Under the pieces are notes generated by a model. That model did no database searches, was not told the DNA's origin, and worked only from the letters and a program-made list of their open reading frames with translations. The translations under genes and the position numbers were made by a program. DNA of 64,000 nucleotides from NCBI GenBank assembly GCA_041639395.1, contig JBEQCG010000005.1, forward strand, positions 4,854 to 68,853, given 5' to 3'. This document shows, piece after piece, positions 1 through 64,000 of this stretch. The DNA is from Thiobacillus sp. (lineage in GTDB: Bacteria > Pseudomonadota > Gammaproteobacteria > Burkholderiales > Thiobacillaceae). The stretch's first letter is position 1. Each line of letters opens with the position of its first letter.

Positions 1-371
1 CTCTGCACGCCGGAGACCGGTGCGGTCTTGTTCACGAAATACGGAAAGCGCATTTCGATATAACCGGCATCGGCTTCCAGGCGCTCCACCATCTGGCGCA
101 GCATGTCCTCGAAGTTCTCGATGGAAATCTCGCGCTCGCGGGTGTTGAGGATGTCGATGAAGCGCGACATGTGCGTGCCCTTGAAGTTATGCGGCAGGTA
201 CACATACATGCTGAAGGTGGCGACGGTGTGCTGCACGCCGCCGCTCTTATCGGCCACGCGCACGGGGTGGCGGATGCTCTTGATGCCGACCTTGTTGATG
301 GCGATCTGCCGGGTGTCGGCCGAGCTTTGCACGTCGGGCATGCAAACGGCGGTGTCGCAAATCTGGTTCAT
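1..371 (-). CDS. folE2: GTP cyclohydrolase I type B (partial, runs off left edge)
   Basis: Hand translation from ATG at 371 (AAGGAG RBS upstream): [37 protein letters not shown]...FKGTHMSRF, the FolE2 signature; usual position after dxs. Confidence 0.92.
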
Positions 372-467
372 GGCAGGCTCCTTGTTCGATATCCGCCCGG
401 ATCGGGGAGGGCGGCTGGCAATTTAGACTGAGTCTACACCGCCGAAATACTTGAGTAAACTACTAGG

Positions 468-2342
468 TTAATCGGGCCGGCGTGGGCTGGTTTGATAAGC
501 GCGAACGGTGCGTTCGATGCCCGCCGCGTCCAGGCCGCAGTCGGCCAGCATCTTCTGCGGGTCGCCGTGCTCGATGAACACATCGGGCAAGCCCAGATAC
601 AACACCGGCACCTGGATCCCCAGTGCAGAGAGTGTTTCTGCAACGCCCGTACCGGCCCCGCCCGCCACGGCGTTCTCTTCCAGCGTGACCAGCAGGCTGT
701 GGCTTGCGGCCAGCTCGCGCAGCAAATCCCCATCCAGCGGTTTGACGAAGCGCATGTCGGCTACGCTGGCGTTAAGCGCTTCGGCGGCGGCGAGCGCGGG
801 CGCGACCAGGCTGCCAAACGCGATCAGGGCGACCGACTGGCCGCGCCGGCGCAACACGCCCTTGCCGATTTCGACCGGTTCGAGGCCCGGTGCAACCGCT
901 GCGCCCGTGCCGCTGCCGCGCGGGTAACGCACGGCCGACGGCCCGTTGTGCAGAAACGCCGTGGTCAGCAAGCGGCGGCATTCGTCCTCGTCCGACGGTG
1001 CGGCGATGAGCAGATTGGGCAGACAGCGCAGGTAGGAAAGATCGAAACTGCCCGCGTGGGTGGGGCCGTCCGCACCCACCAGCCCGGCGCGGTCGATGGC
1101 CAGCATCACCGGCAGGTTTTGCAGCACCACGTCGTGGATGAGCTGGTCGTAGGCGCGTTGCAGAAAGGTGGAGTAGATCGCGACGACAGGTTTGATGCCT
1201 TCGCACGCCAGGCCCGCAGCAAACGTCAGCGCGTGCTGTTCGGCAATGCCCACGTCGAAATAGCGCTTGGGGTAGTCCTGAGAAAACCGTACCAGTCCCG
1301 AGCCTTCGCGCATGGCCGGGGTAATGCCTACCAGCCGGGCGTCGGCGGCGGCCATGTCGCACAGCCAGTCGCCGAACACCTGGGTGTAGGTGGGGCGGGT
1401 GGCTGCCGCGCCAGCGGGTTTTTCCGCGATGCCGGCGGCCGGATCAAAGCGCGACACGCCGTGATACAGGCAGGGATTGGCTTCGGCCGGTTCGTAGCCC
1501 TTGCCTTTGCGGGTGACGACGTGCAAGAACTGCGGGCCGTCGAGCCGCTTGATGTTGGTCAGCGTGTCGACCAGCACATCGAGGTCGTGGCCGTCGATGG
1601 GGCCGATGTAGTTGAAGCCGAATTCCTCGAACAGCGTGCCGGGTGTGACCATGCCCTTCATGTGTTCCTCGGCGCGCTTGGCCAGTTCACGGATGGGCGG
1701 GGCGACCGACAACACCTTTTCGCCGGCGCGGCGGGCGGCGGCGTAAAACTTGCCCGACATCAGCCGCGCCAGGTAATTGTTCAGCGCGCCTACGTTGGGC
1801 GAAATCGACATGTCGTTGTCGTTCAGCACCACCAGCAAGGGCAGGTTGGTGGCCCCGGCATTGTTCAGCGCTTCGAAGGCCATGCCGGCGGTCATGGCAC
1901 CGTCGCCGATCACCGCCACCGCGCGCTGCGTCGAGCCGGTCTGGCGGAAGGCTTCGGCCATGCCGAGCGCGGCCGAAATCGAGGTGCTGGAATGACCGGT
2001 GCCAAAAGCGTCGTAGGCGCTCTCGGCGCGGCGCGGAAAACCGGCAATGCCGCCACCCTGGCGCAGCCCGGCCATGGCCTCGCGGCGGCCGGTAAGAATC
2101 TTGTGCGCGTAGCTCTGGTGGCCCACGTCCCACACGATGCGGTCGGCGGGGGTGTCGAACACGTAGTGCAGGGCGAGGGTGAGTTCCACCGCGCCGAGGT
2201 TGGACGCCAGATGCCCGCCTGTTTGCGCGACAGAATCCACCAGAAACGTGCGCAGTTCTTCGGCAAGCTGCGGCAGATCGCTGGCCGGGAGCGCGCGCAG
2301 GTCGGCGGGCGAACGGATGAAATCGAGAATCGGCGTGCTCAT
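468..2342 (-). CDS. dxs: 1-deoxy-D-xylulose-5-phosphate synthase
   Basis: [25 protein letters not shown]...NDN TPP motif, [20 protein letters not shown]; start trimmed to MSTPILD. Confidence 0.98.
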
Positions 2343-2344
2343 GG

Positions 2345-3232
2345 TCAGAAGGCGCGCTCCACGACAAAATCGGCCAGCGCGCGCAGATGCGGTGCCGGGG
2401 CGGCAAGTGAATCCAGCGCGGCGCGGGCATCCGCACGCAGTTCCTGCGCGAGTTCGCGGGCGCGTGTCACGCCCAGCAGGCTCACGTACGTGGGCTTGTT
2501 CTGCGCCGCATCCTTGCCGGCGGTTTTGCCGAGCGTGGCGGTGGGCGCTTCGGCGTCGAGCACGTCGTCCACCACCTGAAACGCCAGCCCGATGCACTTG
2601 GCGTAGTGGTCGAGCGCCGCCAGCGTGGCGTCGTCCGGCGAACCGCAGTGTGCGCCCAGCAGCACCGAGGCGCGGATCAGCGCGCCGGTTTTGTGGATGT
2701 GCATGAATTCGAGTTCGGCCAGATCCAGCGGCTTGCCCACGCTCGCCAGGTCGATGGCCTGCCCGCCCGCCATGCCGCGCGAACCGGCGGCCAGCGCCAG
2801 CAGATGCACCATCTTCAACTGTGCGGCAGGCATGTCGGCCAGGGGCTGCGCACAGAGCACGTCGAACGCCAGACTTTGCAACGCGTCGCCCACCAGCAGC
2901 GCGGTGGCTTCGTCGAACTCCACATGCACCGTGGGTTTGCCGCGCCGCAGCGCGTCGTCGTCCATGGCCGGCATGTCGTCGTGCACCAGTGAATAGGCGT
3001 GGATGAGCTCGACGGCTGCCGCCGCAAACTGAACCCGTTCCGGGATAGCGTCCACTACCTCGCCTGCCGCAAAAGCGAGCAGGGGGCGTACCCGCTTGCC
3101 GCCATCCAGTACCGCGTAGCGCATGGCTTCGTGCAGGCGTTGCGGGGCAATATGCACGGGCGGCAGGCAGTCGGCCAGCACCGATTCCATGCGCGACTGG
3201 CAGCCTTGCATCCAGACAGTGAAATCAGTCAT
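2345..3232 (-). CDS. ispA: Farnesyl diphosphate synthase
   Basis: [28 protein letters not shown] prenyltransferase motifs; overlaps xseB stop. Confidence 0.96.
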
Positions 3233-3488
3233 CGGTCGCGTCGTTTTTGAACGGCACAAGTACGCCGTTTTCGAGTATCTGAACCTGCTGCTCGGCGTCT
3301 GCGAGTTGCTGGCGGCAATACGTCAGCAGCTCCGCACCGCGCTTGTAGGCACCGAGCGAGGCATCCAGCGACAATTGCCCACCTTCCATGTCGGCCACAA
3401 TGGCTTCGAGTTCGGTAAGCGCGGATTCGTAATCTTTGGGGGCTGCGTGTTCTTTGGGAAAAAGTGACGCGGCGCGGGCTTTGGCCAT
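3225..3488 (-). CDS. xseB: Exodeoxyribonuclease VII small subunit
   Basis: YESALTELEAIVADMEGGQLSLDASLGAYKRGAELL; xseB-ispA-dxs synteny. Confidence 0.95.
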   Translation of the reverse strand: MAKARAASLFPKEHAAPKDYESALTELEAIVADMEGGQLSLDASLGAYKRGAELLTYCRQQLADAEQQVQILENGVLVPFKNDATDD

Positions 3489-3725
3489 CGGGAATCCCGG
3501 CGTGAAATAAGACCCACACTTTAACAAATTGGCCCTGCCCCTGTCTTCTCCATGCTGGGCTGCGTGGTATGATTCAAGCCGTCCCCGCCCGTCATGGCGG
3601 GGATTTTTCATCCGTACCCGTGCCTTGCACGGGAGAGTCGGGCAGACGCTGCCCGCTCTCGATCCGGTGGGTTCAATCGCCGCTCCAGTCGTCTGGAGGG
3701 GGCTTGGTTTTGAGTAGGGTGCGCC

Positions 3726-4838
3726 ATGAGCAATCTCGCCGAATCCAGCGCCTTGTCGCTAATTTCGCCGCAACTTCCTGTTTCCTGGTATTTCGACCCG
3801 GCCATCTACGCGCTGGAGCTCGAACATCTCTTCAAGCGCGGGCACGGCTACGCCGGCCACCAGCTCATGGTGCCCGAGCCCGCCGACTACCACGCGCTGG
3901 AACTGTTCGAAGGCGCAAAAATGCTCGTCAACAGCGGTTCCAGCATTGAACTGCTGTCCAACGTGTGCCGCCATCGCCAGGCCCTCATGCTCGACGGGCG
4001 CGGCAAGCTGTCTTCGAACCACATCGTCTGCCCCATCCACCGCTGGACCTACGACAGCCACGGCCGGCTCATGGGCGCACCCGAATTCCCCGGCAATCCC
4101 TGCCTCAACCTGAACCGCACCGGCCTGCAGAACTGGCAGGGCCTGCTGTTTGCCGGCCAGCGCGACGTCAACGCCGACTTGGCCGGCATGCAGGCCGCAC
4201 GCAACCTGGATTTTTCCGGCTTCATGCTCGACCGCGTGCAGGTTGACCACTACGCCTGCAACTGGAAAACCTTCATCGAGGTGTATCTGGAGGATTACCA
4301 CGTTGCCCCGTATCACCCCGGCCTCGGCCACTTCGTCACCTGCGACGACCTTACGTGGGAATACGGCGACTGGTGGTCCGTGCAGACCGTTGGCGTAAAC
4401 CGCGGGTTGTCCAAGGCCGGCTCACCGGTCTACCAGAAATGGCACGACCAAGTCATGGCCTACCGTGGCGGCCAGCCTCCCCGGCACGGCTCCATCTGGC
4501 TCACTTATTACCCTGGCCTCATGGTCGAGTGGTACCCGCATGTGCTGGTCGTCTCGTCCATCGTGCCCACCGGTGTGGAATCGTGCAGCAACGTCGTCGA
4601 GTTCTACTACCCCGAAGACATCGTCCTGTTTGAACGCGCCTTCATCGAAGCCGAACAGGCCGCCTACCTGGAAACCGCCGAGGAAGACCGCGACATCTGC
4701 ACACGTATGCACCAAGGCCGGCGCGCGCTATACAAACAAGGTAGTTCTGAAACCGGCCCGTACCAGTCGCCGCTGGAAGACGGCATGATGCACTTCCATG
4801 CTTTTTTGCGGCGGGAGATCGAGCCACACATCAAATAG
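3726..4838 (+). CDS. Rieske non-heme iron oxygenase alpha subunit
   Basis: CRH...CPIH Rieske ligands; NWK..EVYLEDYHVAPYH mononuclear-iron motif. Confidence 0.9.
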   Translation: MSNLAESSALSLISPQLPVSWYFDPAIYALELEHLFKRGHGYAGHQLMVPEPADYHALELFEGAKMLVNSGSSIELLSNVCRHRQALMLDGRGKLSSNHIVCPIHRWTYDSHGRLMGAPEFPGNPCLNLNRTGLQNWQGLLFAGQRDVNADLAGMQAARNLDFSGFMLDRVQVDHYACNWKTFIEVYLEDYHVAPYHPGLGHFVTCDDLTWEYGDWWSVQTVGVNRGLSKAGSPVYQKWHDQVMAYRGGQPPRHGSIWLTYYPGLMVEWYPHVLVVSSIVPTGVESCSNVVEFYYPEDIVLFERAFIEAEQAAYLETAEEDRDICTRMHQGRRALYKQGSSETGPYQSPLEDGMMHFHAFLRREIEPHIK

Positions 4839-4909
4839 GCCATGCGCATAACAAGGACCGCCCTTGTTATTTTCGGCCTCGGTGTCCGCGCGCCGGTGAT
4901 GACCGGCCC

Positions 4910-7378
4910 TCACCCCATCGCCCGAATCGACTGCATCGGCGGCACCCGCGTGATGTGCCGGGTGGTGAGCCAGCCGCTGGTAATCACCAGCAGCGCGCCG
5001 GCGGTGGGCAGCGCCAGCCACAGCCAGGGGTGGGCGCGGCCGGGCAGGTCGAACAGGCGCTCACTGATCGCGAGCATGGCGAGTTCGGCGCAGGCGCTGG
5101 CGATGAGGCCGGCCAGAATGCCGAGCGCGGCAAATTCGGCGATGAGACCCTTGGCGAGCCAGGTGCGTTCGGCACCCAGGGTGCGCAGCAGCACGGCTTC
5201 TTGCTGGCGGGCGTCGAGGCTGGCCAACAGCGTGGCGACGACGACGGCCATGCCGGCGGCGAGCAAGAATCCCAACAGCAGTTGAATGGCACCGATGATG
5301 CGGGCGAACACGGCTTCGAGCTTGCCGATGAGGGTGTCGAGCGCGAGGACGGTGATGCCGGGGAAGGTTTTGACGAACCCGGGCATGACGTCAACGCCGG
5401 GCGGCACATACACGCTGGCGATGTAGCTGGCGGGCAGGGCGTCGAGCGCGCCGGGCGAAAAGATGACGAAGAAGTTGGGCTGCATGGATTCCCACTTCAC
5501 GCTGCGGAGGCTGCCGATGCGGGCGCGCACGGTCTGGTCGCCGATCTGGAAGCCCAGGGTGTCGCCGATTTTGAGGTCCAGACGTTCGGCCATACCGGAT
5601 TCGACGGAAATGTCGTTGGCCACCTGTGCGCCGTGCCAGCGGCCCGCGAGAATCTGGTTGTTGGCGGGTAAATCGCCGGCCCAGGTGAGGTTGAGCTCGC
5701 GCCGCAGGGTGTTGCTGTCACGCGATTCGGGGGGCAGGGTGTCGGCGATGGGCTGGCCGTTTTTTTCCACCAGCCGGCCGCGAATCATGGGGTAGAGGCG
5801 CGAGGCTTCGAGCTGGTGCTGATCGAGCCAGCGGCCCACGTCGGCCTGCTGTTCCGGCGCAATGTTCACCAGAAAATGATTCGGCGCGCCCGGAGGCAGT
5901 TGCTGCCGCCAGCCGTCGACGAGGTCGCTGCGCACCAGCGCGAGCAGGGCGACGAGAAACAGCGCCAGGGTGAAGGCACCCAGTTGCAGGGTGCTATCAA
6001 GACGATGACGCAGCAGTTGCGACAAACCGAAGCGCAGCGGCCCGGTGGCCAGATGCTGCACGCCGCGCCCGGCGACGAGCGCCAGCCGGGCGAGGATCGC
6101 CAGCACCAGCGCGAGTGCAGCCAGTGCTCCGACAAAGCCGGCAACGAGCTGGATGTCGCCCGCGTAGGCAGCGATCAGCGCCAGCAGCACTGCGCCGCTC
6201 AGCGAGGCACCGATCCAGGCCGACAGTGGCAGTGGCGGTAGATCGCGCCGCAGCACGCGTAGCGGCGGCACGCGGATGAGCCGCATCAGCGCGGGCAGCG
6301 CCGCGCCGGCCAGCGCGGCAAGACCGCTCGCCAGCGCGATGAACACCGGGGCTGCGCCCAGCCGGGGCAGGGTAGCCAGCGTGTCGGGCAGTACCAGGCC
6401 CGCGAGCAGATGTTGCAATGCCGCGCCAAGCGCCACACCAGCCAGGCTGCCGAGCAGACCCAGCAGCAGGAACTGGGTGAGATACAGCGTGCGCAACTGC
6501 GCGGTGGTGGCCCCCATGCAGCGCAAGAGCGCGGCCTGGTCGTAGTGCCGCCGGGCGTGACGATGCGCGGCAATGGCAATGGCGGCCACGGCCAACAGCA
6601 GGCTCACCAGCGCGGTGAGTTGCAGGTAGGTGTCGAGCTTGTCGAAACCGTCGCGCAGGTTTTCCACGCCCTCGCGCGCGCCAATCAGGCGCTGGGTGTC
6701 GTCGAGCGCCGGCTTCAGCGCGGCGGTGAAGGCGGCGGTGGCCTGCGGGCTGCCGGCAAACTGATACAGATAGGTGAGACGGCTGCCGGGCTGGAGCACG
6801 CGGGTGGCGGCCACGTCGTCGCCACGCAGGAATACGCGCGGGGCCAGGCCGAATACGCCGCCCAACTGGCCCGGTTCTTCGGCCACCACGCCGGCGATGC
6901 GAAAGTGCGCCTCGCCGATTTGTACGGTGTCGCCCACGGCGGCGTCGAGTAGCGGCAGCAGTTGTTGATCGACATAGATCGAGCCCGGAGGGGGCTGCGC
7001 GGGTCGCGGCGCACCGGCCGCAAAGGCGCGGTCGGCGATGCGCACGTTGCCCGAAAGCGGCCAGGCGGCGTCAACGGCACGCACGGTGGCCAGCTGGAAG
7101 GCGTCGGCCCGGCTCACCATGCTGGCGAATTCCAGCGCGGTGCTGGTGTTGAGGGTGTGCGCGGGCCAGGCTTCCACCGGGCGCGGGCTGGTCACCAGCA
7201 GGTCGGCCCCCAGAAACCGTGCGCCTTCGTCGCGCATGGCCCGCTGCATCCGGTCGCCCAGAAAGCCGGTGGTGGCCACGCTGCCCACGCCGATAACCAG
7301 CGCGAGCAGCAGTACGCGCCATTCACCGCTCGCACGTTCGCGGGCGAGCAGCCACAGGGCCAGCCGGACGAGGCTCAT
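4910..7378 (-). CDS. ybbP: ABC transporter permease, FtsX/YbbP type
   Basis: 822 aa, two FtsX-like multi-TM halves, VKWESMQPNFFVIF; overlaps ATPase gene. Confidence 0.88.
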   Translation of the reverse strand: MSLVRLALWLLARERASGEWRVLLLALVIGVGSVATTGFLGDRMQRAMRDEGARFLGADLLVTSPRPVEAWPAHTLNTSTALEFASMVSRADAFQLATVRAVDAAWPLSGNVRIADRAFAAGAPRPAQPPPGSIYVDQQLLPLLDAAVGDTVQIGEAHFRIAGVVAEEPGQLGGVFGLAPRVFLRGDDVAATRVLQPGSRLTYLYQFAGSPQATAAFTAALKPALDDTQRLIGAREGVENLRDGFDKLDTYLQLTALVSLLLAVAAIAIAAHRHARRHYDQAALLRCMGATTAQLRTLYLTQFLLLGLLGSLAGVALGAALQHLLAGLVLPDTLATLPRLGAAPVFIALASGLAALAGAALPALMRLIRVPPLRVLRRDLPPLPLSAWIGASLSGAVLLALIAAYAGDIQLVAGFVGALAALALVLAILARLALVAGRGVQHLATGPLRFGLSQLLRHRLDSTLQLGAFTLALFLVALLALVRSDLVDGWRQQLPPGAPNHFLVNIAPEQQADVGRWLDQHQLEASRLYPMIRGRLVEKNGQPIADTLPPESRDSNTLRRELNLTWAGDLPANNQILAGRWHGAQVANDISVESGMAERLDLKIGDTLGFQIGDQTVRARIGSLRSVKWESMQPNFFVIFSPGALDALPASYIASVYVPPGVDVMPGFVKTFPGITVLALDTLIGKLEAVFARIIGAIQLLLGFLLAAGMAVVVATLLASLDARQQEAVLLRTLGAERTWLAKGLIAEFAALGILAGLIASACAELAMLAISERLFDLPGRAHPWLWLALPTAGALLVITSGWLTTRHITRVPPMQSIRAMG

Positions 7379-8076
7379 GCCGGCACCGCAACTTGCACGC
7401 GACCTGCCACCAGATGCAGCCGGCGTGCGCAGCGCGCGGCCAGCGTGGCGTCGTGGGTGACGAGGATGAGCGTGGTGCCGGCCGACGCGTTCAACTCGAA
7501 CAGCAGATCGATGATGCGCGCGCCGGTGTCGGCGTCGAGATTGCCGGTGGGCTCGTCGGCAAACACCACGGCGGGGTCGGTGGCAAAGGCGCGCGCCAGC
7601 GCCACGCGCTGCTGTTCGCCGCCGGAGAGCTGGCGCGGCGTGTGGCCGGCGCGGTCGGCCAGTCCCACGCGCGCGAGCCAGTGCGCGGCGCGCTCGCGGG
7701 CGTCGTGGCGGCCGGCGAGTTCCAGCGGCAGCAGCACGTTTTCCAGCGCACTGAGCGCGGGCAGCAGTTGGAACGACTGGAACACAAAGCCAACACGGCC
7801 GGCTCGCAGCCGCGCGCGGGCGTCTTCGTCCAGATCGGCCAGGCGCTGGCCGAGCAGATGGATGTCGCCGGACGAAGCCAGATCCAGCCCGGCCAGTAAG
7901 CCCAGCAGCGTGGACTTGCCCGAGCCCGACGCGCCGGTGATCGCCAGCGTGTCGCCGGCTTTGACCGCCAGCGTTACATCGCTGAGTATCGCAAGCGCGC
8001 CGTCGGCGGTGGCCACGCGCTGCGAAAGGCCGTGTGCCTGAACAATGGGGAACCGGGCGCTGTCAGGGGGCGTCAT
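7375..8076 (-). CDS. ybbA: ABC transporter ATP-binding protein
   Basis: GASGSGKST Walker A, LSGGEQQRV signature, ADEPTGNLD; divergent from tesA as in E. coli. Confidence 0.9.
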   Translation of the reverse strand: MTPPDSARFPIVQAHGLSQRVATADGALAILSDVTLAVKAGDTLAITGASGSGKSTLLGLLAGLDLASSGDIHLLGQRLADLDEDARARLRAGRVGFVFQSFQLLPALSALENVLLPLELAGRHDARERAAHWLARVGLADRAGHTPRQLSGGEQQRVALARAFATDPAVVFADEPTGNLDADTGARIIDLLFELNASAGTTLILVTHDATLAARCARRLHLVAGRVQVAVPA

Positions 8077-8102
8077 TGAAAGAGTCTCGAAAAGGAGTGC
8101 GT

Positions 8103-8738
8103 GTGAAAAGCAGGGTCGATTATCGCGTGTGGCTGTTTGTCTTGTCGCTGTTCGCGACGGGCAGCGCAGTCGCGGCACAATGCTCGGTGTTGATCGTGGG
8201 CGACAGCCTGAGTTCCGGCTACGGGCTGGCTGCTGGCACCAGCTGGGTGGACAAGCTCGATGCCCGCCTGAAAAAGCAGGCCCCTGCCTGGCGGGCGGTG
8301 AATGCCAGCGTGTCGGGCGATACCACGCAGAACGGCCTGCAACGCCTGAGGCCGGCGCTGGCGCGGCAACAGCCGCAGGGCGTGGTGATCGAACTCGGTG
8401 GCAACGATGCGCTGCGCGGCACGCCGCCTGCCGTCATCCGCAATAACCTGCGCACGATGATCCGCGAGGCCAAGGCCGCCGGCGCGTGGGTGCTGCTGCT
8501 GGATGCGCCGGTGCTGCCCAACTACGGCCGCGCCTACGGCGAGGCGGTGGCAAAACTCTATGTGGATCTGGCGCGCGAAGAGAACATCGCGCGCGTGCCG
8601 TGCTTCGTCTGTGGCGTGGGCGTGAAGGCCGGCATGATGCAGGCCGACGGCATCCATCCCAACGAAAAGGCGCAGGCGGCGATGCTTGACGCAGTGTGGC
8701 CGGCGCTGAAACCCCAACTGCGATGCCGGGCAAAATGA
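8103..8738 (+). CDS. tesA: GDSL arylesterase/thioesterase
   Basis: GDSLS, ELGGND, DGIHP SGNH blocks; GTG start after AAGGAG. Confidence 0.9.
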   Translation: MKSRVDYRVWLFVLSLFATGSAVAAQCSVLIVGDSLSSGYGLAAGTSWVDKLDARLKKQAPAWRAVNASVSGDTTQNGLQRLRPALARQQPQGVVIELGGNDALRGTPPAVIRNNLRTMIREAKAAGAWVLLLDAPVLPNYGRAYGEAVAKLYVDLAREENIARVPCFVCGVGVKAGMMQADGIHPNEKAQAAMLDAVWPALKPQLRCRAK

Positions 8739-9124
8739 AGATCTCAGACGAACCCTGTCCTTGCGGTTCGGGCCAGACCTATGCGCAGTGTTGCGGGGTG
8801 TTTCACGCCGGGGCGGCGGCACCGGATGCCGAGCGGCTCATGCGTTCGCGCTACAGCGCCTACGTGGGTGGACTGGGCGACTATCTCTTTGCTACCTGGC
8901 ATCCCGACACGCGGCCGGCACAGCTCGGGCTGGATGCCACACCGCGTCCGCAGTGGCAGGCGCTGACGGTCAAATCACACGTCGTTCAAGGCAGCGATCA
9001 CGCCACGGTGGAATTCGTCGCCCGCTACAAACTCAATGGCCGCGCGTGCAGATTGCACGAGACCAGCCGCTTTGTCCGCCTGCAAGGTCGCTGGGTTTAC
9101 GTGGACGGTGACGTGCGCGAATGA
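8735..9124 (+). CDS. ychJ: YchJ/SEC-C family protein
   Basis: CPCGSG..Y..CC, LMRSRYSAY, HETSRF...WVYVDG. Confidence 0.9.
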   Translation: MKISDEPCPCGSGQTYAQCCGVFHAGAAAPDAERLMRSRYSAYVGGLGDYLFATWHPDTRPAQLGLDATPRPQWQALTVKSHVVQGSDHATVEFVARYKLNGRACRLHETSRFVRLQGRWVYVDGDVRE

Positions 9125-9342
9125 GGCGCTGCGTGAGCGAACTCGAAACGTCGTCCGCGCTTGAGCGCGTAGCCTCCACCGTGGGCAGGATGCGCTGCCG
9201 GCGCGCCCGCATGGCGGGCCTTGCGGGTGGCCAGTTGCCGCACGAGCTCGACGCAGTCCAGGTCGGCGCGCTGGCAGCGACGCCCGAGCTGTGGTTGTGC
9301 AGGCGAACGCGCGGCCTCCCCGGCCCGGAAGAGGTGTCGCAT
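9097..9342 (-). CDS. Possible hypothetical protein (~81 aa)
   Basis: Central codons show GC3 bias, but no RBS and no recognised motif. Confidence 0.25.
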   Translation of the reverse strand: MRHLFRAGEAARSPAQPQLGRRCQRADLDCVELVRQLATRKARHAGAPAAHPAHGGGYALKRGRRFEFAHAAPHSRTSPST

Positions 9343-9419
9343 CCATGTGCTCACGCCGTCATGGCGCGTGAAACCGAGCCACGAACCGGGCAGGACGATA
9401 CCGCCCACCGATGAAGCAC

Positions 9420-9662
9420 TCACCGCGCGCTCAGCATCAGCCATACCAGACGGCGCGCCATTTCACGGCGGCGTTCAGGGGTGACAGCGTGGTCTGCCCG
9501 GCGGTCTTCGCCCGGCGCGATCTGGCGACTGGTCTGCACCGCCACAGGCTTTTCGCTGGCGTAGCCCACGCGGTCAAAACCGGGCGTGTCGCCCATCGTG
9601 GCCGCCTGTGCGCTGCCGATGACGAGGCCGGCGGCCAGCAGGGAAAGAGTCAGTGTGTTCAT
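9420..9662 (-). CDS. Small secreted hypothetical protein (80 aa)
   Basis: AGGAG RBS; signal peptide MNTLTLSLLAAGLVIGSAQA. Confidence 0.65.
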   Translation of the reverse strand: MNTLTLSLLAAGLVIGSAQAATMGDTPGFDRVGYASEKPVAVQTSRQIAPGEDRRADHAVTPERRREMARRLVWLMLSAR

Positions 9663-9842
9663 GATGGGCTCCTGGTTTGCTTGCCCGCGCACCCTGCGCG
9701 AGACCATGACTGCATGGTGGGCGAGACCCGTCGCCGGGGTAAGCAACCGGGTCGAAACCGGGACGGCCAACCGGGTTGGCGTTCACGCGCGCGCAATCTG
9801 TTCCGGGCACACTGCGGCTGAACAGACCCATCAGGAGAGCCC

Positions 9843-11258
9843 ATGTCCACTACCCGCCGCCAGTTTCTTCGTCACATGAGCACGGCTGCACTCGCTGCAC
9901 TGGCCGCCCACGCCCGCTGGGTGCAGGCAGGCAGCGCCGCCGGCCATGGTGTCGGCTACGGTGCCGTACGGCCGGTCACGGATCAGCGCGGGGTTGCCGT
10001 GCTGGCGTTGCCGGCAGGCTTTGCGCTTACGACCTTCAGCCGCATAGGTGAAACATTTGATGGCGGCGTGGTGGCAAAAAACCTCGACGGCATGGCAGCG
10101 TTTGCCCGCGCCGGCGGCGTGCGGCTGATTCGCAACCACGAGGTGCGCAACCTGCCCGGCGTGACTGCGGGCGGGGTGCCGGGCGCGGGTTACGACGCGC
10201 TGGCCGGCGGCGGATGCAGCGTGCTGGATCTCGACGCGTCGGGACAGTTGTTACGCCAGTTCGTGGGACTGGCCGGCACCCACGTCAACTGCGCGGGCGG
10301 CTACGCCTGGCGGCAGCGCGCGTGGCTTTCGTGCGAAGAAACGACCGACGGGCCCAAGCAGGGCTATGCACGCAAACACGGCTATGTGTTCGCCGTACCG
10401 GCCGATCTTGATGGCACGGTCACCCCAGAGCCGATCACCGCAATGGGCCGCTTCAAGCACGAAGCCGCCTGTGCCGACGCCGTCGGCGTGGTGTATCTCA
10501 CCGAAGATGCAGGGGGCGCACGCGGCAGCGGCTTCTATCGTTTTCTGCCACGCGACGCCACCAATCTGGCCCGGGGCGGGCGCTTGCAAATGCTGCGCGC
10601 GAGCGAAGCGTTTCTCGATGCGCGGCAGCGTCGCATCGTGGGGGTGGGCATGGTGTGCGACTGGGTCGAGATTGCCGACCCCGATCCGGATATGGAAGCC
10701 GCTCAGCCCGGTTGCTTCGAGCAGGGACGGGCTACCGGTGCCACCCAGTTCAACCGCCTCGAAGGGCTGTGGCTGGGTCACGACGGCAGGACGGTCTACT
10801 TCACCTCCACTTCCGGCGGCGACGCCAAAGGGCCGGACATCAACGCCGACGGTTTCGTGCAGGGCTACGGCCAGGTGTGGCGCTACACCCCGACCGGCGA
10901 GAATCGCGGCGTGCTGACCCTGCACTTTGAATCCCCCGGCGGCAGCGCACTCGATTCGCCGGACAACCTCTGCGTCACGCCGCAAGGCGGCCTCTTGCTG
11001 TGCGAGGACGACGCCAGCCCCAGGGATGGCGATCGCCACCCCCTGGCCGGCTTCGACAACGTGAACCGTCTGGTGGGGCTGGGTGCCAACGGCGCGCCCT
11101 TTGTTTTTGCCGTGAACCTGCTGAACGACAGCGAACTCGCCGGGGCCTGCTTCAGCCCCGACGGCCGCACGCTTTTCGTTAACGTGTACGGCGACGGCAC
11201 ACCCGACAGCGGCATGACCTGCGCAATCAGCGGGCCCTGGCAACGCGGGCCATTGTGA
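9843..11258 (+). CDS. phoX: PhoX-family alkaline phosphatase, Tat-exported
   Basis: TRRQFL twin-arginine signal; RNHE, LSCEE, GRFKHEA, RLEG, SPDN, GELAG-like motifs. Confidence 0.85.
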   Translation: MSTTRRQFLRHMSTAALAALAAHARWVQAGSAAGHGVGYGAVRPVTDQRGVAVLALPAGFALTTFSRIGETFDGGVVAKNLDGMAAFARAGGVRLIRNHEVRNLPGVTAGGVPGAGYDALAGGGCSVLDLDASGQLLRQFVGLAGTHVNCAGGYAWRQRAWLSCEETTDGPKQGYARKHGYVFAVPADLDGTVTPEPITAMGRFKHEAACADAVGVVYLTEDAGGARGSGFYRFLPRDATNLARGGRLQMLRASEAFLDARQRRIVGVGMVCDWVEIADPDPDMEAAQPGCFEQGRATGATQFNRLEGLWLGHDGRTVYFTSTSGGDAKGPDINADGFVQGYGQVWRYTPTGENRGVLTLHFESPGGSALDSPDNLCVTPQGGLLLCEDDASPRDGDRHPLAGFDNVNRLVGLGANGAPFVFAVNLLNDSELAGACFSPDGRTLFVNVYGDGTPDSGMTCAISGPWQRGPL

Positions 11259-11270
11259 GGGCCACAAAGC

Positions 11271-11296
11271 ACAAAGCCCGCTTGCGCGGGCTTTGT
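11271..11296. terminator. Bidirectional intrinsic terminator between phoX and the tRNA operon
   Basis: ACAAAGCCCG-N6-CGGGCTTTGT perfect 10-bp stem. Confidence 0.8.
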
Positions 11297-11309
11297 ATCG
11301 GTAATGTTT

Positions 11310-11386
11310 TGGGGTGGATGATGGGACTCGAACCCACGACAACAGGAATCACAATCCTGGACTCTACCAACTGAGCTACATCCACC
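11310..11386 (-). tRNA. tRNA-His(GTG)
   Basis: GGTGGATGTAGCTCAGTTGG...GATT-GTG-ATTC...GTTCGAGTC...CCCA with G-1 and encoded CCA. Confidence 0.97.
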
Positions 11387-11413
11387 ACGGACTGAATCAA
11401 CTACTGAAACTGA

Positions 11414-11490
11414 TGGCCTGCCCGACAGGAATCGAACCTGTAACCCCCAGCTTAGAAGGCTGGTGCTCTATCCAGTTGAGCTACGGGCAG
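11414..11490 (-). tRNA. tRNA-Arg(TCT)
   Basis: CTGCCCGTAGCTCAACTGG...CCAGC-CT-TCT-AA-GCTGG...GTTCGATTC...GCCA. Confidence 0.97.
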
Positions 11491-11533
11491 AGACTCTTTT
11501 CTTGCTCGGGCATTGCGTGCTGCATAGTCGGGG

Positions 11534-11610
<77 letters not shown>

Positions 11611-11746
11611 AAATCCGCGCGACCACAAGTTCAGCCGCGTTTCGGAGAGGCGAGACTATACCGTGGCGATGCGGACGGGTCAATTTTCGCTTGAGTCGGC
11701 AGGGGGGTTTCCGGGAAAATCGCGCTTTTGCTTCAGGGTGGTTTCA

Positions 11747-12601
11747 ATGAGCGCACGCATACTCGATGGCAAGACGATGGCCGACACCATCCTCGCTGTC
11801 ATCCACGACAAGGTCGCCGAGCGCGAGGTGCAGGGGAAGCGCCGCCCCGGGCTGGCGGTGATCCTGGTGGGCGACGATGCGGCGTCGGCGGTGTACGTCA
11901 GAAATAAAAAGCGTGCTTGCGAACGCGCGGGCGTCACCAGCGTGGCGCACGACCTGCCCGGTGCCACCACGCAGGATCAACTGCTGGCGCTGATCGATAC
12001 GCTCAACGCCGATGCCACCATCGACGGCATTCTGGTGCAGCTGCCGCTGCCCGCGCATATCGACGCCGAGACGGTGATCGAGCGCATCCGACCCGATAAA
12101 GATGTGGATGGATTTCATCCCTACAACATCGGCCGGCTGGCGGTGAAGATGCCCACCCTGCGGCCGTCCACGCCGCGCGGCATCATGACGTTGCTGCGCG
12201 CCACCAACGAGGAACTGCGCGGCAAGAATGCGGTGATGGTCGGCGCGTCCAACATCGTCGGCCGGCCGATGAGCCTGGAACTGCTGTTGGCCGGTTGCAC
12301 CATCACCGTGTGCCACAGCGCCACGCGCGATCTGGAAAGTTTTGTGCGGTCAGCCGAAATTCTGGTGGTGGGCGTGGGCCGCCCGCGCATGATTCCCGGC
12401 GACTGGATCCGCGAAGGCGCGATTGTCATTGATGTGGGCATCAACCGCCTCGACGACGGCAAGCTCTGCGGCGACGTGGATTACGACAGCGCTGCGCAAC
12501 GTGCCAGCTGGATCACCCCCGTGCCCGGCGGCGTGGGGCCCATGACCGTGGCGACGCTGTTGGAGAACACGCTCGAAGCAGCGTTAATGCACAATCCCTG
12601 A
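11747..12601 (+). CDS. folD: Methylenetetrahydrofolate dehydrogenase/cyclohydrolase
   Basis: [32 protein letters not shown]. Confidence 0.97.
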
Positions 12602-12625
12602 GCGTGCGGCAGGCGTGTGGGCGGT

Positions 12626-13384
12626 TCAGGCCGCGTGCAGTGCCCGCAAATAAGCCACATCCACGAACGACCGCCCCAGATCGACGCCGGCAAGCCGCTG
12701 GCAGGGTGCGTCGGGTTCACCCAGGTCAGACAACACCACGGCAGCCCCGCTGAAATCGTGGCCGAGCGTGTAGTCGTTCACCGTCACCAGCGTTTTCAGG
12801 CCCGCGCCGAGGCTGGCGCGGATGCCGTTTTCTGAATCCTCGAAAGCGAGACATTCGGCGGGCGAGATGCCCATTTTTTCCATCGCGTAAAAGTAGATAT
12901 CCGGCGCAGGTTTTTTGGCCGGGACGATGTCGCCGGCGGCGATCACCTCGAACCAGTCCTGTGTGCCCGGGCCGAGGCTGTGTTCCAGCAGCACGGTCAC
13001 GTTTTCCGGCGTGGTGGTGGTGGCGATGGCAAGCCGCAGGCCGGCCGCGCGCGCTTCTTCCAGCAGCCGCTTCACGCCGGGGCGCATGGGGATGCCGCCG
13101 CGCGCGGCCAGCGCGCTGTAATGCCGGGTCTTGGCTTTGTGCAGGTTCACCACCATCTCGTCGAAATCGGCAGACTTCACGTAATCCGGACGGAACTGGT
13201 CGACGTAGAACTTCATGCGTTCCTTGCCGCCGGTGACGGCGAGGAGCTTGCCGTAGAGTTCTGCATCCCAGTGCCAGTCGAGACCGGCGTCGGCAAAAGC
13301 CTGATTGAAGGCGGGGCGGTGGCCGTCGCGCTCGGTATCGGCGAGCGTGCCGTCCACGTCGAAGAGCAGGGCGTGTAGCGTCAT
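12626..13384 (-). CDS. cbbY: CbbY-like HAD sugar phosphatase
   Basis: FDVDGTLADTERDGHRPAFN, KKPAPDIY, FEDSENG. Confidence 0.85.
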   Translation of the reverse strand: MTLHALLFDVDGTLADTERDGHRPAFNQAFADAGLDWHWDAELYGKLLAVTGGKERMKFYVDQFRPDYVKSADFDEMVVNLHKAKTRHYSALAARGGIPMRPGVKRLLEEARAAGLRLAIATTTTPENVTVLLEHSLGPGTQDWFEVIAAGDIVPAKKPAPDIYFYAMEKMGISPAECLAFEDSENGIRASLGAGLKTLVTVNDYTLGHDFSGAAVVLSDLGEPDAPCQRLAGVDLGRSFVDVAYLRALHAA

Positions 13385-13573
13385 GGTGTGTTTGGAATGG
13401 TGGGACACGCGGCGGCTGGCGCGGGCTGCGTGCCGGGTCAAAAAAAGCCAGGCCGGGCATTTTCGCAAATTGCGCGGCGCGGTGAAAGCCGTGAATCGTG
13501 CCGGCACGGCACTTCTGGCAGAATGCACGAATCAATAAACCGACCGGTTAGACCGGCCCTGCGGAGAACGAAC

Positions 13574-14017
13574 ATGCCCGATACCTCAGAATTCGACCGC
13601 TACTACGACGGCCTGCTCTACAGCGTGATGCGCTGGGAACAGCTCACTGCTTTCTGGGACAAGGTCGATGCCGGTGCGGGCTGGTATTTGTACGCGGTCG
13701 GCCAGGGCGTACCCGAAGCCCCCGCCCCGGCCGACAAGGTGAGACAGTTCATGCGTGAACTCGACGAGCTGCTGCGCCGTGAGCACCACGAAGACTACTG
13801 CGCGATTGTCTATGCGGACAATCTGGACGCGCCCAATTTCATCAAGATCTACGACCCCAATCATCTGGGCAGTTCGTGTGGGTCGAGCGCCACGAAATCC
13901 TCCGTGTTGCCTGGCTGGCTGATGAGCCTGACGCCGCCGCGCGAACTGGAAACGCGCATCCCGGTGACGGGGCAGCGCAGGCGATGGTGGGAAACCCTGC
14001 TCGGCACCCCCGCATGA
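13574..14017 (+). CDS. Conserved hypothetical protein (147 aa)
   Basis: GGAG RBS, coding-like codon use; HHEDYCAIVYAD, KIYDPNHLGSSCG, RRRWW tail. Confidence 0.75.
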   Translation: MPDTSEFDRYYDGLLYSVMRWEQLTAFWDKVDAGAGWYLYAVGQGVPEAPAPADKVRQFMRELDELLRREHHEDYCAIVYADNLDAPNFIKIYDPNHLGSSCGSSATKSSVLPGWLMSLTPPRELETRIPVTGQRRRWWETLLGTPA

Positions 14018-14044
14018 ACATAACCGCGCCCCTGGGCGCGGTTT

Positions 14045-14920
14045 TCAATTCGGGCCTTGAGTCGTGGCGGCTTGCGCTCTTTCGGCTATTGCCAACTCTC
14101 TCAACCCTGCCAGCGCCTGCCCCAGCGTGGGGTTGTCGCTGTCGCGCGGAAACACCATCCACGCCGGCAAGGTGAAGGCGGGGCGGTCGGTGATGCGCCA
14201 GAGGCGGCCGGCTTCGAGGTGGTGGCGCACGAGCCGCAGCGGAAAGTAGCCGCTGCCGCCGTAGGCGAGCAGTTGCTGCACGCCCAGCCAGCCGATGTTG
14301 GCGACGAGTGCGGGCGGCGGCACCTCGGGGTGGTGTTCGCTGAACCGGGCGTGGAATTCGGGGCCCCAGTCGATGTGGATGTAGCCGGGGTCGGGCCAAC
14401 TTCGTGTGCGCTCGCTGGCGACCAGCACCAGGGTTTCGTCGAACAGGGCTTCGACGACGAGGCCGCTGCGCGAGGTGGGGGTGTACATCACGCCGATGTC
14501 CACGGTGCCTTCGATGAGGCCCTGCATGATGTCGGCCTCGAAGCCGATTTCCAGACGCAGCGAAGTTTCCGGCGCGGCGTCGCGCATCCACGCCACCCAG
14601 TGCGGCAGAAAACCTTCCCACAGCGCGATGCGGCCGGAGAGCGTGAGCACGCCGGAAAAGCCCAGCGGCAGGCCGACGTCGTGGCGCGCCTGTTCCACCG
14701 TGCGCACCAGCCGCTTGGCGTGCGCCAGGAAACGGCGGCCGGCGGGAGTGAGCTCGGCCCCGTTGCGGCCGCGTTGGAACAGGCGCGCGCCGAGCGTGGT
14801 TTCCAGGGTGTGGATGCGCGCGCTGACGGTGGACTGGGTGACGAACAGCCGGCTGGCGGCTGCGACGAAGTTGCCGGTGGCGGCGACGGCAAGAAAGGTG
14901 CGGGCGAGTTCGGTGTCCAT
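14045..14920 (-). CDS. LysR-family transcriptional regulator
   Basis: N-terminal HTH FVAAASRLFVTQSTVSARIHTLE; substrate-binding domain. Confidence 0.93.
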   Translation of the reverse strand: MDTELARTFLAVAATGNFVAAASRLFVTQSTVSARIHTLETTLGARLFQRGRNGAELTPAGRRFLAHAKRLVRTVEQARHDVGLPLGFSGVLTLSGRIALWEGFLPHWVAWMRDAAPETSLRLEIGFEADIMQGLIEGTVDIGVMYTPTSRSGLVVEALFDETLVLVASERTRSWPDPGYIHIDWGPEFHARFSEHHPEVPPPALVANIGWLGVQQLLAYGGSGYFPLRLVRHHLEAGRLWRITDRPAFTLPAWMVFPRDSDNPTLGQALAGLRELAIAERAQAATTQGPN

Positions 14921-14928
14921 GATGATGT

Positions 14929-14943
14929 ATCGGTAATGCCGAT
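14929..14943. promoter_or_regulatory. LysR-type T-N11-A box
   Basis: ATCGG-N5-CCGAT palindrome in the AT-rich divergent intergenic region. Confidence 0.6.
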
Positions 14944-15026
14944 AGCAAATACAAAAAATAATCGTTAGTCAAATACAAATGCGTTCCGTAGACTGGCCTT
15001 GTCGTCATTCAACACGGGAGCCCATC

Positions 15027-15359
15027 ATGAACATGGCATTGACCACCGCCTTGCCAGAGCGCGACGCCGAAGGCTATCTGATCGAGCCGGCCGACTGGAA
15101 CGAAACCATTGCCGAGGCGCTCGCCGCCGAGGAAAACATCACGCTCAACCACGACCACTGGGATGCGCTGCGCTTCATGCGCGAGTATTACGAAGAACAT
15201 CAGGTTGCCGCCGACGCGCGCTATGTCATCAAGCACCTGGGCCTGCGCTACGGGCGCGAGGCACAGAAGAAACTGTTCGAGCTGTTCCCCTATGGCTACG
15301 TGAAGCAGGCGTGCAAGCTGGCCGGCATGAAGCGGCCGCGCGCGTGGAGCACGGGCTGA
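15027..15359 (+). CDS. TusE/DsrC/DsvC family protein lacking the C-terminal Cys
   Basis: DAEGYL..P.DWNE, HWDALRFMREYY, LFELFPYG...ACKLAGM; ends RPRAWSTG. Confidence 0.88.
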   Translation: MNMALTTALPERDAEGYLIEPADWNETIAEALAAEENITLNHDHWDALRFMREYYEEHQVAADARYVIKHLGLRYGREAQKKLFELFPYGYVKQACKLAGMKRPRAWSTG

Positions 15360-15487
15360 GGCAGCGCGGGCCGGGCGCAGGCTTTGCCTGCTTACGGCAG
15401 GGTTTGTCGCAGAGTGGTAAGGGCGGCACGGGAGGAAGTCCGTCGTATTCCTCCGTCCCGCTGCTACCTTTGTGTTACCCGCGCGAC

Positions 15488-15515
15488 GCAGGTCGGTAAC
15501 ACGTTGCCGACCTAC
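15488..15515 (-). repeat. GTAG-type REP-like palindrome (family A)
   Basis: Reverse complement GTAGGTCGGCAA-CGTG-TTACCGACCTGC; related copies at 18818 and 63889. Confidence 0.7.
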
Positions 15516-15567
15516 GGGCTGGACGCAGAGAGAGCGGGCAGGTTTTATGCGCCGGCGGTATGCCTTC

Positions 15568-15598
15568 CTCCTGCCCTCTTGTCCTCCTTGTAAAAAAA
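15568..15598 (-). repeat. Purine-rich interspersed repeat (family B)
   Basis: Reverse complement contains TTTTTTACAAGGAGGACAAGAGGGCAGGAG; 28/30 to 58280-58309, 27/30 to 55323-55352. Confidence 0.7.
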
Positions 15599-15647
15599 TC
15601 AGGCAACGCCAGACTCCCCGCAGGTCAACTGCTTTCCGTCATCACGC

Positions 15648-16370
15648 ATGGTCAGAAAAATCGCTTATTCGGTGTCGTCGCGCGAGCAGTGGATTTCTGC
15701 GGCGGGCGGCATACTGGGCATCCTCGCGGTGCTCACGGTGTCGCATACGCTGATGCCGGGACACACGGCCTATTTCATCGTGGCGTCGATGGGCGCGTCG
15801 GCGGTGTTGCTGTTTGCCGCGCCGCACGGGGCGTTGTCGCAGCCGTGGCCGCTGGTCGGCGGGCATCTGGTGTCAGCAGCGGCGGGGGTGACGGTGGCGC
15901 AGTGGGTGAACGATCCCATGCTGGCATCGGCGCTGGCGGTCGGGCTGGCGATCGGGCTCATGTACGGGTTGCGCTGTCTGCATCCGCCGGGCGGGGCGAC
16001 GGCGCTGTTCGCGGTGCTGGGTGGCGACGCCATCCACGCGCTGGGCTACGGCTATCTCATCACGCCGGTGCTGCTGAATGCGCTGACGCTCTTGATCGTT
16101 GCGGTGTTGTTCAACTACCCCTTTGCGTGGCGGCGCTATCCGCAGGCCTGGCAGCGCGAAACGGCGGAAGTGGTCTGCGCCGTGGAGCCCGAAGCGCACC
16201 CGGAAAAATGCATGATTCCGCACAGCGCGCTGGTGTATGCGCTGTCGCAGCTCGATACCTTCGTCGACGTGAGCGAAGACGATCTGCAACGCATTTACGC
16301 ACTGGCATTGCACGCCGAGGCTCCCATGGCAGCCGCGGCCGGCGCGTCTACAATCCAAGCACCCTCCTGA
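15648..16370 (+). CDS. HPP-family membrane protein
   Basis: SMGASAVLLFAAP...SQPW, CLHPPGGATAL. Confidence 0.9.
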   Translation: MVRKIAYSVSSREQWISAAGGILGILAVLTVSHTLMPGHTAYFIVASMGASAVLLFAAPHGALSQPWPLVGGHLVSAAAGVTVAQWVNDPMLASALAVGLAIGLMYGLRCLHPPGGATALFAVLGGDAIHALGYGYLITPVLLNALTLLIVAVLFNYPFAWRRYPQAWQRETAEVVCAVEPEAHPEKCMIPHSALVYALSQLDTFVDVSEDDLQRIYALALHAEAPMAAAAGASTIQAPS

Positions 16371-16398
16371 ATCCGGCGCGGCGCGTCCGCGTACTGCC

Positions 16399-18747
16399 AT
16401 GCACGAAGCCACCAGCGGACACGCCTTCGGCGCGCCCGGCATCGCCCCCACCTGGACCTCCAGCGACAAGGATCTGGTCGGCACCGCGCTAGGCTCCGCG
16501 CGGCTGTGGTTCACGCTCGGCCACGGCATCGTCAACGAGGTGTACACCCCGCGCATCGACATTCCACAGGTGCGCGATCTGGGTTTCATCGTCGCCGACG
16601 GCGCGGGCTTCTGGATGGAGGTGAAACGACTGGGCGACTTCGACTGCACGCTGCCCGCACCCGGGGTGCCGTTGCCCGTCATCACGCATCGCCACCCGCG
16701 CTTCACGCTGACTGTGCGCGTCTGCCCCGACACCGCGCGCGACGTGCTGCTCATCGACGTGGCGTTGGCAGGCGACCCCGGGCTAGCCGTCTATGCGCTG
16801 CTGGCCCCGCATCTGGGCGGCACCGGGCAGGGCAACCGCGCGTGGGCCACGCGCTATCGCGGCACGCGCGTGCTGTGGGCGGAGCAGGGGCCGTTCGGGC
16901 TCGCGCTTGTCGCCCGTACGCCGGCAGGCGAGGACGGTTTTGCCAACGGCTCGGTGGGCTATGTTGGCGCGTCCGACGGCTGGCAGGATTTTCAGGCGCA
17001 CGGGCGCATGGCCTGGCAGTTCGATGCGGCCGGGCCGGGCAACGTGGCGCTGATGGGTCGGCTGGGGTCGCGCGCCACGCTGGCGCTGGGCTTTGCCAGC
17101 AGCAAGCAGGCCGCCGCCACGCTTGCGCGCGCCGCGCTGGCGCAGCCCTTCGACGCGCATCGCGCGGCACAACTGGCCGCCTGGCAGGGCTGGCACGCGC
17201 GCTGCGGGGCCACCGCGCCGCCGCCCGATCTGCCGGACGCGCTGCGCACCCTCTGGGTCGCGTCCGCGCAAGTGCTGAAAACCCACGCCGACAAGACCCA
17301 CCTGGGGGCCATGGTCGCCAGCCTGTCGATTCCCTGGGGCAATCGCGGCGAGGAACGCGGGGGATATCACTTGGTGTGGCCGCGCGATCTGGTCGAATCG
17401 GCCCAGGCGCTGATTGTGCTGGGCGGTCTGGACGAAGCGCGCCAGGTACTCGCGTACCTGCTCGCCACGCAGAACGACGACGGCCACTGGCACCAGAACC
17501 AGTGGCTCGGCGGCAAGCCGTACTGGGCCGGCGTACAGCTCGACGAAACCGCATTCCCCGTGCTGCTCGCCGCGCAGCTCGCCGAGCGCAACCAGCTCGC
17601 CGGCATCAACGTTGCCGACGGCGTGCGCCGCGCACTCGGTTTCCTCATCGCGCACGGCCCCGCCAGTCCGCAGGACCGCTGGGAAGAAGACGCCGGCGTC
17701 AACGCCTTCACGCTGGGCGCGTGCATCGCCGCGCTGGTCGGCGGCGCAGCCTGCCTGCCGCAAGACGAACGCGCGCTTGCGCTCGCCGTGGCCGACGACT
17801 GGAACGCGCGGCTCGAAGACTGGTGCGTGGCGCGCGACACGCCGCTGGGACGCGCACACGGCATCGCCGCCTACTACGCGCGCATCGCGCCGGCCGAGAT
17901 CGTCTGCGACGACCGCGCGATGCAGCGTCGCATCGCGGTGAAAAACCATGCCGACGGGCTGGCCCCTGAAGCCGATGAACAGGTCGCGCTGGATTTCCTG
18001 CAACTGGTGCGCCTGGGCCTGCGCCGTGCCGACGACGCGATCGTCGCCGACAGCGTGCGGCTCGCCGATGCGCTACTCAAGACCGACACCCCCGCCGGCC
18101 CGGTGTGGCACCGCTACACCGGCGACGGCTATGGCGAACACGACGACGGTACGCCGTTTGACGGCACCGGGCGCGGGCGCGGCTGGCCGCTCCTCACCGG
18201 CGAACGCGGCCATTACGCGCTCGCCGCCGGCGACGACCCGCTGCCGTATTTGCAAGCCATGGCCGCCATGGCCCCGCGCGGCCTGCTACCCGAACAGGTG
18301 TGGGACGCCGAGCCGGCCGGGCGGATGCAGCCCGGCCGCCCCACCGGCGGGGCCATGCCGCTGGTGTGGGCGCACGCCGAATTCATCAAGCTCGCCGCCG
18401 CGCGCGCCGCCGGCCGGCCACTGGAACGGCTGGACGCGGTGTGGGCACGCTATCGCGGCGAGCGCCTGCTGACGACCGCCCGCGTGTGGACGACCGCCGC
18501 GCCTTTCCTGCATCTGCCACGCGGTCTGGATGTGCTGCTGGCCCTACCGCATCCCGCCCGCCTGCACCTTGGCTGGAACGGCTGGGAAAACGCACGGGAC
18601 ATCGAATGCGAACCGCTCGGCCTGGGCCACTACGGCGTGCGGCTCGCCGCCGCCACGCTGGCCGCGCAGCAGAGCGTCGAATTCACCTGGCAGGACACGC
18701 GCGACGGCCGCTGGCACGACGCGCGTTACGCCATCACGCTGGGGTGA
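16399..18747 (+). CDS. Glucoamylase/glucodextranase, GH15
   Basis: WTSSDK N-terminus, YHLVWPRDL, DRWEE, LLPEQVWD, PLVWAHAEF. Confidence 0.9.
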   Translation: MHEATSGHAFGAPGIAPTWTSSDKDLVGTALGSARLWFTLGHGIVNEVYTPRIDIPQVRDLGFIVADGAGFWMEVKRLGDFDCTLPAPGVPLPVITHRHPRFTLTVRVCPDTARDVLLIDVALAGDPGLAVYALLAPHLGGTGQGNRAWATRYRGTRVLWAEQGPFGLALVARTPAGEDGFANGSVGYVGASDGWQDFQAHGRMAWQFDAAGPGNVALMGRLGSRATLALGFASSKQAAATLARAALAQPFDAHRAAQLAAWQGWHARCGATAPPPDLPDALRTLWVASAQVLKTHADKTHLGAMVASLSIPWGNRGEERGGYHLVWPRDLVESAQALIVLGGLDEARQVLAYLLATQNDDGHWHQNQWLGGKPYWAGVQLDETAFPVLLAAQLAERNQLAGINVADGVRRALGFLIAHGPASPQDRWEEDAGVNAFTLGACIAALVGGAACLPQDERALALAVADDWNARLEDWCVARDTPLGRAHGIAAYYARIAPAEIVCDDRAMQRRIAVKNHADGLAPEADEQVALDFLQLVRLGLRRADDAIVADSVRLADALLKTDTPAGPVWHRYTGDGYGEHDDGTPFDGTGRGRGWPLLTGERGHYALAAGDDPLPYLQAMAAMAPRGLLPEQVWDAEPAGRMQPGRPTGGAMPLVWAHAEFIKLAAARAAGRPLERLDAVWARYRGERLLTTARVWTTAAPFLHLPRGLDVLLALPHPARLHLGWNGWENARDIECEPLGLGHYGVRLAAATLAAQQSVEFTWQDTRDGRWHDARYAITLG

Positions 18748-18817
18748 GTTACGGGGTAAAGAGACTATGGCCCGAGCGGCGATTGGGCTTGCCAGCCATG
18801 ACGTCAGCAACGATGGC

Positions 18818-18845
18818 GTAGGTCGGCAATACCTTGCCGACCTGC
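18818..18845 (+). repeat. GTAG-type REP-like palindrome (family A)
   Basis: GTAGGTCGGCAA-TACC-TTGCCGACCTGC. Confidence 0.72.
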
Positions 18846-18899
18846 GCGCATCATCAGGTGGATACTGGGGAGGGGGCGTGCAGAGAGGACAAGCATTCG

Positions 18900-18964
18900 A
18901 CAGGGAGGGAAGAGAGGTACGGGAGGAGACGGGGGTTACTCCCGTACCTCACTTGCCTCCCTGT
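18900..18964. repeat. Long hairpin related to family B
   Basis: 26-bp arms 18900-18925 and 18939-18964, 24/26 complementary, 13-nt loop. Confidence 0.75.
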
Positions 18965-19016
18965 AAATACCCCCCTCGTGTTCGTTTGTACGCATGTAAA
19001 AACCGGGCTGGCGGCC

Positions 19017-20492
19017 TCAGCCGATGCGCACCGGCACGAACAGGCGCTGGCCGTTGCGCTGCACCAGCAAGGCGACCGATTTGCCGGCCCCGTCGAGGAT
19101 GCGTTTCACCGTTTCGATACTATCGACCGGCTTGCCATTGACCGACACCAGCACGTCGCCCGGCTGTACGCCGGCGCGCGCAGCGGGGCCGCTGGCGTCT
19201 TCCACCACGAGACCGGATTCCACACCGGTGGCGCGCGATTCTTCCGGCGCGAGCGGACGCAGGGCCAGCCCCAGCCGCGCTTTGTCGAGATCGCGTTTGG
19301 CTTGCTGGGCGCGGGGTTCGGCGAATTTGTCGAGGGTGACGGTGAGCGTCATCGGCTTGCCGTTGCGCCAGACGTCGAGCCGGGCCGGCTTGCCGGGCGC
19401 GGCCTGGCCGACCAGCACCGGCAGCTCGCCGGCGTTGGCGACCGGTTGGCCGTTGAAGCTGCGGATCACGTCGCCGGTTTTCACCCCGGCGCGGTCAGCG
19501 GCGCTGCCTTTTTCCACCTGCGCGACCAGCGCACCTTCGGGCTTGGCGAGCTTGAACGAGTCGGCCAGCGCCTGATCCACTTCCTGGATCGCCACGCCGA
19601 GCCGGCCGTGGGTGGCGTGGCCGGTGGCGACGATCTGATCCTTGATGCGCACCGCAAGATCGATGGGAATCGCGAACGACAAGCCCTGGTAGCCGCCCGA
19701 ACGGCTGAAAATCTGCGAGTTGATGCCGATCACTTCGCCGCGCGAATTGATGAGCGGGCCGCCGGAGTTGCCGGGGTTCACCGCCACGTCGGTCTGGATG
19801 AAGGGCACGTAGCCGTCGTCGGGCAGCGAGCGGCCCTTGGCGCTGACCACGCCGGCGGTGACGCTGTTCTCAAATCCAAAGGGCGAGCCGATGGCGAGCA
19901 CCCATTCGCCCACTTTCAGGTCGGCCGGGTTGCCGAGCGGAACAGTGGGCAGATTTTGCGCGGCTATCTTCAGCACCGCCACGTCGGTCTTGTCGTCGCG
20001 GCCGATCACTTTGGCCTGGAATTCGCGGCGGTCGGTGAGTTTCACCGTCACCGTATTCGCGCCGCGCACCACGTGGGCGTTGGTGAGTATGAGGCCGTCC
20101 GGGCTGACGATGAAGCCCGAGCCTTCGCCGCGCGCGGGTTGGCCGCCGCGCGGGCCTTGTGGTATCGGCAGGCCGTGGCGGCGGAAGAATTGCCACACCG
20201 GATCGTTGGCGTCGGGCGCAGCGCGTGCGCTGTCATCCTCGCTGCCGGCGTTGGCCACGGCGATGTTGACGACCGCAGGGCCAAAGCGTTCGACGATGCC
20301 AGTGAAGTCCGGCGCGCCGGCCAGCGGTGCAGCGAGCGGCGCGCTGGCCGCCGGCGCCACCAGCACGGTGGGCGCGGGCGCGCTGGCGCTGGCGTGGCCG
20401 CCCAGCGTCCAGGCGGCAGCGCCGCCGCCGAGCACGCCGGCGGTGAGAAGCGCAAGAATCAGGCGGGTGGGAGACAGGGCAATCGGGGACAT
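19017..20492 (-). CDS. degQ: HtrA/DegQ periplasmic serine protease with two PDZ domains
   Basis: Intact triad LTNAHVV / KTDVAVL / VNPGNSGGP; N-terminal signal or anchor. Confidence 0.92.
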   Translation of the reverse strand: MSPIALSPTRLILALLTAGVLGGGAAAWTLGGHASASAPAPTVLVAPAASAPLAAPLAGAPDFTGIVERFGPAVVNIAVANAGSEDDSARAAPDANDPVWQFFRRHGLPIPQGPRGGQPARGEGSGFIVSPDGLILTNAHVVRGANTVTVKLTDRREFQAKVIGRDDKTDVAVLKIAAQNLPTVPLGNPADLKVGEWVLAIGSPFGFENSVTAGVVSAKGRSLPDDGYVPFIQTDVAVNPGNSGGPLINSRGEVIGINSQIFSRSGGYQGLSFAIPIDLAVRIKDQIVATGHATHGRLGVAIQEVDQALADSFKLAKPEGALVAQVEKGSAADRAGVKTGDVIRSFNGQPVANAGELPVLVGQAAPGKPARLDVWRNGKPMTLTVTLDKFAEPRAQQAKRDLDKARLGLALRPLAPEESRATGVESGLVVEDASGPAARAGVQPGDVLVSVNGKPVDSIETVKRILDGAGKSVALLVQRNGQRLFVPVRIG

Positions 20493-20581
20493 GGGCTCTC
20501 CATCAAAATGCGTTGAACAGGCGCGGCGTGTGCGGTCGCGTGTCGCTCCGACCGTCCGCCACGCGCGCGGGTTCCTGGGGT

Positions 20582-20725
20582 TTACTTGTCGAACGGAATC
20601 TCGCCGTCGCGCCGGTAGCGGGCGCGCGCCGAGGGCCGGTACACCCACGCGATCACCGCAAGGAGCGCGAGCGGCGGGCCGACCATCCAGCCGTAGTCAC
20701 GCAGGAAAGCGAGCAGGGTATTCAT
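20582..20725 (-). CDS. CcoQ/FixQ-like small membrane protein (47 aa; below ORF-track cutoff)
   Basis: Hand translation MNTLLAFLRDYGWMVGPPLALLAVIAWVYRPSARARYRRDGEIPFDK; starts 3 bp after the upstream stop. Confidence 0.7.
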   Translation of the reverse strand: MNTLLAFLRDYGWMVGPPLALLAVIAWVYRPSARARYRRDGEIPFDK

Positions 20726-20728
20726 GGG

Positions 20729-21103
20729 TCAGTACCACGGCCCGGGCCAGCCGTAAGGCCCGCCGCCGTACCACCAGCCGCCGTCAAAATTCCAGCGGTT
20801 CCAGTCGGCCAGCCGTTCGTCGCGGCGCACGGCCTTGAGGTAGCTCTGCTGCATGGCGTTGATGACCGCGTCGGGCACGCCCTGGTCGCGCAGGTCGGCG
20901 AGCTGGCTGGCGGTGAGGCGGTAGACGGTGTCGGACGCGCGCATTTTGGCGAGGATGGTGTCGGCGGGCACGCCTTCGCGCGCCAGTGCGACGATTTCCG
21001 GCACGGTGACGCGCGGTGGCGGCGGGCTGCCGAGGGTGGCGCAGCCGCCGGCCAGCAGGGCGGGCACGGCGACGAGGGCAAGACGCAGGGTCGAGGGCAT
21101 CAT
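20729..21103 (-). CDS. Predicted lipoprotein (124 aa)
   Basis: GAGGAG RBS, lipobox LAGGC, G/W/Y/P-rich tail. Confidence 0.8.
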   Translation of the reverse strand: MMPSTLRLALVAVPALLAGGCATLGSPPPPRVTVPEIVALAREGVPADTILAKMRASDTVYRLTASQLADLRDQGVPDAVINAMQQSYLKAVRRDERLADWNRWNFDGGWWYGGGPYGWPGPWY

Positions 21104-21114
21104 GGTGGGTCTCC

Positions 21115-21612
21115 TCAGGCAGCGGCTTCGACGGGTTTCAGCAGCGCGCGCGCGGCGTCGATTTCCGCCTCGGTGCCGTGCACGAACAGCAGGTAGCGGT
21201 CGGCCTTCAGGTCGCGTTCGTACTTGATCGCCTGTTCTTTCGACAGCCCCAGGCCCACCAGGCCTGCGCCCACGGCCGACAGCCCGCCGACCACGGCTGC
21301 GCCTTCGAGCGCGCCCACCAGCGCGGCGGCGAGCGAACCCGCCACCGCCACCGGGCCGATGCCGGGCACAAAGAAGAACGCGCTGCCGAACAACAGCCCC
21401 CACAGGCCGCCCCAGGCCGCGCCGATGCCGCCCCAGGTTTTCATGCGGTCGCCGGTGGTGTAAAAGCCGACGGCGTGTTCTTCGCTTTGATAGCCCTTGC
21501 CGATGATCGACAGGCGCTTAATGTCGAAGCCGCCGCGTTGCAGGGCGCGAATCGCGGTTTCGGCGTCGCTGTGGCGTTCGTAGACGCCGATGACGGAATG
21601 CAGGTCTTTCAT
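21115..21612 (-). CDS. General-stress/DUF1269-like membrane protein
   Basis: AAWGGLWGLLFG..FFVPGIGPVAVAG, AIKYE..LK...LLFVHG pattern; AAGGAG RBS. Confidence 0.75.
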   Translation of the reverse strand: MKDLHSVIGVYERHSDAETAIRALQRGGFDIKRLSIIGKGYQSEEHAVGFYTTGDRMKTWGGIGAAWGGLWGLLFGSAFFFVPGIGPVAVAGSLAAALVGALEGAAVVGGLSAVGAGLVGLGLSKEQAIKYERDLKADRYLLFVHGTEAEIDAARALLKPVEAAA

Positions 21613-21635
21613 GATGAAGCTCCTTGGCGTGAGGG

Positions 21636-22130
21636 TCAGTTGAGTGCGTCCGTGGGGGTGAGCTGAACGTCCAGGGCCAGACGCGAACCGGGGTCGTAGG
21701 GAAGAGTGGTGTGGAAAACGTGGCCCCGGTAGCGGTAGGTCACGTCGTAGCCGGCGAGCGTGTTCGACGGCCGGTCGGCCGGCGTGCACCGCGTTTCCCA
21801 GCGCTCGCCGTCGTCGTTGCCGACCTGGCCGCCGATCACGCTGCCGGCCAGCGCGCCCACGGCCCCGGCGGCGACACGTCCGTCGCCGTGGCCAAAGCGC
21901 GAGCCCAAGAGGCCGCCGAGAATGCCGCCAAAAATCTGCCGGCCGGTGGCGTCATAAGGCGTGGCGTTGACCAGCGTCTGGCGACAGACCGGCTGGCGGT
22001 CGATGCGGGTCTGGTAGACCGGCGTGGCCGACAGTACCTCGGCGCTGTCGCCGAAATCGGCCGCCCCGGCCGGCGCGGTGAGGAGGCAGCTTGCGCCGAG
22101 CACGCATGCGGTTTGCAGCAGCGGATTCAT
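21636..22130 (-). CDS. Glycine-zipper 2TM secreted protein (YcfJ-like)
   Basis: Signal peptide; GGILGGLLGSRFGHGDGRVAAGAVGALAGSVIG; GYDVTYRYRG...PG. Confidence 0.82.
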   Translation of the reverse strand: MNPLLQTACVLGASCLLTAPAGAADFGDSAEVLSATPVYQTRIDRQPVCRQTLVNATPYDATGRQIFGGILGGLLGSRFGHGDGRVAAGAVGALAGSVIGGQVGNDDGERWETRCTPADRPSNTLAGYDVTYRYRGHVFHTTLPYDPGSRLALDVQLTPTDALN

Positions 22131-22139
22131 GATGGCCTC

Positions 22140-22844
22140 CTAGCGCGCGGTGCGCACGACATCGACGCCGTGCACCACTTCAAAAATCGACCCCAGCGCG
22201 CGGTCGATCGCCTGCTGCGCGGCGGCGGGCTGGGCCGGGTTCGCGGCGAGTGCGGCTTGCGCCACGTGGATCTGGTCGGCGACGCGGTTGAGCGGCAGGT
22301 AGACCGTGGTGGCGCGCAGCGCTTCGCCCACTTCTTCGAGCGTGGTGCGCGCGGCGGCGGATTGGCCGACCCGCGCCTGCGACTCGGCGTGCTTCACGCC
22401 GGTTTTTGCCTGGCGGGCGAGCACCGGCGCGTAGGCGTCCATTTCGTCGAGGCTGGCGTAGATGGGCAGCAGATCGTCGTAGAACGCCGTGTTGTCGTCG
22501 GCGACGAGGCGGTTTTTGGCGTTGACGATGGCGTCGTTCACGTCGACAAACGGCATGGTGCGCTGCCAGGCCCCGGCGAATTCGCTCGCCACGCGCAAGG
22601 CGCTCTGCGCCAGTTCGGGCGAATCGGCCACCAGGAAGGCGCGCGCCGAGCGCAACTGCTCGACCAGCGCGCGGCCCGACGCGGCAGCGGCGCGCGCGAG
22701 CTGGGGCGAGGCCCAGCCGGCGTCGGCGTCCACGCTCTGGATGTCGGTGAGCGGGGCGGGTGCGGCCAGCGCCGGGCCGGCGAATACGGGCAACAGCGCA
22801 ACGGCGAGTACGGTGCGGCGGAGGGGGCGGGAAAGATGCAACAT
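22140..22844 (-). CDS. Secreted helical protein, YfdX-like
   Basis: Signal peptide; DLLPIYASLDEMD matches DLVPLYASLDAIE of the divergent gene. Confidence 0.65.
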   Translation of the reverse strand: MLHLSRPLRRTVLAVALLPVFAGPALAAPAPLTDIQSVDADAGWASPQLARAAAASGRALVEQLRSARAFLVADSPELAQSALRVASEFAGAWQRTMPFVDVNDAIVNAKNRLVADDNTAFYDDLLPIYASLDEMDAYAPVLARQAKTGVKHAESQARVGQSAAARTTLEEVGEALRATTVYLPLNRVADQIHVAQAALAANPAQPAAAQQAIDRALGSIFEVVHGVDVVRTAR

Positions 22845-22900
22845 GGTGGTCTCCTTGAAGTGCGGTTGGACGACGGCAGCAGGCCGCCTGTGCTATGCGT

Positions 22901-22916
22901 AGCGGGCTTCGTGCCA
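22901..22916 (-). promoter_or_regulatory. sigma54 -24/-12 promoter of the leftward operon
   Basis: TGGCAC-GAAGC-CCGCT with GG-N10-GC spacing; IHF-like ATTCAACAACTTG at 22923-22935. Confidence 0.62.
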
Positions 22917-22990
22917 GTTCTGCAAGTTGTTGAATGCACGGCGTTTACGGGTGTTTTTGGCGCGATGCCTGCGGGCGTTTTGCGCCGCTG

Positions 22991-23055
22991 CGGGGGAAAA
23001 CCCCCGGTCACCGGAGTGGGGGCTTTGCGCCAGCCGGGCCGGGGCATTTCCCCCG
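22991..23055. promoter_or_regulatory. Putative enhancer (UAS) array
   Basis: CGGGGGAAAACCCCCG (22991), weak TGGGGGCTTTGCGCCA (23017), CGGGGCATTTCCCCCG (23040). Confidence 0.6.
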
Positions 23056-23107
23056 CGCTGGTCGGGGTGTGGTGCGCAAGTATTTGATGAATCAGGATAA
23101 ATCGTGC

Positions 23108-23123
23108 TGGCACAGCGCCTGCA
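23108..23123 (+). promoter_or_regulatory. sigma54 -24/-12 promoter of yfdX-HK-RR-cyo
   Basis: TGGCAC-AGCGC-CTGCA, correct spacing, about 45 bp before ATG 23169. Confidence 0.7.
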
Positions 23124-23168
23124 TAGGCTGGGTTGGCACGCTACTGTGCTGCATCCAAGGAGATCGCA

Positions 23169-24443
23169 ATGAACCGTCCGTCCACCCCGCTCGTGCTTGC
23201 CCTGTCCGTTTTTCTCAGCGGCGGGGCGCTGGCGGCCAACCCGCCCGCCCGCATCCTCGAAAACCAGCAGATCGTGCCGCTGCGCACGATCAGCGCCGCC
23301 GACCAGGCCGCACTCTCGCGCGCCGCGATGAAAACGCTCAACCACATCGGCGAGGCGCGTGCCGCGCTCGCCCGCAAGGACGCCGGCACCGCGCGCGCCA
23401 ACCTGCGCCAGGCCGACACTCTGCTCGACATCATCCAGGCGGGTCTGCCCACCGCGCAGGTGCGCGACCAGATCCGGGTGGCCGAAAGCAAGCTCAAACT
23501 GCAATACCAGGACACCAAAGTGGTCGAGCCCGACCTCGTGCCCCTCTACGCCTCGCTCGACGCGATCGAGGACTTTGCCGCCGTGCCGCAGGCGCGCGCC
23601 CACCTCGACCAGGCGCAGGCCAAACTCAAGACCGGCGACAAATCCGGTGCCGCGCAGGAACTGCAAGCGATGGACGCTGCCTTGCTCTACCAGGAAGCCG
23701 ACCTGCCGTTGGCGGCCACGCGCGGTTTTGTGCGCGCGGCCGAAAGCGAACTCGCGCGCGGCAACCTCAAGCTCGCCGACGAACATCTGCGCGCGGCGGA
23801 AGACAACGTGGTGACCTACACCGCCTTTGTCGACGAACCCATCGTCGCCGCCCGCGCCAACCTCGCCCGCGCGCAGCGCAACTACGTCGCCGGCCGGCTC
23901 GACGCCGCCCGCGCCGACCTCGGCCGCGCCGTCACGCAGCTCGACCGTGCTGTCGCCCGCGCCGACGGCGCGGTGAAACAGGACGTGAGCGCGCTCGCGC
24001 AGGATGCCCGTGCACTCGGCGGCAAGCTCGACGCCAGCGCCCACGCCGACGCCCGCGATACCAGCCGCGACCTCTCGCTGCTGTGGCATCGCACCCGCGC
24101 GCTGGCCGACCGCAGCATGGATTACACCGCCGTCGGCTGGAAACGCCTGAGCGTGCACAATCCGGTCGAGCAGCACCTGATCGAGGCGCGCCTGCACGCG
24201 CGCTACGCCGAGATCGACGCCGGGATCGGCAACAACCCGGCGCGCGCCGCCACCGACCTGGCGGAAACCTGGCGCTATCTGGAAGAAGCGCGCGGCACGC
24301 CCGGCATCGCGCCGCACACGCGGCAGACGGTCGAAGCGCTGATGAAACAGCTCGACGCGCTGCGCCAGCCCGGCAGCACGCCGGATGCCGCCGCGCTCGC
24401 CGGGCTGCAAAGCAGCATCGCCGGTGCGCTGCGCAGCCTGTAA
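23169..24443 (+). CDS. Secreted YfdX-family protein with C-terminal helical extension (424 aa)
   Basis: AAGGAG RBS, signal peptide, HIGEARAALARKD...ANLRQA and DLPLAATR segments resembling YfdX from recall. Confidence 0.7.
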   Translation: MNRPSTPLVLALSVFLSGGALAANPPARILENQQIVPLRTISAADQAALSRAAMKTLNHIGEARAALARKDAGTARANLRQADTLLDIIQAGLPTAQVRDQIRVAESKLKLQYQDTKVVEPDLVPLYASLDAIEDFAAVPQARAHLDQAQAKLKTGDKSGAAQELQAMDAALLYQEADLPLAATRGFVRAAESELARGNLKLADEHLRAAEDNVVTYTAFVDEPIVAARANLARAQRNYVAGRLDAARADLGRAVTQLDRAVARADGAVKQDVSALAQDARALGGKLDASAHADARDTSRDLSLLWHRTRALADRSMDYTAVGWKRLSVHNPVEQHLIEARLHARYAEIDAGIGNNPARAATDLAETWRYLEEARGTPGIAPHTRQTVEALMKQLDALRQPGSTPDAAALAGLQSSIAGALRSL

Positions 24444-24485
24444 CGCGCTTGTCCGCGTGCGGCCGATCCGGTACAAGGTGAGCGC

Positions 24486-25916
24486 ATGAAACGCATCTTC
24501 GTGCGCTCGCTGGCCTTTCCCGCGCTCGTTGCCGCCGGGCTGGTCGCGCTGGCGGTGGCGTTTGCGCTGGTGTCGCTGGCGCGCAATCTCGGGCAGTTCG
24601 AGCCGCTGCGCGCGCACACCGCCGCCATGCAGCGGGTGCAGGCGCAGAGTTTGGCCATGCAGTACGCGCTGGCGCGCACGCTGTCGCCCGACGCCCCCGT
24701 CGATCACGCCGTGTTCAGGCGGCTGCGCGACGAAGTCGACAGCCTCGTCGCCGACCCCGCGCTGCTCTCGCCGCAGGGGCAGGCGCGGCTCGAACGCGCG
24801 CGGGTGCTGCTCGACCAGCCGGGCAACGATCCGCGCGCGCAACTGCTCGCCGCCACCACCTTGCTGCACGAGGCGCTGGCCGACGAGAGCCGCGCGCACG
24901 ACGCCCTGCTCGCCAAGGTGGCGGCGCAGGCGCGCTTCGAATTCCAGCTGGTGGCGGCGGCGTTTGCCCTGCTGCTGCTCGCCGGCGCGGTGGCCTGGGT
25001 GGGCGTGCGTCGTCGCGTGCTCGAACCACTGCGCGATCTGGACGCCTGGATGGGACGGCTCGCACAGCATGATTTTTCGCGCATCGAGGCCCGTCGCGCC
25101 GACAGCCTGATTGCGCCGCTGTTTGCGCGCTACAACGCCATGGTCGAGCGGCTGGCCGAGCTCGAAGCCGCGCAGGCCGCGCGCGAAGCCAGCCTCGAAG
25201 CCGAAGTGCGCAGCGCTACCCGCGAACTCATCGCGCACAACCGCAGCCTGGCCGAAGCCGAAAAACTCGCCGCCGTCGGCGAACTCGCCGCGAGCCTCGC
25301 GCACGAACTGCGCAATCCGCTCGCCGGCATCACGCTCGCGCTTTCCAATCTCCAGCACGACCTGGCCGACCCGGCCGCGCGCGAGCGGCTCGCCGCCGTG
25401 CTCGCCGAGCTCACCCGGCTGGCGCGATTGATGAACCGTCTGCTCGACGCGGCGCGTCACGCGCCCGAAGCCGCGCAGCGCGTGCATCTGGCGCGTGCGG
25501 TCGAAGAAGTGGCGGCGCTGGCGCGCTACCAGATCGCGCCCGACATCCGGCTAGACGTGGACATCGACGTCGCCTGCCAGTGCCTGTTGCCGCCCGACCG
25601 CCTGCGCCAGGCCGTGCTCAACCTGCTGCTGAACGCCGCGCAGGCGCTGTCGGGACACGGCCGCATCCGTGTCGTCGGCCGGCGCGAACACGACACCGTC
25701 GAGCTGGCAGTGGAAGACGACGGCCCCGGCTTTCCCGAGGCGATGCTGCGCGACGGCGTGACCGCGTTTGCCAGCCACCGCGACGGCGGCACCGGGCTCG
25801 GGCTCGCGTCGGTGCGCCGTTTCGCGCAGGACCACGGCGGCCGCTTTGCGCTGGCCAATCTGAGCCCGCACGGCGCGCGCGTGTCGCTTTTTCTGCCTTG
25901 CCCCGAGCCTGCCTGA
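24486..25916 (+). CDS. Membrane sensor histidine kinase (2 TM, HAMP)
   Basis: AHELRNPLAGI H-box, NLLLNA N-box, DDGPG and GGTGLGL G-boxes. Confidence 0.93.
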   Translation: MKRIFVRSLAFPALVAAGLVALAVAFALVSLARNLGQFEPLRAHTAAMQRVQAQSLAMQYALARTLSPDAPVDHAVFRRLRDEVDSLVADPALLSPQGQARLERARVLLDQPGNDPRAQLLAATTLLHEALADESRAHDALLAKVAAQARFEFQLVAAAFALLLLAGAVAWVGVRRRVLEPLRDLDAWMGRLAQHDFSRIEARRADSLIAPLFARYNAMVERLAELEAAQAAREASLEAEVRSATRELIAHNRSLAEAEKLAAVGELAASLAHELRNPLAGITLALSNLQHDLADPAARERLAAVLAELTRLARLMNRLLDAARHAPEAAQRVHLARAVEEVAALARYQIAPDIRLDVDIDVACQCLLPPDRLRQAVLNLLLNAAQALSGHGRIRVVGRREHDTVELAVEDDGPGFPEAMLRDGVTAFASHRDGGTGLGLASVRRFAQDHGGRFALANLSPHGARVSLFLPCPEPA

Positions 25917-25918
25917 CC

Positions 25919-27295
25919 ATGCCGCACACGCTCCTCATCATCGAAGACGAAACCCTGCTCGGTCAGGAACTGCAACGCCATTTCCAGCGCGAAGGCTGGG
26001 ACGCGCGGCTCGCCAGCACGCTGGCCGAAGCACGCCGGCTGCTGTTCGATGAAGCGATCGAACCGTCGGCTGTGCTCTCCGACATGAACCTGCCCGACGG
26101 CAACGCGCTCGACCTGCTGGAGGCCGCGCGCGAAGCGGGGCTGGCGGGCGAATGGGTGTTCGTCACCGGCTACGGCGGCGTGCCCGATTCGGTGCGCGCG
26201 CTCAAATTGGGCGCGCTCGACTTTCTGGAAAAACCGGTCGATATGGCGCGGCTCGCGCTGGTGCTGAACGGCGCGGCGCGCAGCGCACGCGCCGAGCGGC
26301 GGCTGGCCGACCACACCGCCGGCGAAGGCCGGCGTTTCACGCCCGAAGCCTACGCCGGCGAATCGGCCGCCGCGCGCGAGGCGCGCGACATGCTGGCGCG
26401 GCTCGCCGGGGTGCCGTTTTCGGCGCTGTTGATCGGCGGCGAAACCGGCACCGGAAAGGGGCTCGCCGCGCGCATCCTGCATTACGCCGGGGCCCGCCGG
26501 CGCGGCCCGCTGGTCGAAGTGAACTGCGCCGCGCTGCCGCGCGAACTCATCGAAGGCGAACTCTTCGGCCACGAAGCCGGCGCGTTCACCGGTGCCAAGG
26601 GGGCGCGGCGCGGCCTGGTCGAACAGGCGCACGGCGGCACCTTGTTCCTCGACGAAATCGGCGAGCTGCCGCTGGATTTGCAGGCCAAACTGCTGCGCGT
26701 GATCGAGGACAGCCAGATCCGCCGTCTGGGCGGCGAACGCGCCGTGCCGGTGGACGTGCGCTTTGTCGCCGCGAGTAACCGCGACCTCGAAGCCGAGGCG
26801 CGCAACGGCGGCTTCCGCGCCGATCTCTATCACCGGCTGTCGGTGTTTCGCCTGGTGCTGCCGCCGCTGCGTGCGCGGCGCGAGGACATCCGTCAGCTGG
26901 TGCCGCTGTTCGTGCGCGAATTCAACGCCAAGGCCGGCAAGCGCGTGAGCCGCATTGGCGAGCCGGTGTGGTCGCAACTGCTCGCGCACGACTGGCCGGG
27001 CAACGTGCGCGAACTCCGCAACGTGGTCGAACGCTGCGTACTGTTCGCCGACGGCGAGGACTTTCCCGCGCGCTGGCTGCAACTGTCGGCCGCGCCGGCG
27101 TCGCCCGCGCCCGCCGGCGACGGCGTGTGGCTGCCGCTCGACGGCAGCCAGAGCCTGGAAGACATGGAACGCCAGCTGGTCGAAGCCGCGCTGGCGCAGG
27201 CCGGCGGCAACGTCACGGGGGCTGCGCGCCTCTTGAAAAGCACGCGCGAAACCCTGCGCTACCGGGTGGAGAAATTCGGCCTGGGCAAGGGCTGA
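25919..27295 (+). CDS. sigma54-dependent response regulator (NtrC/AtoC class)
   Basis: Receiver EDE..SDMNLPD..KP; GETGTGK, GAFTGA, LDEIG; Fis-type HTH. Confidence 0.95.
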   Translation: MPHTLLIIEDETLLGQELQRHFQREGWDARLASTLAEARRLLFDEAIEPSAVLSDMNLPDGNALDLLEAAREAGLAGEWVFVTGYGGVPDSVRALKLGALDFLEKPVDMARLALVLNGAARSARAERRLADHTAGEGRRFTPEAYAGESAAAREARDMLARLAGVPFSALLIGGETGTGKGLAARILHYAGARRRGPLVEVNCAALPRELIEGELFGHEAGAFTGAKGARRGLVEQAHGGTLFLDEIGELPLDLQAKLLRVIEDSQIRRLGGERAVPVDVRFVAASNRDLEAEARNGGFRADLYHRLSVFRLVLPPLRARREDIRQLVPLFVREFNAKAGKRVSRIGEPVWSQLLAHDWPGNVRELRNVVERCVLFADGEDFPARWLQLSAAPASPAPAGDGVWLPLDGSQSLEDMERQLVEAALAQAGGNVTGAARLLKSTRETLRYRVEKFGLGKG

Positions 27296-27312
27296 GCAGA
27301 GGGAGGGACAAG

Positions 27313-28200
27313 ATGGCAGGAAAGCGTTGGGCCGCGCTGGCGGCCACGATGTTGCTCGGCGGCTGCGCGCTGCGCGATGCGCCCATCATCGCGCCGCCGG
27401 GGCCGGTGCTGCACACCACGGCAGAACTCTTCGTCGTCGCCACGCTGCTGATGCTGATCGTGGTGCTGCCGGTACTGGTGCTGACCGCGTGGTTTGCCTG
27501 GCGCTACCGCGCGTCGCGCCGCGCGGCCGACTACGCGCCGGAGCTGGCCGGCTCGACGCGCATCGAGTTCTTCATCTGGGCAGCCCCCGTGGCCATCGTG
27601 CTCACCCTGGGCGTGCTGGTCTGGCATTACACGCACAAGCTCGATCCCTACCTGCCGCTGGGGCCCCAACCCTACGTCGTCGAGGCGATCGGGCTGGACT
27701 GGAAATGGCTGTTCCTGTACCCCGAGGACGGCGTCGCCAGCGTCGGCACGCTGGCGTTTCCGGCCGACCGCCCGCTGGAATTGCGCATCACCACCGACAC
27801 GGTGATGAATTCGCTGATGATCCCCGCGCTGGGCGGGCAGATTTACGCGATGGCCGGCATGGAGACGCGGCTCAATCTGAAGGCCGACCGCCCGGGCGTG
27901 TACGCGGGGCGCAACTACCAGTTTTCGGGCAACGGCTTTCCCGCGCAGCGCTTCGACGCGCACGCGCTCGACGCCGCCGGCTGGCAGGCCTGGCTGGCGG
28001 GCGCAAAGGCGGCCGGTGCGCTCGACCGGGCGGGCTATCTGGCGCTGGCCAAACCCGGTGTGCTGGCGTCGCCGCAGCTGTATTCGGCGTACCCCGCCAC
28101 GCTGTTCGACGCCATCGTCGGCCAGTACCGCGACCCGGCGATGTGCCGGCCCCTGTCCCTTGCTGCTGGAGCATCCCGTGTTCGGACGACTGGGCGTTGA
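27313..28200 (+). CDS. cyoA: Ubiquinol oxidase subunit II
   Basis: Lipobox LGGC, two TM, DWKWLF.YP, TVMNS..IPALGGQIYAMAGM; no CuA motif. Confidence 0.92.
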   Translation: MAGKRWAALAATMLLGGCALRDAPIIAPPGPVLHTTAELFVVATLLMLIVVLPVLVLTAWFAWRYRASRRAADYAPELAGSTRIEFFIWAAPVAIVLTLGVLVWHYTHKLDPYLPLGPQPYVVEAIGLDWKWLFLYPEDGVASVGTLAFPADRPLELRITTDTVMNSLMIPALGGQIYAMAGMETRLNLKADRPGVYAGRNYQFSGNGFPAQRFDAHALDAAGWQAWLAGAKAAGALDRAGYLALAKPGVLASPQLYSAYPATLFDAIVGQYRDPAMCRPLSLAAGASRVRTTGR

Positions 28201-30139
28201 CGCGCTTCCCTTCTACAGCGGCATCGCGGCCGGCGGTGCGCTGGTCACCGTGCTGGGCGCGCTGGCGATTGCCGCGCTGCTCACCCGTTACCGCAAGTGG
28301 GGCGTGCTGTGGCGCGACTGGCTGACCAGTTGCGACCACAAGAAAATCGGCATCATGTACATCGTCATCGCGCTGGTGATGCTGCTGCGCGGCTTCATCG
28401 ACGCGGCGATGATGCGCGCGCAGCAGGCGATGGCGCTGGACAGCGGCGGCTATCTGCCGGCCGAGCATTTCGCGCAGATTTTTTCCTCGCACGGCACGAT
28501 CATGATCTTCTTCGTGGCGATGCCGTTTCTCACCGGGCTCATCAATTTCGTCGTGCCGCTGCAACTCGGCAAGCGCGACATGACCTATCCCTTCCTCAAT
28601 CTGGCGAGCCTGGCGCTGACCGCCGCCGGGGCCGGGCTGATGCTCCTGAGCCTGGCGCTGGGGCGCTTTTCCACCGCCGGCTGGACCGGCTATCCGCCGT
28701 ATTCGGAGCTGGGCTTCAGCCCGGGCGTGGGCGTCGATTACTGGATCTGGGCGACCATGCTCGCCGGCGTCGGCTCGACCCTGTCGGGGGTGAACTTCAT
28801 CGCCACCATCCTGTTCGAGCGCGCGCCGGGCATGACGCTGATGCGCATGCCCATGTTCTCCTGGACGGCGCTGTGCGCATCGATCCTGATGGTGTTCGCG
28901 TTTCCCGGGCTGACCGTCGCCACGCTGATGCTGGCGCTCGACCGCGCGTTTGATTTCCAGTTTTTCAGCAACGGGCTCGGCAACCCCATGCTGTACATCA
29001 ACCTGTTCTGGATCTGGGGCCACCCCGAGGTATACATCCTCATCTTGCCGGCCTTTGGCGTGTTTTCCGAAGTGGTGGCGACCTTCTCGCGCAAGACGCT
29101 GTTCGGCTATCCCTCGATGGTGTATGCCACCGCCGCCATCGCGCTGTTGTCCTTTGGCGTGTGGCTGCATCACTTTTTCACCATGGGCGCGTCGGCGAAC
29201 GTCAACGCCGCCTTCGGCATTGCCACCATGGTGATCGCGATTCCCACCGGGGTGAAGGTGTACGACTGGCTGTTCACGATGCATCGCGGGCGCATCGAAT
29301 TCCACTCGTCGATGCTGTGGGCGATGGCCTTCATGGTCACCTTCGTCATCGGCGGCATGACCGGCGTGATGCTGGCGATTCCGCCCATCGACTACCTGGT
29401 GCACAACACCGCTTTCCTCGTCGCGCACTTTCACAACATGCTCATCCCCGGCGCGCTGTTCGGCTACTTTGCCGGCTACGCCTACTGGTTTCCCAAGGCC
29501 TTTGGCTTCACCCTCGACGAACGCTGGGGCAAGCGCGCGGTCGGTTTCTGGGTGGCGGGTTTCTGGCTCGCCTTCATGCCGCTGTACGCGCTGGGTTTTC
29601 TGGGCATGCCCCGGCGCATGGAGCAATACAGCGATCCCGCCTGGCAGCCGCTTTTGATCGTCGCCGCCGTCGGCGCGGGGCTCATCGCCTGCGGCATCGC
29701 CAGCCAGATCGTGCAGCTGGTGGTGTCGATCCGCCGGCGCGCGGCGCTGAGGGATACCACCGGCGACCCGTGGGACGGCCGCACGCTCGAATGGGCCACC
29801 GCCTCGCCGCCACCACCGTGGAACTTTGCCGCCACCCCGGTGGTGCACGGGCTCGACGCCTACGCCGCGATCAAGGCCGGGCGCGCGCCGGCGGACACAT
29901 TGCCGCTGACCGACATCGAACTGCCGCGCAACACGCCGCTGGGCGTGGCGGTGCTGGGGCTGTCTTTCCTGTTCGGCTTCGCCATGATCTGGTGGATATG
30001 GTGGCTGGCCGTGCTCGCCGGGCTGGGGCTGCTCGGTGTCATCCTCCTGCGCGCCTTCGACGACCATCCAGAGAAAACCGTATCCGCCGCCGAGCTTGCG
30101 CGCGACGATGACACTACGCTTGCGGAGGGCCGCGCATGA
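28178..30139 (+). CDS. cyoB: Ubiquinol oxidase (bo3-type) subunit I
   Basis: GTG start after GGAG (MFGRLG); HGTIM, WGHPEVY, WLHH, HFHN; quinol-site R/D/H/Q equivalents (RGFIDA, HFAQ). Confidence 0.95.
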   Translation: MFGRLGVDALPFYSGIAAGGALVTVLGALAIAALLTRYRKWGVLWRDWLTSCDHKKIGIMYIVIALVMLLRGFIDAAMMRAQQAMALDSGGYLPAEHFAQIFSSHGTIMIFFVAMPFLTGLINFVVPLQLGKRDMTYPFLNLASLALTAAGAGLMLLSLALGRFSTAGWTGYPPYSELGFSPGVGVDYWIWATMLAGVGSTLSGVNFIATILFERAPGMTLMRMPMFSWTALCASILMVFAFPGLTVATLMLALDRAFDFQFFSNGLGNPMLYINLFWIWGHPEVYILILPAFGVFSEVVATFSRKTLFGYPSMVYATAAIALLSFGVWLHHFFTMGASANVNAAFGIATMVIAIPTGVKVYDWLFTMHRGRIEFHSSMLWAMAFMVTFVIGGMTGVMLAIPPIDYLVHNTAFLVAHFHNMLIPGALFGYFAGYAYWFPKAFGFTLDERWGKRAVGFWVAGFWLAFMPLYALGFLGMPRRMEQYSDPAWQPLLIVAAVGAGLIACGIASQIVQLVVSIRRRAALRDTTGDPWDGRTLEWATASPPPPWNFAATPVVHGLDAYAAIKAGRAPADTLPLTDIELPRNTPLGVAVLGLSFLFGFAMIWWIWWLAVLAGLGLLGVILLRAFDDHPEKTVSAAELARDDDTTLAEGRA

Positions 30140-30741
30140 ATACGCTTGCCACACACGCCCCGCACGACGAAGCCAATGCCCCCGACAACAGCGTCGTCGC
30201 GCTGGGCTTCTGGATTTTTTTGCTCTCCGACCTGGTGCTGTTCCTGCTGCTCCTCACCAGCTATCTGGCGCTGCTGCCCAACACCGGCAGCGGGCCCGGC
30301 CCCACCGCCTTGTTCGACCTGTCGCGCACCGCGCTGCAAACCGGCGCGCTGCTCCTGTCCAGCCTCACCTGCGGGCTGGCGACACTGGCGCTGGGCGAAG
30401 CCCGCCGCCGCGCGCTGCTGGGCTGGCTCATCGCCACAGCGCTGTTCGGGGTGGCTTTCATCGGCCTGGAACTGGCCGAATTCAGTGGCTTGCTCGCGCG
30501 CGGCGCGGCCCCGCAGGCAAGCGGTTTTCTGTCCGCTTACTGGTTGCTGGTCTCGACCCACGGCGTGCACGTCAGCGCCGGCCTCGTGTGGATCGTGGTG
30601 CTCGCGGCGCAGATCGGGCTGCGCGGACTCACGCCCCGCATCGTCTCGCGCTTCACGCGCTTTGCGCTGTTCTGGCACATGCTCGACGTGGTCTGGATCG
30701 GCATCTATTCCTTTGTGTATCTGTACGGGAGCCTGCCATGA
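30136..30741 (+). CDS. cyoC: Ubiquinol oxidase subunit III
   Basis: GFWIFLLSD, FLSAYWLLVSTHGVHV, FWHMLDVVW. Confidence 0.93.
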   Translation: MNTLATHAPHDEANAPDNSVVALGFWIFLLSDLVLFLLLLTSYLALLPNTGSGPGPTALFDLSRTALQTGALLLSSLTCGLATLALGEARRRALLGWLIATALFGVAFIGLELAEFSGLLARGAAPQASGFLSAYWLLVSTHGVHVSAGLVWIVVLAAQIGLRGLTPRIVSRFTRFALFWHMLDVVWIGIYSFVYLYGSLP

Positions 30742-31028
30742 CGCGCACGCAACTGGCCGCCGGATTCGCGCTTGCCGTGGGCCTCACGGTGCTGCCCTTC
30801 GCGGCGGTCATGGGCGGCGCGCTGTCGCGCGAATCGCTGCTGGCGCTGATCGCCGGCAGCGGACTGTTCCAGGTGGTGGTGCACCTGCGGCTGTTTCTCG
30901 ACCTGCGCAGCGGCGGGCGCGGCACCGCGCGCGTGCTCGCCACCGTATTCGGCGTGCTGCTGATGGCGATCATGCTGGTGGGCACGCTGTGGGTGATGCG
31001 CGATCTGCACCTGCGCATGATGCTGTAA
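30738..31028 (+). CDS. cyoD: Ubiquinol oxidase subunit IV
   Basis: QVVVHLRLFL, GTLWVM; ATGA overlap with cyoC. Confidence 0.9.
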   Translation: MTRTQLAAGFALAVGLTVLPFAAVMGGALSRESLLALIAGSGLFQVVVHLRLFLDLRSGGRGTARVLATVFGVLLMAIMLVGTLWVMRDLHLRMML

Positions 31029-31042
31029 GTGCGCCCGCAGAC

Positions 31043-32344
31043 TCAGGCGTGGCCCTCGATGGGGTTGCCGTAGAGCGGGCGCGTGCCGGCGCGGGTGCCG
31101 ACCACGTAGGCAATGCCGGCGGCGAGCATCACCGGCACCGCCAGCGCGTATTGCCCGGTCATTTCCAGCACCATCACGATAGCCATCAGGGGTGCCTGCG
31201 TGGCCGCCGCCAGCGCCGCCGCCATGCCGATCACCGCCGTGGCGGCGGGCGTGCCCACCCATTCGACTGGCAACACGCCGAGCGCGGTGTCGCCGAGCAG
31301 AAAACCGCCGGCGGCCCCGATGAACAGCGTGGGCGTGAACAGGCCGCCGACCGCGCCCGAGCCCGCGCTCGCCAGCGTCGCCAGAAACTTGATCGCCAGC
31401 ACCAGGAGCAGCCATTCGGCCAGCACACCACCGTGCAGCACGCGCGACACCGTGCTGAAGCCGTTGCCCCACACCTCGGGCGCGAGCGCGGCGAGAATGC
31501 CCGCCACCAGCCCGCCCGCCGCCAGCCGCGCGGGCAGCGGGCCGATATGCGCGAAGGCGCGGCGGCTCGCCGCCACCGCATGCAGCAGCGCTGCACCGAG
31601 CGCGCCGCAGAGCAGTCCGGCGACGGCGGCGAACAGCAGGCTGCCGCTGTCGGCCTGGATCGACGGCATGGCGTAGAGCGGCTGCGACAGCCCCAGTCCG
31701 TGGATCAGCACGCTGGACGCCGCCACCGCGATCAGCACCGGGGCCACGGTGTGGCGCGCCATGAATCCCAGCGCGAGTTCGAGCACGAAAATCACCCCGG
31801 CGATGGGCGCGTGATACGCCGCGCCGATACCCGACGCGATGCCGCACACCAGCAGCGCGTTGCGCTGTTCGGGGGCCAGCCGCACCGCGCGCCCGAGCAC
31901 CACCGCTGCCCACGCGGCGAGCTGCACCATCGGCCCTTCGCGTCCGACCGACGCGCCGCTCACCACCGACACCAGCGACGAGGCGCTGCGCGCGAGCGTG
32001 GTGCGGTCGTTGAGCTCGGCCTCGCCGGCGCGCGCAGCGTCGATGTAGTCGATATGCTTTTCGCCGCGCGGGCCGCGTGCCGCCCAGCGCGCGCCCAGCC
32101 AGAGCACGCCGCCGGCGATGAGCCCGCCGGCCGCGCCGATGACGATGCGCAGCCACGGCGGCAGCGCGGCCGCAGCGGCGACCAGTCCCGCGTCCTGCGA
32201 ACTCAGCCACCACTCGCCCACACCGATCAGCGTGCGAAACGCCGAGGTGACGCTGGCCGCGAGCAAGCCCGCCACGGCGGCCCACAGCCAGAACAGGGCG
32301 GCGGGCGCGGGCGGGGTGCGGGGGGCGGTGTCGGACGCGGGCAT
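31043..32344 (-). CDS. clcB: ClC-family chloride channel, ClcB-like
   Basis: GREGP, GGLFTP, PLY motifs; multi-TM. Confidence 0.82.
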   Translation of the reverse strand: MPASDTAPRTPPAPAALFWLWAAVAGLLAASVTSAFRTLIGVGEWWLSSQDAGLVAAAAALPPWLRIVIGAAGGLIAGGVLWLGARWAARGPRGEKHIDYIDAARAGEAELNDRTTLARSASSLVSVVSGASVGREGPMVQLAAWAAVVLGRAVRLAPEQRNALLVCGIASGIGAAYHAPIAGVIFVLELALGFMARHTVAPVLIAVAASSVLIHGLGLSQPLYAMPSIQADSGSLLFAAVAGLLCGALGAALLHAVAASRRAFAHIGPLPARLAAGGLVAGILAALAPEVWGNGFSTVSRVLHGGVLAEWLLLVLAIKFLATLASAGSGAVGGLFTPTLFIGAAGGFLLGDTALGVLPVEWVGTPAATAVIGMAAALAAATQAPLMAIVMVLEMTGQYALAVPVMLAAGIAYVVGTRAGTRPLYGNPIEGHA

Positions 32345-32413
32345 GTGCGCATCCTACCGTGATCAGCGCCTGAAACACTGGCGTGCGCGGAGGCGATCGC
32401 GCACACTTCGCGC

Positions 32414-33085
32414 ATGAAATTCCTGCTACCCCTGCCGCATCACGAACTGCACCCGCTGGCCCGCCTGCGTGCCTGGCATCGCCTGCTTGCGGCGGGGTTG
32501 GCGGGCTTGATGACCGGCGCGGCGATGGCCGGCGCGCTGTGGGAGACGCGACTGCTCGGCGGCTGGCTCGCCGCCGCGCTGGTGTATCTCGTCGTCGCCT
32601 GGTGGGGCGTGGGCCGGCTCGACGCGGCGCACACCCGGCTGCGCGCGTCGAGCTTCGACCCCGGCGTGGCGGCGCTGGTCGCGCTGGTCGTCGCGGCGTC
32701 GTGGGTGAGCCTGGTCGGCGTGCTGCTGGTCACCCACGCCGCGCGCCAGTTCGACGGGCTTGCGCGCTGGGGCCACATCGGGCTGGCGTTCGCCGCGCTG
32801 GCGGCGACCTGGCTGTTGATCCAGACGGTGTTCGCACTGCATTACGCGCGCCGCTACTACCGCGAGGATCGCGGCGGGCTGGTGTTTCCCGGCACCACCG
32901 CGCCCACCTACCTCGACTTCGCCTACTTCGCGGCGGTGATCGGCATGACCTCGCAGGTCGCCGACGTCGGCATCGCGCGGCCTGCGTTGCGCAGGCTGGT
33001 GCTGGCGCACGGGCTGATTTCTTTTGCCTTCAATCTGATGGTGCTGGCGCTGGTGCTCAATCTGGTGGCCGGCGCGCTGGGCTGA
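32414..33085 (+). CDS. DUF1345-family membrane protein
   Basis: FALHYARRYY, P.YLDFAYFA..IGMTSQVADV, AHGLISF.FN. Confidence 0.88.
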   Translation: MKFLLPLPHHELHPLARLRAWHRLLAAGLAGLMTGAAMAGALWETRLLGGWLAAALVYLVVAWWGVGRLDAAHTRLRASSFDPGVAALVALVVAASWVSLVGVLLVTHAARQFDGLARWGHIGLAFAALAATWLLIQTVFALHYARRYYREDRGGLVFPGTTAPTYLDFAYFAAVIGMTSQVADVGIARPALRRLVLAHGLISFAFNLMVLALVLNLVAGALG

Positions 33086-33117
33086 ACGGCCCCATGGAAT
33101 CCGCCGCGCCGGCCCGA

Positions 33118-33222
33118 CGGGGCATACGCGCCAATCGAAACGGGGGATATCCCCCGATTGCTGGCGCTTCCCAGAATAATCCAAGCTGAATCAATCGGTT
33201 GCGATCTGGCACACAGCCTGCT
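33118..33222 (+). promoter_or_regulatory. UAS + IHF site + sigma54 promoter of the sqr operon
   Basis: CGGGGGATATCCCCCG (33141-33156); AATCAATCGGTTG exact IHF consensus (33189-33201); TGGCAC-ACAGC-CTGCT (33207-33222). Confidence 0.75.
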
Positions 33223-33266
33223 GTAAGGGAGTCATCCACGCTCGCGTGTTTATTCAGGAGACTCCC

Positions 33267-34565
33267 ATGACCCCACAAATTCCCTCGTCCCGTCCGCACG
33301 TTGTCGTGCTGGGCGGCAATTTTGCCGGCTTTGGCGCGGCGCAGAAAATCCGTGAATTCGCCGGCGACGCGGTGCGCATCACCGTGGTGGATCGCAAGTC
33401 GCGCCTGCTCTACGTGCCCAATATTCCGCTCGAAGTGTTCGAGAACCGCAACCCGGCGGCGAGCCTGTTCATGGACATCGTCAAGCCGCTGGCCGACGAC
33501 GGCATCGACTTTGTGCGCGCCGAGGTGAACGCCATCGACCCGGTGGCCTCGACGGTGACGTGGACGCCCGACGAGCGTCCCGGCGCGGCGAGCGAAACCC
33601 ACGGCTACGACTATCTGGTGGTGGCGCTGGGCAACCGGCTGGCGTTCGACCGCATCGAGGGCTACGCCGAACACGGCCACAGCCTCACCGACACGGTGCA
33701 GGGCGAAAAGCTGCGCCGCTACCTGCACGAAGACTATCGCGGCGGGCCGATTGCCATCGGCTCGGCGCGCTTTCACCAGGGCGACGGCGCACGCGGGCTG
33801 GAACCCTACCCGCACGGTTCGATTCCCTACGCGCTGGCCGCCTGCGAAGGCCCGCCGGTGGAGGTGATGCTGTCGATGGCCGACTGGCTGAAGCGGCACA
33901 AACAGGGCGGCCCGGACAAGGTCACCGTGTTCACGCCGGGCGAATTGATCGCCGAGGACGCGGGGGTGCAGGTGGTCGATCAGCTGCTCGGTATCGCCGG
34001 CAAGATGGGCTTCCACTATCTCAACAAGGTCGGTGACATCGAACGCCTCACTGCGCACGGCGTCGAGTTTGCCGATGGCCGCAGCGTCGAGGCCGAACTC
34101 AAGATCGTGTTCCCCGACTGGCGCGCGCACGAATTCCTGCGCGGCCTGCCGATTGCCGACAGCGAAGGTTTCATCGTCACCGATCTCACCATGCGCAACC
34201 CGGCGTTCCCGAACGTGTTTGCGGTGGGCGACTGCGCAGCGGTGACGGTGCCCAAGCTCGGTGCCATCGGTCACCAGCAGGCCGAGATCGTCGGCCGCCG
34301 GCTCGCGCACGAACTCGGCCGGCTGGACGACCCCGGCGAGCCGCTCGCACCGGTGGTGTACTGCATCGGCGACATGGGTAGCGGCCAGGCGTTTTACATC
34401 CGCTCCAACAGCTGGTTCGGCGGCGACACCCAGGTGCTGAAAATGGGCCGCGTGCCGCATCTCTTGAAGATGCACTACAAGACGATGTTCTACGAACGCC
34501 ACGGCAAGGTGCCGGCCTGGGGGCTGGATGCCGCCGAGCTGCTGGCGGAAAAAGTGTTTGCCTGA
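33267..34565 (+). CDS. sqr: Sulfide:quinone oxidoreductase (type V/SqrE-like)
   Basis: VVVLGGNFAG FAD fold, ACEGP and YCIGDMG cysteine pair, AVGD..VPKLG. Confidence 0.78.
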   Translation: MTPQIPSSRPHVVVLGGNFAGFGAAQKIREFAGDAVRITVVDRKSRLLYVPNIPLEVFENRNPAASLFMDIVKPLADDGIDFVRAEVNAIDPVASTVTWTPDERPGAASETHGYDYLVVALGNRLAFDRIEGYAEHGHSLTDTVQGEKLRRYLHEDYRGGPIAIGSARFHQGDGARGLEPYPHGSIPYALAACEGPPVEVMLSMADWLKRHKQGGPDKVTVFTPGELIAEDAGVQVVDQLLGIAGKMGFHYLNKVGDIERLTAHGVEFADGRSVEAELKIVFPDWRAHEFLRGLPIADSEGFIVTDLTMRNPAFPNVFAVGDCAAVTVPKLGAIGHQQAEIVGRRLAHELGRLDDPGEPLAPVVYCIGDMGSGQAFYIRSNSWFGGDTQVLKMGRVPHLLKMHYKTMFYERHGKVPAWGLDAAELLAEKVFA

Positions 34566-34710
34566 CGCAGCCCGTGCTGCGCGTTGTTACCCAACGGGTA
34601 GGGCGACTGGATGCGCCGGATCATGGAACGCCCTACCCGTTTCCCTCACCCCGGCCCTCTCCCGCAAGCGGGAGAGGGGGACGCAGCCAACGCTGCGCGT
34701 TGTTACCCAA
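34564..34710. repeat. Composite palindromic element: 31-bp direct repeats flanking two hairpins
   Basis: 34564-34594 vs 34680-34710 (28/31); GTAGGGCG/CGCCCTAC IR; CCCTCTCCCGC-AA-GCGGGAGAGGG hairpin. Confidence 0.65.
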
Positions 34711-34727
34711 ACGAGAAGGAGACAGAC

Positions 34728-34943
34728 ATGGCCAATGCCCTGCAACGGGAAGCGATCCCGACCCTCAACGCCGGAGGTGATTTCGCCTCGGTCGTGCTGC
34801 GCGTGCTGCTCGGCGCGGCGATGCTGTTGTGGCTCGCCGCCGGCATGTTCGTGTGGACGGCGCTCGCGCTGTTCACCCTGCTGCTGGCGACGCTGCGCCT
34901 GCCCTTCGTGCTGCTGGGGCGCCTGATGGCGCGTCGGCCATGA
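34728..34943 (+). CDS. Small membrane protein (71 aa)
   Basis: AAGGAG RBS, long hydrophobic stretch, ATGA overlap with emrA. Confidence 0.7.
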   Translation: MANALQREAIPTLNAGGDFASVVLRVLLGAAMLLWLAAGMFVWTALALFTLLLATLRLPFVLLGRLMARRP

Positions 34944-35932
34944 CGCGGGGGCGCATCGTGGCGATCGCGCTGGTGTGCTCTGCGGTGGCGCTGGCGGGTG
35001 GCGCGGCCTGGTGGCGCGTGGCCAGCCGCGAGGTGTCGACCAGCGACGCCTACGTCGGCGCGCAGGTGGTGCAGATCGCGCCGCAGATCGGCGGGCGGGT
35101 GAATTCGGTCGCGGTGTGGGAAGGCCAGTCGGTGAAGCGCGGCGACGTGCTGTTCCGCATCGACCCGGCCCCCTACGAACTGGCGCTCGACGCCGCGCGC
35201 GCGCGGCTTACCCAGGCGCGCGAAGGCGCGCGCGCCGGGCAGGCGGCGGTGGGCGCGGCGCGCGCCGAAGTGCAGGCACAGGCGCAAACCGCGCACAACG
35301 CCGAATCGCTCGCGGCGCGCGACACCGCGCTGGTGGCACGCGGCTTTCTCTCACCGCAGGCCGGCGAAACGGTCGACGCCCAGGCCGCCGCGGCGCGCGC
35401 GGCCACCCGCGCCGCGCGCGAACGCGAAGCGCAGGCGGTGGCCGCCGCCGGCGCGGCGGGGCGCGACAACGCCGGCATTCGCGCGGCCGAGGCGGCGCTC
35501 GCGCAGGCGCAGCTCGATCTGGCGCACACCGTGGTGCGCGCGCCGGCCGACGGGCGCATCAGCCAGTTGACGTTGCGGCCCGGAGCCATGGTCGAGGCCA
35601 GCACGCCGCTGTTCGCGCTGGTCGATTCGAGCCGCTACTGGGTCGATGCCAACTTCAAGGAAACCGATCTGGCGCAGATCCGCAGCGGGCAGCGCGCCAG
35701 GGTCACGCTCGACATGCAGCCCGGCCAGGTGTACCGGGGGTCGGTGATCGCCATCGGTGCCGGGGCGGGCAGCGCGTTTTCGCTGCTGCCGCCAGAAAAC
35801 GCCAGCGGCAACTGGGTGAAGGTGACGCAGCGGGTGCCGGTGCGCATCCTGCTCGACGGCGTCGAAGCGGGTGCACTGCCGGCGGTGGGTGCCAGCGCAA
35901 CCGCCACGGTGATGCTTGGCCATGACGGCTGA
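34940..35932 (+). CDS. emrA: EmrA/HlyD-family membrane fusion protein
   Basis: STSDAYV, APQIGGRV, VDANFKET, PPENASGNWVKVTQRVPVRI. Confidence 0.9.
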   Translation: MTRGRIVAIALVCSAVALAGGAAWWRVASREVSTSDAYVGAQVVQIAPQIGGRVNSVAVWEGQSVKRGDVLFRIDPAPYELALDAARARLTQAREGARAGQAAVGAARAEVQAQAQTAHNAESLAARDTALVARGFLSPQAGETVDAQAAAARAATRAAREREAQAVAAAGAAGRDNAGIRAAEAALAQAQLDLAHTVVRAPADGRISQLTLRPGAMVEASTPLFALVDSSRYWVDANFKETDLAQIRSGQRARVTLDMQPGQVYRGSVIAIGAGAGSAFSLLPPENASGNWVKVTQRVPVRILLDGVEAGALPAVGASATATVMLGHDG

Positions 35933-37457
35933 ATCCGGCCGCACCGAACCCAACCGCGCGCTCATCATCCTCGCGGTGATGAGCGCCGCCGTGCTGGTGG
36001 TGCTCGACATGACCATCGTCAACGTGGCGATGCCGCACATGGCGGGCGCGCTGGGGGCCAGTCAGGAAGAAATCAGCTGGGTGCTCACCAGCTATCTGGT
36101 GGCGTCCGCCGTGTTCATGCCGCTCACCGGGTTTCTGGTCGACCGTTACGGCCAGCGCCGCGTGCTGCTGGTGTCGATAGCCGGCTTCGTGACCGCCTCG
36201 GCGGCCTGCGGGCTGGCGCAGAATCTTTCGACCATGCTGATTTTTCGTGGCTTGCAAGGCCTATTCGGGGCCTCGCTGGTGCCGCTGTCGCAGGCCATCC
36301 TCACCGCCGTCACGCCGCCCGAACAGCGTGGCCGCGCGATGGCGCTGTGGGGCATGGGCGTGATGCTGGGGCCGGTGCTGGGCCCCACGCTCGGCGGCTG
36401 GCTCACCGAAACTTTCGACTGGCGCTGGATTTTCTACATCAACCTGCCGGTGGGGCTGATGGCGCTGGCGATCGGTGCGCGCGCGGTGCCCGAATCGGCG
36501 CGCATCGCGCGCGTGCTCGACTGGCGCGGTCTGGCGCTGGCGTCGGTGGCGATTGCCGCGCTGCAATTCGCGCTCGACCGGGGCAACACCGACGGCTGGC
36601 TGGGGTCGCCCGTCATCGTCGGCTGTTTCGTGCTGTCAGCCACGGCTTTCGTCGCCTTTCTGGCGTATGCGCTGACGACCAAACGGCATCCGGTGTTCGA
36701 CCTCCACGTCTTCGCCGACCGCAATTTCGCCACCGCGTCGGCGATCATCGGCGTGCTGGGCCTCGGCATGTTCGGCGCGCTGGCGGTGCAGCCGGTGATG
36801 CTCGAAACCCTGCTCGGTTACCCCGCGCTTACCGCCGGCGAAGTGATGGCCCCGCGCGGGCTGGCGAGCCTGTTGGCGATGGTCGTCGCCGGTCGCCTGA
36901 TTGGCCGCGTCGATACGCGCTGGATCGTCGGCAGCGGCATGCTGCTTGCGGCCGCCGGCAGCTACGCCATGGCCGGACTCACGCTCGATCTGTCGCCCTG
37001 GCAGGCGGTGTGGCCGGGCCTGCTGCAAGGCGCGGGCATGGGGCTGATGATGGTGCCGCTGTCGGCGCTTGCGCTGTCCACGCTCAAGCCTGCGATGCAG
37101 GCCGAGGCGGCGGGCATTTTCAGCTTGGTGCGCACGCTTGGTTCGTCGGTGGGCATCGCCGTCGTCGCCAGCGTAGTGAGCCGGCAGACGCAGACCATGT
37201 GGCAGCAGCTCGGCGCGCACGTCGATCCCTACAACCCGGCGCTTGGCACCTGGCTGGAACGCCTGCACGCCACCCCGCACGACCCGCAGGCGATGGCGGT
37301 CGTCACCGCCGAACTCGCGCGCCAGGCGTCGATGCAGGGCGTGCTCGACGCCTACGCGCTGATCGCCTGGAGTTTCCTCGCCATGCTGCCGCTGCTGGGC
37401 TTCCTGCACGGCGGCAAGGTGGCGCGTCCCCAGGCTGCGCCGGCGGAGGCGGGGTGA
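35922..37457 (+). CDS. emrB: DHA2 MFS transporter, EmrB-like
   Basis: LDMTIVNVAMP, WVLTSYLV, GPVLGPTLGGWLT, WRWIFYINLPVG. Confidence 0.9.
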   Translation: MTAESGRTEPNRALIILAVMSAAVLVVLDMTIVNVAMPHMAGALGASQEEISWVLTSYLVASAVFMPLTGFLVDRYGQRRVLLVSIAGFVTASAACGLAQNLSTMLIFRGLQGLFGASLVPLSQAILTAVTPPEQRGRAMALWGMGVMLGPVLGPTLGGWLTETFDWRWIFYINLPVGLMALAIGARAVPESARIARVLDWRGLALASVAIAALQFALDRGNTDGWLGSPVIVGCFVLSATAFVAFLAYALTTKRHPVFDLHVFADRNFATASAIIGVLGLGMFGALAVQPVMLETLLGYPALTAGEVMAPRGLASLLAMVVAGRLIGRVDTRWIVGSGMLLAAAGSYAMAGLTLDLSPWQAVWPGLLQGAGMGLMMVPLSALALSTLKPAMQAEAAGIFSLVRTLGSSVGIAVVASVVSRQTQTMWQQLGAHVDPYNPALGTWLERLHATPHDPQAMAVVTAELARQASMQGVLDAYALIAWSFLAMLPLLGFLHGGKVARPQAAPAEAG

Positions 37458-38368
37458 AGCCGCCCCTTTGGCAGGCCGTCGCAGCCTTGCTTGTCATTGC
37501 CGTTGCGCTGCTGGGGTGGCATCGCAGCAGCGACACGGTGCCGGCCGGCGCGCCGGCCGTGCCGTCGGCGCAGGCGGTTCAGCGCGCTGCGGCGGCACAG
37601 GTACGCGTCGAAGCGCCGGGCGGCGTCGGCAGCGGGCTGCGTCTCGACGACAGCGGCGACGTGCTGGCCGCAGCCGGCGTGCTTGGCGGCGCGGGTACGG
37701 TGAACGTGCGCGACGCGCTCGGCGTGCAGCATCGCGCGCAGGTGCGCGGCGTCGATCGGGTGACCGGGCTGGCGCTGCTGGAAACCGCCGCGCTTGCGGG
37801 CGGGCCGCTGGACTTCGACGCGGTGGAAACGCTCCGCGCCGGGCAGGCGGTCTACGCGCTCGGGGCGGACACGACCTCGCGCGGGCAGGTGACGCAGGCC
37901 GCCAGTACGCTGGCTGGCGCGGCCGACGTGGCGGTGATCGTCACCGACGCCCGCGCCTGTCCGCAAGACGCCGGCGGCGCACTGGCCGACGCCGCCGGGC
38001 GCATCGTCGGCGTGCTGCTGCCGCTGCCGCGCTGCGGCCACGCCATTGCGCTGCCGCTCGCCGCCGCGCACCGGCTGGCGGCGCAACTCAAAACCGGCGG
38101 CCACGCCCGGCGCGGCTGGATCGGCGTCACCGTGGCAGACACCGCCGGCGGCGTGCGCATCGAGTCGGTTGTGCCGGACAGCCCTGCCGCGCAAGCCGGC
38201 CTGCGCGTCGGCGATACGGTGATCGCGTGCGACGGGGCGCTGCCGCGTGCCGCAGGATTTGCCCCGCGCGTGGCGGCGATGCCGCCCGGCCACGATGCCG
38301 CACTGACCATCCGGCGCGACGGCCATGTCCTGGGTGTGACCGTCATCGTGGCGGAGGCGCCGGCGTAG
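37454..38368 (+). CDS. HtrA/DegS-like trypsin-fold + PDZ protein, catalytic triad absent
   Basis: GTG start overlapping emrB stop; TM anchor, GSG motif, RRGWIGV PDZ; triad positions read LAAAGVL, VTGLALL, QDAGG. Confidence 0.75.
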   Translation: MKPPLWQAVAALLVIAVALLGWHRSSDTVPAGAPAVPSAQAVQRAAAAQVRVEAPGGVGSGLRLDDSGDVLAAAGVLGGAGTVNVRDALGVQHRAQVRGVDRVTGLALLETAALAGGPLDFDAVETLRAGQAVYALGADTTSRGQVTQAASTLAGAADVAVIVTDARACPQDAGGALADAAGRIVGVLLPLPRCGHAIALPLAAAHRLAAQLKTGGHARRGWIGVTVADTAGGVRIESVVPDSPAAQAGLRVGDTVIACDGALPRAAGFAPRVAAMPPGHDAALTIRRDGHVLGVTVIVAEAPA

Positions 38369-38371
38369 CGC

Positions 38372-39304
38372 TCAGCCCAGCGTGGTGTCGAGCACCATCA
38401 TTACCGCGAAGCCGGCCATGAGGCCGAGCGTGGCGGGGGTCTGGTGGCCGTTGCGGTGCGTTTCGGGGATGACTTCGTGGCTCACCACAAAAATCATTGC
38501 GCCGGCTGCGAGTCCCATCCCGAGCGGGTAGGCAAGTGCGAGTCCGCTGGCGAGCCCCACGCCGAGAAGTGCGCCGACCGGTTCCATCAAGCCGCTGGCC
38601 GCGGCGATGCCGACGGCGCGGCGCGGTGCGAGCCCGGCGGCTTTCAGCGCCATGGCGACGGCGAGGCCTTCGGGCAGATCCTGCAGGGCGATGGCGATCG
38701 CCAGCGGCAGGCCGGTGGAAAGCTCGCCCTGTGAGAACCCCACCCCCACGGCCATGCCTTCCGGCAGGTTGTGCAGCGCGATGGCGAACACGAACAGCCA
38801 CACCCGGCCGAGGCGCGCGGAGCCTGCACCGCAAGGGCCGCCATGCGCGTGTTCGTGCGGCGTGAACTGATCGAGGCCGAGCATGAGCAGCGTCCCTAGC
38901 CCGAGGCCCATCACCACCACCAGCGCACCCAGCGCGCGGCTGCCGCTGATCGCTTCGCCCGCCGCCAGCCCCGGCAGGATCAGCGAGAACGCGCTGGCGG
39001 CGAGCATCATGCCGGCGGCGAGCCCGAGCAGCGTGTCTTCGGTGCGGCTGGAGATGCGCCGCAGAAACAGCGCCGGCAATGCCCCTGCCGCAGTGGCGGC
39101 CAACCCCGCCAAGCCGCCCAGCAGGGCCAGACGCACGCCGGCGTCGGCCTCACCCCCCGCCACCTGCCATAGGCTCGACAGCAACAGCACGGCGACCGTC
39201 GCGGCGGCCAGCGCCAGTCCGGCACTGATCCACGGATGCGCCTGGGCTTCGGCGATCCAGACGGCGCGCCAACCGGACGCGAGGTGGGCGCGCACGAGTT
39301 CCAT
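38372..39304 (-). CDS. ZIP (GufA-type) metal transporter
   Basis: PHEH loop, LHNLPEGMAVG, QDLPEG, HEVIPE. Confidence 0.9.
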   Translation of the reverse strand: MELVRAHLASGWRAVWIAEAQAHPWISAGLALAAATVAVLLLSSLWQVAGGEADAGVRLALLGGLAGLAATAAGALPALFLRRISSRTEDTLLGLAAGMMLAASAFSLILPGLAAGEAISGSRALGALVVVMGLGLGTLLMLGLDQFTPHEHAHGGPCGAGSARLGRVWLFVFAIALHNLPEGMAVGVGFSQGELSTGLPLAIAIALQDLPEGLAVAMALKAAGLAPRRAVGIAAASGLMEPVGALLGVGLASGLALAYPLGMGLAAGAMIFVVSHEVIPETHRNGHQTPATLGLMAGFAVMMVLDTTLG

Positions 39305-39853
39305 TCAGCGTGTCCCCGTTTGCGGCGCTGCTGGCGCGCTCGCCGCGACGGGCGGCGTATCGACTGCGAACCAGTAGCGATGCGGGTAATCGCGTCCGGG
39401 GTCATGCACCGGCAGCAAACGCATGCCGTACGCGACAAAGAATCCGACGGCGTCGGCCTGCGCCTTGACCAGCACGCCGTCGCAGCCTTGCACGCGCGCC
39501 GCTTCGACCGCCGCGTCGAGCAGTTGGCTGCCGATGCCCTGGCGCAGCGACGCCGGATCGACGTAGAGCCCGTGCAGCAGCAGGCCGGCAAGACCGATCG
39601 GCAGGTCGCGCGCGTCGGCCGCTTCCCAGGCCGCCACGCCGACGATGTGCTGCGCACGCTCGGCGACCACGATGCGCAGAAAGTCGAGGTCGATGGCGCG
39701 GTAACGATAGCTCGGCAGGCTCAGGCGCTTCACCCGTTCGGGCAGCGTCCAGGTCATGAATGCGCGTTCGACCACGCTGTTCAGCGCCGCAAGATCGCCG
39801 ATGCCGGCGGCGCGCAAGCGCACGGGCGCGGGGGGCGAATGCGGGGCGAGCAT
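39305..39853 (-). CDS. GNAT acetyltransferase
   Basis: LHGLYVDPASLRQGIGSQLL acetyl-CoA motif A. Confidence 0.85.
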   Translation of the reverse strand: MLAPHSPPAPVRLRAAGIGDLAALNSVVERAFMTWTLPERVKRLSLPSYRYRAIDLDFLRIVVAERAQHIVGVAAWEAADARDLPIGLAGLLLHGLYVDPASLRQGIGSQLLDAAVEAARVQGCDGVLVKAQADAVGFFVAYGMRLLPVHDPGRDYPHRYWFAVDTPPVAASAPAAPQTGTR

Positions 39854-39870
39854 GGTCGGACGGCCCGGGT

Positions 39871-40050
39871 TCAGACGCCGAGAACGTCGTCGTCGAGCGC
39901 GGCCACGCCGCCGACGCCGAGACCGATCATCGACAACGCGCGCATGACCGCACGGCGCAGCGGGTGTGCGGGCGGGGGATACACCGGCGCGTGGGGGATG
40001 CGCTCGCGACGGTATTCTTCGTAGGTGCTCATCAGGCTCATGGCGATCAT
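39871..40050 (-). CDS. Small hypothetical protein (59 aa)
   Basis: GGAG-N6-ATG; MIAMSLMSTYEEYRRERIP...GLGVGGVAALDDDVLGV. Confidence 0.55.
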   Translation of the reverse strand: MIAMSLMSTYEEYRRERIPHAPVYPPPAHPLRRAVMRALSMIGLGVGGVAALDDDVLGV

Positions 40051-40141
40051 GGTGTTCTCCCGGTTGTCCAAACGACGCATTGCGATGCGCCGCGCCGGCG
40101 TGCGGCATGAGCGTATTGAAGCCGCCCCGGGAAAATTTAGC

Positions 40142-40189
40142 CAATGAATAGTCTAGAATCTGGCTATCGACAAAATCGAATGCGGATAC
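40142..40189. promoter_or_regulatory. Putative OxyR-binding site
   Basis: Tetrads every 11 bp: CAAT(40142), CTAG, CTAT, ATCG, ATAC, resembling ATAG-N7-CTAT repeats. Confidence 0.4.
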
Positions 40190-41095
40190 ATGACGCTGCA
40201 AGAGCTGAAATACCTCGTTGCGCTGGCCGATCTGGGCCACTTTGGCCGCGCCGCCGAAGCCTGTTTCATCACCCAGTCCACGCTTTCCACCCAGATCAAG
40301 AAGCTGGAGGATTACCTTGGCGTGACGCTGTTCGACCGCAGCCTCAAGCGGGTAACGCCCACGCCCATCGGGCGCGAAATCCTGCGGTCGGCACGCAACA
40401 TCGTCGAGGAAGCCGAGCGTATCCGCGAGGTCGCCCGGCACGCGCAGGATCCGATGTCGCGCACCCTCCATCTCGGCGTGATTCCCACCCTGGGCCCGTA
40501 CTACCTGCCGCACGCGCTCACCCTCATCCACAAAAAACACCCCGGCCTGCGCACGCTGCTGCACGAGGAAATGACGCCCAACATCCTCGACCATCTACAG
40601 GACGGCAAGCTCGATACCGCCCTGCTGGCGCTGCCGGTCAACGACGACAACCTCAAGATCGAGCCGCTGTTTCACGAGCCTTTCTATGCCGCACTGCCGG
40701 CGGGCCACGCGCTGGCCACGCACGACACGCTGAAGGTAGCCGACCTGGATGGCGAAAAGCTCATGCTGCTCGACGAGGGCCATTGTCTGCGTGACCAGGC
40801 GCTCGACGTGTGCGGTACCCACGCCGGCAGCCGCGAGGAAGTGCGCGCGACCAGCCTGGAAACCCTGCGCCAGATGGTGGGCATGGGGCTCGGTGTGACA
40901 CTCCTGCCCGCCCTGGCGGTGGACGCCGCGCCGCGTATCAGCAAGAAGTCGGTCGAAATCCGGCCGTTTCGCGCCCCCGGCCCGGGCCGCACCATTGGCT
41001 TGGTGTGGCGCAAGCGCGCGCCGTTTCCCGAAACCTTCGAGCGGCTTGCCGCTACTCTCAAATCCCATTTGCCCGATGGCGTGGAGCCTGTCTGA
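40190..41095 (+). CDS. oxyR: Peroxide-sensing LysR regulator
   Basis: LysR HTH; GVIPTLGPY; EGHCLRDQALDVC redox Cys pair; ATSLETLRQMV. Confidence 0.85.
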   Translation: MTLQELKYLVALADLGHFGRAAEACFITQSTLSTQIKKLEDYLGVTLFDRSLKRVTPTPIGREILRSARNIVEEAERIREVARHAQDPMSRTLHLGVIPTLGPYYLPHALTLIHKKHPGLRTLLHEEMTPNILDHLQDGKLDTALLALPVNDDNLKIEPLFHEPFYAALPAGHALATHDTLKVADLDGEKLMLLDEGHCLRDQALDVCGTHAGSREEVRATSLETLRQMVGMGLGVTLLPALAVDAAPRISKKSVEIRPFRAPGPGRTIGLVWRKRAPFPETFERLAATLKSHLPDGVEPV

Positions 41096-41469
41096 TGTCC
41101 GATCTCAACGACCCCCGCGTTTTTTTCGCCGCCGAACGCACGCTGATGGCGTGGAACCGCACCGGCCTTACGCTGATGGCGTTCGGTTTCGTGCTGGAAC
41201 GCTTCGGCCTGTTTCTGCACATGCTGCGGCCGACGGTACACGCCGAGACGGGGGCGGGACGCGACCTGTCGTTCTGGATCGGCGTGGCGTTCATCAGCCT
41301 GGCGCTGGTGGTGATGAGTTTTTCCATCGTCCAGTTCCGCCGTGTGCTGCGCACGCTGCGGCCCATCGAAATCCCCGCGCGCTACTGCACCTGGGGCGGC
41401 ATGGCGATGAATCTCTCGGTTGTCGTGCTCGGACTGGCGCTGCTGGCCTATCTTTTTTCCGAGCTCTGA
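41095..41469 (+). CDS. YidH/DUF202 membrane protein
   Basis: DPRVFFAAERTLMAWNRT. Confidence 0.88.
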   Translation: MSDLNDPRVFFAAERTLMAWNRTGLTLMAFGFVLERFGLFLHMLRPTVHAETGAGRDLSFWIGVAFISLALVVMSFSIVQFRRVLRTLRPIEIPARYCTWGGMAMNLSVVVLGLALLAYLFSEL

Positions 41470-41487
41470 ACGCCGGGGGCTGACGGA

Positions 41488-42843
41488 CTACAACTGGAAG
41501 GCGGTGAGCAGCACCGTGCCTTCGAGCAATTCGCGCAGGATGCCCACCGGCTCGGCGGAGGCGTCCTCGCTGCGTGCGTCGAGCGCGCCGAGCCAGTCTG
41601 CCAGCCACGCGGTTTCCGGCTCGCCGCGCAGACGCAGCATCAGTTCGAAATTGAGGAAAAGACTGCGCAGGTCGAGGTTGGCCGAGCCCGCCAGCGCGTC
41701 GTCGTCGATGAGCCAGGCCTTGGCGTGCAGCATCGCGCCGGGCAGCAGGCGCACACGCACGCCGGCGTCGATCAGCTCGCGCAGATAACGGCCCCGCGCG
41801 ATGTCGGCGAGGCGATGGTTGGAGCGCGCAGGCAGCAACAGGCTGACCGCCACACCGCGCCGCGCCGCAAGGCACAGGGCAAGCTGAACGGCGTCGTCCG
41901 GCACGAAATACGGCGTGGTCAGCACGATGCGGCGGCGCGCCGAAAACAGCAGCGTGAGCAGGCTTTCGTGCAGCAGGTCGCGCGCGTGGTCGGGGCCGGC
42001 CGCCACCAGTTGCACCTGCGCTTCACCCACGGCGGTCGGCAACGCCTCGGCGGGGCGTGCCTGGGTGCGGCTGGCAAATGACCAGTCGTGTTCGTATAGG
42101 CGCAGCAGGTCGCCGACCGCCGGGCCTTCGAGGGTAAGACTGAGATCGACCCAGACGGTAGCGGCGGCGAAGTATTCGTCGGCGACGTTGCGCCCGCCCA
42201 CCCAGGCGCGCGCGCCGTCGGCTATCGCCAGCTTGCGGTGGTTGCGCAGATTGCTGCGCGCGCGGAACGGGCGGTGCAGCAGCGGAATGAACCAGGTGAC
42301 GGTGATGCCGGCTGCGCGCAGGCGTGCCAACACCGTGCGCTGGAGGCGGAACGCGCCGACGCCGTCGATGAGCAGGCGCACGCGCACCCCGGCGGCGGCG
42401 CGTGCTTCCAGCGCAGTGAAGAAATCGTGCCCGGCCGCGTCGTCGGCGAGCAGAAAGAGCGCAATGTCCAGCCGTGTGGTGGCGGATTCGATCAGCTTCA
42501 GCAAGGCGCGCCGGGCGGCGGTACCGTCGGCGTGCCAGTGCAGGCGATGGCCGCCCCGCAGCGGCGGCGCGGCGGCGCTCTCCAGCAGACGGTCGAGCCC
42601 GCTTGCCGGCGCGTTCACCGGCACTGCAGGCAAGTGCTCGGTCGGGCGCGGACGCAGCTTGCGCGTGCCGAAGCTGAGATAAGCCGGCACCGCGAGCCAG
42701 GGCAGGGTGACAACGAACAGCACCCAGGCGATGGTGGCCGCCGGATGCCGCCGCTGCCGCAGGATATGGCCGACGAGCAGCGCCGCGAACGCCACGCCGA
42801 CTGCCAGGGAGAATTGCAGCAGCGAAAGATGGAGGTCGCTCAT
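41488..42843 (-). CDS. cls: Cardiolipin synthase (PLD family)
   Basis: Two N-terminal TM; HRKLAIAD and HAKAWLIDD HKD motifs. Confidence 0.85.
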   Translation of the reverse strand: MSDLHLSLLQFSLAVGVAFAALLVGHILRQRRHPAATIAWVLFVVTLPWLAVPAYLSFGTRKLRPRPTEHLPAVPVNAPASGLDRLLESAAAPPLRGGHRLHWHADGTAARRALLKLIESATTRLDIALFLLADDAAGHDFFTALEARAAAGVRVRLLIDGVGAFRLQRTVLARLRAAGITVTWFIPLLHRPFRARSNLRNHRKLAIADGARAWVGGRNVADEYFAAATVWVDLSLTLEGPAVGDLLRLYEHDWSFASRTQARPAEALPTAVGEAQVQLVAAGPDHARDLLHESLLTLLFSARRRIVLTTPYFVPDDAVQLALCLAARRGVAVSLLLPARSNHRLADIARGRYLRELIDAGVRVRLLPGAMLHAKAWLIDDDALAGSANLDLRSLFLNFELMLRLRGEPETAWLADWLGALDARSEDASAEPVGILRELLEGTVLLTAFQL

Positions 42844-42955
42844 GCCGGCATGATACCGGCGCGCCGGGTTCTGCCGGGGTTACAAAGCAGACAGGTGGAA
42901 GAATGTATGCAGAGGCAAGCGAGGCCTGTCGAGAATCGCAGACCCTCTGTGTCGA

Positions 42956-43792
42956 TCAAATTTCAGCCGGCAGTGTTCCGTCTGCCCGGCTGGCGAATTT
43001 CAGCGCGAGAGTGTCGCCGGCAGTGGCACGCACGCCGGGCAGGTCGAGCGTCTGGCCGGCGATTTCGATGCAGCAGCCGGCGTCGTCGGCGTGCAGCACC
43101 CGCGCCGACAGATGCTGGATGCCCTGTGCGGCGAGCCCTTCGGCGACCGTGCCGTTCCAGATCACGCGGCCGGATTCCAGCACCACCAGATGATCCGCCA
43201 GCCGCGCGACTTCCTCGGTGGAATGCGTGACGTAGAGCAGCGGAATCGCCAGCTCGCCGTGCAGCGCCTCCAGGTACGGCAGGATTTCCGCGCGCCGGCG
43301 GTCGTCCAGCGCGGCCAGCGGCTCGTCCATCAGCAGCACCCGGGGTTTTAGCGCCAGCGCGCGGGCAATCGCCACCCGCTGCGCCTCGCCGCCGGACAGC
43401 CGTGCGGGTTTGCGTTCGAGCAGCGGGCCGATGCCGAGCAGCTCGACCAGATGCGCGAGCTCGGCGTCGGTCATCGCCGCGTCGGCGCGGCGGCGGCCGA
43501 ATTCGATGTTGGCGCGTGCGGTCAGATGCGGAAACAGCGCAGCGTCCTGGAACACGAAACCGATGGGGCGACGGTGCGGCGGCAGAAAATGCTGCGCGTC
43601 CTGCCAGACCTCGCTGCCCAACGCGATGCGTGCGGGTGCGCGTTCGAGCCCGGCAACCAGCCGCAGCAGTGTGGTCTTGCCCGACCCCGAATGGCCGAAC
43701 AGGGCAGTGATGCCACGCGCGGGCAGGTCAAGATCGAGGTCGAGGTCGAAGCCGCCGCGCGCCCAATGGGCAGAGAGTTGTAGCGCGCTCAT
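42956..43792 (-). CDS. modC: Molybdate ABC ATPase
   Basis: [29 protein letters not shown]. Confidence 0.92.
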
Positions 43793-44460
43793 GCGGCACG
43801 GGGGCGGCGCGCGTAGACCGCGAGCAGCACCAGGAAACTGAACACCATCAGTACGGCCGCCAGGCGATGCGCGCCGGCGTAGTCGAAGGCTTCGACATAA
43901 TCGTAAAGCTGCACCGAAGCGACGCGCGTTTCACCGGCCAGGTTGCCGCCCAGCATCAGCACCACGCCGAATTCGCCGACGGTGTGCGCAAATGCCAGCA
44001 CGCCGGCGGTGAGAAAACCCGGCCACGACAGCGGTACCACCACGCTGAAAAAAGTATCGAGCGGGGAGGCGCGCAGCGTGGCGGCGGACTCCAGCGGGCG
44101 GCGACCGATGGCCTCGAACGCCGCTTGCAGCGGTTGCACCATGAAAGGCAGCGAATAGATCACCGAGGCGACCACCAGTCCCCAGAAGGTGAACGGCAGC
44201 AGGCCGATGCCGATCGCCTGCGTAAACTGGCCGCCCGGCCCGTTGGGGCCCAGCGCAATCAGCAGATAAAACCCGATCACCGTGGGCGGCAGCACGATGG
44301 GCAGCGCCACCACCGCCATCACCGGCCCGCGCCAGTTTGAGGTCGTGCGCGCCAGCCACCAGGCGAGCGGCGTACCGAGTACGAAAAGAATCAGCGTGAC
44401 CAGCGCCGCGAGCTGGGCGGTGAGCGCCAGCGCTGTCCAGTCGTCTGCACTGAGCGTCAC
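43789..44460 (-). CDS. modB: Molybdate ABC permease
   Basis: [27 protein letters not shown]. Confidence 0.94.
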
Positions 44461-45206
44461 GTGCCGTAGCCGTAGGACTGGATGATGCGTTGGGTGGCGG
44501 GTTGTTTCATCCAGTCGAGCAGGGCGCGGGCAGCGGCGTTGTTCTGGCCGCGGGTGAGCAATACCGCATCCTGGCGGATGGGCGTGTGCAGCGAATCCGG
44601 CACCACCCAGGCCGAGCCGCGCGTCAGCTTGCCGTCTTTCCAGATTTGCGACAGCGCGACGAAGCCGAGTTCGGCGTTGCCGCTGGCGGCAAACTGCCAG
44701 GTCTGCGCGATGCTCTCGCCGACCACGCGCTTGTTGTCGGGCACGTCGATCTGCATCGACTTCAGCGTTTCCAGTGCGGCGCGGCCGTAGGGGGCGGTTT
44801 TGGGATTGGCGACCGCGAGGAAACGGAACTGGCCGTTGCGCAGCGCGGTGGCGGCAGGGTCAACCTTCTTGTCGTCGGCCGACCACAGTGCCAGCCTGCC
44901 GACCGCATAGGTGAAGGCGCTCCCCGGCACCGCCTGTTTGCCTGCGATCAGGCGGGCGGGCGTTTCGTCGTCGGCGGCGAGCAGCACGTCGAACGGCGCG
45001 CCGTTGACGATCTGCGCGTAGAACTTGCCGGTTGCACCGCCGGAAATGTGGACGCTATGCCCGGTCGCGCGGGTGAATGCCGCGCTGATGACCCTGGCGG
45101 GTTCGAGAAAGTTGGCGGCGACAGCGAGCGCGACCTCGCCCGCGTGGGCAGACGTGCCGGGCAGCCCCAGGCCCAGGGCGAACATAAGCGCGGAAAGTCG
45201 GTGCAT
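44457..45206 (-). CDS. modA: Molybdate-binding protein
   Basis: AVAANF, GATGKFYAQI.NGAPFD, ANPKTAPYG. Confidence 0.94.
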   Translation of the reverse strand: MHRLSALMFALGLGLPGTSAHAGEVALAVAANFLEPARVISAAFTRATGHSVHISGGATGKFYAQIVNGAPFDVLLAADDETPARLIAGKQAVPGSAFTYAVGRLALWSADDKKVDPAATALRNGQFRFLAVANPKTAPYGRAALETLKSMQIDVPDNKRVVGESIAQTWQFAASGNAELGFVALSQIWKDGKLTRGSAWVVPDSLHTPIRQDAVLLTRGQNNAAARALLDWMKQPATQRIIQSYGYGT

Positions 45207-45226
45207 GGTGGTGGGTCTCTTGATGA

Positions 45227-45256
45227 TTTCGATATATCCATGATGTCATATCGAAA
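45227..45256. promoter_or_regulatory. ModE-box-like operator
   Basis: TTTCGATAT-N12-ATATCGAAA inverted repeat just upstream of modA. Confidence 0.7.
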
Positions 45257-45299
45257 CAGGAAGGAGCAAGCAGGGCGGAAAAATGCCGGCGGCCGGCGC

Positions 45300-45647
45300 T
45301 CAGTCGGAAGCGAGGAGGTGCTGTGCCAGCGCGGCGAAATCGTCGGCGACGGCGTCGCGGGCGTGGCGTTCGAGCAGGCGGTAGCGGGCGATGATTTCGT
45401 GGCCGAGCGGCGTGACCACCGCCCCGCCGCCGTGTGCGCCGCCCTTGGCCGTTTCGACCAGCGGCGAGGCAAAGCAGCGGTTCAGGGTGTCGACCAGATG
45501 CCAGGCGCGCTTGTAGCTCATGGCCATGCTGCGGCCGGCGGCGGCAATCGAGCCGGTTTCGACGATGGCTTCGAGCAGGCGCACCTTACCGGGGCCGAGC
45601 GCGATGTCGTCGCCAAGCAGGATTCGGAAAGCGAGACGGGGAGGCAT
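45300..45647 (-). CDS. modE: ModE-like regulator, HTH-only (115 aa)
   Basis: GPGKVRLLEAI..TGSIAAAGRSM.MSYKRAW, GG..GGGA..T. Confidence 0.85.
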   Translation of the reverse strand: MPPRLAFRILLGDDIALGPGKVRLLEAIVETGSIAAAGRSMAMSYKRAWHLVDTLNRCFASPLVETAKGGAHGGGAVVTPLGHEIIARYRLLERHARDAVADDFAALAQHLLASD

Positions 45648-45761
45648 CAGCCGATGATAGCCGCTGCGCAACGCCGGGCCCAGACGGCGACACGGATCGT
45701 GGCCGGGGTGTCCGGTTGGTCTATACGGGCTGTGTATCGAGAGCTGACTGGCGCGCCCCAC

Positions 45762-46163
45762 TCAGATCAGCCATGCCAGCGCGGCGTAGCGCGCGAGCTT
45801 GCCTGCGCTTACCAGCAGCAAGAAATGGAGGAAGGGAACGCGCAGCAAACCTGCGACCAGACACAAGGGATCGCCCACCACCGGCAGCCAGGCCAGCAGC
45901 AGGCTGGGCTGGCCGAGCCGTCTGAACCAGGTTTCCGCCCGCCGTATCCGTGGTTCGGCTGTTTCGCTGCGGGCGAGCGCCTGCCGCCCGAAACGCCCCA
46001 TTCCCCAGGTGATCACGCTACCGAGCACGTTACCGGTCGTGGCAATGAGCACGCTGTTCAGGGGATCGGCTCCGGCATTCAGGCGAACCAGCAGCAAAGC
46101 CTCCGAACCGCCCGGAAACAGGGTGGAGGAAAGCAAGGCGGAGCCGAACAGGAGCCAGTCCAT
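45762..46163 (-). CDS. yqaA: YqaA/DedA-family membrane protein
   Basis: SSTLFPGGSE, LAWLPVVGDPL...AG, GKLARY. Confidence 0.85.
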   Translation of the reverse strand: MDWLLFGSALLSSTLFPGGSEALLLVRLNAGADPLNSVLIATTGNVLGSVITWGMGRFGRQALARSETAEPRIRRAETWFRRLGQPSLLLAWLPVVGDPLCLVAGLLRVPFLHFLLLVSAGKLARYAALAWLI

Positions 46164-46339
46164 CAGGCGGGTAGGGTGAGCAAAGCGGAAGCGGGCATGT
46201 GAGTCAGGTGCCGGGATAATCGCAATTATCAATCATCTGCATGCAGAGGGTTGCGGCGACTTGGGGCCAGTCGCTCACCCCAGCCCGGCGGCGGGCCGCT
46301 GGCCGGAAACGTGGCTGTATGCTGGGCTACACTGGCGAC

Positions 46340-46558
46340 ATGAATGCACCCGTACTCGAATCCCTGCTGACCTGTCCGCTGTGTGGGGATACCCGCCCCT
46401 ACACCATGCCCACCGACGCCTGCCAGTGGTATCTGGAATGCCCGGCATGCCAGACGCTGCTCAAACCGAAACCGGGCGATTGCTGCGTGTTCTGCTCCTA
46501 CGGCAGCGTGCCGTGTCCGCCGGTGCAGCTCGCCGGGCGGTCGGGCTGTTGCGGCTGA
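46340..46558 (+). CDS. GDCCVxC-domain Cys-rich protein
   Basis: TCPLCG...MPTDACQWYLECPAC...KPGDCCVFCSYGSVPCPP. Confidence 0.88.
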   Translation: MNAPVLESLLTCPLCGDTRPYTMPTDACQWYLECPACQTLLKPKPGDCCVFCSYGSVPCPPVQLAGRSGCCG

Positions 46559-46559
46559 T

Positions 46560-47000
46560 TCAGCAGGTCTTGCAGGCTTCGGTAGGCAGGCCGCGCGCGA
46601 TCCAGCCCGGGCCGGCACCGCTGCCGACCATGCCTTCCTTGACGTTGACCACGCGGGTGAAGCCGGCGTCGATCAACACTTTCTGCATCTGCGTGGTGCG
46701 GTTTCCCGTGCGGCAGATCAGCGCGATGGGCGCATCCTTGCTGCCCACTTCGGCTTCCACCTGCCTGACGAAACCGGCTGTGCCCTGCGGGTGTGCCATG
46801 TTGATTTCCAGCGCGCCTTTGGCGACGCCGGTCTGTTTCCATTCATCCGGACGGCGGATGTCGATCAGTGTGACCGCACCGGCTTGTGCCTGCGTCCAGG
46901 CGGCGGGGGCTTCGAGGGTGGGGCCGGCGTCGCGGGCGCAGGCACTCAGCGCAAGGACGGAGGCGGTGGCAGCGGCGGCAAGGGCAAGCGAGAGGTTCAA
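46560..47000 (-). CDS. Rhodanese-domain lipoprotein
   Basis: Probable TTG start after GGAG; LSAC lipobox; IDIRRPDEW, LICRTGNRT. Confidence 0.8.
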   Translation of the reverse strand: MNLSLALAAAATASVLALSACARDAGPTLEAPAAWTQAQAGAVTLIDIRRPDEWKQTGVAKGALEINMAHPQGTAGFVRQVEAEVGSKDAPIALICRTGNRTTQMQKVLIDAGFTRVVNVKEGMVGSGAGPGWIARGLPTEACKTC

Positions 47001-47096
47001 GGGGAGCTCCAGGCAAGAGGGACGCAGAATAGGCGTGCACGCCCGGCGGGAAGTTCCCGTGCTGGCCGCCAGCGCGCGCCTGCGCGACAATGCGGC

Positions 47097-47453
47097 ATGG
47101 ATATTTTCCGCGTTTTTCACCTGCAATGCGCGCGCCGGCTATCCGCGCTGCCCGTGTCTCACCCTTGCTCGCGCGTACACGGGCATTCGTTCCGCGTGGA
47201 GCTGACCGTGAGCGGCCCGCTCGATCCGGCGCTCGGCTGGGTATTGGATTTCGCCGATCTCGAAGCCGCCTGGCAGCCCATTCATGCGGCGCTCGACCAC
47301 CGGTATCTCAATGAAATTGGCGGGTTGGACAACCCCACCAGCGAAGGTCTGGCGGTGTGGCTGTGGGCGCGGCTCAAACCCGCGCTGCCGGGCCTGTCGC
47401 AGATCCGGGTGATGGAAACCCACGACGCCGGCTGCGTGTATCGCGGCGACTGA
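47097..47453 (+). CDS. queD: 6-carboxytetrahydropterin synthase family (variant)
   Basis: CSRVHGHSF, LDHRYLN, NPTSE, GCVYRGD; first Zn-ligand His replaced. Confidence 0.8.
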   Translation: MDIFRVFHLQCARRLSALPVSHPCSRVHGHSFRVELTVSGPLDPALGWVLDFADLEAAWQPIHAALDHRYLNEIGGLDNPTSEGLAVWLWARLKPALPGLSQIRVMETHDAGCVYRGD

Positions 47454-47458
47454 GCGTC

Positions 47459-48766
47459 TCAGTCGGGGGCCGGCTCTGGCGCAGGCTGGCAGGCCACCAG
47501 CACCTGATCGACGCGGTTCTTGTCCATGTCCACCACCTCGAAGCGGCAGCCGTTCCAGTCGAAGTGATCCGCCACGGCGGGTATGCGGCCGAGCATGTGC
47601 ATCATGAAGCCGCCCAGCGTGTGGTAGGCGTTTTCTTCCTCACCCGGCAGGTCGTCATCCAGCTCCAGCGCGGACTTGAAGCGTTCCACGGAGAGGCCGC
47701 CGTCCATTAGCCACGAGCCGTCCTCGCGCCGCACCACGTCCTGTTCTTCGTTGATGTCTTCGGAAGGCAGGTCACCCACAATCGAGGTGAGCACGTCGGT
47801 GAGCGTGACCAGGCCCTGGAGTTCGCCGTATTCGTCGACGATGAGGGCGGACTGCACGCGTGCCTTGCGGAAGTTTTCCAGCAGCTGTGTGGTGCTGACG
47901 CCCGCCGGCACGTAGAGCGCAGGCCGCATCGACTGCTCGACATCCAGCGGCGCGTTATCGAGTGCCGCCTTGAGCAGGTCGGACGTGCGCAGTACGCCGA
48001 CGATGTGGTCGAGGCCATCGCGGCAGACCACGATGCGGGTGTACGGGCTTTCGGCAATCCCGCGCCGGATGTCGTCTTCGGGGTCGATCAGGTCGAGGGC
48101 GTAAATGTCCTTGCGCGGCGTCATGATCGACTCGATCCGCTGATCATCGAGCCGCAGCACGTTGGAGACGATGGCCCGTTCGCTGGCGTGGAACACGCCG
48201 GCTTCAGCACCCTGTTCCATCAGCACCTTGATCTCGTCGTCGGTGACCGGCGGCTCTTCCTTCTGGCGAGCGCCGCTGAGACGCAGAATGAGGCTGGACG
48301 ACGCGGACAGCAGCCAGACCAGCGGGCGTGCCGAACGCGCGAGCCAGGTCATGGGCCGCGAAATGAGCGAGGCGATGCCTTCGGGGGCCATCAGGGCCAG
48401 CCGCTTCGGCACGAGTTCACCCACGACGACAGCAAAGTAGGTGAGGCCGGCTACCACGAGGGTCAGCGCGACCGGTTTGGCGTAGGGCTCAAGCAGCGGG
48501 AAATCGGCCAGCCAGATCGCCAGCGGGTCGGCCAGCGCGGTTTCCCCGATGGCTCCGGACAGGATGCCGATGGTGGTGATGCCGACCTGGATAGTCGAGA
48601 GGAAATTGGAGGGTTCGGCGTGCAGCGAGAGCGCGGTGTGCGCGCCCGGGCTGCCGTCGTCGGCGAGCCGTTGCAACCGGGCCTTGCGGGAAGACACCAC
48701 GGCAATTTCGGACATGGCGAAAAGGCCGTTGAGGAGAATCAGAAACAGCAGTAAGGCTATATCCAT
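47459..48766 (-). CDS. TlyC/CNNM hemolysin-family protein (CBS + CorC domains)
   Basis: NGLFAMSEIA, VQIGIT-like, GELVPK, MTPR, VDEYG. Confidence 0.92.
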   Translation of the reverse strand: MDIALLLFLILLNGLFAMSEIAVVSSRKARLQRLADDGSPGAHTALSLHAEPSNFLSTIQVGITTIGILSGAIGETALADPLAIWLADFPLLEPYAKPVALTLVVAGLTYFAVVVGELVPKRLALMAPEGIASLISRPMTWLARSARPLVWLLSASSSLILRLSGARQKEEPPVTDDEIKVLMEQGAEAGVFHASERAIVSNVLRLDDQRIESIMTPRKDIYALDLIDPEDDIRRGIAESPYTRIVVCRDGLDHIVGVLRTSDLLKAALDNAPLDVEQSMRPALYVPAGVSTTQLLENFRKARVQSALIVDEYGELQGLVTLTDVLTSIVGDLPSEDINEEQDVVRREDGSWLMDGGLSVERFKSALELDDDLPGEEENAYHTLGGFMMHMLGRIPAVADHFDWNGCRFEVVDMDKNRVDQVLVACQPAPEPAPD

Positions 48767-48854
48767 ACAGGGGTTGCCCATGCCCGCAGGGCACGCAACC
48801 GGGGGAACGCAGGGCCGGCGATTCTAGCATTCCGGCCGGGCGGGTCTGGCGGGC

Positions 48855-49613
48855 CTACTTCAGCACGCGCACCCACACCCGCCGGTTCTGGCCGCGCCCT
48901 TCCAGCGTCACATTGCTGGCCACCGGTTTCAGGTCGCCATAGGAAATCGTCGACATGCGGTCGAGCGGAATGCCGCCGGTTTCGTGCAGGTAGCGGCGCA
49001 CGGATTCGGCGCGTTCGAGCGCAATGCGGCGGTTCTGGCTGTCGAGGCTGAGGTTGTCGGTGTAGCCGACGATTTCCACGAACACGTGCGGCAGCTTCGG
49101 CCGGATGCCGGCGATCAGCGTATCCAGCGCGGCGCGGCCGGTTGCGGTGAGTTCGGGTTGTTCGTAGCCGTACAGCACCATGCTCTCGTTGAGAACCAGC
49201 TCGTCGGCGAGCTTGCCGCTGACCAGGCGGCTATCACGCGCGATCTTCACCGCGTCGTCGGCCTGCTCGCGCGCGGCGGCGATGCCGGTTTGCACGGCGT
49301 CGATGCGGCCGGCAAGCAGGCTGGCGTCGGCCTGTCGGGCAGCGTCGAGCCGGGCAAGGTCGGCGCGCAGCGCGTCGAGCGCGGTCTGGCCGGGGGTGGC
49401 CGCATCGAGGCGGCTGGCCAGCAGCGCCTGGCCGGATTCGAGTTTGCCCAGCCGGGTGTCGGCATCCCTCTGGTCGGCAGCGAGTTGCGCCACGCGCTGC
49501 TTCAGCGCGTCGAGATCGCGTGCGGCAGTGGCCTGCGCGTCGAGCGTCTGCTGCGAGGCGCAGCCGGCGAGCACGGCGGGCAGCAGGAGGGCAAGGGGAA
49601 GCAGGCGGGTCAT
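48855..49613 (-). CDS. OmpA-family lipoprotein with coiled coil
   Basis: LAGC lipobox; GYTD, N...ALERA, GRGQNRRV. Confidence 0.87.
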   Translation of the reverse strand: MTRLLPLALLLPAVLAGCASQQTLDAQATAARDLDALKQRVAQLAADQRDADTRLGKLESGQALLASRLDAATPGQTALDALRADLARLDAARQADASLLAGRIDAVQTGIAAAREQADDAVKIARDSRLVSGKLADELVLNESMVLYGYEQPELTATGRAALDTLIAGIRPKLPHVFVEIVGYTDNLSLDSQNRRIALERAESVRRYLHETGGIPLDRMSTISYGDLKPVASNVTLEGRGQNRRVWVRVLK

Positions 49614-49751
49614 GGGGCACTCCAGAGCGGCAAAAGGCAAAATTCTAGCGGGATGCCGTGAACACCCGACGGAACCGGGCTGGGCAATTCGTACCTTGAT
49701 TTATTCTAATAATCGTTTGAATATAGATTCGTCGCCCGCCCGGAAGCCTGT

Positions 49752-50414
49752 ATGGATGCCCGCAAAACCAAGGATCTGCTCTACGAACACGTCGCCCAGA
49801 TCGGCAAGGCGGTGTCCAGCCCCAAGCGGCTGGAACTGCTGGAAATCCTCGCCCAGGGCGAGAAGACGGTGGACGCGCTGGCGGGCGACGCCAGTATTTC
49901 GATCAAGCTCGCCAGCGCGCATCTCAAGGTGCTGAAAGCGGCGCGGCTGGTGGCGGCGCGGCGCGACGGCCGCAACATCGCCTACAGCCTTTCCGGCCCG
50001 GATGTATCGGCGCTGTGGGTGAACCTGCGCACGGTGGCAGAAGAACATCTGCTCGAACTCAAGCTGGCGATGGACGGCCTGTTTACCGCACCGGAAAAGC
50101 TGGATACGGAAACCCGTCGTTCGCTGCTCGACAAGGCAAAACGCGGCGAGGTGGTGGTGATCGACGTGCGCCCGGCAGCCGAATACGACCACGGCCACCT
50201 GCCGTTCGCGCGGTCGATGCCGGTGGCCGAATTGCGCCAGCGCCTGAAGGAGCTGCCTGCCGACAAGGAAATCGTCGCCTACTGTCGAGGCCCGTTCTGC
50301 ATGATGTCCGCCGAAGCGGTGGCGCTGCTGAAAAAGCACGGTTACCGCGCCCGCAAGATCGCCGACGGCACGCCCGAATGGCAAGCCGCAGGTCTGCCGC
50401 TTGCTGCCAGATGA
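49752..50414 (+). CDS. ArsR-family regulator fused to rhodanese
   Basis: AVSSPKRLELLE ArsR HTH; IDVRP..EY..GH, YCRGPFC. Confidence 0.9.
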   Translation: MDARKTKDLLYEHVAQIGKAVSSPKRLELLEILAQGEKTVDALAGDASISIKLASAHLKVLKAARLVAARRDGRNIAYSLSGPDVSALWVNLRTVAEEHLLELKLAMDGLFTAPEKLDTETRRSLLDKAKRGEVVVIDVRPAAEYDHGHLPFARSMPVAELRQRLKELPADKEIVAYCRGPFCMMSAEAVALLKKHGYRARKIADGTPEWQAAGLPLAAR

Positions 50415-50522
50415 ATGCACCGTGCCGGCCCACCGCCCCGATTGCCGCAGATCCGGCCGGGATGGAACGCATGATCGCGTTCAACCTCGGTCAGGCCTGA
50501 GCCTGCGGGGACGGCCCTGCCC

Positions 50523-51815
50523 ATGACTTACCGCTACGGCATCCGCGCCAATCTCGGCCAGTTTGTCCACCAGCTGGTGCAGGTGTTTTTCGTCGGCTTG
50601 ATGATCGGCCTGTTCCGCACCGTGGTGCCGGCGCTGGCGGAAAGCGATTTTGGCGTGGCCAGGGGCTCGTTCATGATGCTCACCGCCTTCGTCACCGCCT
50701 TCGGGTTTGTCAAGGGCGCGATGAATTTTGTCGCCGGCCGGCTGTCCGAGCGCGTCGGCCGCAAAAGGGTGCTGTTCGCCGGTTGGCTCGCCGCCGTGCC
50801 CATTCCCTTCATGATCTTTTATGCGCCCAGCTGGAGCTGGATCGTGGCGGCCACCGTGCTGCTGGGGGTGAACCAGGGTCTGACGTGGTCGATGACGCAG
50901 ACGTCCAAGCTCGACCTCACCACCGCGGATCAGCGCGGGCTGACCATCGGGCTGAACGAGTTCTCGGGCTATTTCGGCGTGGCGCTGGCCGGCATCGCCA
51001 CGGGCTATCTCGCCATCCATCTGGGCGTGCGCGAAGGACTCCTGCTGTTCGGTAGCGTGGTTGTGCTCGCCGCCGGTCTCATCACGCTGGTCTGGGTGCA
51101 AGACACCCTGCCGTGGGCGCAGGCAGAAGGCCGCCAGCAGGCGGCAGGCAAGGCCACGGGCCTGCGGCCGCGCTATCCGCAGAACATTGCCGCCACGCCC
51201 GGCACCTGGGAAGTCTTCACGTTGATGTCGTGGCGCGATACGCGCATGGCGTCGATCAGCCAGGCGGGGCTCACGGAAAAGTTCGTCGATGCGCTGGTGT
51301 GGGTGTTCTTCCCGGTTTACCTCTACCAGCACGGCCTTTCGCTCGCCGGTATCGGCTGGGTAGTGGGCGTCTACGGCTTCGTCTGGGGGCTGTCGCAATT
51401 CTTCACCGGCCACTGGTCCGACCGCATCGGCCGCAAACAACCCATCGTCGCCGGGATGTGGCTGTGCGGCGTGGGCGTGGCGCTGGTGCTGCTGGGCGAG
51501 GGCGAACTGTGGTGGTCGTTTGCCGCTGCCGTCATGGGCTTGGGCATGGCCTTGCTGTATCCCACGCTGTCCGCTGCGGTGTCCGATATCGCCCACCCCA
51601 ACTGGCGCGGCTCGGCCATCGGCATCTATCGCTTCTGGCGCGACACCGGCTACGGCATCGGCGGGCTGCTGCTCGGCGCGGTGGCCGCCGCCTTCGGCAG
51701 CATCGAAGCCGGCTTCTGGTTCACCGCCGCCGCCATGTTCGTCTCCGGCCTCATCGTGCTGCTGATGTGCGAGGAAACGCATCCGCGTCTGAATCCGCAG
51801 CCGCCTGCGCCCTAA
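50523..51815 (+). CDS. MFS transporter
   Basis: [11 protein letters not shown] and WSDRIGRK loop motifs; about 12 TM. Confidence 0.9.
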
Positions 51816-54057
51816 GCGCCCGCGCTGCCGCCACCATGTTGGCGAGCGCGGCTTCGGTCTCGGGCCAGCCGCGTGTCTTCAGCCCGCAGTCCGGGTTCAC
51901 CCACAGGTTGCCGGGCGGAATCACGGTGGCGGCCTTGTCGAGCAGGCGCGTCATTTCGGGCGTGGCGGGCACGCGCGGACTGTGGATGTCGTACACGCCG
52001 GGGCCGATTTCGTTAGGGTAGGCAAAGTCACCAAAACCCCGCAGCAGTTCCATGTCCGAACGGCTGGTTTCAATGGTGATGACATCGGCGTCCATCGCCG
52101 CAATCGCGGGCAGGATGTCGTTGAATTCCGAATAGCACATGTGGGTGTGGATCTGCGTCGCGTCGGCCACGCCGGAGGCAGAGAGCCGGAACGCGCGGCT
52201 CGCCCAGTCCAGATACGCGGGCCAGTCGGCGCGGCGCAGCGGCAGGCCTTCGCGGTAGGCCGGTTCGTCGATCTGGATGATGCCGATGCCGGCGGTTTCG
52301 AGATCGACGACTTCGTCGCGCAGCGCCAGCGCAATCTGCAACGCGGTGGTGGCACGCGGCTGGTCGTCGCGCACGAAGGCCCATTGCAGCATCGTCACCG
52401 GGCCGGTGAGCATGCCTTTCATCGGCTTTTTCGTGAGCGATTGCGCATAGGTGCTCCAGGCGACCGTCATCGGCGCGGGGCGCGACACGTCGCCATAGAT
52501 GATCGGCGGTTTCACGCAGCGGCTGCCGTAGCTCTGCACCCAGCCGAATTGCGTGAACGCGTAGCCCGCCAATTGTTCGCCAAAGTATTCGACCATGTCG
52601 TTGCGCTCGGCTTCGCCGTGCACCAGCACGTCGATCCCCAGCGCCTCCTGTTTTGTGACGGCGAATCCGATTTCGCGCTGCATCGCGGCTTCGTAGTCGG
52701 CGGTGGCGAGTTCGCCGCGTTTATGCGCGGCGCGCGCAGCGCGGATTTCAGGCGTCTGCGGGAAGGAGCCGATGGTGGTGGTGGGAAAAAGCGGCAAATT
52801 GAACCGTGCGCGCTGCGCCGCCTGACGCGCGGGGAAGGCGCTGGTGCGCTGGTCGGCGTGGGCATCCAGCGCAGCCAGCCTTGCCGCCACCGCCGGGTTG
52901 TGTACCCGGGCCGAGGCGCGACGCGCGGCCAGCGCGGCGGCGTTGTCTGCCAGCGCGCCGGCGACGGCGGCGCGGCCGAGATTGAGCGCGGTGGCGAGCG
53001 TCTGCAATTCGCCGAGTTTCTCGTCGGCAAACGCCAGCCAGGTTTTCAGCTCGGGGTCGAGCGCGGTTTCCGCCGCGAGGCTGGCGGGCACATGCGCGAG
53101 CGAACACGACGACGCCAGCCACAGCCGGTCGCCGAATTTCTGCGCGAGGCCATCAAGCCGGTCGAGCGTGGCGGCCAGATCGGTCTTCCAGACATTGCGG
53201 CCATCGACCGCGCCCACCGACAGCACCTTGGTCGCGGGCAGCCAGTCGATCACCTGCGCCAGTTCGGCGCGGCCGCGCACGGCATCGACGTGCAAGCCCG
53301 CGACGGGCAGGGTGGTGGCGACGCGCAGGTTTTCGGCCAGCGGGCCGAAGGGGCTGGCGAGCAGTATCTTCACGCTGGCCGCATGGAGGCTGTGATGCGC
53401 GCGCTCGAACGCGGCGCGCCAGGTGGCGGGCAGGTCGAGCGCAAGAATCGGCTCGTCGAGTTGCACCCATTCGATACCCATGGTTTTCAGGCGCGCGAGA
53501 ATCTGGCCGTACACCGGCAGCAGGCGGTCGAGCAGGTCGAGGCGGTCGAAGCCTGCGATTTTTTCCTTGCCGAGGTAGAGGAAAGTAAGCGGCCCGATCA
53601 GCACCGGTTTGGCCGCAAAGCCAGCGGTCTGCGCTTCGGCGACCTCGTTAAACAGCCAGCCGTCGTCCAGCGCAAACGCGGTGTCGGGATGAAACTCCGG
53701 TACCAGATAGTGGTAGTTGGTGTCGAACCACTTGGTCATTTCCATCGCGTGCTGGCCAGCGTTGCCGCGCGCAAGCTGGAAGTATTCGGAGAGCCCGATT
53801 CGCGCGCCAAAGCCGAAGCGTGTGGGCGCGCAGCCCAGAAGCGCAATGTGCGTGAGCATGGGGTCGTAGTACGCAAAGTCGCCCACCGCGACGTGCGCGC
53901 AGCCCGCCTGCCGCTGCCAGTTGGCCTGGCGGATGCCGCTGCCCACCGCACGCAGCGCGGCTTCGTCGATTTCGCCACGCCAGAATTGTTCGAGTGCAAA
54001 TTTGAGTTCGCGCCGCGCGCCGATGCGCGGCATGCCCGATACGTGTGTCTGCGCCAT
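51751..54057 (-). CDS. metE: Cobalamin-independent methionine synthase
   Basis: [38 protein letters not shown]. Confidence 0.97.
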
Positions 54058-54118
54058 GTTGGTTTCCCCCTGATTGAACGATGGCGGCATGATGCGGATC
54101 GTCGTACCATGAATCAAA

Positions 54119-54131
54119 CGAATAGTTTTCA
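54119..54131. promoter_or_regulatory. MetR-box-like site
   Basis: CGAA-TAGTT-TTCA vs TGAA-N5-TTCA, in the AT-rich metE/metR gap. Confidence 0.45.
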
Positions 54132-54139
54132 TTTTTTAT

Positions 54140-55066
54140 ATGAACAATGCTCATATTGAGCTGCGCCACCTGCGCCTACTGGCGGCCGTGGCCGACAGCG
54201 GCGGACTCACGGCCGCCGCCGAGCGTCTGCACCTCACGCAGTCGGCGGTGTCGCATCAGTTGAAAGCGCTGGAAGACGCGCTGGGCCTGCCGCTGGTCGA
54301 ACGCGCCGCGCGGCCGCTGGGTTTGACGGCGGCGGGCCGGCGCTTGCTGGCGCTGGCGCGCGAGAGCCTACCGCAGGTGGACGCCGCGCTGCGCGATCTC
54401 GCCAAGCTGCGTGACGGCGCGGCGGGCGAGCTGCGCGTGGCGGTGGAATGCCATACCTGCTACGACTGGCTGATGCCGGCGATGGACGCCTACCGCGACG
54501 TGTGGCCGGCGGTCGAGCTCGATCTGCTCGGCGGTTTTCAGGCTGACCCGCTGGCGCTCTTGACCGAGCATCGCGCCGATCTGGTGGTGACCTCCGACGG
54601 CGCGCCGCGTGCGGGGCTCGCGATGCTGCCGCTGTTTGGCTACGAGATGCTTGCGCTCTTGCCACCGGGCCACGCGCTGGAAAAAAAGAACGTGCTCTTG
54701 CCCGCCGATTTTGCCGGCCAGACGCTCATCACCTACCCGGTGCCGGAAGACCGGCTCGATTTCGTGCGCCGCGTGCTCGCCCCCGCCGGCGTGCAGCTGC
54801 CGCGCCGCGAGGCCGAACTCACCGTCGCCATCCTGCAACTGGTCGCCAGCCGGCGCGGCGTGGCGGCGCTGCCGGCGTGGGCGGTCGCGCCGTATCTGGA
54901 GCGCGGCTACGTCGCCGCACGCCGCATCGGCCGCCACGGCCTGTGGGCCGAACTGCACGCCGCCGTGCGCGAGACCGATGCACCGCGCGCCTACCTAGCG
55001 GATTTTGTGGAGACGGTGCGGCGGGAGAGTTTTGCGCGCCTGCCGGGGGTGCGGGCGCTGGTTTGA
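54140..55066 (+). CDS. metR: LysR regulator MetR
   Basis: IELRHLR, AVECHTCYDWLMP, YPVPEDRLD; divergent from metE. Confidence 0.95.
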   Translation: MNNAHIELRHLRLLAAVADSGGLTAAAERLHLTQSAVSHQLKALEDALGLPLVERAARPLGLTAAGRRLLALARESLPQVDAALRDLAKLRDGAAGELRVAVECHTCYDWLMPAMDAYRDVWPAVELDLLGGFQADPLALLTEHRADLVVTSDGAPRAGLAMLPLFGYEMLALLPPGHALEKKNVLLPADFAGQTLITYPVPEDRLDFVRRVLAPAGVQLPRREAELTVAILQLVASRRGVAALPAWAVAPYLERGYVAARRIGRHGLWAELHAAVRETDAPRAYLADFVETVRRESFARLPGVRALV

Positions 55067-55302
55067 ACCTGGAAACCGCAGTTGGACGCGCCCGAGGGTG
55101 CGTCGGGTTGGGTGACTGCCGCGAAGCAACGACGCGGCAGGCCGGGGCCTGCAAGGAGGCGCGACAAAGGCAGGCGCACGAGCCGGCGTGCCATCGGGTG
55201 TGTAGCGATCTCACCCGGCAGGTGAACGTGACCGGAACGGAAATCGTCAGATTTCATGCGCGATTCACGAGGGTGGTGAGCGGTCAACTGCGGTTTTTAG
55301 GT
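55067..55302. mobile_element. 236-bp MITE-like element
   Basis: 18-bp terminal IRs ACCTGGAAACCGCAGTTG / CAACTGCGGTTTTTAGGT (16/18); flanked both sides by TGA. Confidence 0.65.
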
Positions 55303-55322
55303 TGAGTGTGTGGGGGGTAGGC

Positions 55323-55352
55323 TTTTTTACAAAGAGGACAAGAGGACAAGAG
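55323..55352 (+). repeat. Purine-rich interspersed repeat (family B)
   Basis: TTTTTTACAAAGAGGACAAGAGGACAAGAG. Confidence 0.65.
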
Positions 55353-55391
55353 CAGAGATGTTCACGGGGAGGGGGAGGAAGCAAGCCCGGG

Positions 55392-55520
55392 TGCACCAAT
55401 TTGTGCTGCGGTCGGGGGTGATGCGCACCAAGTCGGGGCGGCATGAGGGGGAGGGTTGGGTCGCTGGGTCGACAAGCATTTGATCTAAAACAACTCTTGC
55501 AGGCTGGCACAGACCCTGCT
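55392..55520 (+). promoter_or_regulatory. NtrC-like sites + sigma54 promoter of nasA
   Basis: GCAC half-sites at 55393 and 55424 (31 bp apart); TGGCAC-AGACC-CTGCT at 55505-55520; TTGAT-N4-AACAA (FNR-like or IHF overlap) at 55480. Confidence 0.62.
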
Positions 55521-55543
55521 GTAGAGGGGTCGAGGAGTGGTTC

Positions 55544-58240
55544 ATGTCTGCTGTGTCATCTGTCTGTTGTTACTGCGGCACCGGTTGCGGTGTGCTGATC
55601 GAGTCTGACGCCGGGAAAATCACCAGCGTGCGCGGCGATCCCGCGCATCCGGCCAATGCCGGCAAGCTGTGCACCAAAGGCGCAACGCTGCATCTGGCGG
55701 CGCGGGCATCGGGGCGTGCGCTGCGCCCTGAAATGCGCCCGGATCGCAGTGCGCCGCGCCAGCCGGTGAGCTGGGACGCGGCGCTTACCCGCGTGGCCGA
55801 AAAATTCAACGCGATCATCCGTGAGCACGGGCCGGATGCCGTCGCCTTCTACATTTCCGGCCAGCTCACCACCGAGGCGTATTACGTCTTCAACAAGCTC
55901 GCCAAGGGGCTCATCGGCACCAATAACGTCGATACCAATTCGCGGCTCTGCATGTCGTCCGCCGTGGCGGGGTACAAGGCCACGCTGGGCGCGGATTCGC
56001 CGCCGGGCTGCTACGACGACATCGACGCCGCCGGCACCCTCTTCATCGCCGGGTCGAACACGGCGTACGCGCACCCCATCGTGTTCCGCCGCATCGAGGC
56101 AGCGCGCAAGAAGAACCCCGCGCAAAAGCTCATCGTCGTCGACCCGCGCCGCACCGATACTGCCGCCGAGGCCGACCTGCACCTGGCGATCCTGCCCGGC
56201 ACCGACGTGGCGCTGTACCACGCCATGCTGAACGTGCTGCTGTGGGAAGAGCGCATCGACCGCGACTATATCGCCGCGCACACCGAAGGCTGGGACGCGC
56301 TGCGCGACACGGTGCGCGAAATGACGCCGGAAAAAGCCGCTGCCCTCTGCGGCGTGGCGGCGGACGACATCATCACCGCTGCGCGCTGGTTTGCGGCCGG
56401 GCCGACGCTGTCGCTGTATTGCCAGGGGCTCAATCAATCCAGTTGCGGTGTCGACAAGAACGCCGCGCTCATCAACCTGCACCTGGCCACCGGGCAGATC
56501 GGCAGGCCCGGAGCCGCGCCGCTGTCGCTCACCGGCCAGCCCAACGCCATGGGCGGGCGCGAGGTCGGCGGGCTGGCCAACCTGCTGTCCGCGCATCGCG
56601 ATCTGGCCAACCCCGAACACCGGGCCGAAGTCGCGCGTCTGTGGGGCGTGGACAGCGTGCCGGATGCGCCCGGCAAGACGGCGGTGGAACTCTTCGACGC
56701 GCTGGCGAAGGGCGAGGTGAAGGCGGTGTGGATCGCCTGCACCAATCCCGCGCAGTCGCTGCCCAACCAGAACGCCGTGCACGCGGCGCTGGCCAACGCC
56801 GAACTCGTGGTGGTGCAGGAAGCCTACGCCGACACCGAAACCGTGGCGTTTGCCGACGTGCTGCTGCCCGCTGCCACCTGGGGCGAGATGGACGGCACCA
56901 TGACCAACTCGGAACGCTATATCAGCCGCGTGCACGCCGCCGTGCCCGCGCCCGGCGAGGCGCGCCCGGACTGGGCCATCGTCAGCGATTTCGCGCGCCG
57001 GCTGGATCCCGTCGCCGGTCCGCGCCTGTTTCCCTACGCCAGCGCCGAAGCCGTATTCAACGAGCACCGCGAAACCACGCGCGGCCGCGACCTCGACATC
57101 ACCGGGCTCAGCTACGCGCTGCTCGACGAAAAGCCGCGTCAGTGGCCGTTTGTCGAAGGCGCGAGCGAAGGCCAGACCCGGCTGTATGCAGACGGCGTCT
57201 ACCCCACTGCGACCGGCCGCGCGAAGTTCCACCCGGCGGCGTATCGCCCCGTCGCCGAGCCGGTCGACGCGCGCTATCCGCTGCGCCTCAACACCGGCCG
57301 GCTGCGCGACCACTGGCACGCCATGAGCCGCACCGGCAAGGTGGCACGCCTGTTTTCCCACGTCGACGCGCCGGTGCTGAGCCTGTCGCCGCGTGATCTC
57401 GAACTGCGCCGTTTGCAGGCCGGCGACCTGGTGCGCGTGAAAAGCCGGCGCGGTGAAGTCGTCGTCGCGGTCGAAGCCAGCGACAGCATGCGCACCGGCC
57501 AGGCCTTTCTGCCCATGCACTGGGGCGCGCGCTTCATGGGCGGGCTGGGCGTTAACGCGCTCACCCTGCCGGTGTTCGACGCCGTGTCCAAGCAACCCGA
57601 ACTCAAGCACGCCGCCGTGCAAATCGAAAAAGCCGAGCTGCCCTGGCGCATGGTTGCGCTGGCAGCCGGCGACGGTGCATCGCTGCTCGACGCCGTGCAG
57701 CCCTTGCTGCGCGCCTGCGACTACGCGGCGGCGGGGCTGGCCGGGCGCGAGCGTACCGTGCTCACCTTGCGCCTTGCCCACCGCGAAGCGCCGCCGCCCG
57801 AACTGCTGGCCGCGCTTGATGTGGCACTCGGGTTGACCGACCCGCTTGCGGTGATGCAGTACGAAGACCGCCCGCGCGGCATCTCCAAAAAGGTTCGCTT
57901 CGCCGAAGGCCGCGTGGTCGCTGCCCGGCTTGCCGGCGAAACCGCCGCTTTCGACTGGCTGCGCGACCTCGTCGTCGAAGGCGCGGACATGGCCGCCGGT
58001 GAAGCCGCCAGCCTGCGCGCGTGGATGCTCGCCCCGGTGGCGCGTCCGCCTGCCGCCGGCGGCGGACGGGGCCGCATCGTCTGCAACTGCCTCAACGTCG
58101 CCGAGCCCGACATCGTCGCCGCCATCGCCGCCGGCGCTGACCTCGCCGCTCTGCAGAACACGCTCAAATGCGGCACCGAATGCGGCTCCTGTGTGCCCGA
58201 ACTGAAACGGCTGCTTTCAGCCAGACAGGCGGCGGCATGA
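55544..58240 (+). CDS. nasA: Assimilatory nitrate reductase catalytic subunit
   Basis: CCYCGTGCG...LCTKG [4Fe-4S]; NSRLCMSSA, GQPNAMGGRE, LNTGRLRDHWH; C-terminal BFD-like CNC...CGTECGSC. Confidence 0.93.
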   Translation: MSAVSSVCCYCGTGCGVLIESDAGKITSVRGDPAHPANAGKLCTKGATLHLAARASGRALRPEMRPDRSAPRQPVSWDAALTRVAEKFNAIIREHGPDAVAFYISGQLTTEAYYVFNKLAKGLIGTNNVDTNSRLCMSSAVAGYKATLGADSPPGCYDDIDAAGTLFIAGSNTAYAHPIVFRRIEAARKKNPAQKLIVVDPRRTDTAAEADLHLAILPGTDVALYHAMLNVLLWEERIDRDYIAAHTEGWDALRDTVREMTPEKAAALCGVAADDIITAARWFAAGPTLSLYCQGLNQSSCGVDKNAALINLHLATGQIGRPGAAPLSLTGQPNAMGGREVGGLANLLSAHRDLANPEHRAEVARLWGVDSVPDAPGKTAVELFDALAKGEVKAVWIACTNPAQSLPNQNAVHAALANAELVVVQEAYADTETVAFADVLLPAATWGEMDGTMTNSERYISRVHAAVPAPGEARPDWAIVSDFARRLDPVAGPRLFPYASAEAVFNEHRETTRGRDLDITGLSYALLDEKPRQWPFVEGASEGQTRLYADGVYPTATGRAKFHPAAYRPVAEPVDARYPLRLNTGRLRDHWHAMSRTGKVARLFSHVDAPVLSLSPRDLELRRLQAGDLVRVKSRRGEVVVAVEASDSMRTGQAFLPMHWGARFMGGLGVNALTLPVFDAVSKQPELKHAAVQIEKAELPWRMVALAAGDGASLLDAVQPLLRACDYAAAGLAGRERTVLTLRLAHREAPPPELLAALDVALGLTDPLAVMQYEDRPRGISKKVRFAEGRVVAARLAGETAAFDWLRDLVVEGADMAAGEAASLRAWMLAPVARPPAAGGGRGRIVCNCLNVAEPDIVAAIAAGADLAALQNTLKCGTECGSCVPELKRLLSARQAAA

Positions 58241-58279
58241 ACACGCGGGATTCACACAATGCGGCAGGGTGGGCGAGTG

Positions 58280-58340
58280 TTTTTTACAAGGAGGACAGGA
58301 GGACAGGAGAACCCCCCTCTTGTCCTCCTGTCCGCCTTGT
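58280..58340. repeat. Family B long hairpin
   Basis: Arms 58286-58309 and 58317-58340, 22/24 complementary, 7-nt loop. Confidence 0.75.
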
Positions 58341-58394
58341 TCAGGATTTTTATGCACTGCCTGCCGGCAAGCCCGACGGTACGGGGGTGCACGC

Positions 58395-59360
58395 ATGAGC
58401 TACGCCACACTCATCCGCCAGATCGAAACGGGGCAGGGGCTGGACTACGCGCAGGCGCGCGGCTTGGGCGCAGCGCTGTTCGACGGCGGGGTGCCGGAAC
58501 TGGAAACCGCCGCCTTTCTGGTAGCGCTGAATCAGCACGACCCCGGACTCGACGCCTGGCTGGGGCTGCACGCTGCGCTGGCGGAGCGGCTGCCGGTATT
58601 CGTCCCACCCGGTAGCGCTTACCGCACGGTGGTGCTACCGGCGTATCACGGCGTGCGCGCGCACCCGCATCTCACGCCCCTGCTGGCCCTGTTGCTGAAA
58701 AGTTTTGGCATCCCGGTGCTGATCCACGGCGTGCTCGAAGGCGGCGGCGGCACGGCGGCAGCCTACGTGCTGCGGGAACTGGGCGTGTTGCCCTCTACAA
58801 CGGTATCGCAGGTGAACGCCGCGCTGGCTGGAGACGGCATTGCGTTTGCGCCGGTGGCGTTGCTCAACCCCGGACTTGCTGCCCTGCTCGCGCTGCGCGC
58901 GCGATTGGGTATCGACGGCTGGGCGACACGGCTCGCCGCGCTGGCCGAGCTGACGGAGCCGGCGTCGGTGCGGGTGGTGCCGGCGCAGGACGCGCGCAGT
59001 CTGCATGCGCTGCGCGCAGTGCTCGAAGCCCTGGGTGGGGTCGCCCTGTTGCTCGAAGGCTGCGAGGGCGAAGCCTTTGCCGACCCGCTACTACGCCCCG
59101 ACATGGAGCTGATCGTCGACGGTCAATCGCAGCGCGTGTACGAGGCGCAGGCCACGGCGTCGCCGCCAGCCAACCTGCCTGCGGGGGATGCACGCGCCAC
59201 CGGTGCATGGATCGCCCAGGTGCTGCGCGACGCGCTACCGCTGCCGCTGCCGATCCGCAACCAGCTCGCGGTATGTCTTTATGCGGCGGGGTATACGGAG
59301 GACCTCAACCAGGCGCGCGCGATCACCGCCATCAACGGCTTCGGGCGCGTGGCTGCATGA
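58395..59360 (+). CDS. ybiB: YbiB-like protein (anthranilate phosphoribosyltransferase fold)
   Basis: VVLPAYHGVR..P.LTPLLALLL..GIPVLIHG, EGCEGEAFADP. Confidence 0.75.
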   Translation: MSYATLIRQIETGQGLDYAQARGLGAALFDGGVPELETAAFLVALNQHDPGLDAWLGLHAALAERLPVFVPPGSAYRTVVLPAYHGVRAHPHLTPLLALLLKSFGIPVLIHGVLEGGGGTAAAYVLRELGVLPSTTVSQVNAALAGDGIAFAPVALLNPGLAALLALRARLGIDGWATRLAALAELTEPASVRVVPAQDARSLHALRAVLEALGGVALLLEGCEGEAFADPLLRPDMELIVDGQSQRVYEAQATASPPANLPAGDARATGAWIAQVLRDALPLPLPIRNQLAVCLYAAGYTEDLNQARAITAINGFGRVAA

Positions 59361-59487
59361 TGGTGCGCCGTATCCGGGTTTGCACGATTCCGGTGCATGT
59401 TGTGCCGGAGAAATTCGAGCAATATGCGTGAAAGCCCCGACCTATGAGGGTTCCGGGTTCCGGGATTTGATTGGCACAATGTTTGCT
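59361..59487 (+). promoter_or_regulatory. NtrC sites + sigma54 promoter of nirBD
   Basis: TGCACGATTCCGGTGCA (59381-59397, GCAC-N7-GTGC) plus upstream half-site; consensus TGGCAC-AATGT-TTGCT at 59472-59487. Confidence 0.85.
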
Positions 59488-59551
59488 TTGGCTCATGCCT
59501 GTAGGGTGCATTGTGCGTGCTGCAACTCGCGCCCTGTGCGGCTGAAAGACC

Positions 59552-59569
59552 GGATGCAACGGCGTATCC
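59552..59569 (+). promoter_or_regulatory. ANTAR (NasT/NasR)-type leader hairpin
   Basis: GGAUGC-AACGGC-GUAUCC, hexaloop with A1 and G4. Confidence 0.55.
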
Positions 59570-59605
59570 AGGTCATCGCTTGAAACAGTATTTTGGAGTG
59601 GTGAG

Positions 59606-62077
59606 ATGGATATGAGTACGCCTTCAGGGTCGGGCATGAACCCCGGCCCGAAAATGAAACTGGTGATGGTCGGCAACGGCATGGCGGGGGTGCGTACCCT
59701 CGAGGAACTGCTGAAGCATGCGCCGGAGATGTACGACATCACCGTGTTCGGTGCCGAGCCGCACCCCAATTACAACCGCATCCTGCTGTCCCCCGTGCTC
59801 GCGGGTGAGCAGACCGTGGACGACATCATCCTCAATCCGCTCGATTGGTACGCAGAGCACAACATCACCCTGCATAAGGGCAAGAAAGTGGTGAAGATCG
59901 ACCGCACCGCGCGCAAGGTGGTGGCTGACGACGGCACCGAGGCGGGCTACGACCGCCTGCTGCTCGCCACCGGTTCCGATCCTTTCATCCTGCCGGTGCC
60001 CGGCAAGGAGCTGCCCGGCGTGATCGCCTTCCGCGACATTGCGGACGTCGACGCGATGATCAGCGCCGCCAGTACCTACAAACACGCGGTCGTCATCGGC
60101 GGCGGCCTGTTGGGGCTGGAAGCGGCCAACGGCCTGATGAAACGCGGCATGGACGTGAGCGTGGTGCACATCGGCCCGTGGCTGATGGAGCGCCAGCTCG
60201 ACGAGCCCGCCGCGCGTCTGCTGCAAAAATCGTTGGAAGCCAAGGGCATGAAATTCCTGCTGCAAAAACAGACCGCCGAACTGGTGGCGGGCAGCGACGG
60301 CAGGGTTGCCGCGATCAAGTTCAAGGACGGCGACGAAGCGCCGGCCGACCTGGTGGTGATGGCCGTCGGCATCCGCCCCAACAGCGCGCTCGCCGAATCC
60401 GCCGGCATCCATTGCAATCGCGGCATCGTCGTCACCGACACGCTGCAAACCGTGACCGACCCGCGCGTGTATTCCATCGGCGAATGCGCCGCGCATCGCG
60501 GCATTGCCTACGGTCTGGTTGCACCGCTGTTCGAACAGGCCAAGGTTGCCGCCAACCATCTGGCGCATTTCGGCATTGGCCGCTACGAAGGCTCGGTCAC
60601 CTCGACCAAGCTCAAGGTCACCGGCATCGACCTCTTTTCCGCCGGTGATTTCATGGGCGGCGAGGGCACCGAATCCATCCTCTATTCCGACCCCATCGGC
60701 GGCGTCTACAAAAAGCTCGTCATCAAGGACAACAAGCTCGTCGGCGGCGTGATGTACGGCGACACCGTCGATGGCGCGTGGTACTTCTCGTTGCTGCGCG
60801 ACGGCAAGGACGTGACCGAACTGCGTGACCACCTGATGTTCGGCCAGGACCATTGCGGCAACCTCGGCCACCAGGGCATCAACAAGGCCGCCGCCATGAC
60901 CGACGACATGGAGGTGTGCGGCTGTAACGGCGTGTGCAAGGGCGACATCGTCAAGGCGATCCGCGAGAAGGGCCTGTTCACGCTGGAAGACGTGCGCAAG
61001 CACACCAAGGCCTCGTCGTCGTGCGGGTCGTGCACGGGCCTGGTCGAGCAGATTCTGGCGGTGACGGCAGGTGGCGACTATTCCGCCGCCCCCACCAAGA
61101 AATCGATGTGTGGTTGCACCGATCACACCCACGAAGAAGTGCGCGCGGCGATCCGCCAGCACAAATACCTGTCGATCCCCGAGGTGCAGCAGGCGATGGA
61201 ATGGCAGACGCCCAACGGCTGCGCGTCGTGCCGCCCCGCGCTCAACTACTACCTGCTCTCCACCTGGCCGGGCGAAGTGGAAGACGACCCGCAGTCGCGC
61301 TTCATCAACGAACGCGCGCACGCCAACATCCAGAAGGACGGCACCTACTCGGTGATTCCGCGCATGTGGGGCGGCGAGACGACGCCGTCGGAACTCAAGC
61401 GCATCGCCATCGTGGCGGAGAAGTACAACATTCCCACCGTGAAAGTGACCGGCGGCCAGCGCATTGACCTGCTCGGCGTGAAGAAGGAAGACCTGCCCAA
61501 GGTATGGGCCGATCTCGACATGCCTTCGGGCCACGCCTACGGCAAGGCATTGCGCACGGTGAAAACCTGCGTCGGCTCGGAATGGTGCCGCTTCGGCACG
61601 CAGAATTCCACGCAGATGGGCATCGACCTGGAGAAAACCTTCTTCAAGATGTGGGCCCCGCACAAGGTCAAGTTGGCCGTCTCGGGCTGCCCGCGCAACT
61701 GCGCCGAAGTCGCGATCAAGGACGTGGGCGTGATCGGCGTCGATTCCGGCTGGGAAATCTACGTGGGCGGCAACGGCGGCATCAAGACCGAAGTCGCGCA
61801 GTTCCTCGTCAAGGTGAAAACCGCTGACGAAGTGCTCGAATACTCGGGCGCGTTCTTGCAGCTCTACCGCGAGGAAGCGCGCTATCTCGACCGCACCGTG
61901 CACTACCTGGAGCGCGTCGGCCTCGACTACGTGAAGAAGAAAGTTCTCGACGACGAAGCCGGCCGCCGTGCGCTCTACGAGCGTCTCATCTTCGCGCTGT
62001 CGGTGGAGAAAGACCCGTGGGTCGAGCGCGCAAAGGAAGGCAAGCTCAAACACGAATTCGAAACCGTCGTCGCATGA
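59606..62077 (+). CDS. nirB: NAD(P)H nitrite reductase large subunit
   Basis: GNGMAG FAD, GGGLLGLE NAD, BFD Cys clusters, CVGSEWC and GCPRNC siroheme/FeS. Confidence 0.97.
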   Translation: MDMSTPSGSGMNPGPKMKLVMVGNGMAGVRTLEELLKHAPEMYDITVFGAEPHPNYNRILLSPVLAGEQTVDDIILNPLDWYAEHNITLHKGKKVVKIDRTARKVVADDGTEAGYDRLLLATGSDPFILPVPGKELPGVIAFRDIADVDAMISAASTYKHAVVIGGGLLGLEAANGLMKRGMDVSVVHIGPWLMERQLDEPAARLLQKSLEAKGMKFLLQKQTAELVAGSDGRVAAIKFKDGDEAPADLVVMAVGIRPNSALAESAGIHCNRGIVVTDTLQTVTDPRVYSIGECAAHRGIAYGLVAPLFEQAKVAANHLAHFGIGRYEGSVTSTKLKVTGIDLFSAGDFMGGEGTESILYSDPIGGVYKKLVIKDNKLVGGVMYGDTVDGAWYFSLLRDGKDVTELRDHLMFGQDHCGNLGHQGINKAAAMTDDMEVCGCNGVCKGDIVKAIREKGLFTLEDVRKHTKASSSCGSCTGLVEQILAVTAGGDYSAAPTKKSMCGCTDHTHEEVRAAIRQHKYLSIPEVQQAMEWQTPNGCASCRPALNYYLLSTWPGEVEDDPQSRFINERAHANIQKDGTYSVIPRMWGGETTPSELKRIAIVAEKYNIPTVKVTGGQRIDLLGVKKEDLPKVWADLDMPSGHAYGKALRTVKTCVGSEWCRFGTQNSTQMGIDLEKTFFKMWAPHKVKLAVSGCPRNCAEVAIKDVGVIGVDSGWEIYVGGNGGIKTEVAQFLVKVKTADEVLEYSGAFLQLYREEARYLDRTVHYLERVGLDYVKKKVLDDEAGRRALYERLIFALSVEKDPWVERAKEGKLKHEFETVVA

Positions 62078-62088
62078 AGGAAAACACC

Positions 62089-62421
62089 ATGAACCACTGG
62101 CTCGACATCCTGGATGTGACCGACATCCCCAAACTCGGCGCACGCGTGGTGCGCCACGGCAGCCTCGACATTGCCGTGTTCCGCAACGCCGAAGACGAGA
62201 TCTTCGCCCTGGAAGACCGCTGTCCGCATAAAGGCGGGCCGCTGTCGCAAGGCATCGTCCACGGCAAGAAGGTTACCTGCCCGCTGCACAGCTGGAACAT
62301 CGAGCTCGATTCCGGTTGTGCCGTGGCCCCCGACGTTGGCTGCGCGCGCGAGTTTCCGATCAAGATCGAAGCCGGCCGGGTGTTTCTCGACCTGGCCGCG
62401 GTGGAGCAGGCCGCCGCCTGA
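62089..62421 (+). CDS. nirD: Nitrite reductase small subunit (Rieske)
   Basis: CPHKGGPLSQG, CPLHSW; AAGGA RBS. Confidence 0.93.
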   Translation: MNHWLDILDVTDIPKLGARVVRHGSLDIAVFRNAEDEIFALEDRCPHKGGPLSQGIVHGKKVTCPLHSWNIELDSGCAVAPDVGCAREFPIKIEAGRVFLDLAAVEQAAA

Positions 62422-62562
62422 CCCCTGGAGTCGGTCGGGCAGAGCAGGCGCGCCTGTGTCTGTCCGGCCTGTTCGTTTAGTCCGGACATACGCAGGTAGT
62501 GCCGCAGGCGCACTCGCGCAAAAAAATACGGATGCTTGTCGTCCATCGGTTGGAGCTACACC

Positions 62563-63774
62563 TTGAATTCAAGTTTCTGGAAATCCGGGCATACGCCCAC
62601 GCTGCTGTCTGCGTTTCTGTATTTCGACATCGCCTTCATGGTGTGGGTCATGCTGGGCCCCCTCGGCGTGCAGATCGCCACCAGTCTCGAACTCACCCCC
62701 GCACAAAAAGGCCTCATGGTCGCTACACCCGTGCTCGCCGGCGCGGTGCTGCGCATCGTCATGGGCGTGCTGGTCGATCACCTCAAACCCAAGAAGGCCG
62801 GAATCATCGGGCAGGTGATCGTGATGGCGGGGCTGGCGTGGGCGTGGCTTGCCGGCATCGATTCCTACCGCGAAATCCTCGTCATGGGCTTAATGCTGGG
62901 CTTCGCCGGCGCGTCGTTCGCAGTCGCCCTGCCGCTTGCCTCGCGCTGGTATCCGCCGCAGCATCAGGGCACGGCGCTCGGCATCGCCGGCGCGGGCAAC
63001 TCCGGCACGGTATTCGCCGCGCTGTTCGCCCCCGGTCTGGCGGTGGCGTTTGGCTGGGAAAACGTTTTCGGCATTGCACTCATCCCGGTCGGCATCGCCT
63101 TCCTCGTGTATCTGCTGCTGGCGAAAGACGCGCCCGACTGTCCGCAACCCAAATCGCTCGCGCAATACCTGGGCGTGCTCAAAGACCGCGATGCGTGGTG
63201 GTTCATGTTCTTCTACTTCGTCACCTTCGGCGGCTTTGTCGGGCTGGCCTCCAGCCTCACCATCTACTTCAACGACCAGTACGGGCTCACTCCCGTGCAC
63301 GCCGGCTACTTCACCGCCGCGTGCGTGTTTGCCGGTTCCCTGGTGCGCCCCTTCGGCGGGCTGGTCGCCGACCGCATCGGGGGCATCCGCACCCTGCTCG
63401 GGGTGTACCTCGCCGCAGCGATCCTGCTTGCCATCGTGAGTTTCGGCACCGACAGTAGCGTGCTCGCGCTCGCCGGCTTCATGGCGACCATGGCCACGCT
63501 GGGCTTTGGCAACGGCGCGGTGTTCCAGCTCGTGCCGCAGCGTTTCCGCAAGGAAATCGGTGTGATGACGGGCCTGGTCGGCATGGCCGGCGGCGTCGGC
63601 GGGTTTTACCTTGCCGCGAGCCTGGGCTACGTGAAAGGCCTCACCGGCAGCTATCAACTGGGCCTCTTGATTTTTGCCGGCCTGGCTATCGTCGCGCTGC
63701 TGGGCTTGAACCTGGTGAAGAAACGCTGGCGCACCACCTGGGGGGCAGCGGCGATTGCCGGTGCCAAGGTGTGA
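62563..63774 (+). CDS. NarK/NasA-family nitrate/nitrite MFS transporter
   Basis: TTG start after GGAG; GFAGASFAVALP, AGAGNSG, GFGNGAVFQLVP nitrate signature. Confidence 0.92.
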   Translation: MNSSFWKSGHTPTLLSAFLYFDIAFMVWVMLGPLGVQIATSLELTPAQKGLMVATPVLAGAVLRIVMGVLVDHLKPKKAGIIGQVIVMAGLAWAWLAGIDSYREILVMGLMLGFAGASFAVALPLASRWYPPQHQGTALGIAGAGNSGTVFAALFAPGLAVAFGWENVFGIALIPVGIAFLVYLLLAKDAPDCPQPKSLAQYLGVLKDRDAWWFMFFYFVTFGGFVGLASSLTIYFNDQYGLTPVHAGYFTAACVFAGSLVRPFGGLVADRIGGIRTLLGVYLAAAILLAIVSFGTDSSVLALAGFMATMATLGFGNGAVFQLVPQRFRKEIGVMTGLVGMAGGVGGFYLAASLGYVKGLTGSYQLGLLIFAGLAIVALLGLNLVKKRWRTTWGAAAIAGAKV

Positions 63775-63853
63775 TTGGCATTGGGAGGGGGGCGGCAGTG
63801 TGCAGTGGTTGCCGCTTCATCGGCATGGCAAATTCGGCCTCCCCTTTGCGGGG

Positions 63854-63912
63854 AACACGTTGCCGACGTCTTGGTGGATTTGAACCGTGTCGGCAAAGTG
63901 TTGCCGACCTAC
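63854..63912. repeat. Family A REP-like doublet
   Basis: AACACGTTGCCGAC (63854-63867) inverted against GTCGGCAAAGTGTT; ends TTGCCGACCTAC. Confidence 0.65.
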
Positions 63913-63930
63913 CCTGACTGACCTGCACCC

Positions 63931-64000
63931 ATGCCCCTTTCCACCACCTACGGCTCCGCCACCGCTACCGGCCCGCGCCCGCGCAACGAAGATCGCAGCG
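63931..64000 (+). CDS. PP2C-type phosphatase or kinase/phosphatase N-terminus (partial)
   Basis: MPLSTTYGSATATGPRPRNEDRS contains the G.R..NED PP2C motif; such genes are common in nas clusters. Confidence 0.6.
   Translation, partial: MPLSTTYGSATATGPRPRNEDRS

Follow-up and report, generated by a model that had tools for sequence, protein, structure and literature searches.

What keeps the last gene of an efflux operon open and recognizable when the protease fold that it encodes has lost all three residues of its catalytic triad? The question arises in a stretch of Thiobacillus sp. DNA 64,000 nucleotides long (contig JBEQCG010000005.1; referred to here as the window), in which the gene at positions 37454 to 38368 of the plus strand encodes a 304-residue pseudoprotease of the HtrA fold, recognized from domain, alignment, AF2, and Foldseek evidence and referred to below as the dead HtrA. 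The gene is flanked by emrB and a gene for a ZIP transporter, and its GTG start codon overlaps the stop codon of emrB (GTGA) with a GGAGG sequence 4 nt upstream, in agreement with a sequence-only reading of this DNA that had described an intact 304-residue frame coupled to emrB. The openness of the frame is in itself uninformative, because stop codons are rare at ~70% G+C: the same frame remains open for 673 codons when it is extended upstream, and this DNA is also spanned by an antisense open reading frame (ORF) of 324 codons. Both the 673-residue extension and the long antisense ORF are by-products of the ~70% G+C content. The G+C content by codon position did not discriminate between the sense and antisense frames, and it is homology, not codon-position G+C, that settles the predicted coding strand.

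The domain structure is that of an HtrA protein. Pfam recognizes a Trypsin_2 domain at residues 59 to 187 (41 bits; cut-off, 27.6) and a PDZ_2 domain at residues 222 to 298 (42 bits, above the cut-off), together with matches to PDZ_6 and PDZ. The AF2 model has a pLDDT of 88.5 and a pTM of 0.79, and Foldseek matches it to MucD, DegS, and DegQ at TM scores of ~0.7 and E values down to 1e-22. The trypsin fold and single PDZ domain that had been proposed for this protein were upheld by these analyses, and the proposed membrane anchor is predicted by the AF2 model. Relative to the DegQ protease encoded elsewhere in the window, all three triad positions are replaced, the histidine by Gly75 (TNAHV to AAAGV), the aspartate by Gly105 (KTDVA to VTGLA), and the serine by Ala173 (GNSGG to QDAGG), exactly as the earlier reading had it. 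Three alignments (with the window DegQ; with solved DegP-like, MucD, and DegS chains; and of 32 sequences) agree on these positions. The protease domain of the dead HtrA family has no invariant histidine or serine at any position, and so there is no substitute triad. Measured against the definition of the HtrA family (MEROPS S1C), the protein has the chymotrypsin-fold domain and at least one C-terminal PDZ domain and lacks the triad and the GNSGG motif; it scores 90.8 bits with the Do family model TIGR02037 (cut-off, 416.2). By these comparisons, the predicted protein is a homologue of the HtrA/S1C family and not a peptidase member of it.

Relatives of the dead HtrA share the loss, the triad being absent from all 10 that we found at 50 to 91% identity. 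The family amounts to 11 sequences (2 clusters at 50% identity among 1.84 billion representatives), exclusively from Hydrogenophilales-like metagenome-assembled genomes or metagenomes, so that its conservation statistics rest on few lineages. Values of dN/dS were 0.28 to 0.49 by the NG86 method and 0.12 to 0.22 by YN00 (21 pairs); YN00 did not converge for many distant pairs, and we used the NG86 values and count tests instead. Three recent pairs showed a deficit of nonsynonymous differences (P = 1e-6 for the lineage of the window, 3e-26, and 2e-24), and dN/dS was significantly below 1 in every lineage, including that of the window. Seven dead HtrA genes compared at dS near 1 contain no stops and only in-frame indels, and orthologues at this divergence retain frame, length, and many invariant motifs. 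The dead HtrA evolves faster than the pump with which it is encoded, since the window and locus L013 share 55% amino acid identity in this protein compared with 83% in EmrB and 72% in EmrA.

These data bear directly on the idea that the gene is a decaying paralogue whose frame is open merely because stops are rare at this G+C content, an idea for which the 673-codon frame and its antisense counterpart could be cited. A fold that is still recognizable at high confidence speaks against decay, and the selection tests and the conservation of motifs and frame refute it, leaving it barely credible. The sequence-only reading had held that a pseudoenzyme fits the loss of all three residues better than random decay does. 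The triad-less relatives, the purifying selection, and the conserved position and coupling of the gene bear this out, and the neutral evolution that would have spoken for decay was not found. That the dead HtrA is a selectively maintained pseudoenzyme is therefore a well-supported prediction.

The origin of the family is less sharply defined. In our tree, a long stem of 1.4 substitutions per site leads to the dead HtrA clade, which is placed beside triad-less, actinobacteria-like HtrA homologues (SH-aLRT, 95), a placement in which long-branch attraction is likely. Approximately unbiased (AU) tests did not reject a sister relationship either to the active one-PDZ HtrA of the genus (P = 0.135), which has the PPGHDAAL motif in common with the dead HtrA, or to the local DegP/DegQ group (P = 0.155). 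The actinobacteria-like dead homologues are found in the company of MoaE, MreB, sortase, and Lon_C-PDZ genes, a context that is unrelated to the efflux operon and hence uninformative on the function of the dead HtrA.

The N-terminal membrane helix (residues 4 to 24; positions 37463 to 37525, plus strand) appears in the AF2 model as a helix at residues 5 to 24, leading into a disordered tether at residues 23 to 32, and the relatives likewise have a basic N terminus followed by a hydrophobic stretch. As modeled, the helix probably stays uncleaved and serves as a signal anchor, the arrangement known from DegS, and the membrane topology of the protein is likewise a prediction. The degenerate protease domain (residues 40 to 205; 37571 to 38068, plus strand), which carries Gly75, Gly105, and Ala173, has a shortened LD region and L2 loop. 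Its best-conserved motif among the relatives is CPxDAGGxLAD, in which Cys169 and Asp172 are invariant across the family, as is Cys194 further on. The two cysteines are specific to the family, because C..D[SA]GG is present in none of the 148 nearest representatives outside it. They fall at what we take, from an alignment based on known chymotrypsin numbering, to be the positions of the chymotrypsin 191-220 disulfide, and a Cys169-Cys194 bridge probably staples a remodeled former active-site cleft. The apparent re-creation of an S1A-type 191-220 disulfide on an S1C scaffold would be of minor interest for protein evolution. The most constrained part of the protein is the PDZ domain (residues 206 to 300; 38069 to 38353, plus strand; median dN/dS, 0.33), in which the carboxylate-binding loop R220-G-W-I-G224 is intact, PPGHDAALT is invariant, and the RGWIG loop and most of the remaining domain are invariant in the family.

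The dead HtrA gene is the last of an operon, all on the plus strand, that runs from a sigma54 promoter through genes for a sulfide:quinone oxidoreductase (SQR)-like flavoprotein, a 71-residue membrane protein, EmrA, and EmrB. The sigma54-type promoter (TGGCACacagcCTGC, 33207 to 33221) lies ~45 bp upstream of the SQR-like gene, and TGGCAC-N5-CTGC is also found upstream of that gene in loci L013, L014, and L024; a search within the operon gave no sigma70-like promoter. Further upstream, a 16-bp palindrome (CGGGGGATATCCCCCG, 33141 to 33156) is a probable upstream activator site for a sigma54 regulator; it has three matches in the window (the other two at 22991 and 23040), compared with 0.02 expected. 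The first gene (33267 to 34565) encodes a Pyr_redox_2 protein whose best solved relative is the SQR of Acidianus ambivalens (3h8i, 177 bits). The 71-residue protein (34728 to 34943) has two predicted membrane helices, is conserved in loci L024 and L025, and has no Pfam or NCBIfam match; the end of its gene overlaps the start of emrA (ATGA). The product of emrA (34940 to 35932) is an EmrA/MdtN-type periplasmic adaptor of the HlyD families, which scores 243 bits with TIGR00998, under the cut-off of 390.8, and 220 bits with MdtN. The product of emrB (35916 to 37457) is an EmrB-type DHA2 MFS efflux permease (TIGR00711, 429.5 bits; cut-off, 230), orthologues of which, at 77 to 97% identity, are confined to a small clade.

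The association of the dead HtrA with this permease is strict. In all seven places with readable upstream DNA (the window and loci L013, L014, L024, L025, L026, and L027), the stop codon of an emrB orthologue overlaps the dead HtrA start codon, which is GTG, ATG, or TTG. Within the genus, the two genes co-occur in the same 2 of 41 genomes, and we saw no dead HtrA gene that was detached from an emrB orthologue immediately before it. The dependence does not run in the other direction: the nearest pump operon outside the clade (locus L031, emrB 62% identical) consists of the small-protein gene, emrA, and emrB and has no dead HtrA, which implies that the pump does not need it. We also considered whether the PDZ domain might clamp the C-terminal tail of a partner. 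No conserved periplasmic C-terminal tail was found among the operon proteins: the periplasmic C termini of the EmrA orthologues are variable, and those of EmrB and the 71-residue protein are, by the positive-inside rule, most likely cytoplasmic. Such a clamp is therefore unsupported.

How might a protein of this kind serve the cell? The observed fold, triad loss, purifying selection, and invariant position behind emrB are consistent with a non-catalytic binding subunit or accessory of the EmrAB-type pump, or of the stress response that the operon serves, a reading in which we place roughly even confidence. The N-terminal helix would anchor the protein in the inner membrane, and the flexible tether would hold the degenerate protease domain and the single PDZ domain in the periplasm. 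A single sigma54-dependent mRNA would encode the SQR-like flavoprotein, the 71-residue protein, the EmrA/EmrB-type MFS pump, and the dead HtrA, translation of the last being coupled to that of emrB. The protein would then bind a peptide or protein ligand without cleaving it, by means of two surfaces, the intact PDZ groove and the remodeled former active-site cleft with its putative disulfide, and may associate physically with the pump. If it does bind the pump, it would be evidence that periplasmic accessories particular to one lineage can be added to tripartite MFS pumps, and it would offer a handle on what the SQR-linked pump exports, within the limited reach of a narrow family that comes only from uncultured genomes. 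In a bolder version, which we put forward only tentatively, the tripartite MFS efflux machine would have the dead HtrA as a dedicated fourth subunit. Its cleft, stapled by a disulfide that the nearest HtrA relatives lack, and its PDZ domain would together capture or gate the cargo of the pump or an outer-membrane partner in the periplasm, as the cell responds under sigma54 control to sulfide or envelope stress. If this is true, a drug or metabolite efflux pump would for the first time be seen to have an accessory derived from a protease.

The protein might instead be a free-standing envelope stress factor that is merely coregulated with the pump through the sigma54 regulon, acting as a membrane-tethered holdase or as a PDZ decoy or sensor for the exposed C termini of misfolded outer-membrane proteins. 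Such a role is possible, if rather unlikely. The DegS-like layout, the intact carboxylate loop, and the related L031 pump operon that does without a dead HtrA would all accord with it, as would the presence of the operon's enhancer palindrome at the YfdX-type stress operons of the block as well. Protease-dead DegP (S210A) acts as a chaperone and provides a precedent. What this explanation leaves unexplained is the start/stop overlap with emrB in seven of seven places, which points to stoichiometric coproduction, and the fact that the dead HtrA is never found apart from the emrB lineage.

Two further explanations involve DegQ and sulfur chemistry. The dead HtrA shares its accessory block with an active two-PDZ DegQ/Do-type protease (19017 to 20648, minus strand) that has an intact triad and scores 487 bits with TIGR02037 (cut-off, 416), and the sequence-only reading had paired the two proteins. 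The pairing is only loosely supported: each of the three genomes with the dead HtrA also has a DegQ orthologue (83% identity) at a distance of 11 to 17 kb from it, but genome G007 has a DegQ orthologue (77%) and neither the dead HtrA nor the orthologous emrB. Modulation of DegQ, or the formation of mixed oligomers with it, would have a precedent in the activation of MamE by MamO, but the two genes belong to separate transcription units on opposite strands and, at ~27% identity, a shared trimer interface is not evident. We consider this explanation improbable; since the dead HtrA was never seen away from emrB and DegQ is also found without the dead copy, the pump is the likelier partner. Quite improbable too is a sulfur or redox role, in which Cys169 and Cys194 would form a thiol pair rather than a structural disulfide; such a pair might, for instance, carry or sense sulfane sulfur that the SQR-like enzyme would make and the pump would export. 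The invariance and family specificity of the cysteines and the resemblance of the first operon gene to the Acidianus enzyme suggest it, but the cysteine spacing presumably fits the structural 191-220 disulfide of chymotrypsin-type proteases, there is no rhodanese, DsrE, TusA, or thioredoxin signature, and nothing ties the pump to sulfur compounds.

As a presumed pump accessory or stress response component, the dead HtrA can be set beside several known systems. The operon resembles EmrAB-TolC, MdtNOP, and AaeXAB of Escherichia coli in its adaptor and DHA2 permease, and in aaeXAB, as here, a small membrane protein precedes the two. To our knowledge, no characterized EmrAB-TolC, MdtNOP, or AaeXAB system has an HtrA-like or PDZ protein as its fourth gene, and we found no relevant report of an HtrA or PDZ accessory linked to efflux in searches of the literature. 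With DegP (S210A) the dead HtrA shares an HtrA fold without a nucleophile, and that variant still binds unfolded clients; DegP (S210A), however, was made in the laboratory from an enzyme that forms cages and has two PDZ domains, whereas the dead HtrA is natural, membrane tethered, and single-PDZ and has lost all three residues. DegS and AlgW have the same membrane helix, tether, protease domain, and single PDZ domain with an RG-aromatic-IG loop, and structures of DegS rank among the top fold matches of the dead HtrA. DegS nevertheless cleaves RseA as an active protease under allosteric control, whereas the dead HtrA lacks the triad, has the shortened L2 loop and LD region described above, has no sigma-E or anti-sigma gene nearby, and scores only 62.7 bits with the DegS model TIGR02038 (cut-off, 422.95). 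A parallel in kind is MamO, an HtrA pseudoprotease of magnetotactic bacteria with noncatalytic roles, together with inactive copies of MamE (PMC4794232). These proteins share with the dead HtrA the HtrA fold, a degenerate triad, and noncatalytic work kept under selection, and MamO, like the dead HtrA, is encoded beside membrane transport functions with an active HtrA relative in the neighborhood. MamO differs in that it keeps the histidine and aspartate, with a threonine at the nucleophile position, and in its TauE transporter fusion, its surface di-His metal site, and its location in the magnetosome island; the dead HtrA, in contrast, has no invariant histidine in its protease domain, retains its PDZ domain, and is encoded behind an MFS pump, and the MamO model NF040961 is absent from its profile matches at E values up to 0.1. 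The dead HtrA is a further example of the known HtrA pseudoprotease theme and not a new kind of system. Bacterial pseudoenzymes derived from HtrA have been documented mainly through MamO, and the dead HtrA adds to them a clean natural case that is locked to an efflux operon.

The frame at positions 37454-38368 (+) of the window translates to 304 residues. It starts with a GTG that overlaps the TGA ending the preceding emrB (GTGA), with a GGAGG 4 nt upstream. Because the DNA is ~70% G+C, several long open frames occur at this locus, including a 324-codon antisense ORF, and codon-position composition did not discriminate between the + frame and its competitors. Homology and fold decide that the + frame is the real one. 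Pfam placed Trypsin_2 at residues 59-187 and a PDZ domain at residues 222-298, both above the gathering score, and the matches to NCBIfam TIGR02037 (90.8 bits; cut-off 416) and to the NCBIfam DegS model (62.7 bits; cut-off 423) were weak. An AlphaFold2 model built on a 32-sequence alignment was confident (pLDDT 88.5, pTM 0.79), and in it an N-terminal helix (5-24) leads through a disordered tether (23-32) to two beta-barrels and the PDZ domain; with this model, Foldseek retrieved MucD, DegS and DegQ structures (E = 1e-20 to 1e-22, TM ~0.7). Gly75, Gly105 and Ala173 occupied the His, Asp and Ser positions in three independent alignments (with the window DegQ; with solved DegP-like, MucD and DegS chains; and in the 32-sequence alignment). 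The sequence-only reading had described an HtrA devoid of its triad, and the domains, all three alignments, the model and the Foldseek matches confirm this, the local triad strings that it quoted agreeing exactly with the alignments.

Substitute catalytic machinery is absent from this dead HtrA, since the family alignment contains no invariant His or Ser anywhere in the protease domain. Active HtrAs relay their allosteric activation signal through the L2 loop and LD region; in the 32-sequence alignment both are shortened in dead HtrA. Within the protease domain, conservation is still strongest in the motif of the former oxyanion/L1 region, C169-P-x-D172-A173-G-G-x-L-A-D, and a second invariant cysteine of the family lies at position 194. 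In chymotrypsin numbering we take Cys169 to be position 191 (four before 195), Asp172 to be 194 and Cys194 to fall in the place of Cys220; counted from the conserved Gly in the strand before, the spacing is 8 residues in this protein against 9 in chymotrypsin. These positions suggest that the S1C scaffold has acquired a disulfide of the 191-220 type that is typical of S1A enzymes; the putative bridge would staple the remodelled S1 cleft. The C..D[SA]GG motif was missing from all 148 nearest representatives. The PDZ domain retains a canonical carboxylate-binding loop, R-G-W-I-G. In the G021 orthologue (locus L014, 8655-8720), a PDZ loop contains in-frame microsatellite expansions (ADAADAADA, then VGGVGGVGGVGG); the microsatellite is shorter in protein P0017 and there is none in P0018.

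Relatives were sought among 5.8 billion proteins. Protein searches yielded ten, at 50-91% identity, and one more was taken from a genome locus; in all of them the His position is occupied by Gly or Trp, the Asp position by Gly and the Ser position by Ala. Among 1.84 billion cluster representatives, an exhaustive profile search found only two clusters of the family (545 and 455 bits), the next match scoring 235 bits, which makes it a tiny and lineage-specific clade. Its named records are Hydrogenophilales MAGs, in which the protein carries the annotation "hypothetical protein." In a codon alignment of seven of the genes, every indel was a multiple of three and there were no stops; dN/dS was 0.28-0.49 by NG86 and 0.12-0.22 by YN00 where it converged. 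Non-synonymous differences were far below the neutral expectation in three recent pairs, namely, the window gene and its 91% relative (26 non-synonymous and 37 synonymous differences, p = 1e-6) and two others (p = 3e-26 and 2e-24). Median dN/dS was lowest in the PDZ domain (0.33), intermediate in the protease domain (0.43) and highest in the membrane anchor (0.59). Between the window and locus L013, dead HtrA is the fastest-evolving gene of its neighbourhood, at 55% amino-acid identity (emrB, 83%; emrA, 72%; ZIP, 84%; GNAT, 67%; OxyR-like, 90%), and its dN/dS of 0.37 is near those of emrA (0.34) and GNAT (0.32). The close relatives are thus themselves triad-less and the window copy, with its low dN/dS, is not evolving neutrally, in keeping with the pseudoenzyme that had been proposed.

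Dead HtrA is the last gene of a tightly packed unit that has a sigma54-type promoter (TGGCAC-N5-CTGC, 33207-33221); within the unit, a search for sigma70-like promoters yielded none. A 16-bp palindrome at 33141-33156 recurs twice near 23000 (0.02 matches expected). The first gene (33267-34565) encodes an SQR-like flavoprotein that has no N-terminal signal peptide. Among solved structures, its best relative is the archaeal SQR of Acidianus ambivalens (3h8i, 177 bits), and the bacterial SQRs fall far below this match, at ≤58 bits. There follow a 71-aa two-helix membrane protein matching no family, an EmrA/MdtN-type adaptor, an EmrB-type DHA2 permease and dead HtrA. Only 3 bp separate the operon end from a converging ZIP/ZupT gene, beyond which lie genes for a GNAT protein and an OxyR-like LysR protein. 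The SQR-like gene and the 71-aa ORF are 160 bp apart, a gap filled by two perfect hairpins (arms of 13 and 11 nt; 34593-34678); they look like an inserted REP-like element because the same gap is only 11 bp in loci L024 and L025.

The window gene order recurs in L013, L014, L024 and L025, and in the short contigs L026 and L027 only emrB is visible, directly upstream of dead HtrA. All seven readable contexts show an overlap between the emrB stop and the start codon of dead HtrA, which is GTG, ATG or TTG, and the sigma54 motif is kept upstream of the SQR-like gene in L013, L014 and L024. Only 2 of 41 sampled genomes of the genus have the emrB orthologue, the same two that have dead HtrA; the remaining emrB genes of the genus are paralogues, 42-44% identical. 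Outside the clade, the closest pump operon is that of L031 (1134-5147; emrB identity, 62%), which comprises the small protein, emrA and emrB and adjoins YfdX and cytochrome-oxidase (COX2) genes, as in the window block; it has neither the SQR-like gene nor dead HtrA. The pump can therefore exist without the pseudoprotease, which joined it late and in this lineage only. The 82-aa leader protein of L031 matches Cpta_toxin (PF07254) weakly, below the cut-off (22.7 bits). In L032, the gene after an emrB of 77% identity is an ORF with an ATGA overlap (2653-2759; MNIPDKIPPPQSACAARKTYSVPLPRFLVAAWRGV...); the contig ends within it, and it may belong to the family as a more divergent member.

In the tree, the dead HtrA clade groups with other triad-less, actinobacteria-like homologues; AU tests did not reject kinship with the active one-PDZ HtrA of the genus or with the local DegP/DegQ group. 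The actinobacteria-like homologues occupy a context unrelated to the efflux operon; in a separate triad-less family, that of P0019, P0026 and P0027 (L028, 6001-7014; L029, 4949-6166; L030, 1614-2831), with actinobacteria-like N-termini, it is conserved (MoaE, MreB, a HEAT protein, a sortase and a Lon_C-PDZ protein). P0034, P0035, P0040, P0076, P0081, P0087 and P0103 are long multi-PDZ HtrA-like representatives with NPGSFGG at the nucleophile motif (Ser to Phe), and degenerate HtrA homologues appear common in metagenomes. The active one-PDZ HtrA (~400 aa), present in four genomes of the genus (L003, 1147-2349; also L004 and L005), is 39-42% identical to dead HtrA and shares its PPGHDAAL...RNGH.LG motif; the window's own genome gave no match of this type, its best other HtrA matches being 31-34% identical to dead HtrA.

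Dead HtrA looks like a membrane-tethered periplasmic binding module whose peptide or protein ligand is held and left uncut, and it is apparently produced in fixed proportion with EmrB. Because of this anatomy and apparent proportion, we favour an accessory of the efflux pump, to which we give about an even chance. A free-standing holdase or PDZ decoy, only co-regulated with the pump, we regard as possible, if rather unlikely. A PDZ clamp on a partner's C-terminal tail gained no support, because EmrA tails vary.

The sequence-only reading had paired the protein with DegQ (19017-20648, −), by domains and family scores an ordinary active two-PDZ Do-type protease. An 83% DegQ orthologue lies 11-17 kb from dead HtrA in all three genomes that carry the latter, so the two belong to one accessory block, and to that extent the pairing has loose support. 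It does not extend further: genome G007 has a DegQ orthologue (77%) and lacks dead HtrA and the orthologous emrB, and the two genes, whose products are ~27% identical, lie in different transcription units. Dead HtrA is thus tied closely to the pump rather than to DegQ, and modulation of DegQ seems improbable to us. A thiol or sulfur role, for which the Cys pair would be the agent, is likewise improbable, and decay, set against the intact and constrained frames, is scarcely credible.

HtrA pseudoproteases are already known from MamO and from inactive copies of MamE (PMC4794232); we found no efflux-linked HtrA in the literature. Dead HtrA shows neither the defining catalytic feature of the HtrA peptidase family nor scores at its curated thresholds, and it is a non-peptidase homologue of DegS-like layout. 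Its very narrow distribution limits its significance. New here are the complete loss of the triad, the family-specific Cys pair and the constant coupling to a tripartite MFS pump within an SQR-headed sigma54 operon; unlike MamO, dead HtrA has no TauE fusion and no di-His site and has kept its PDZ domain.
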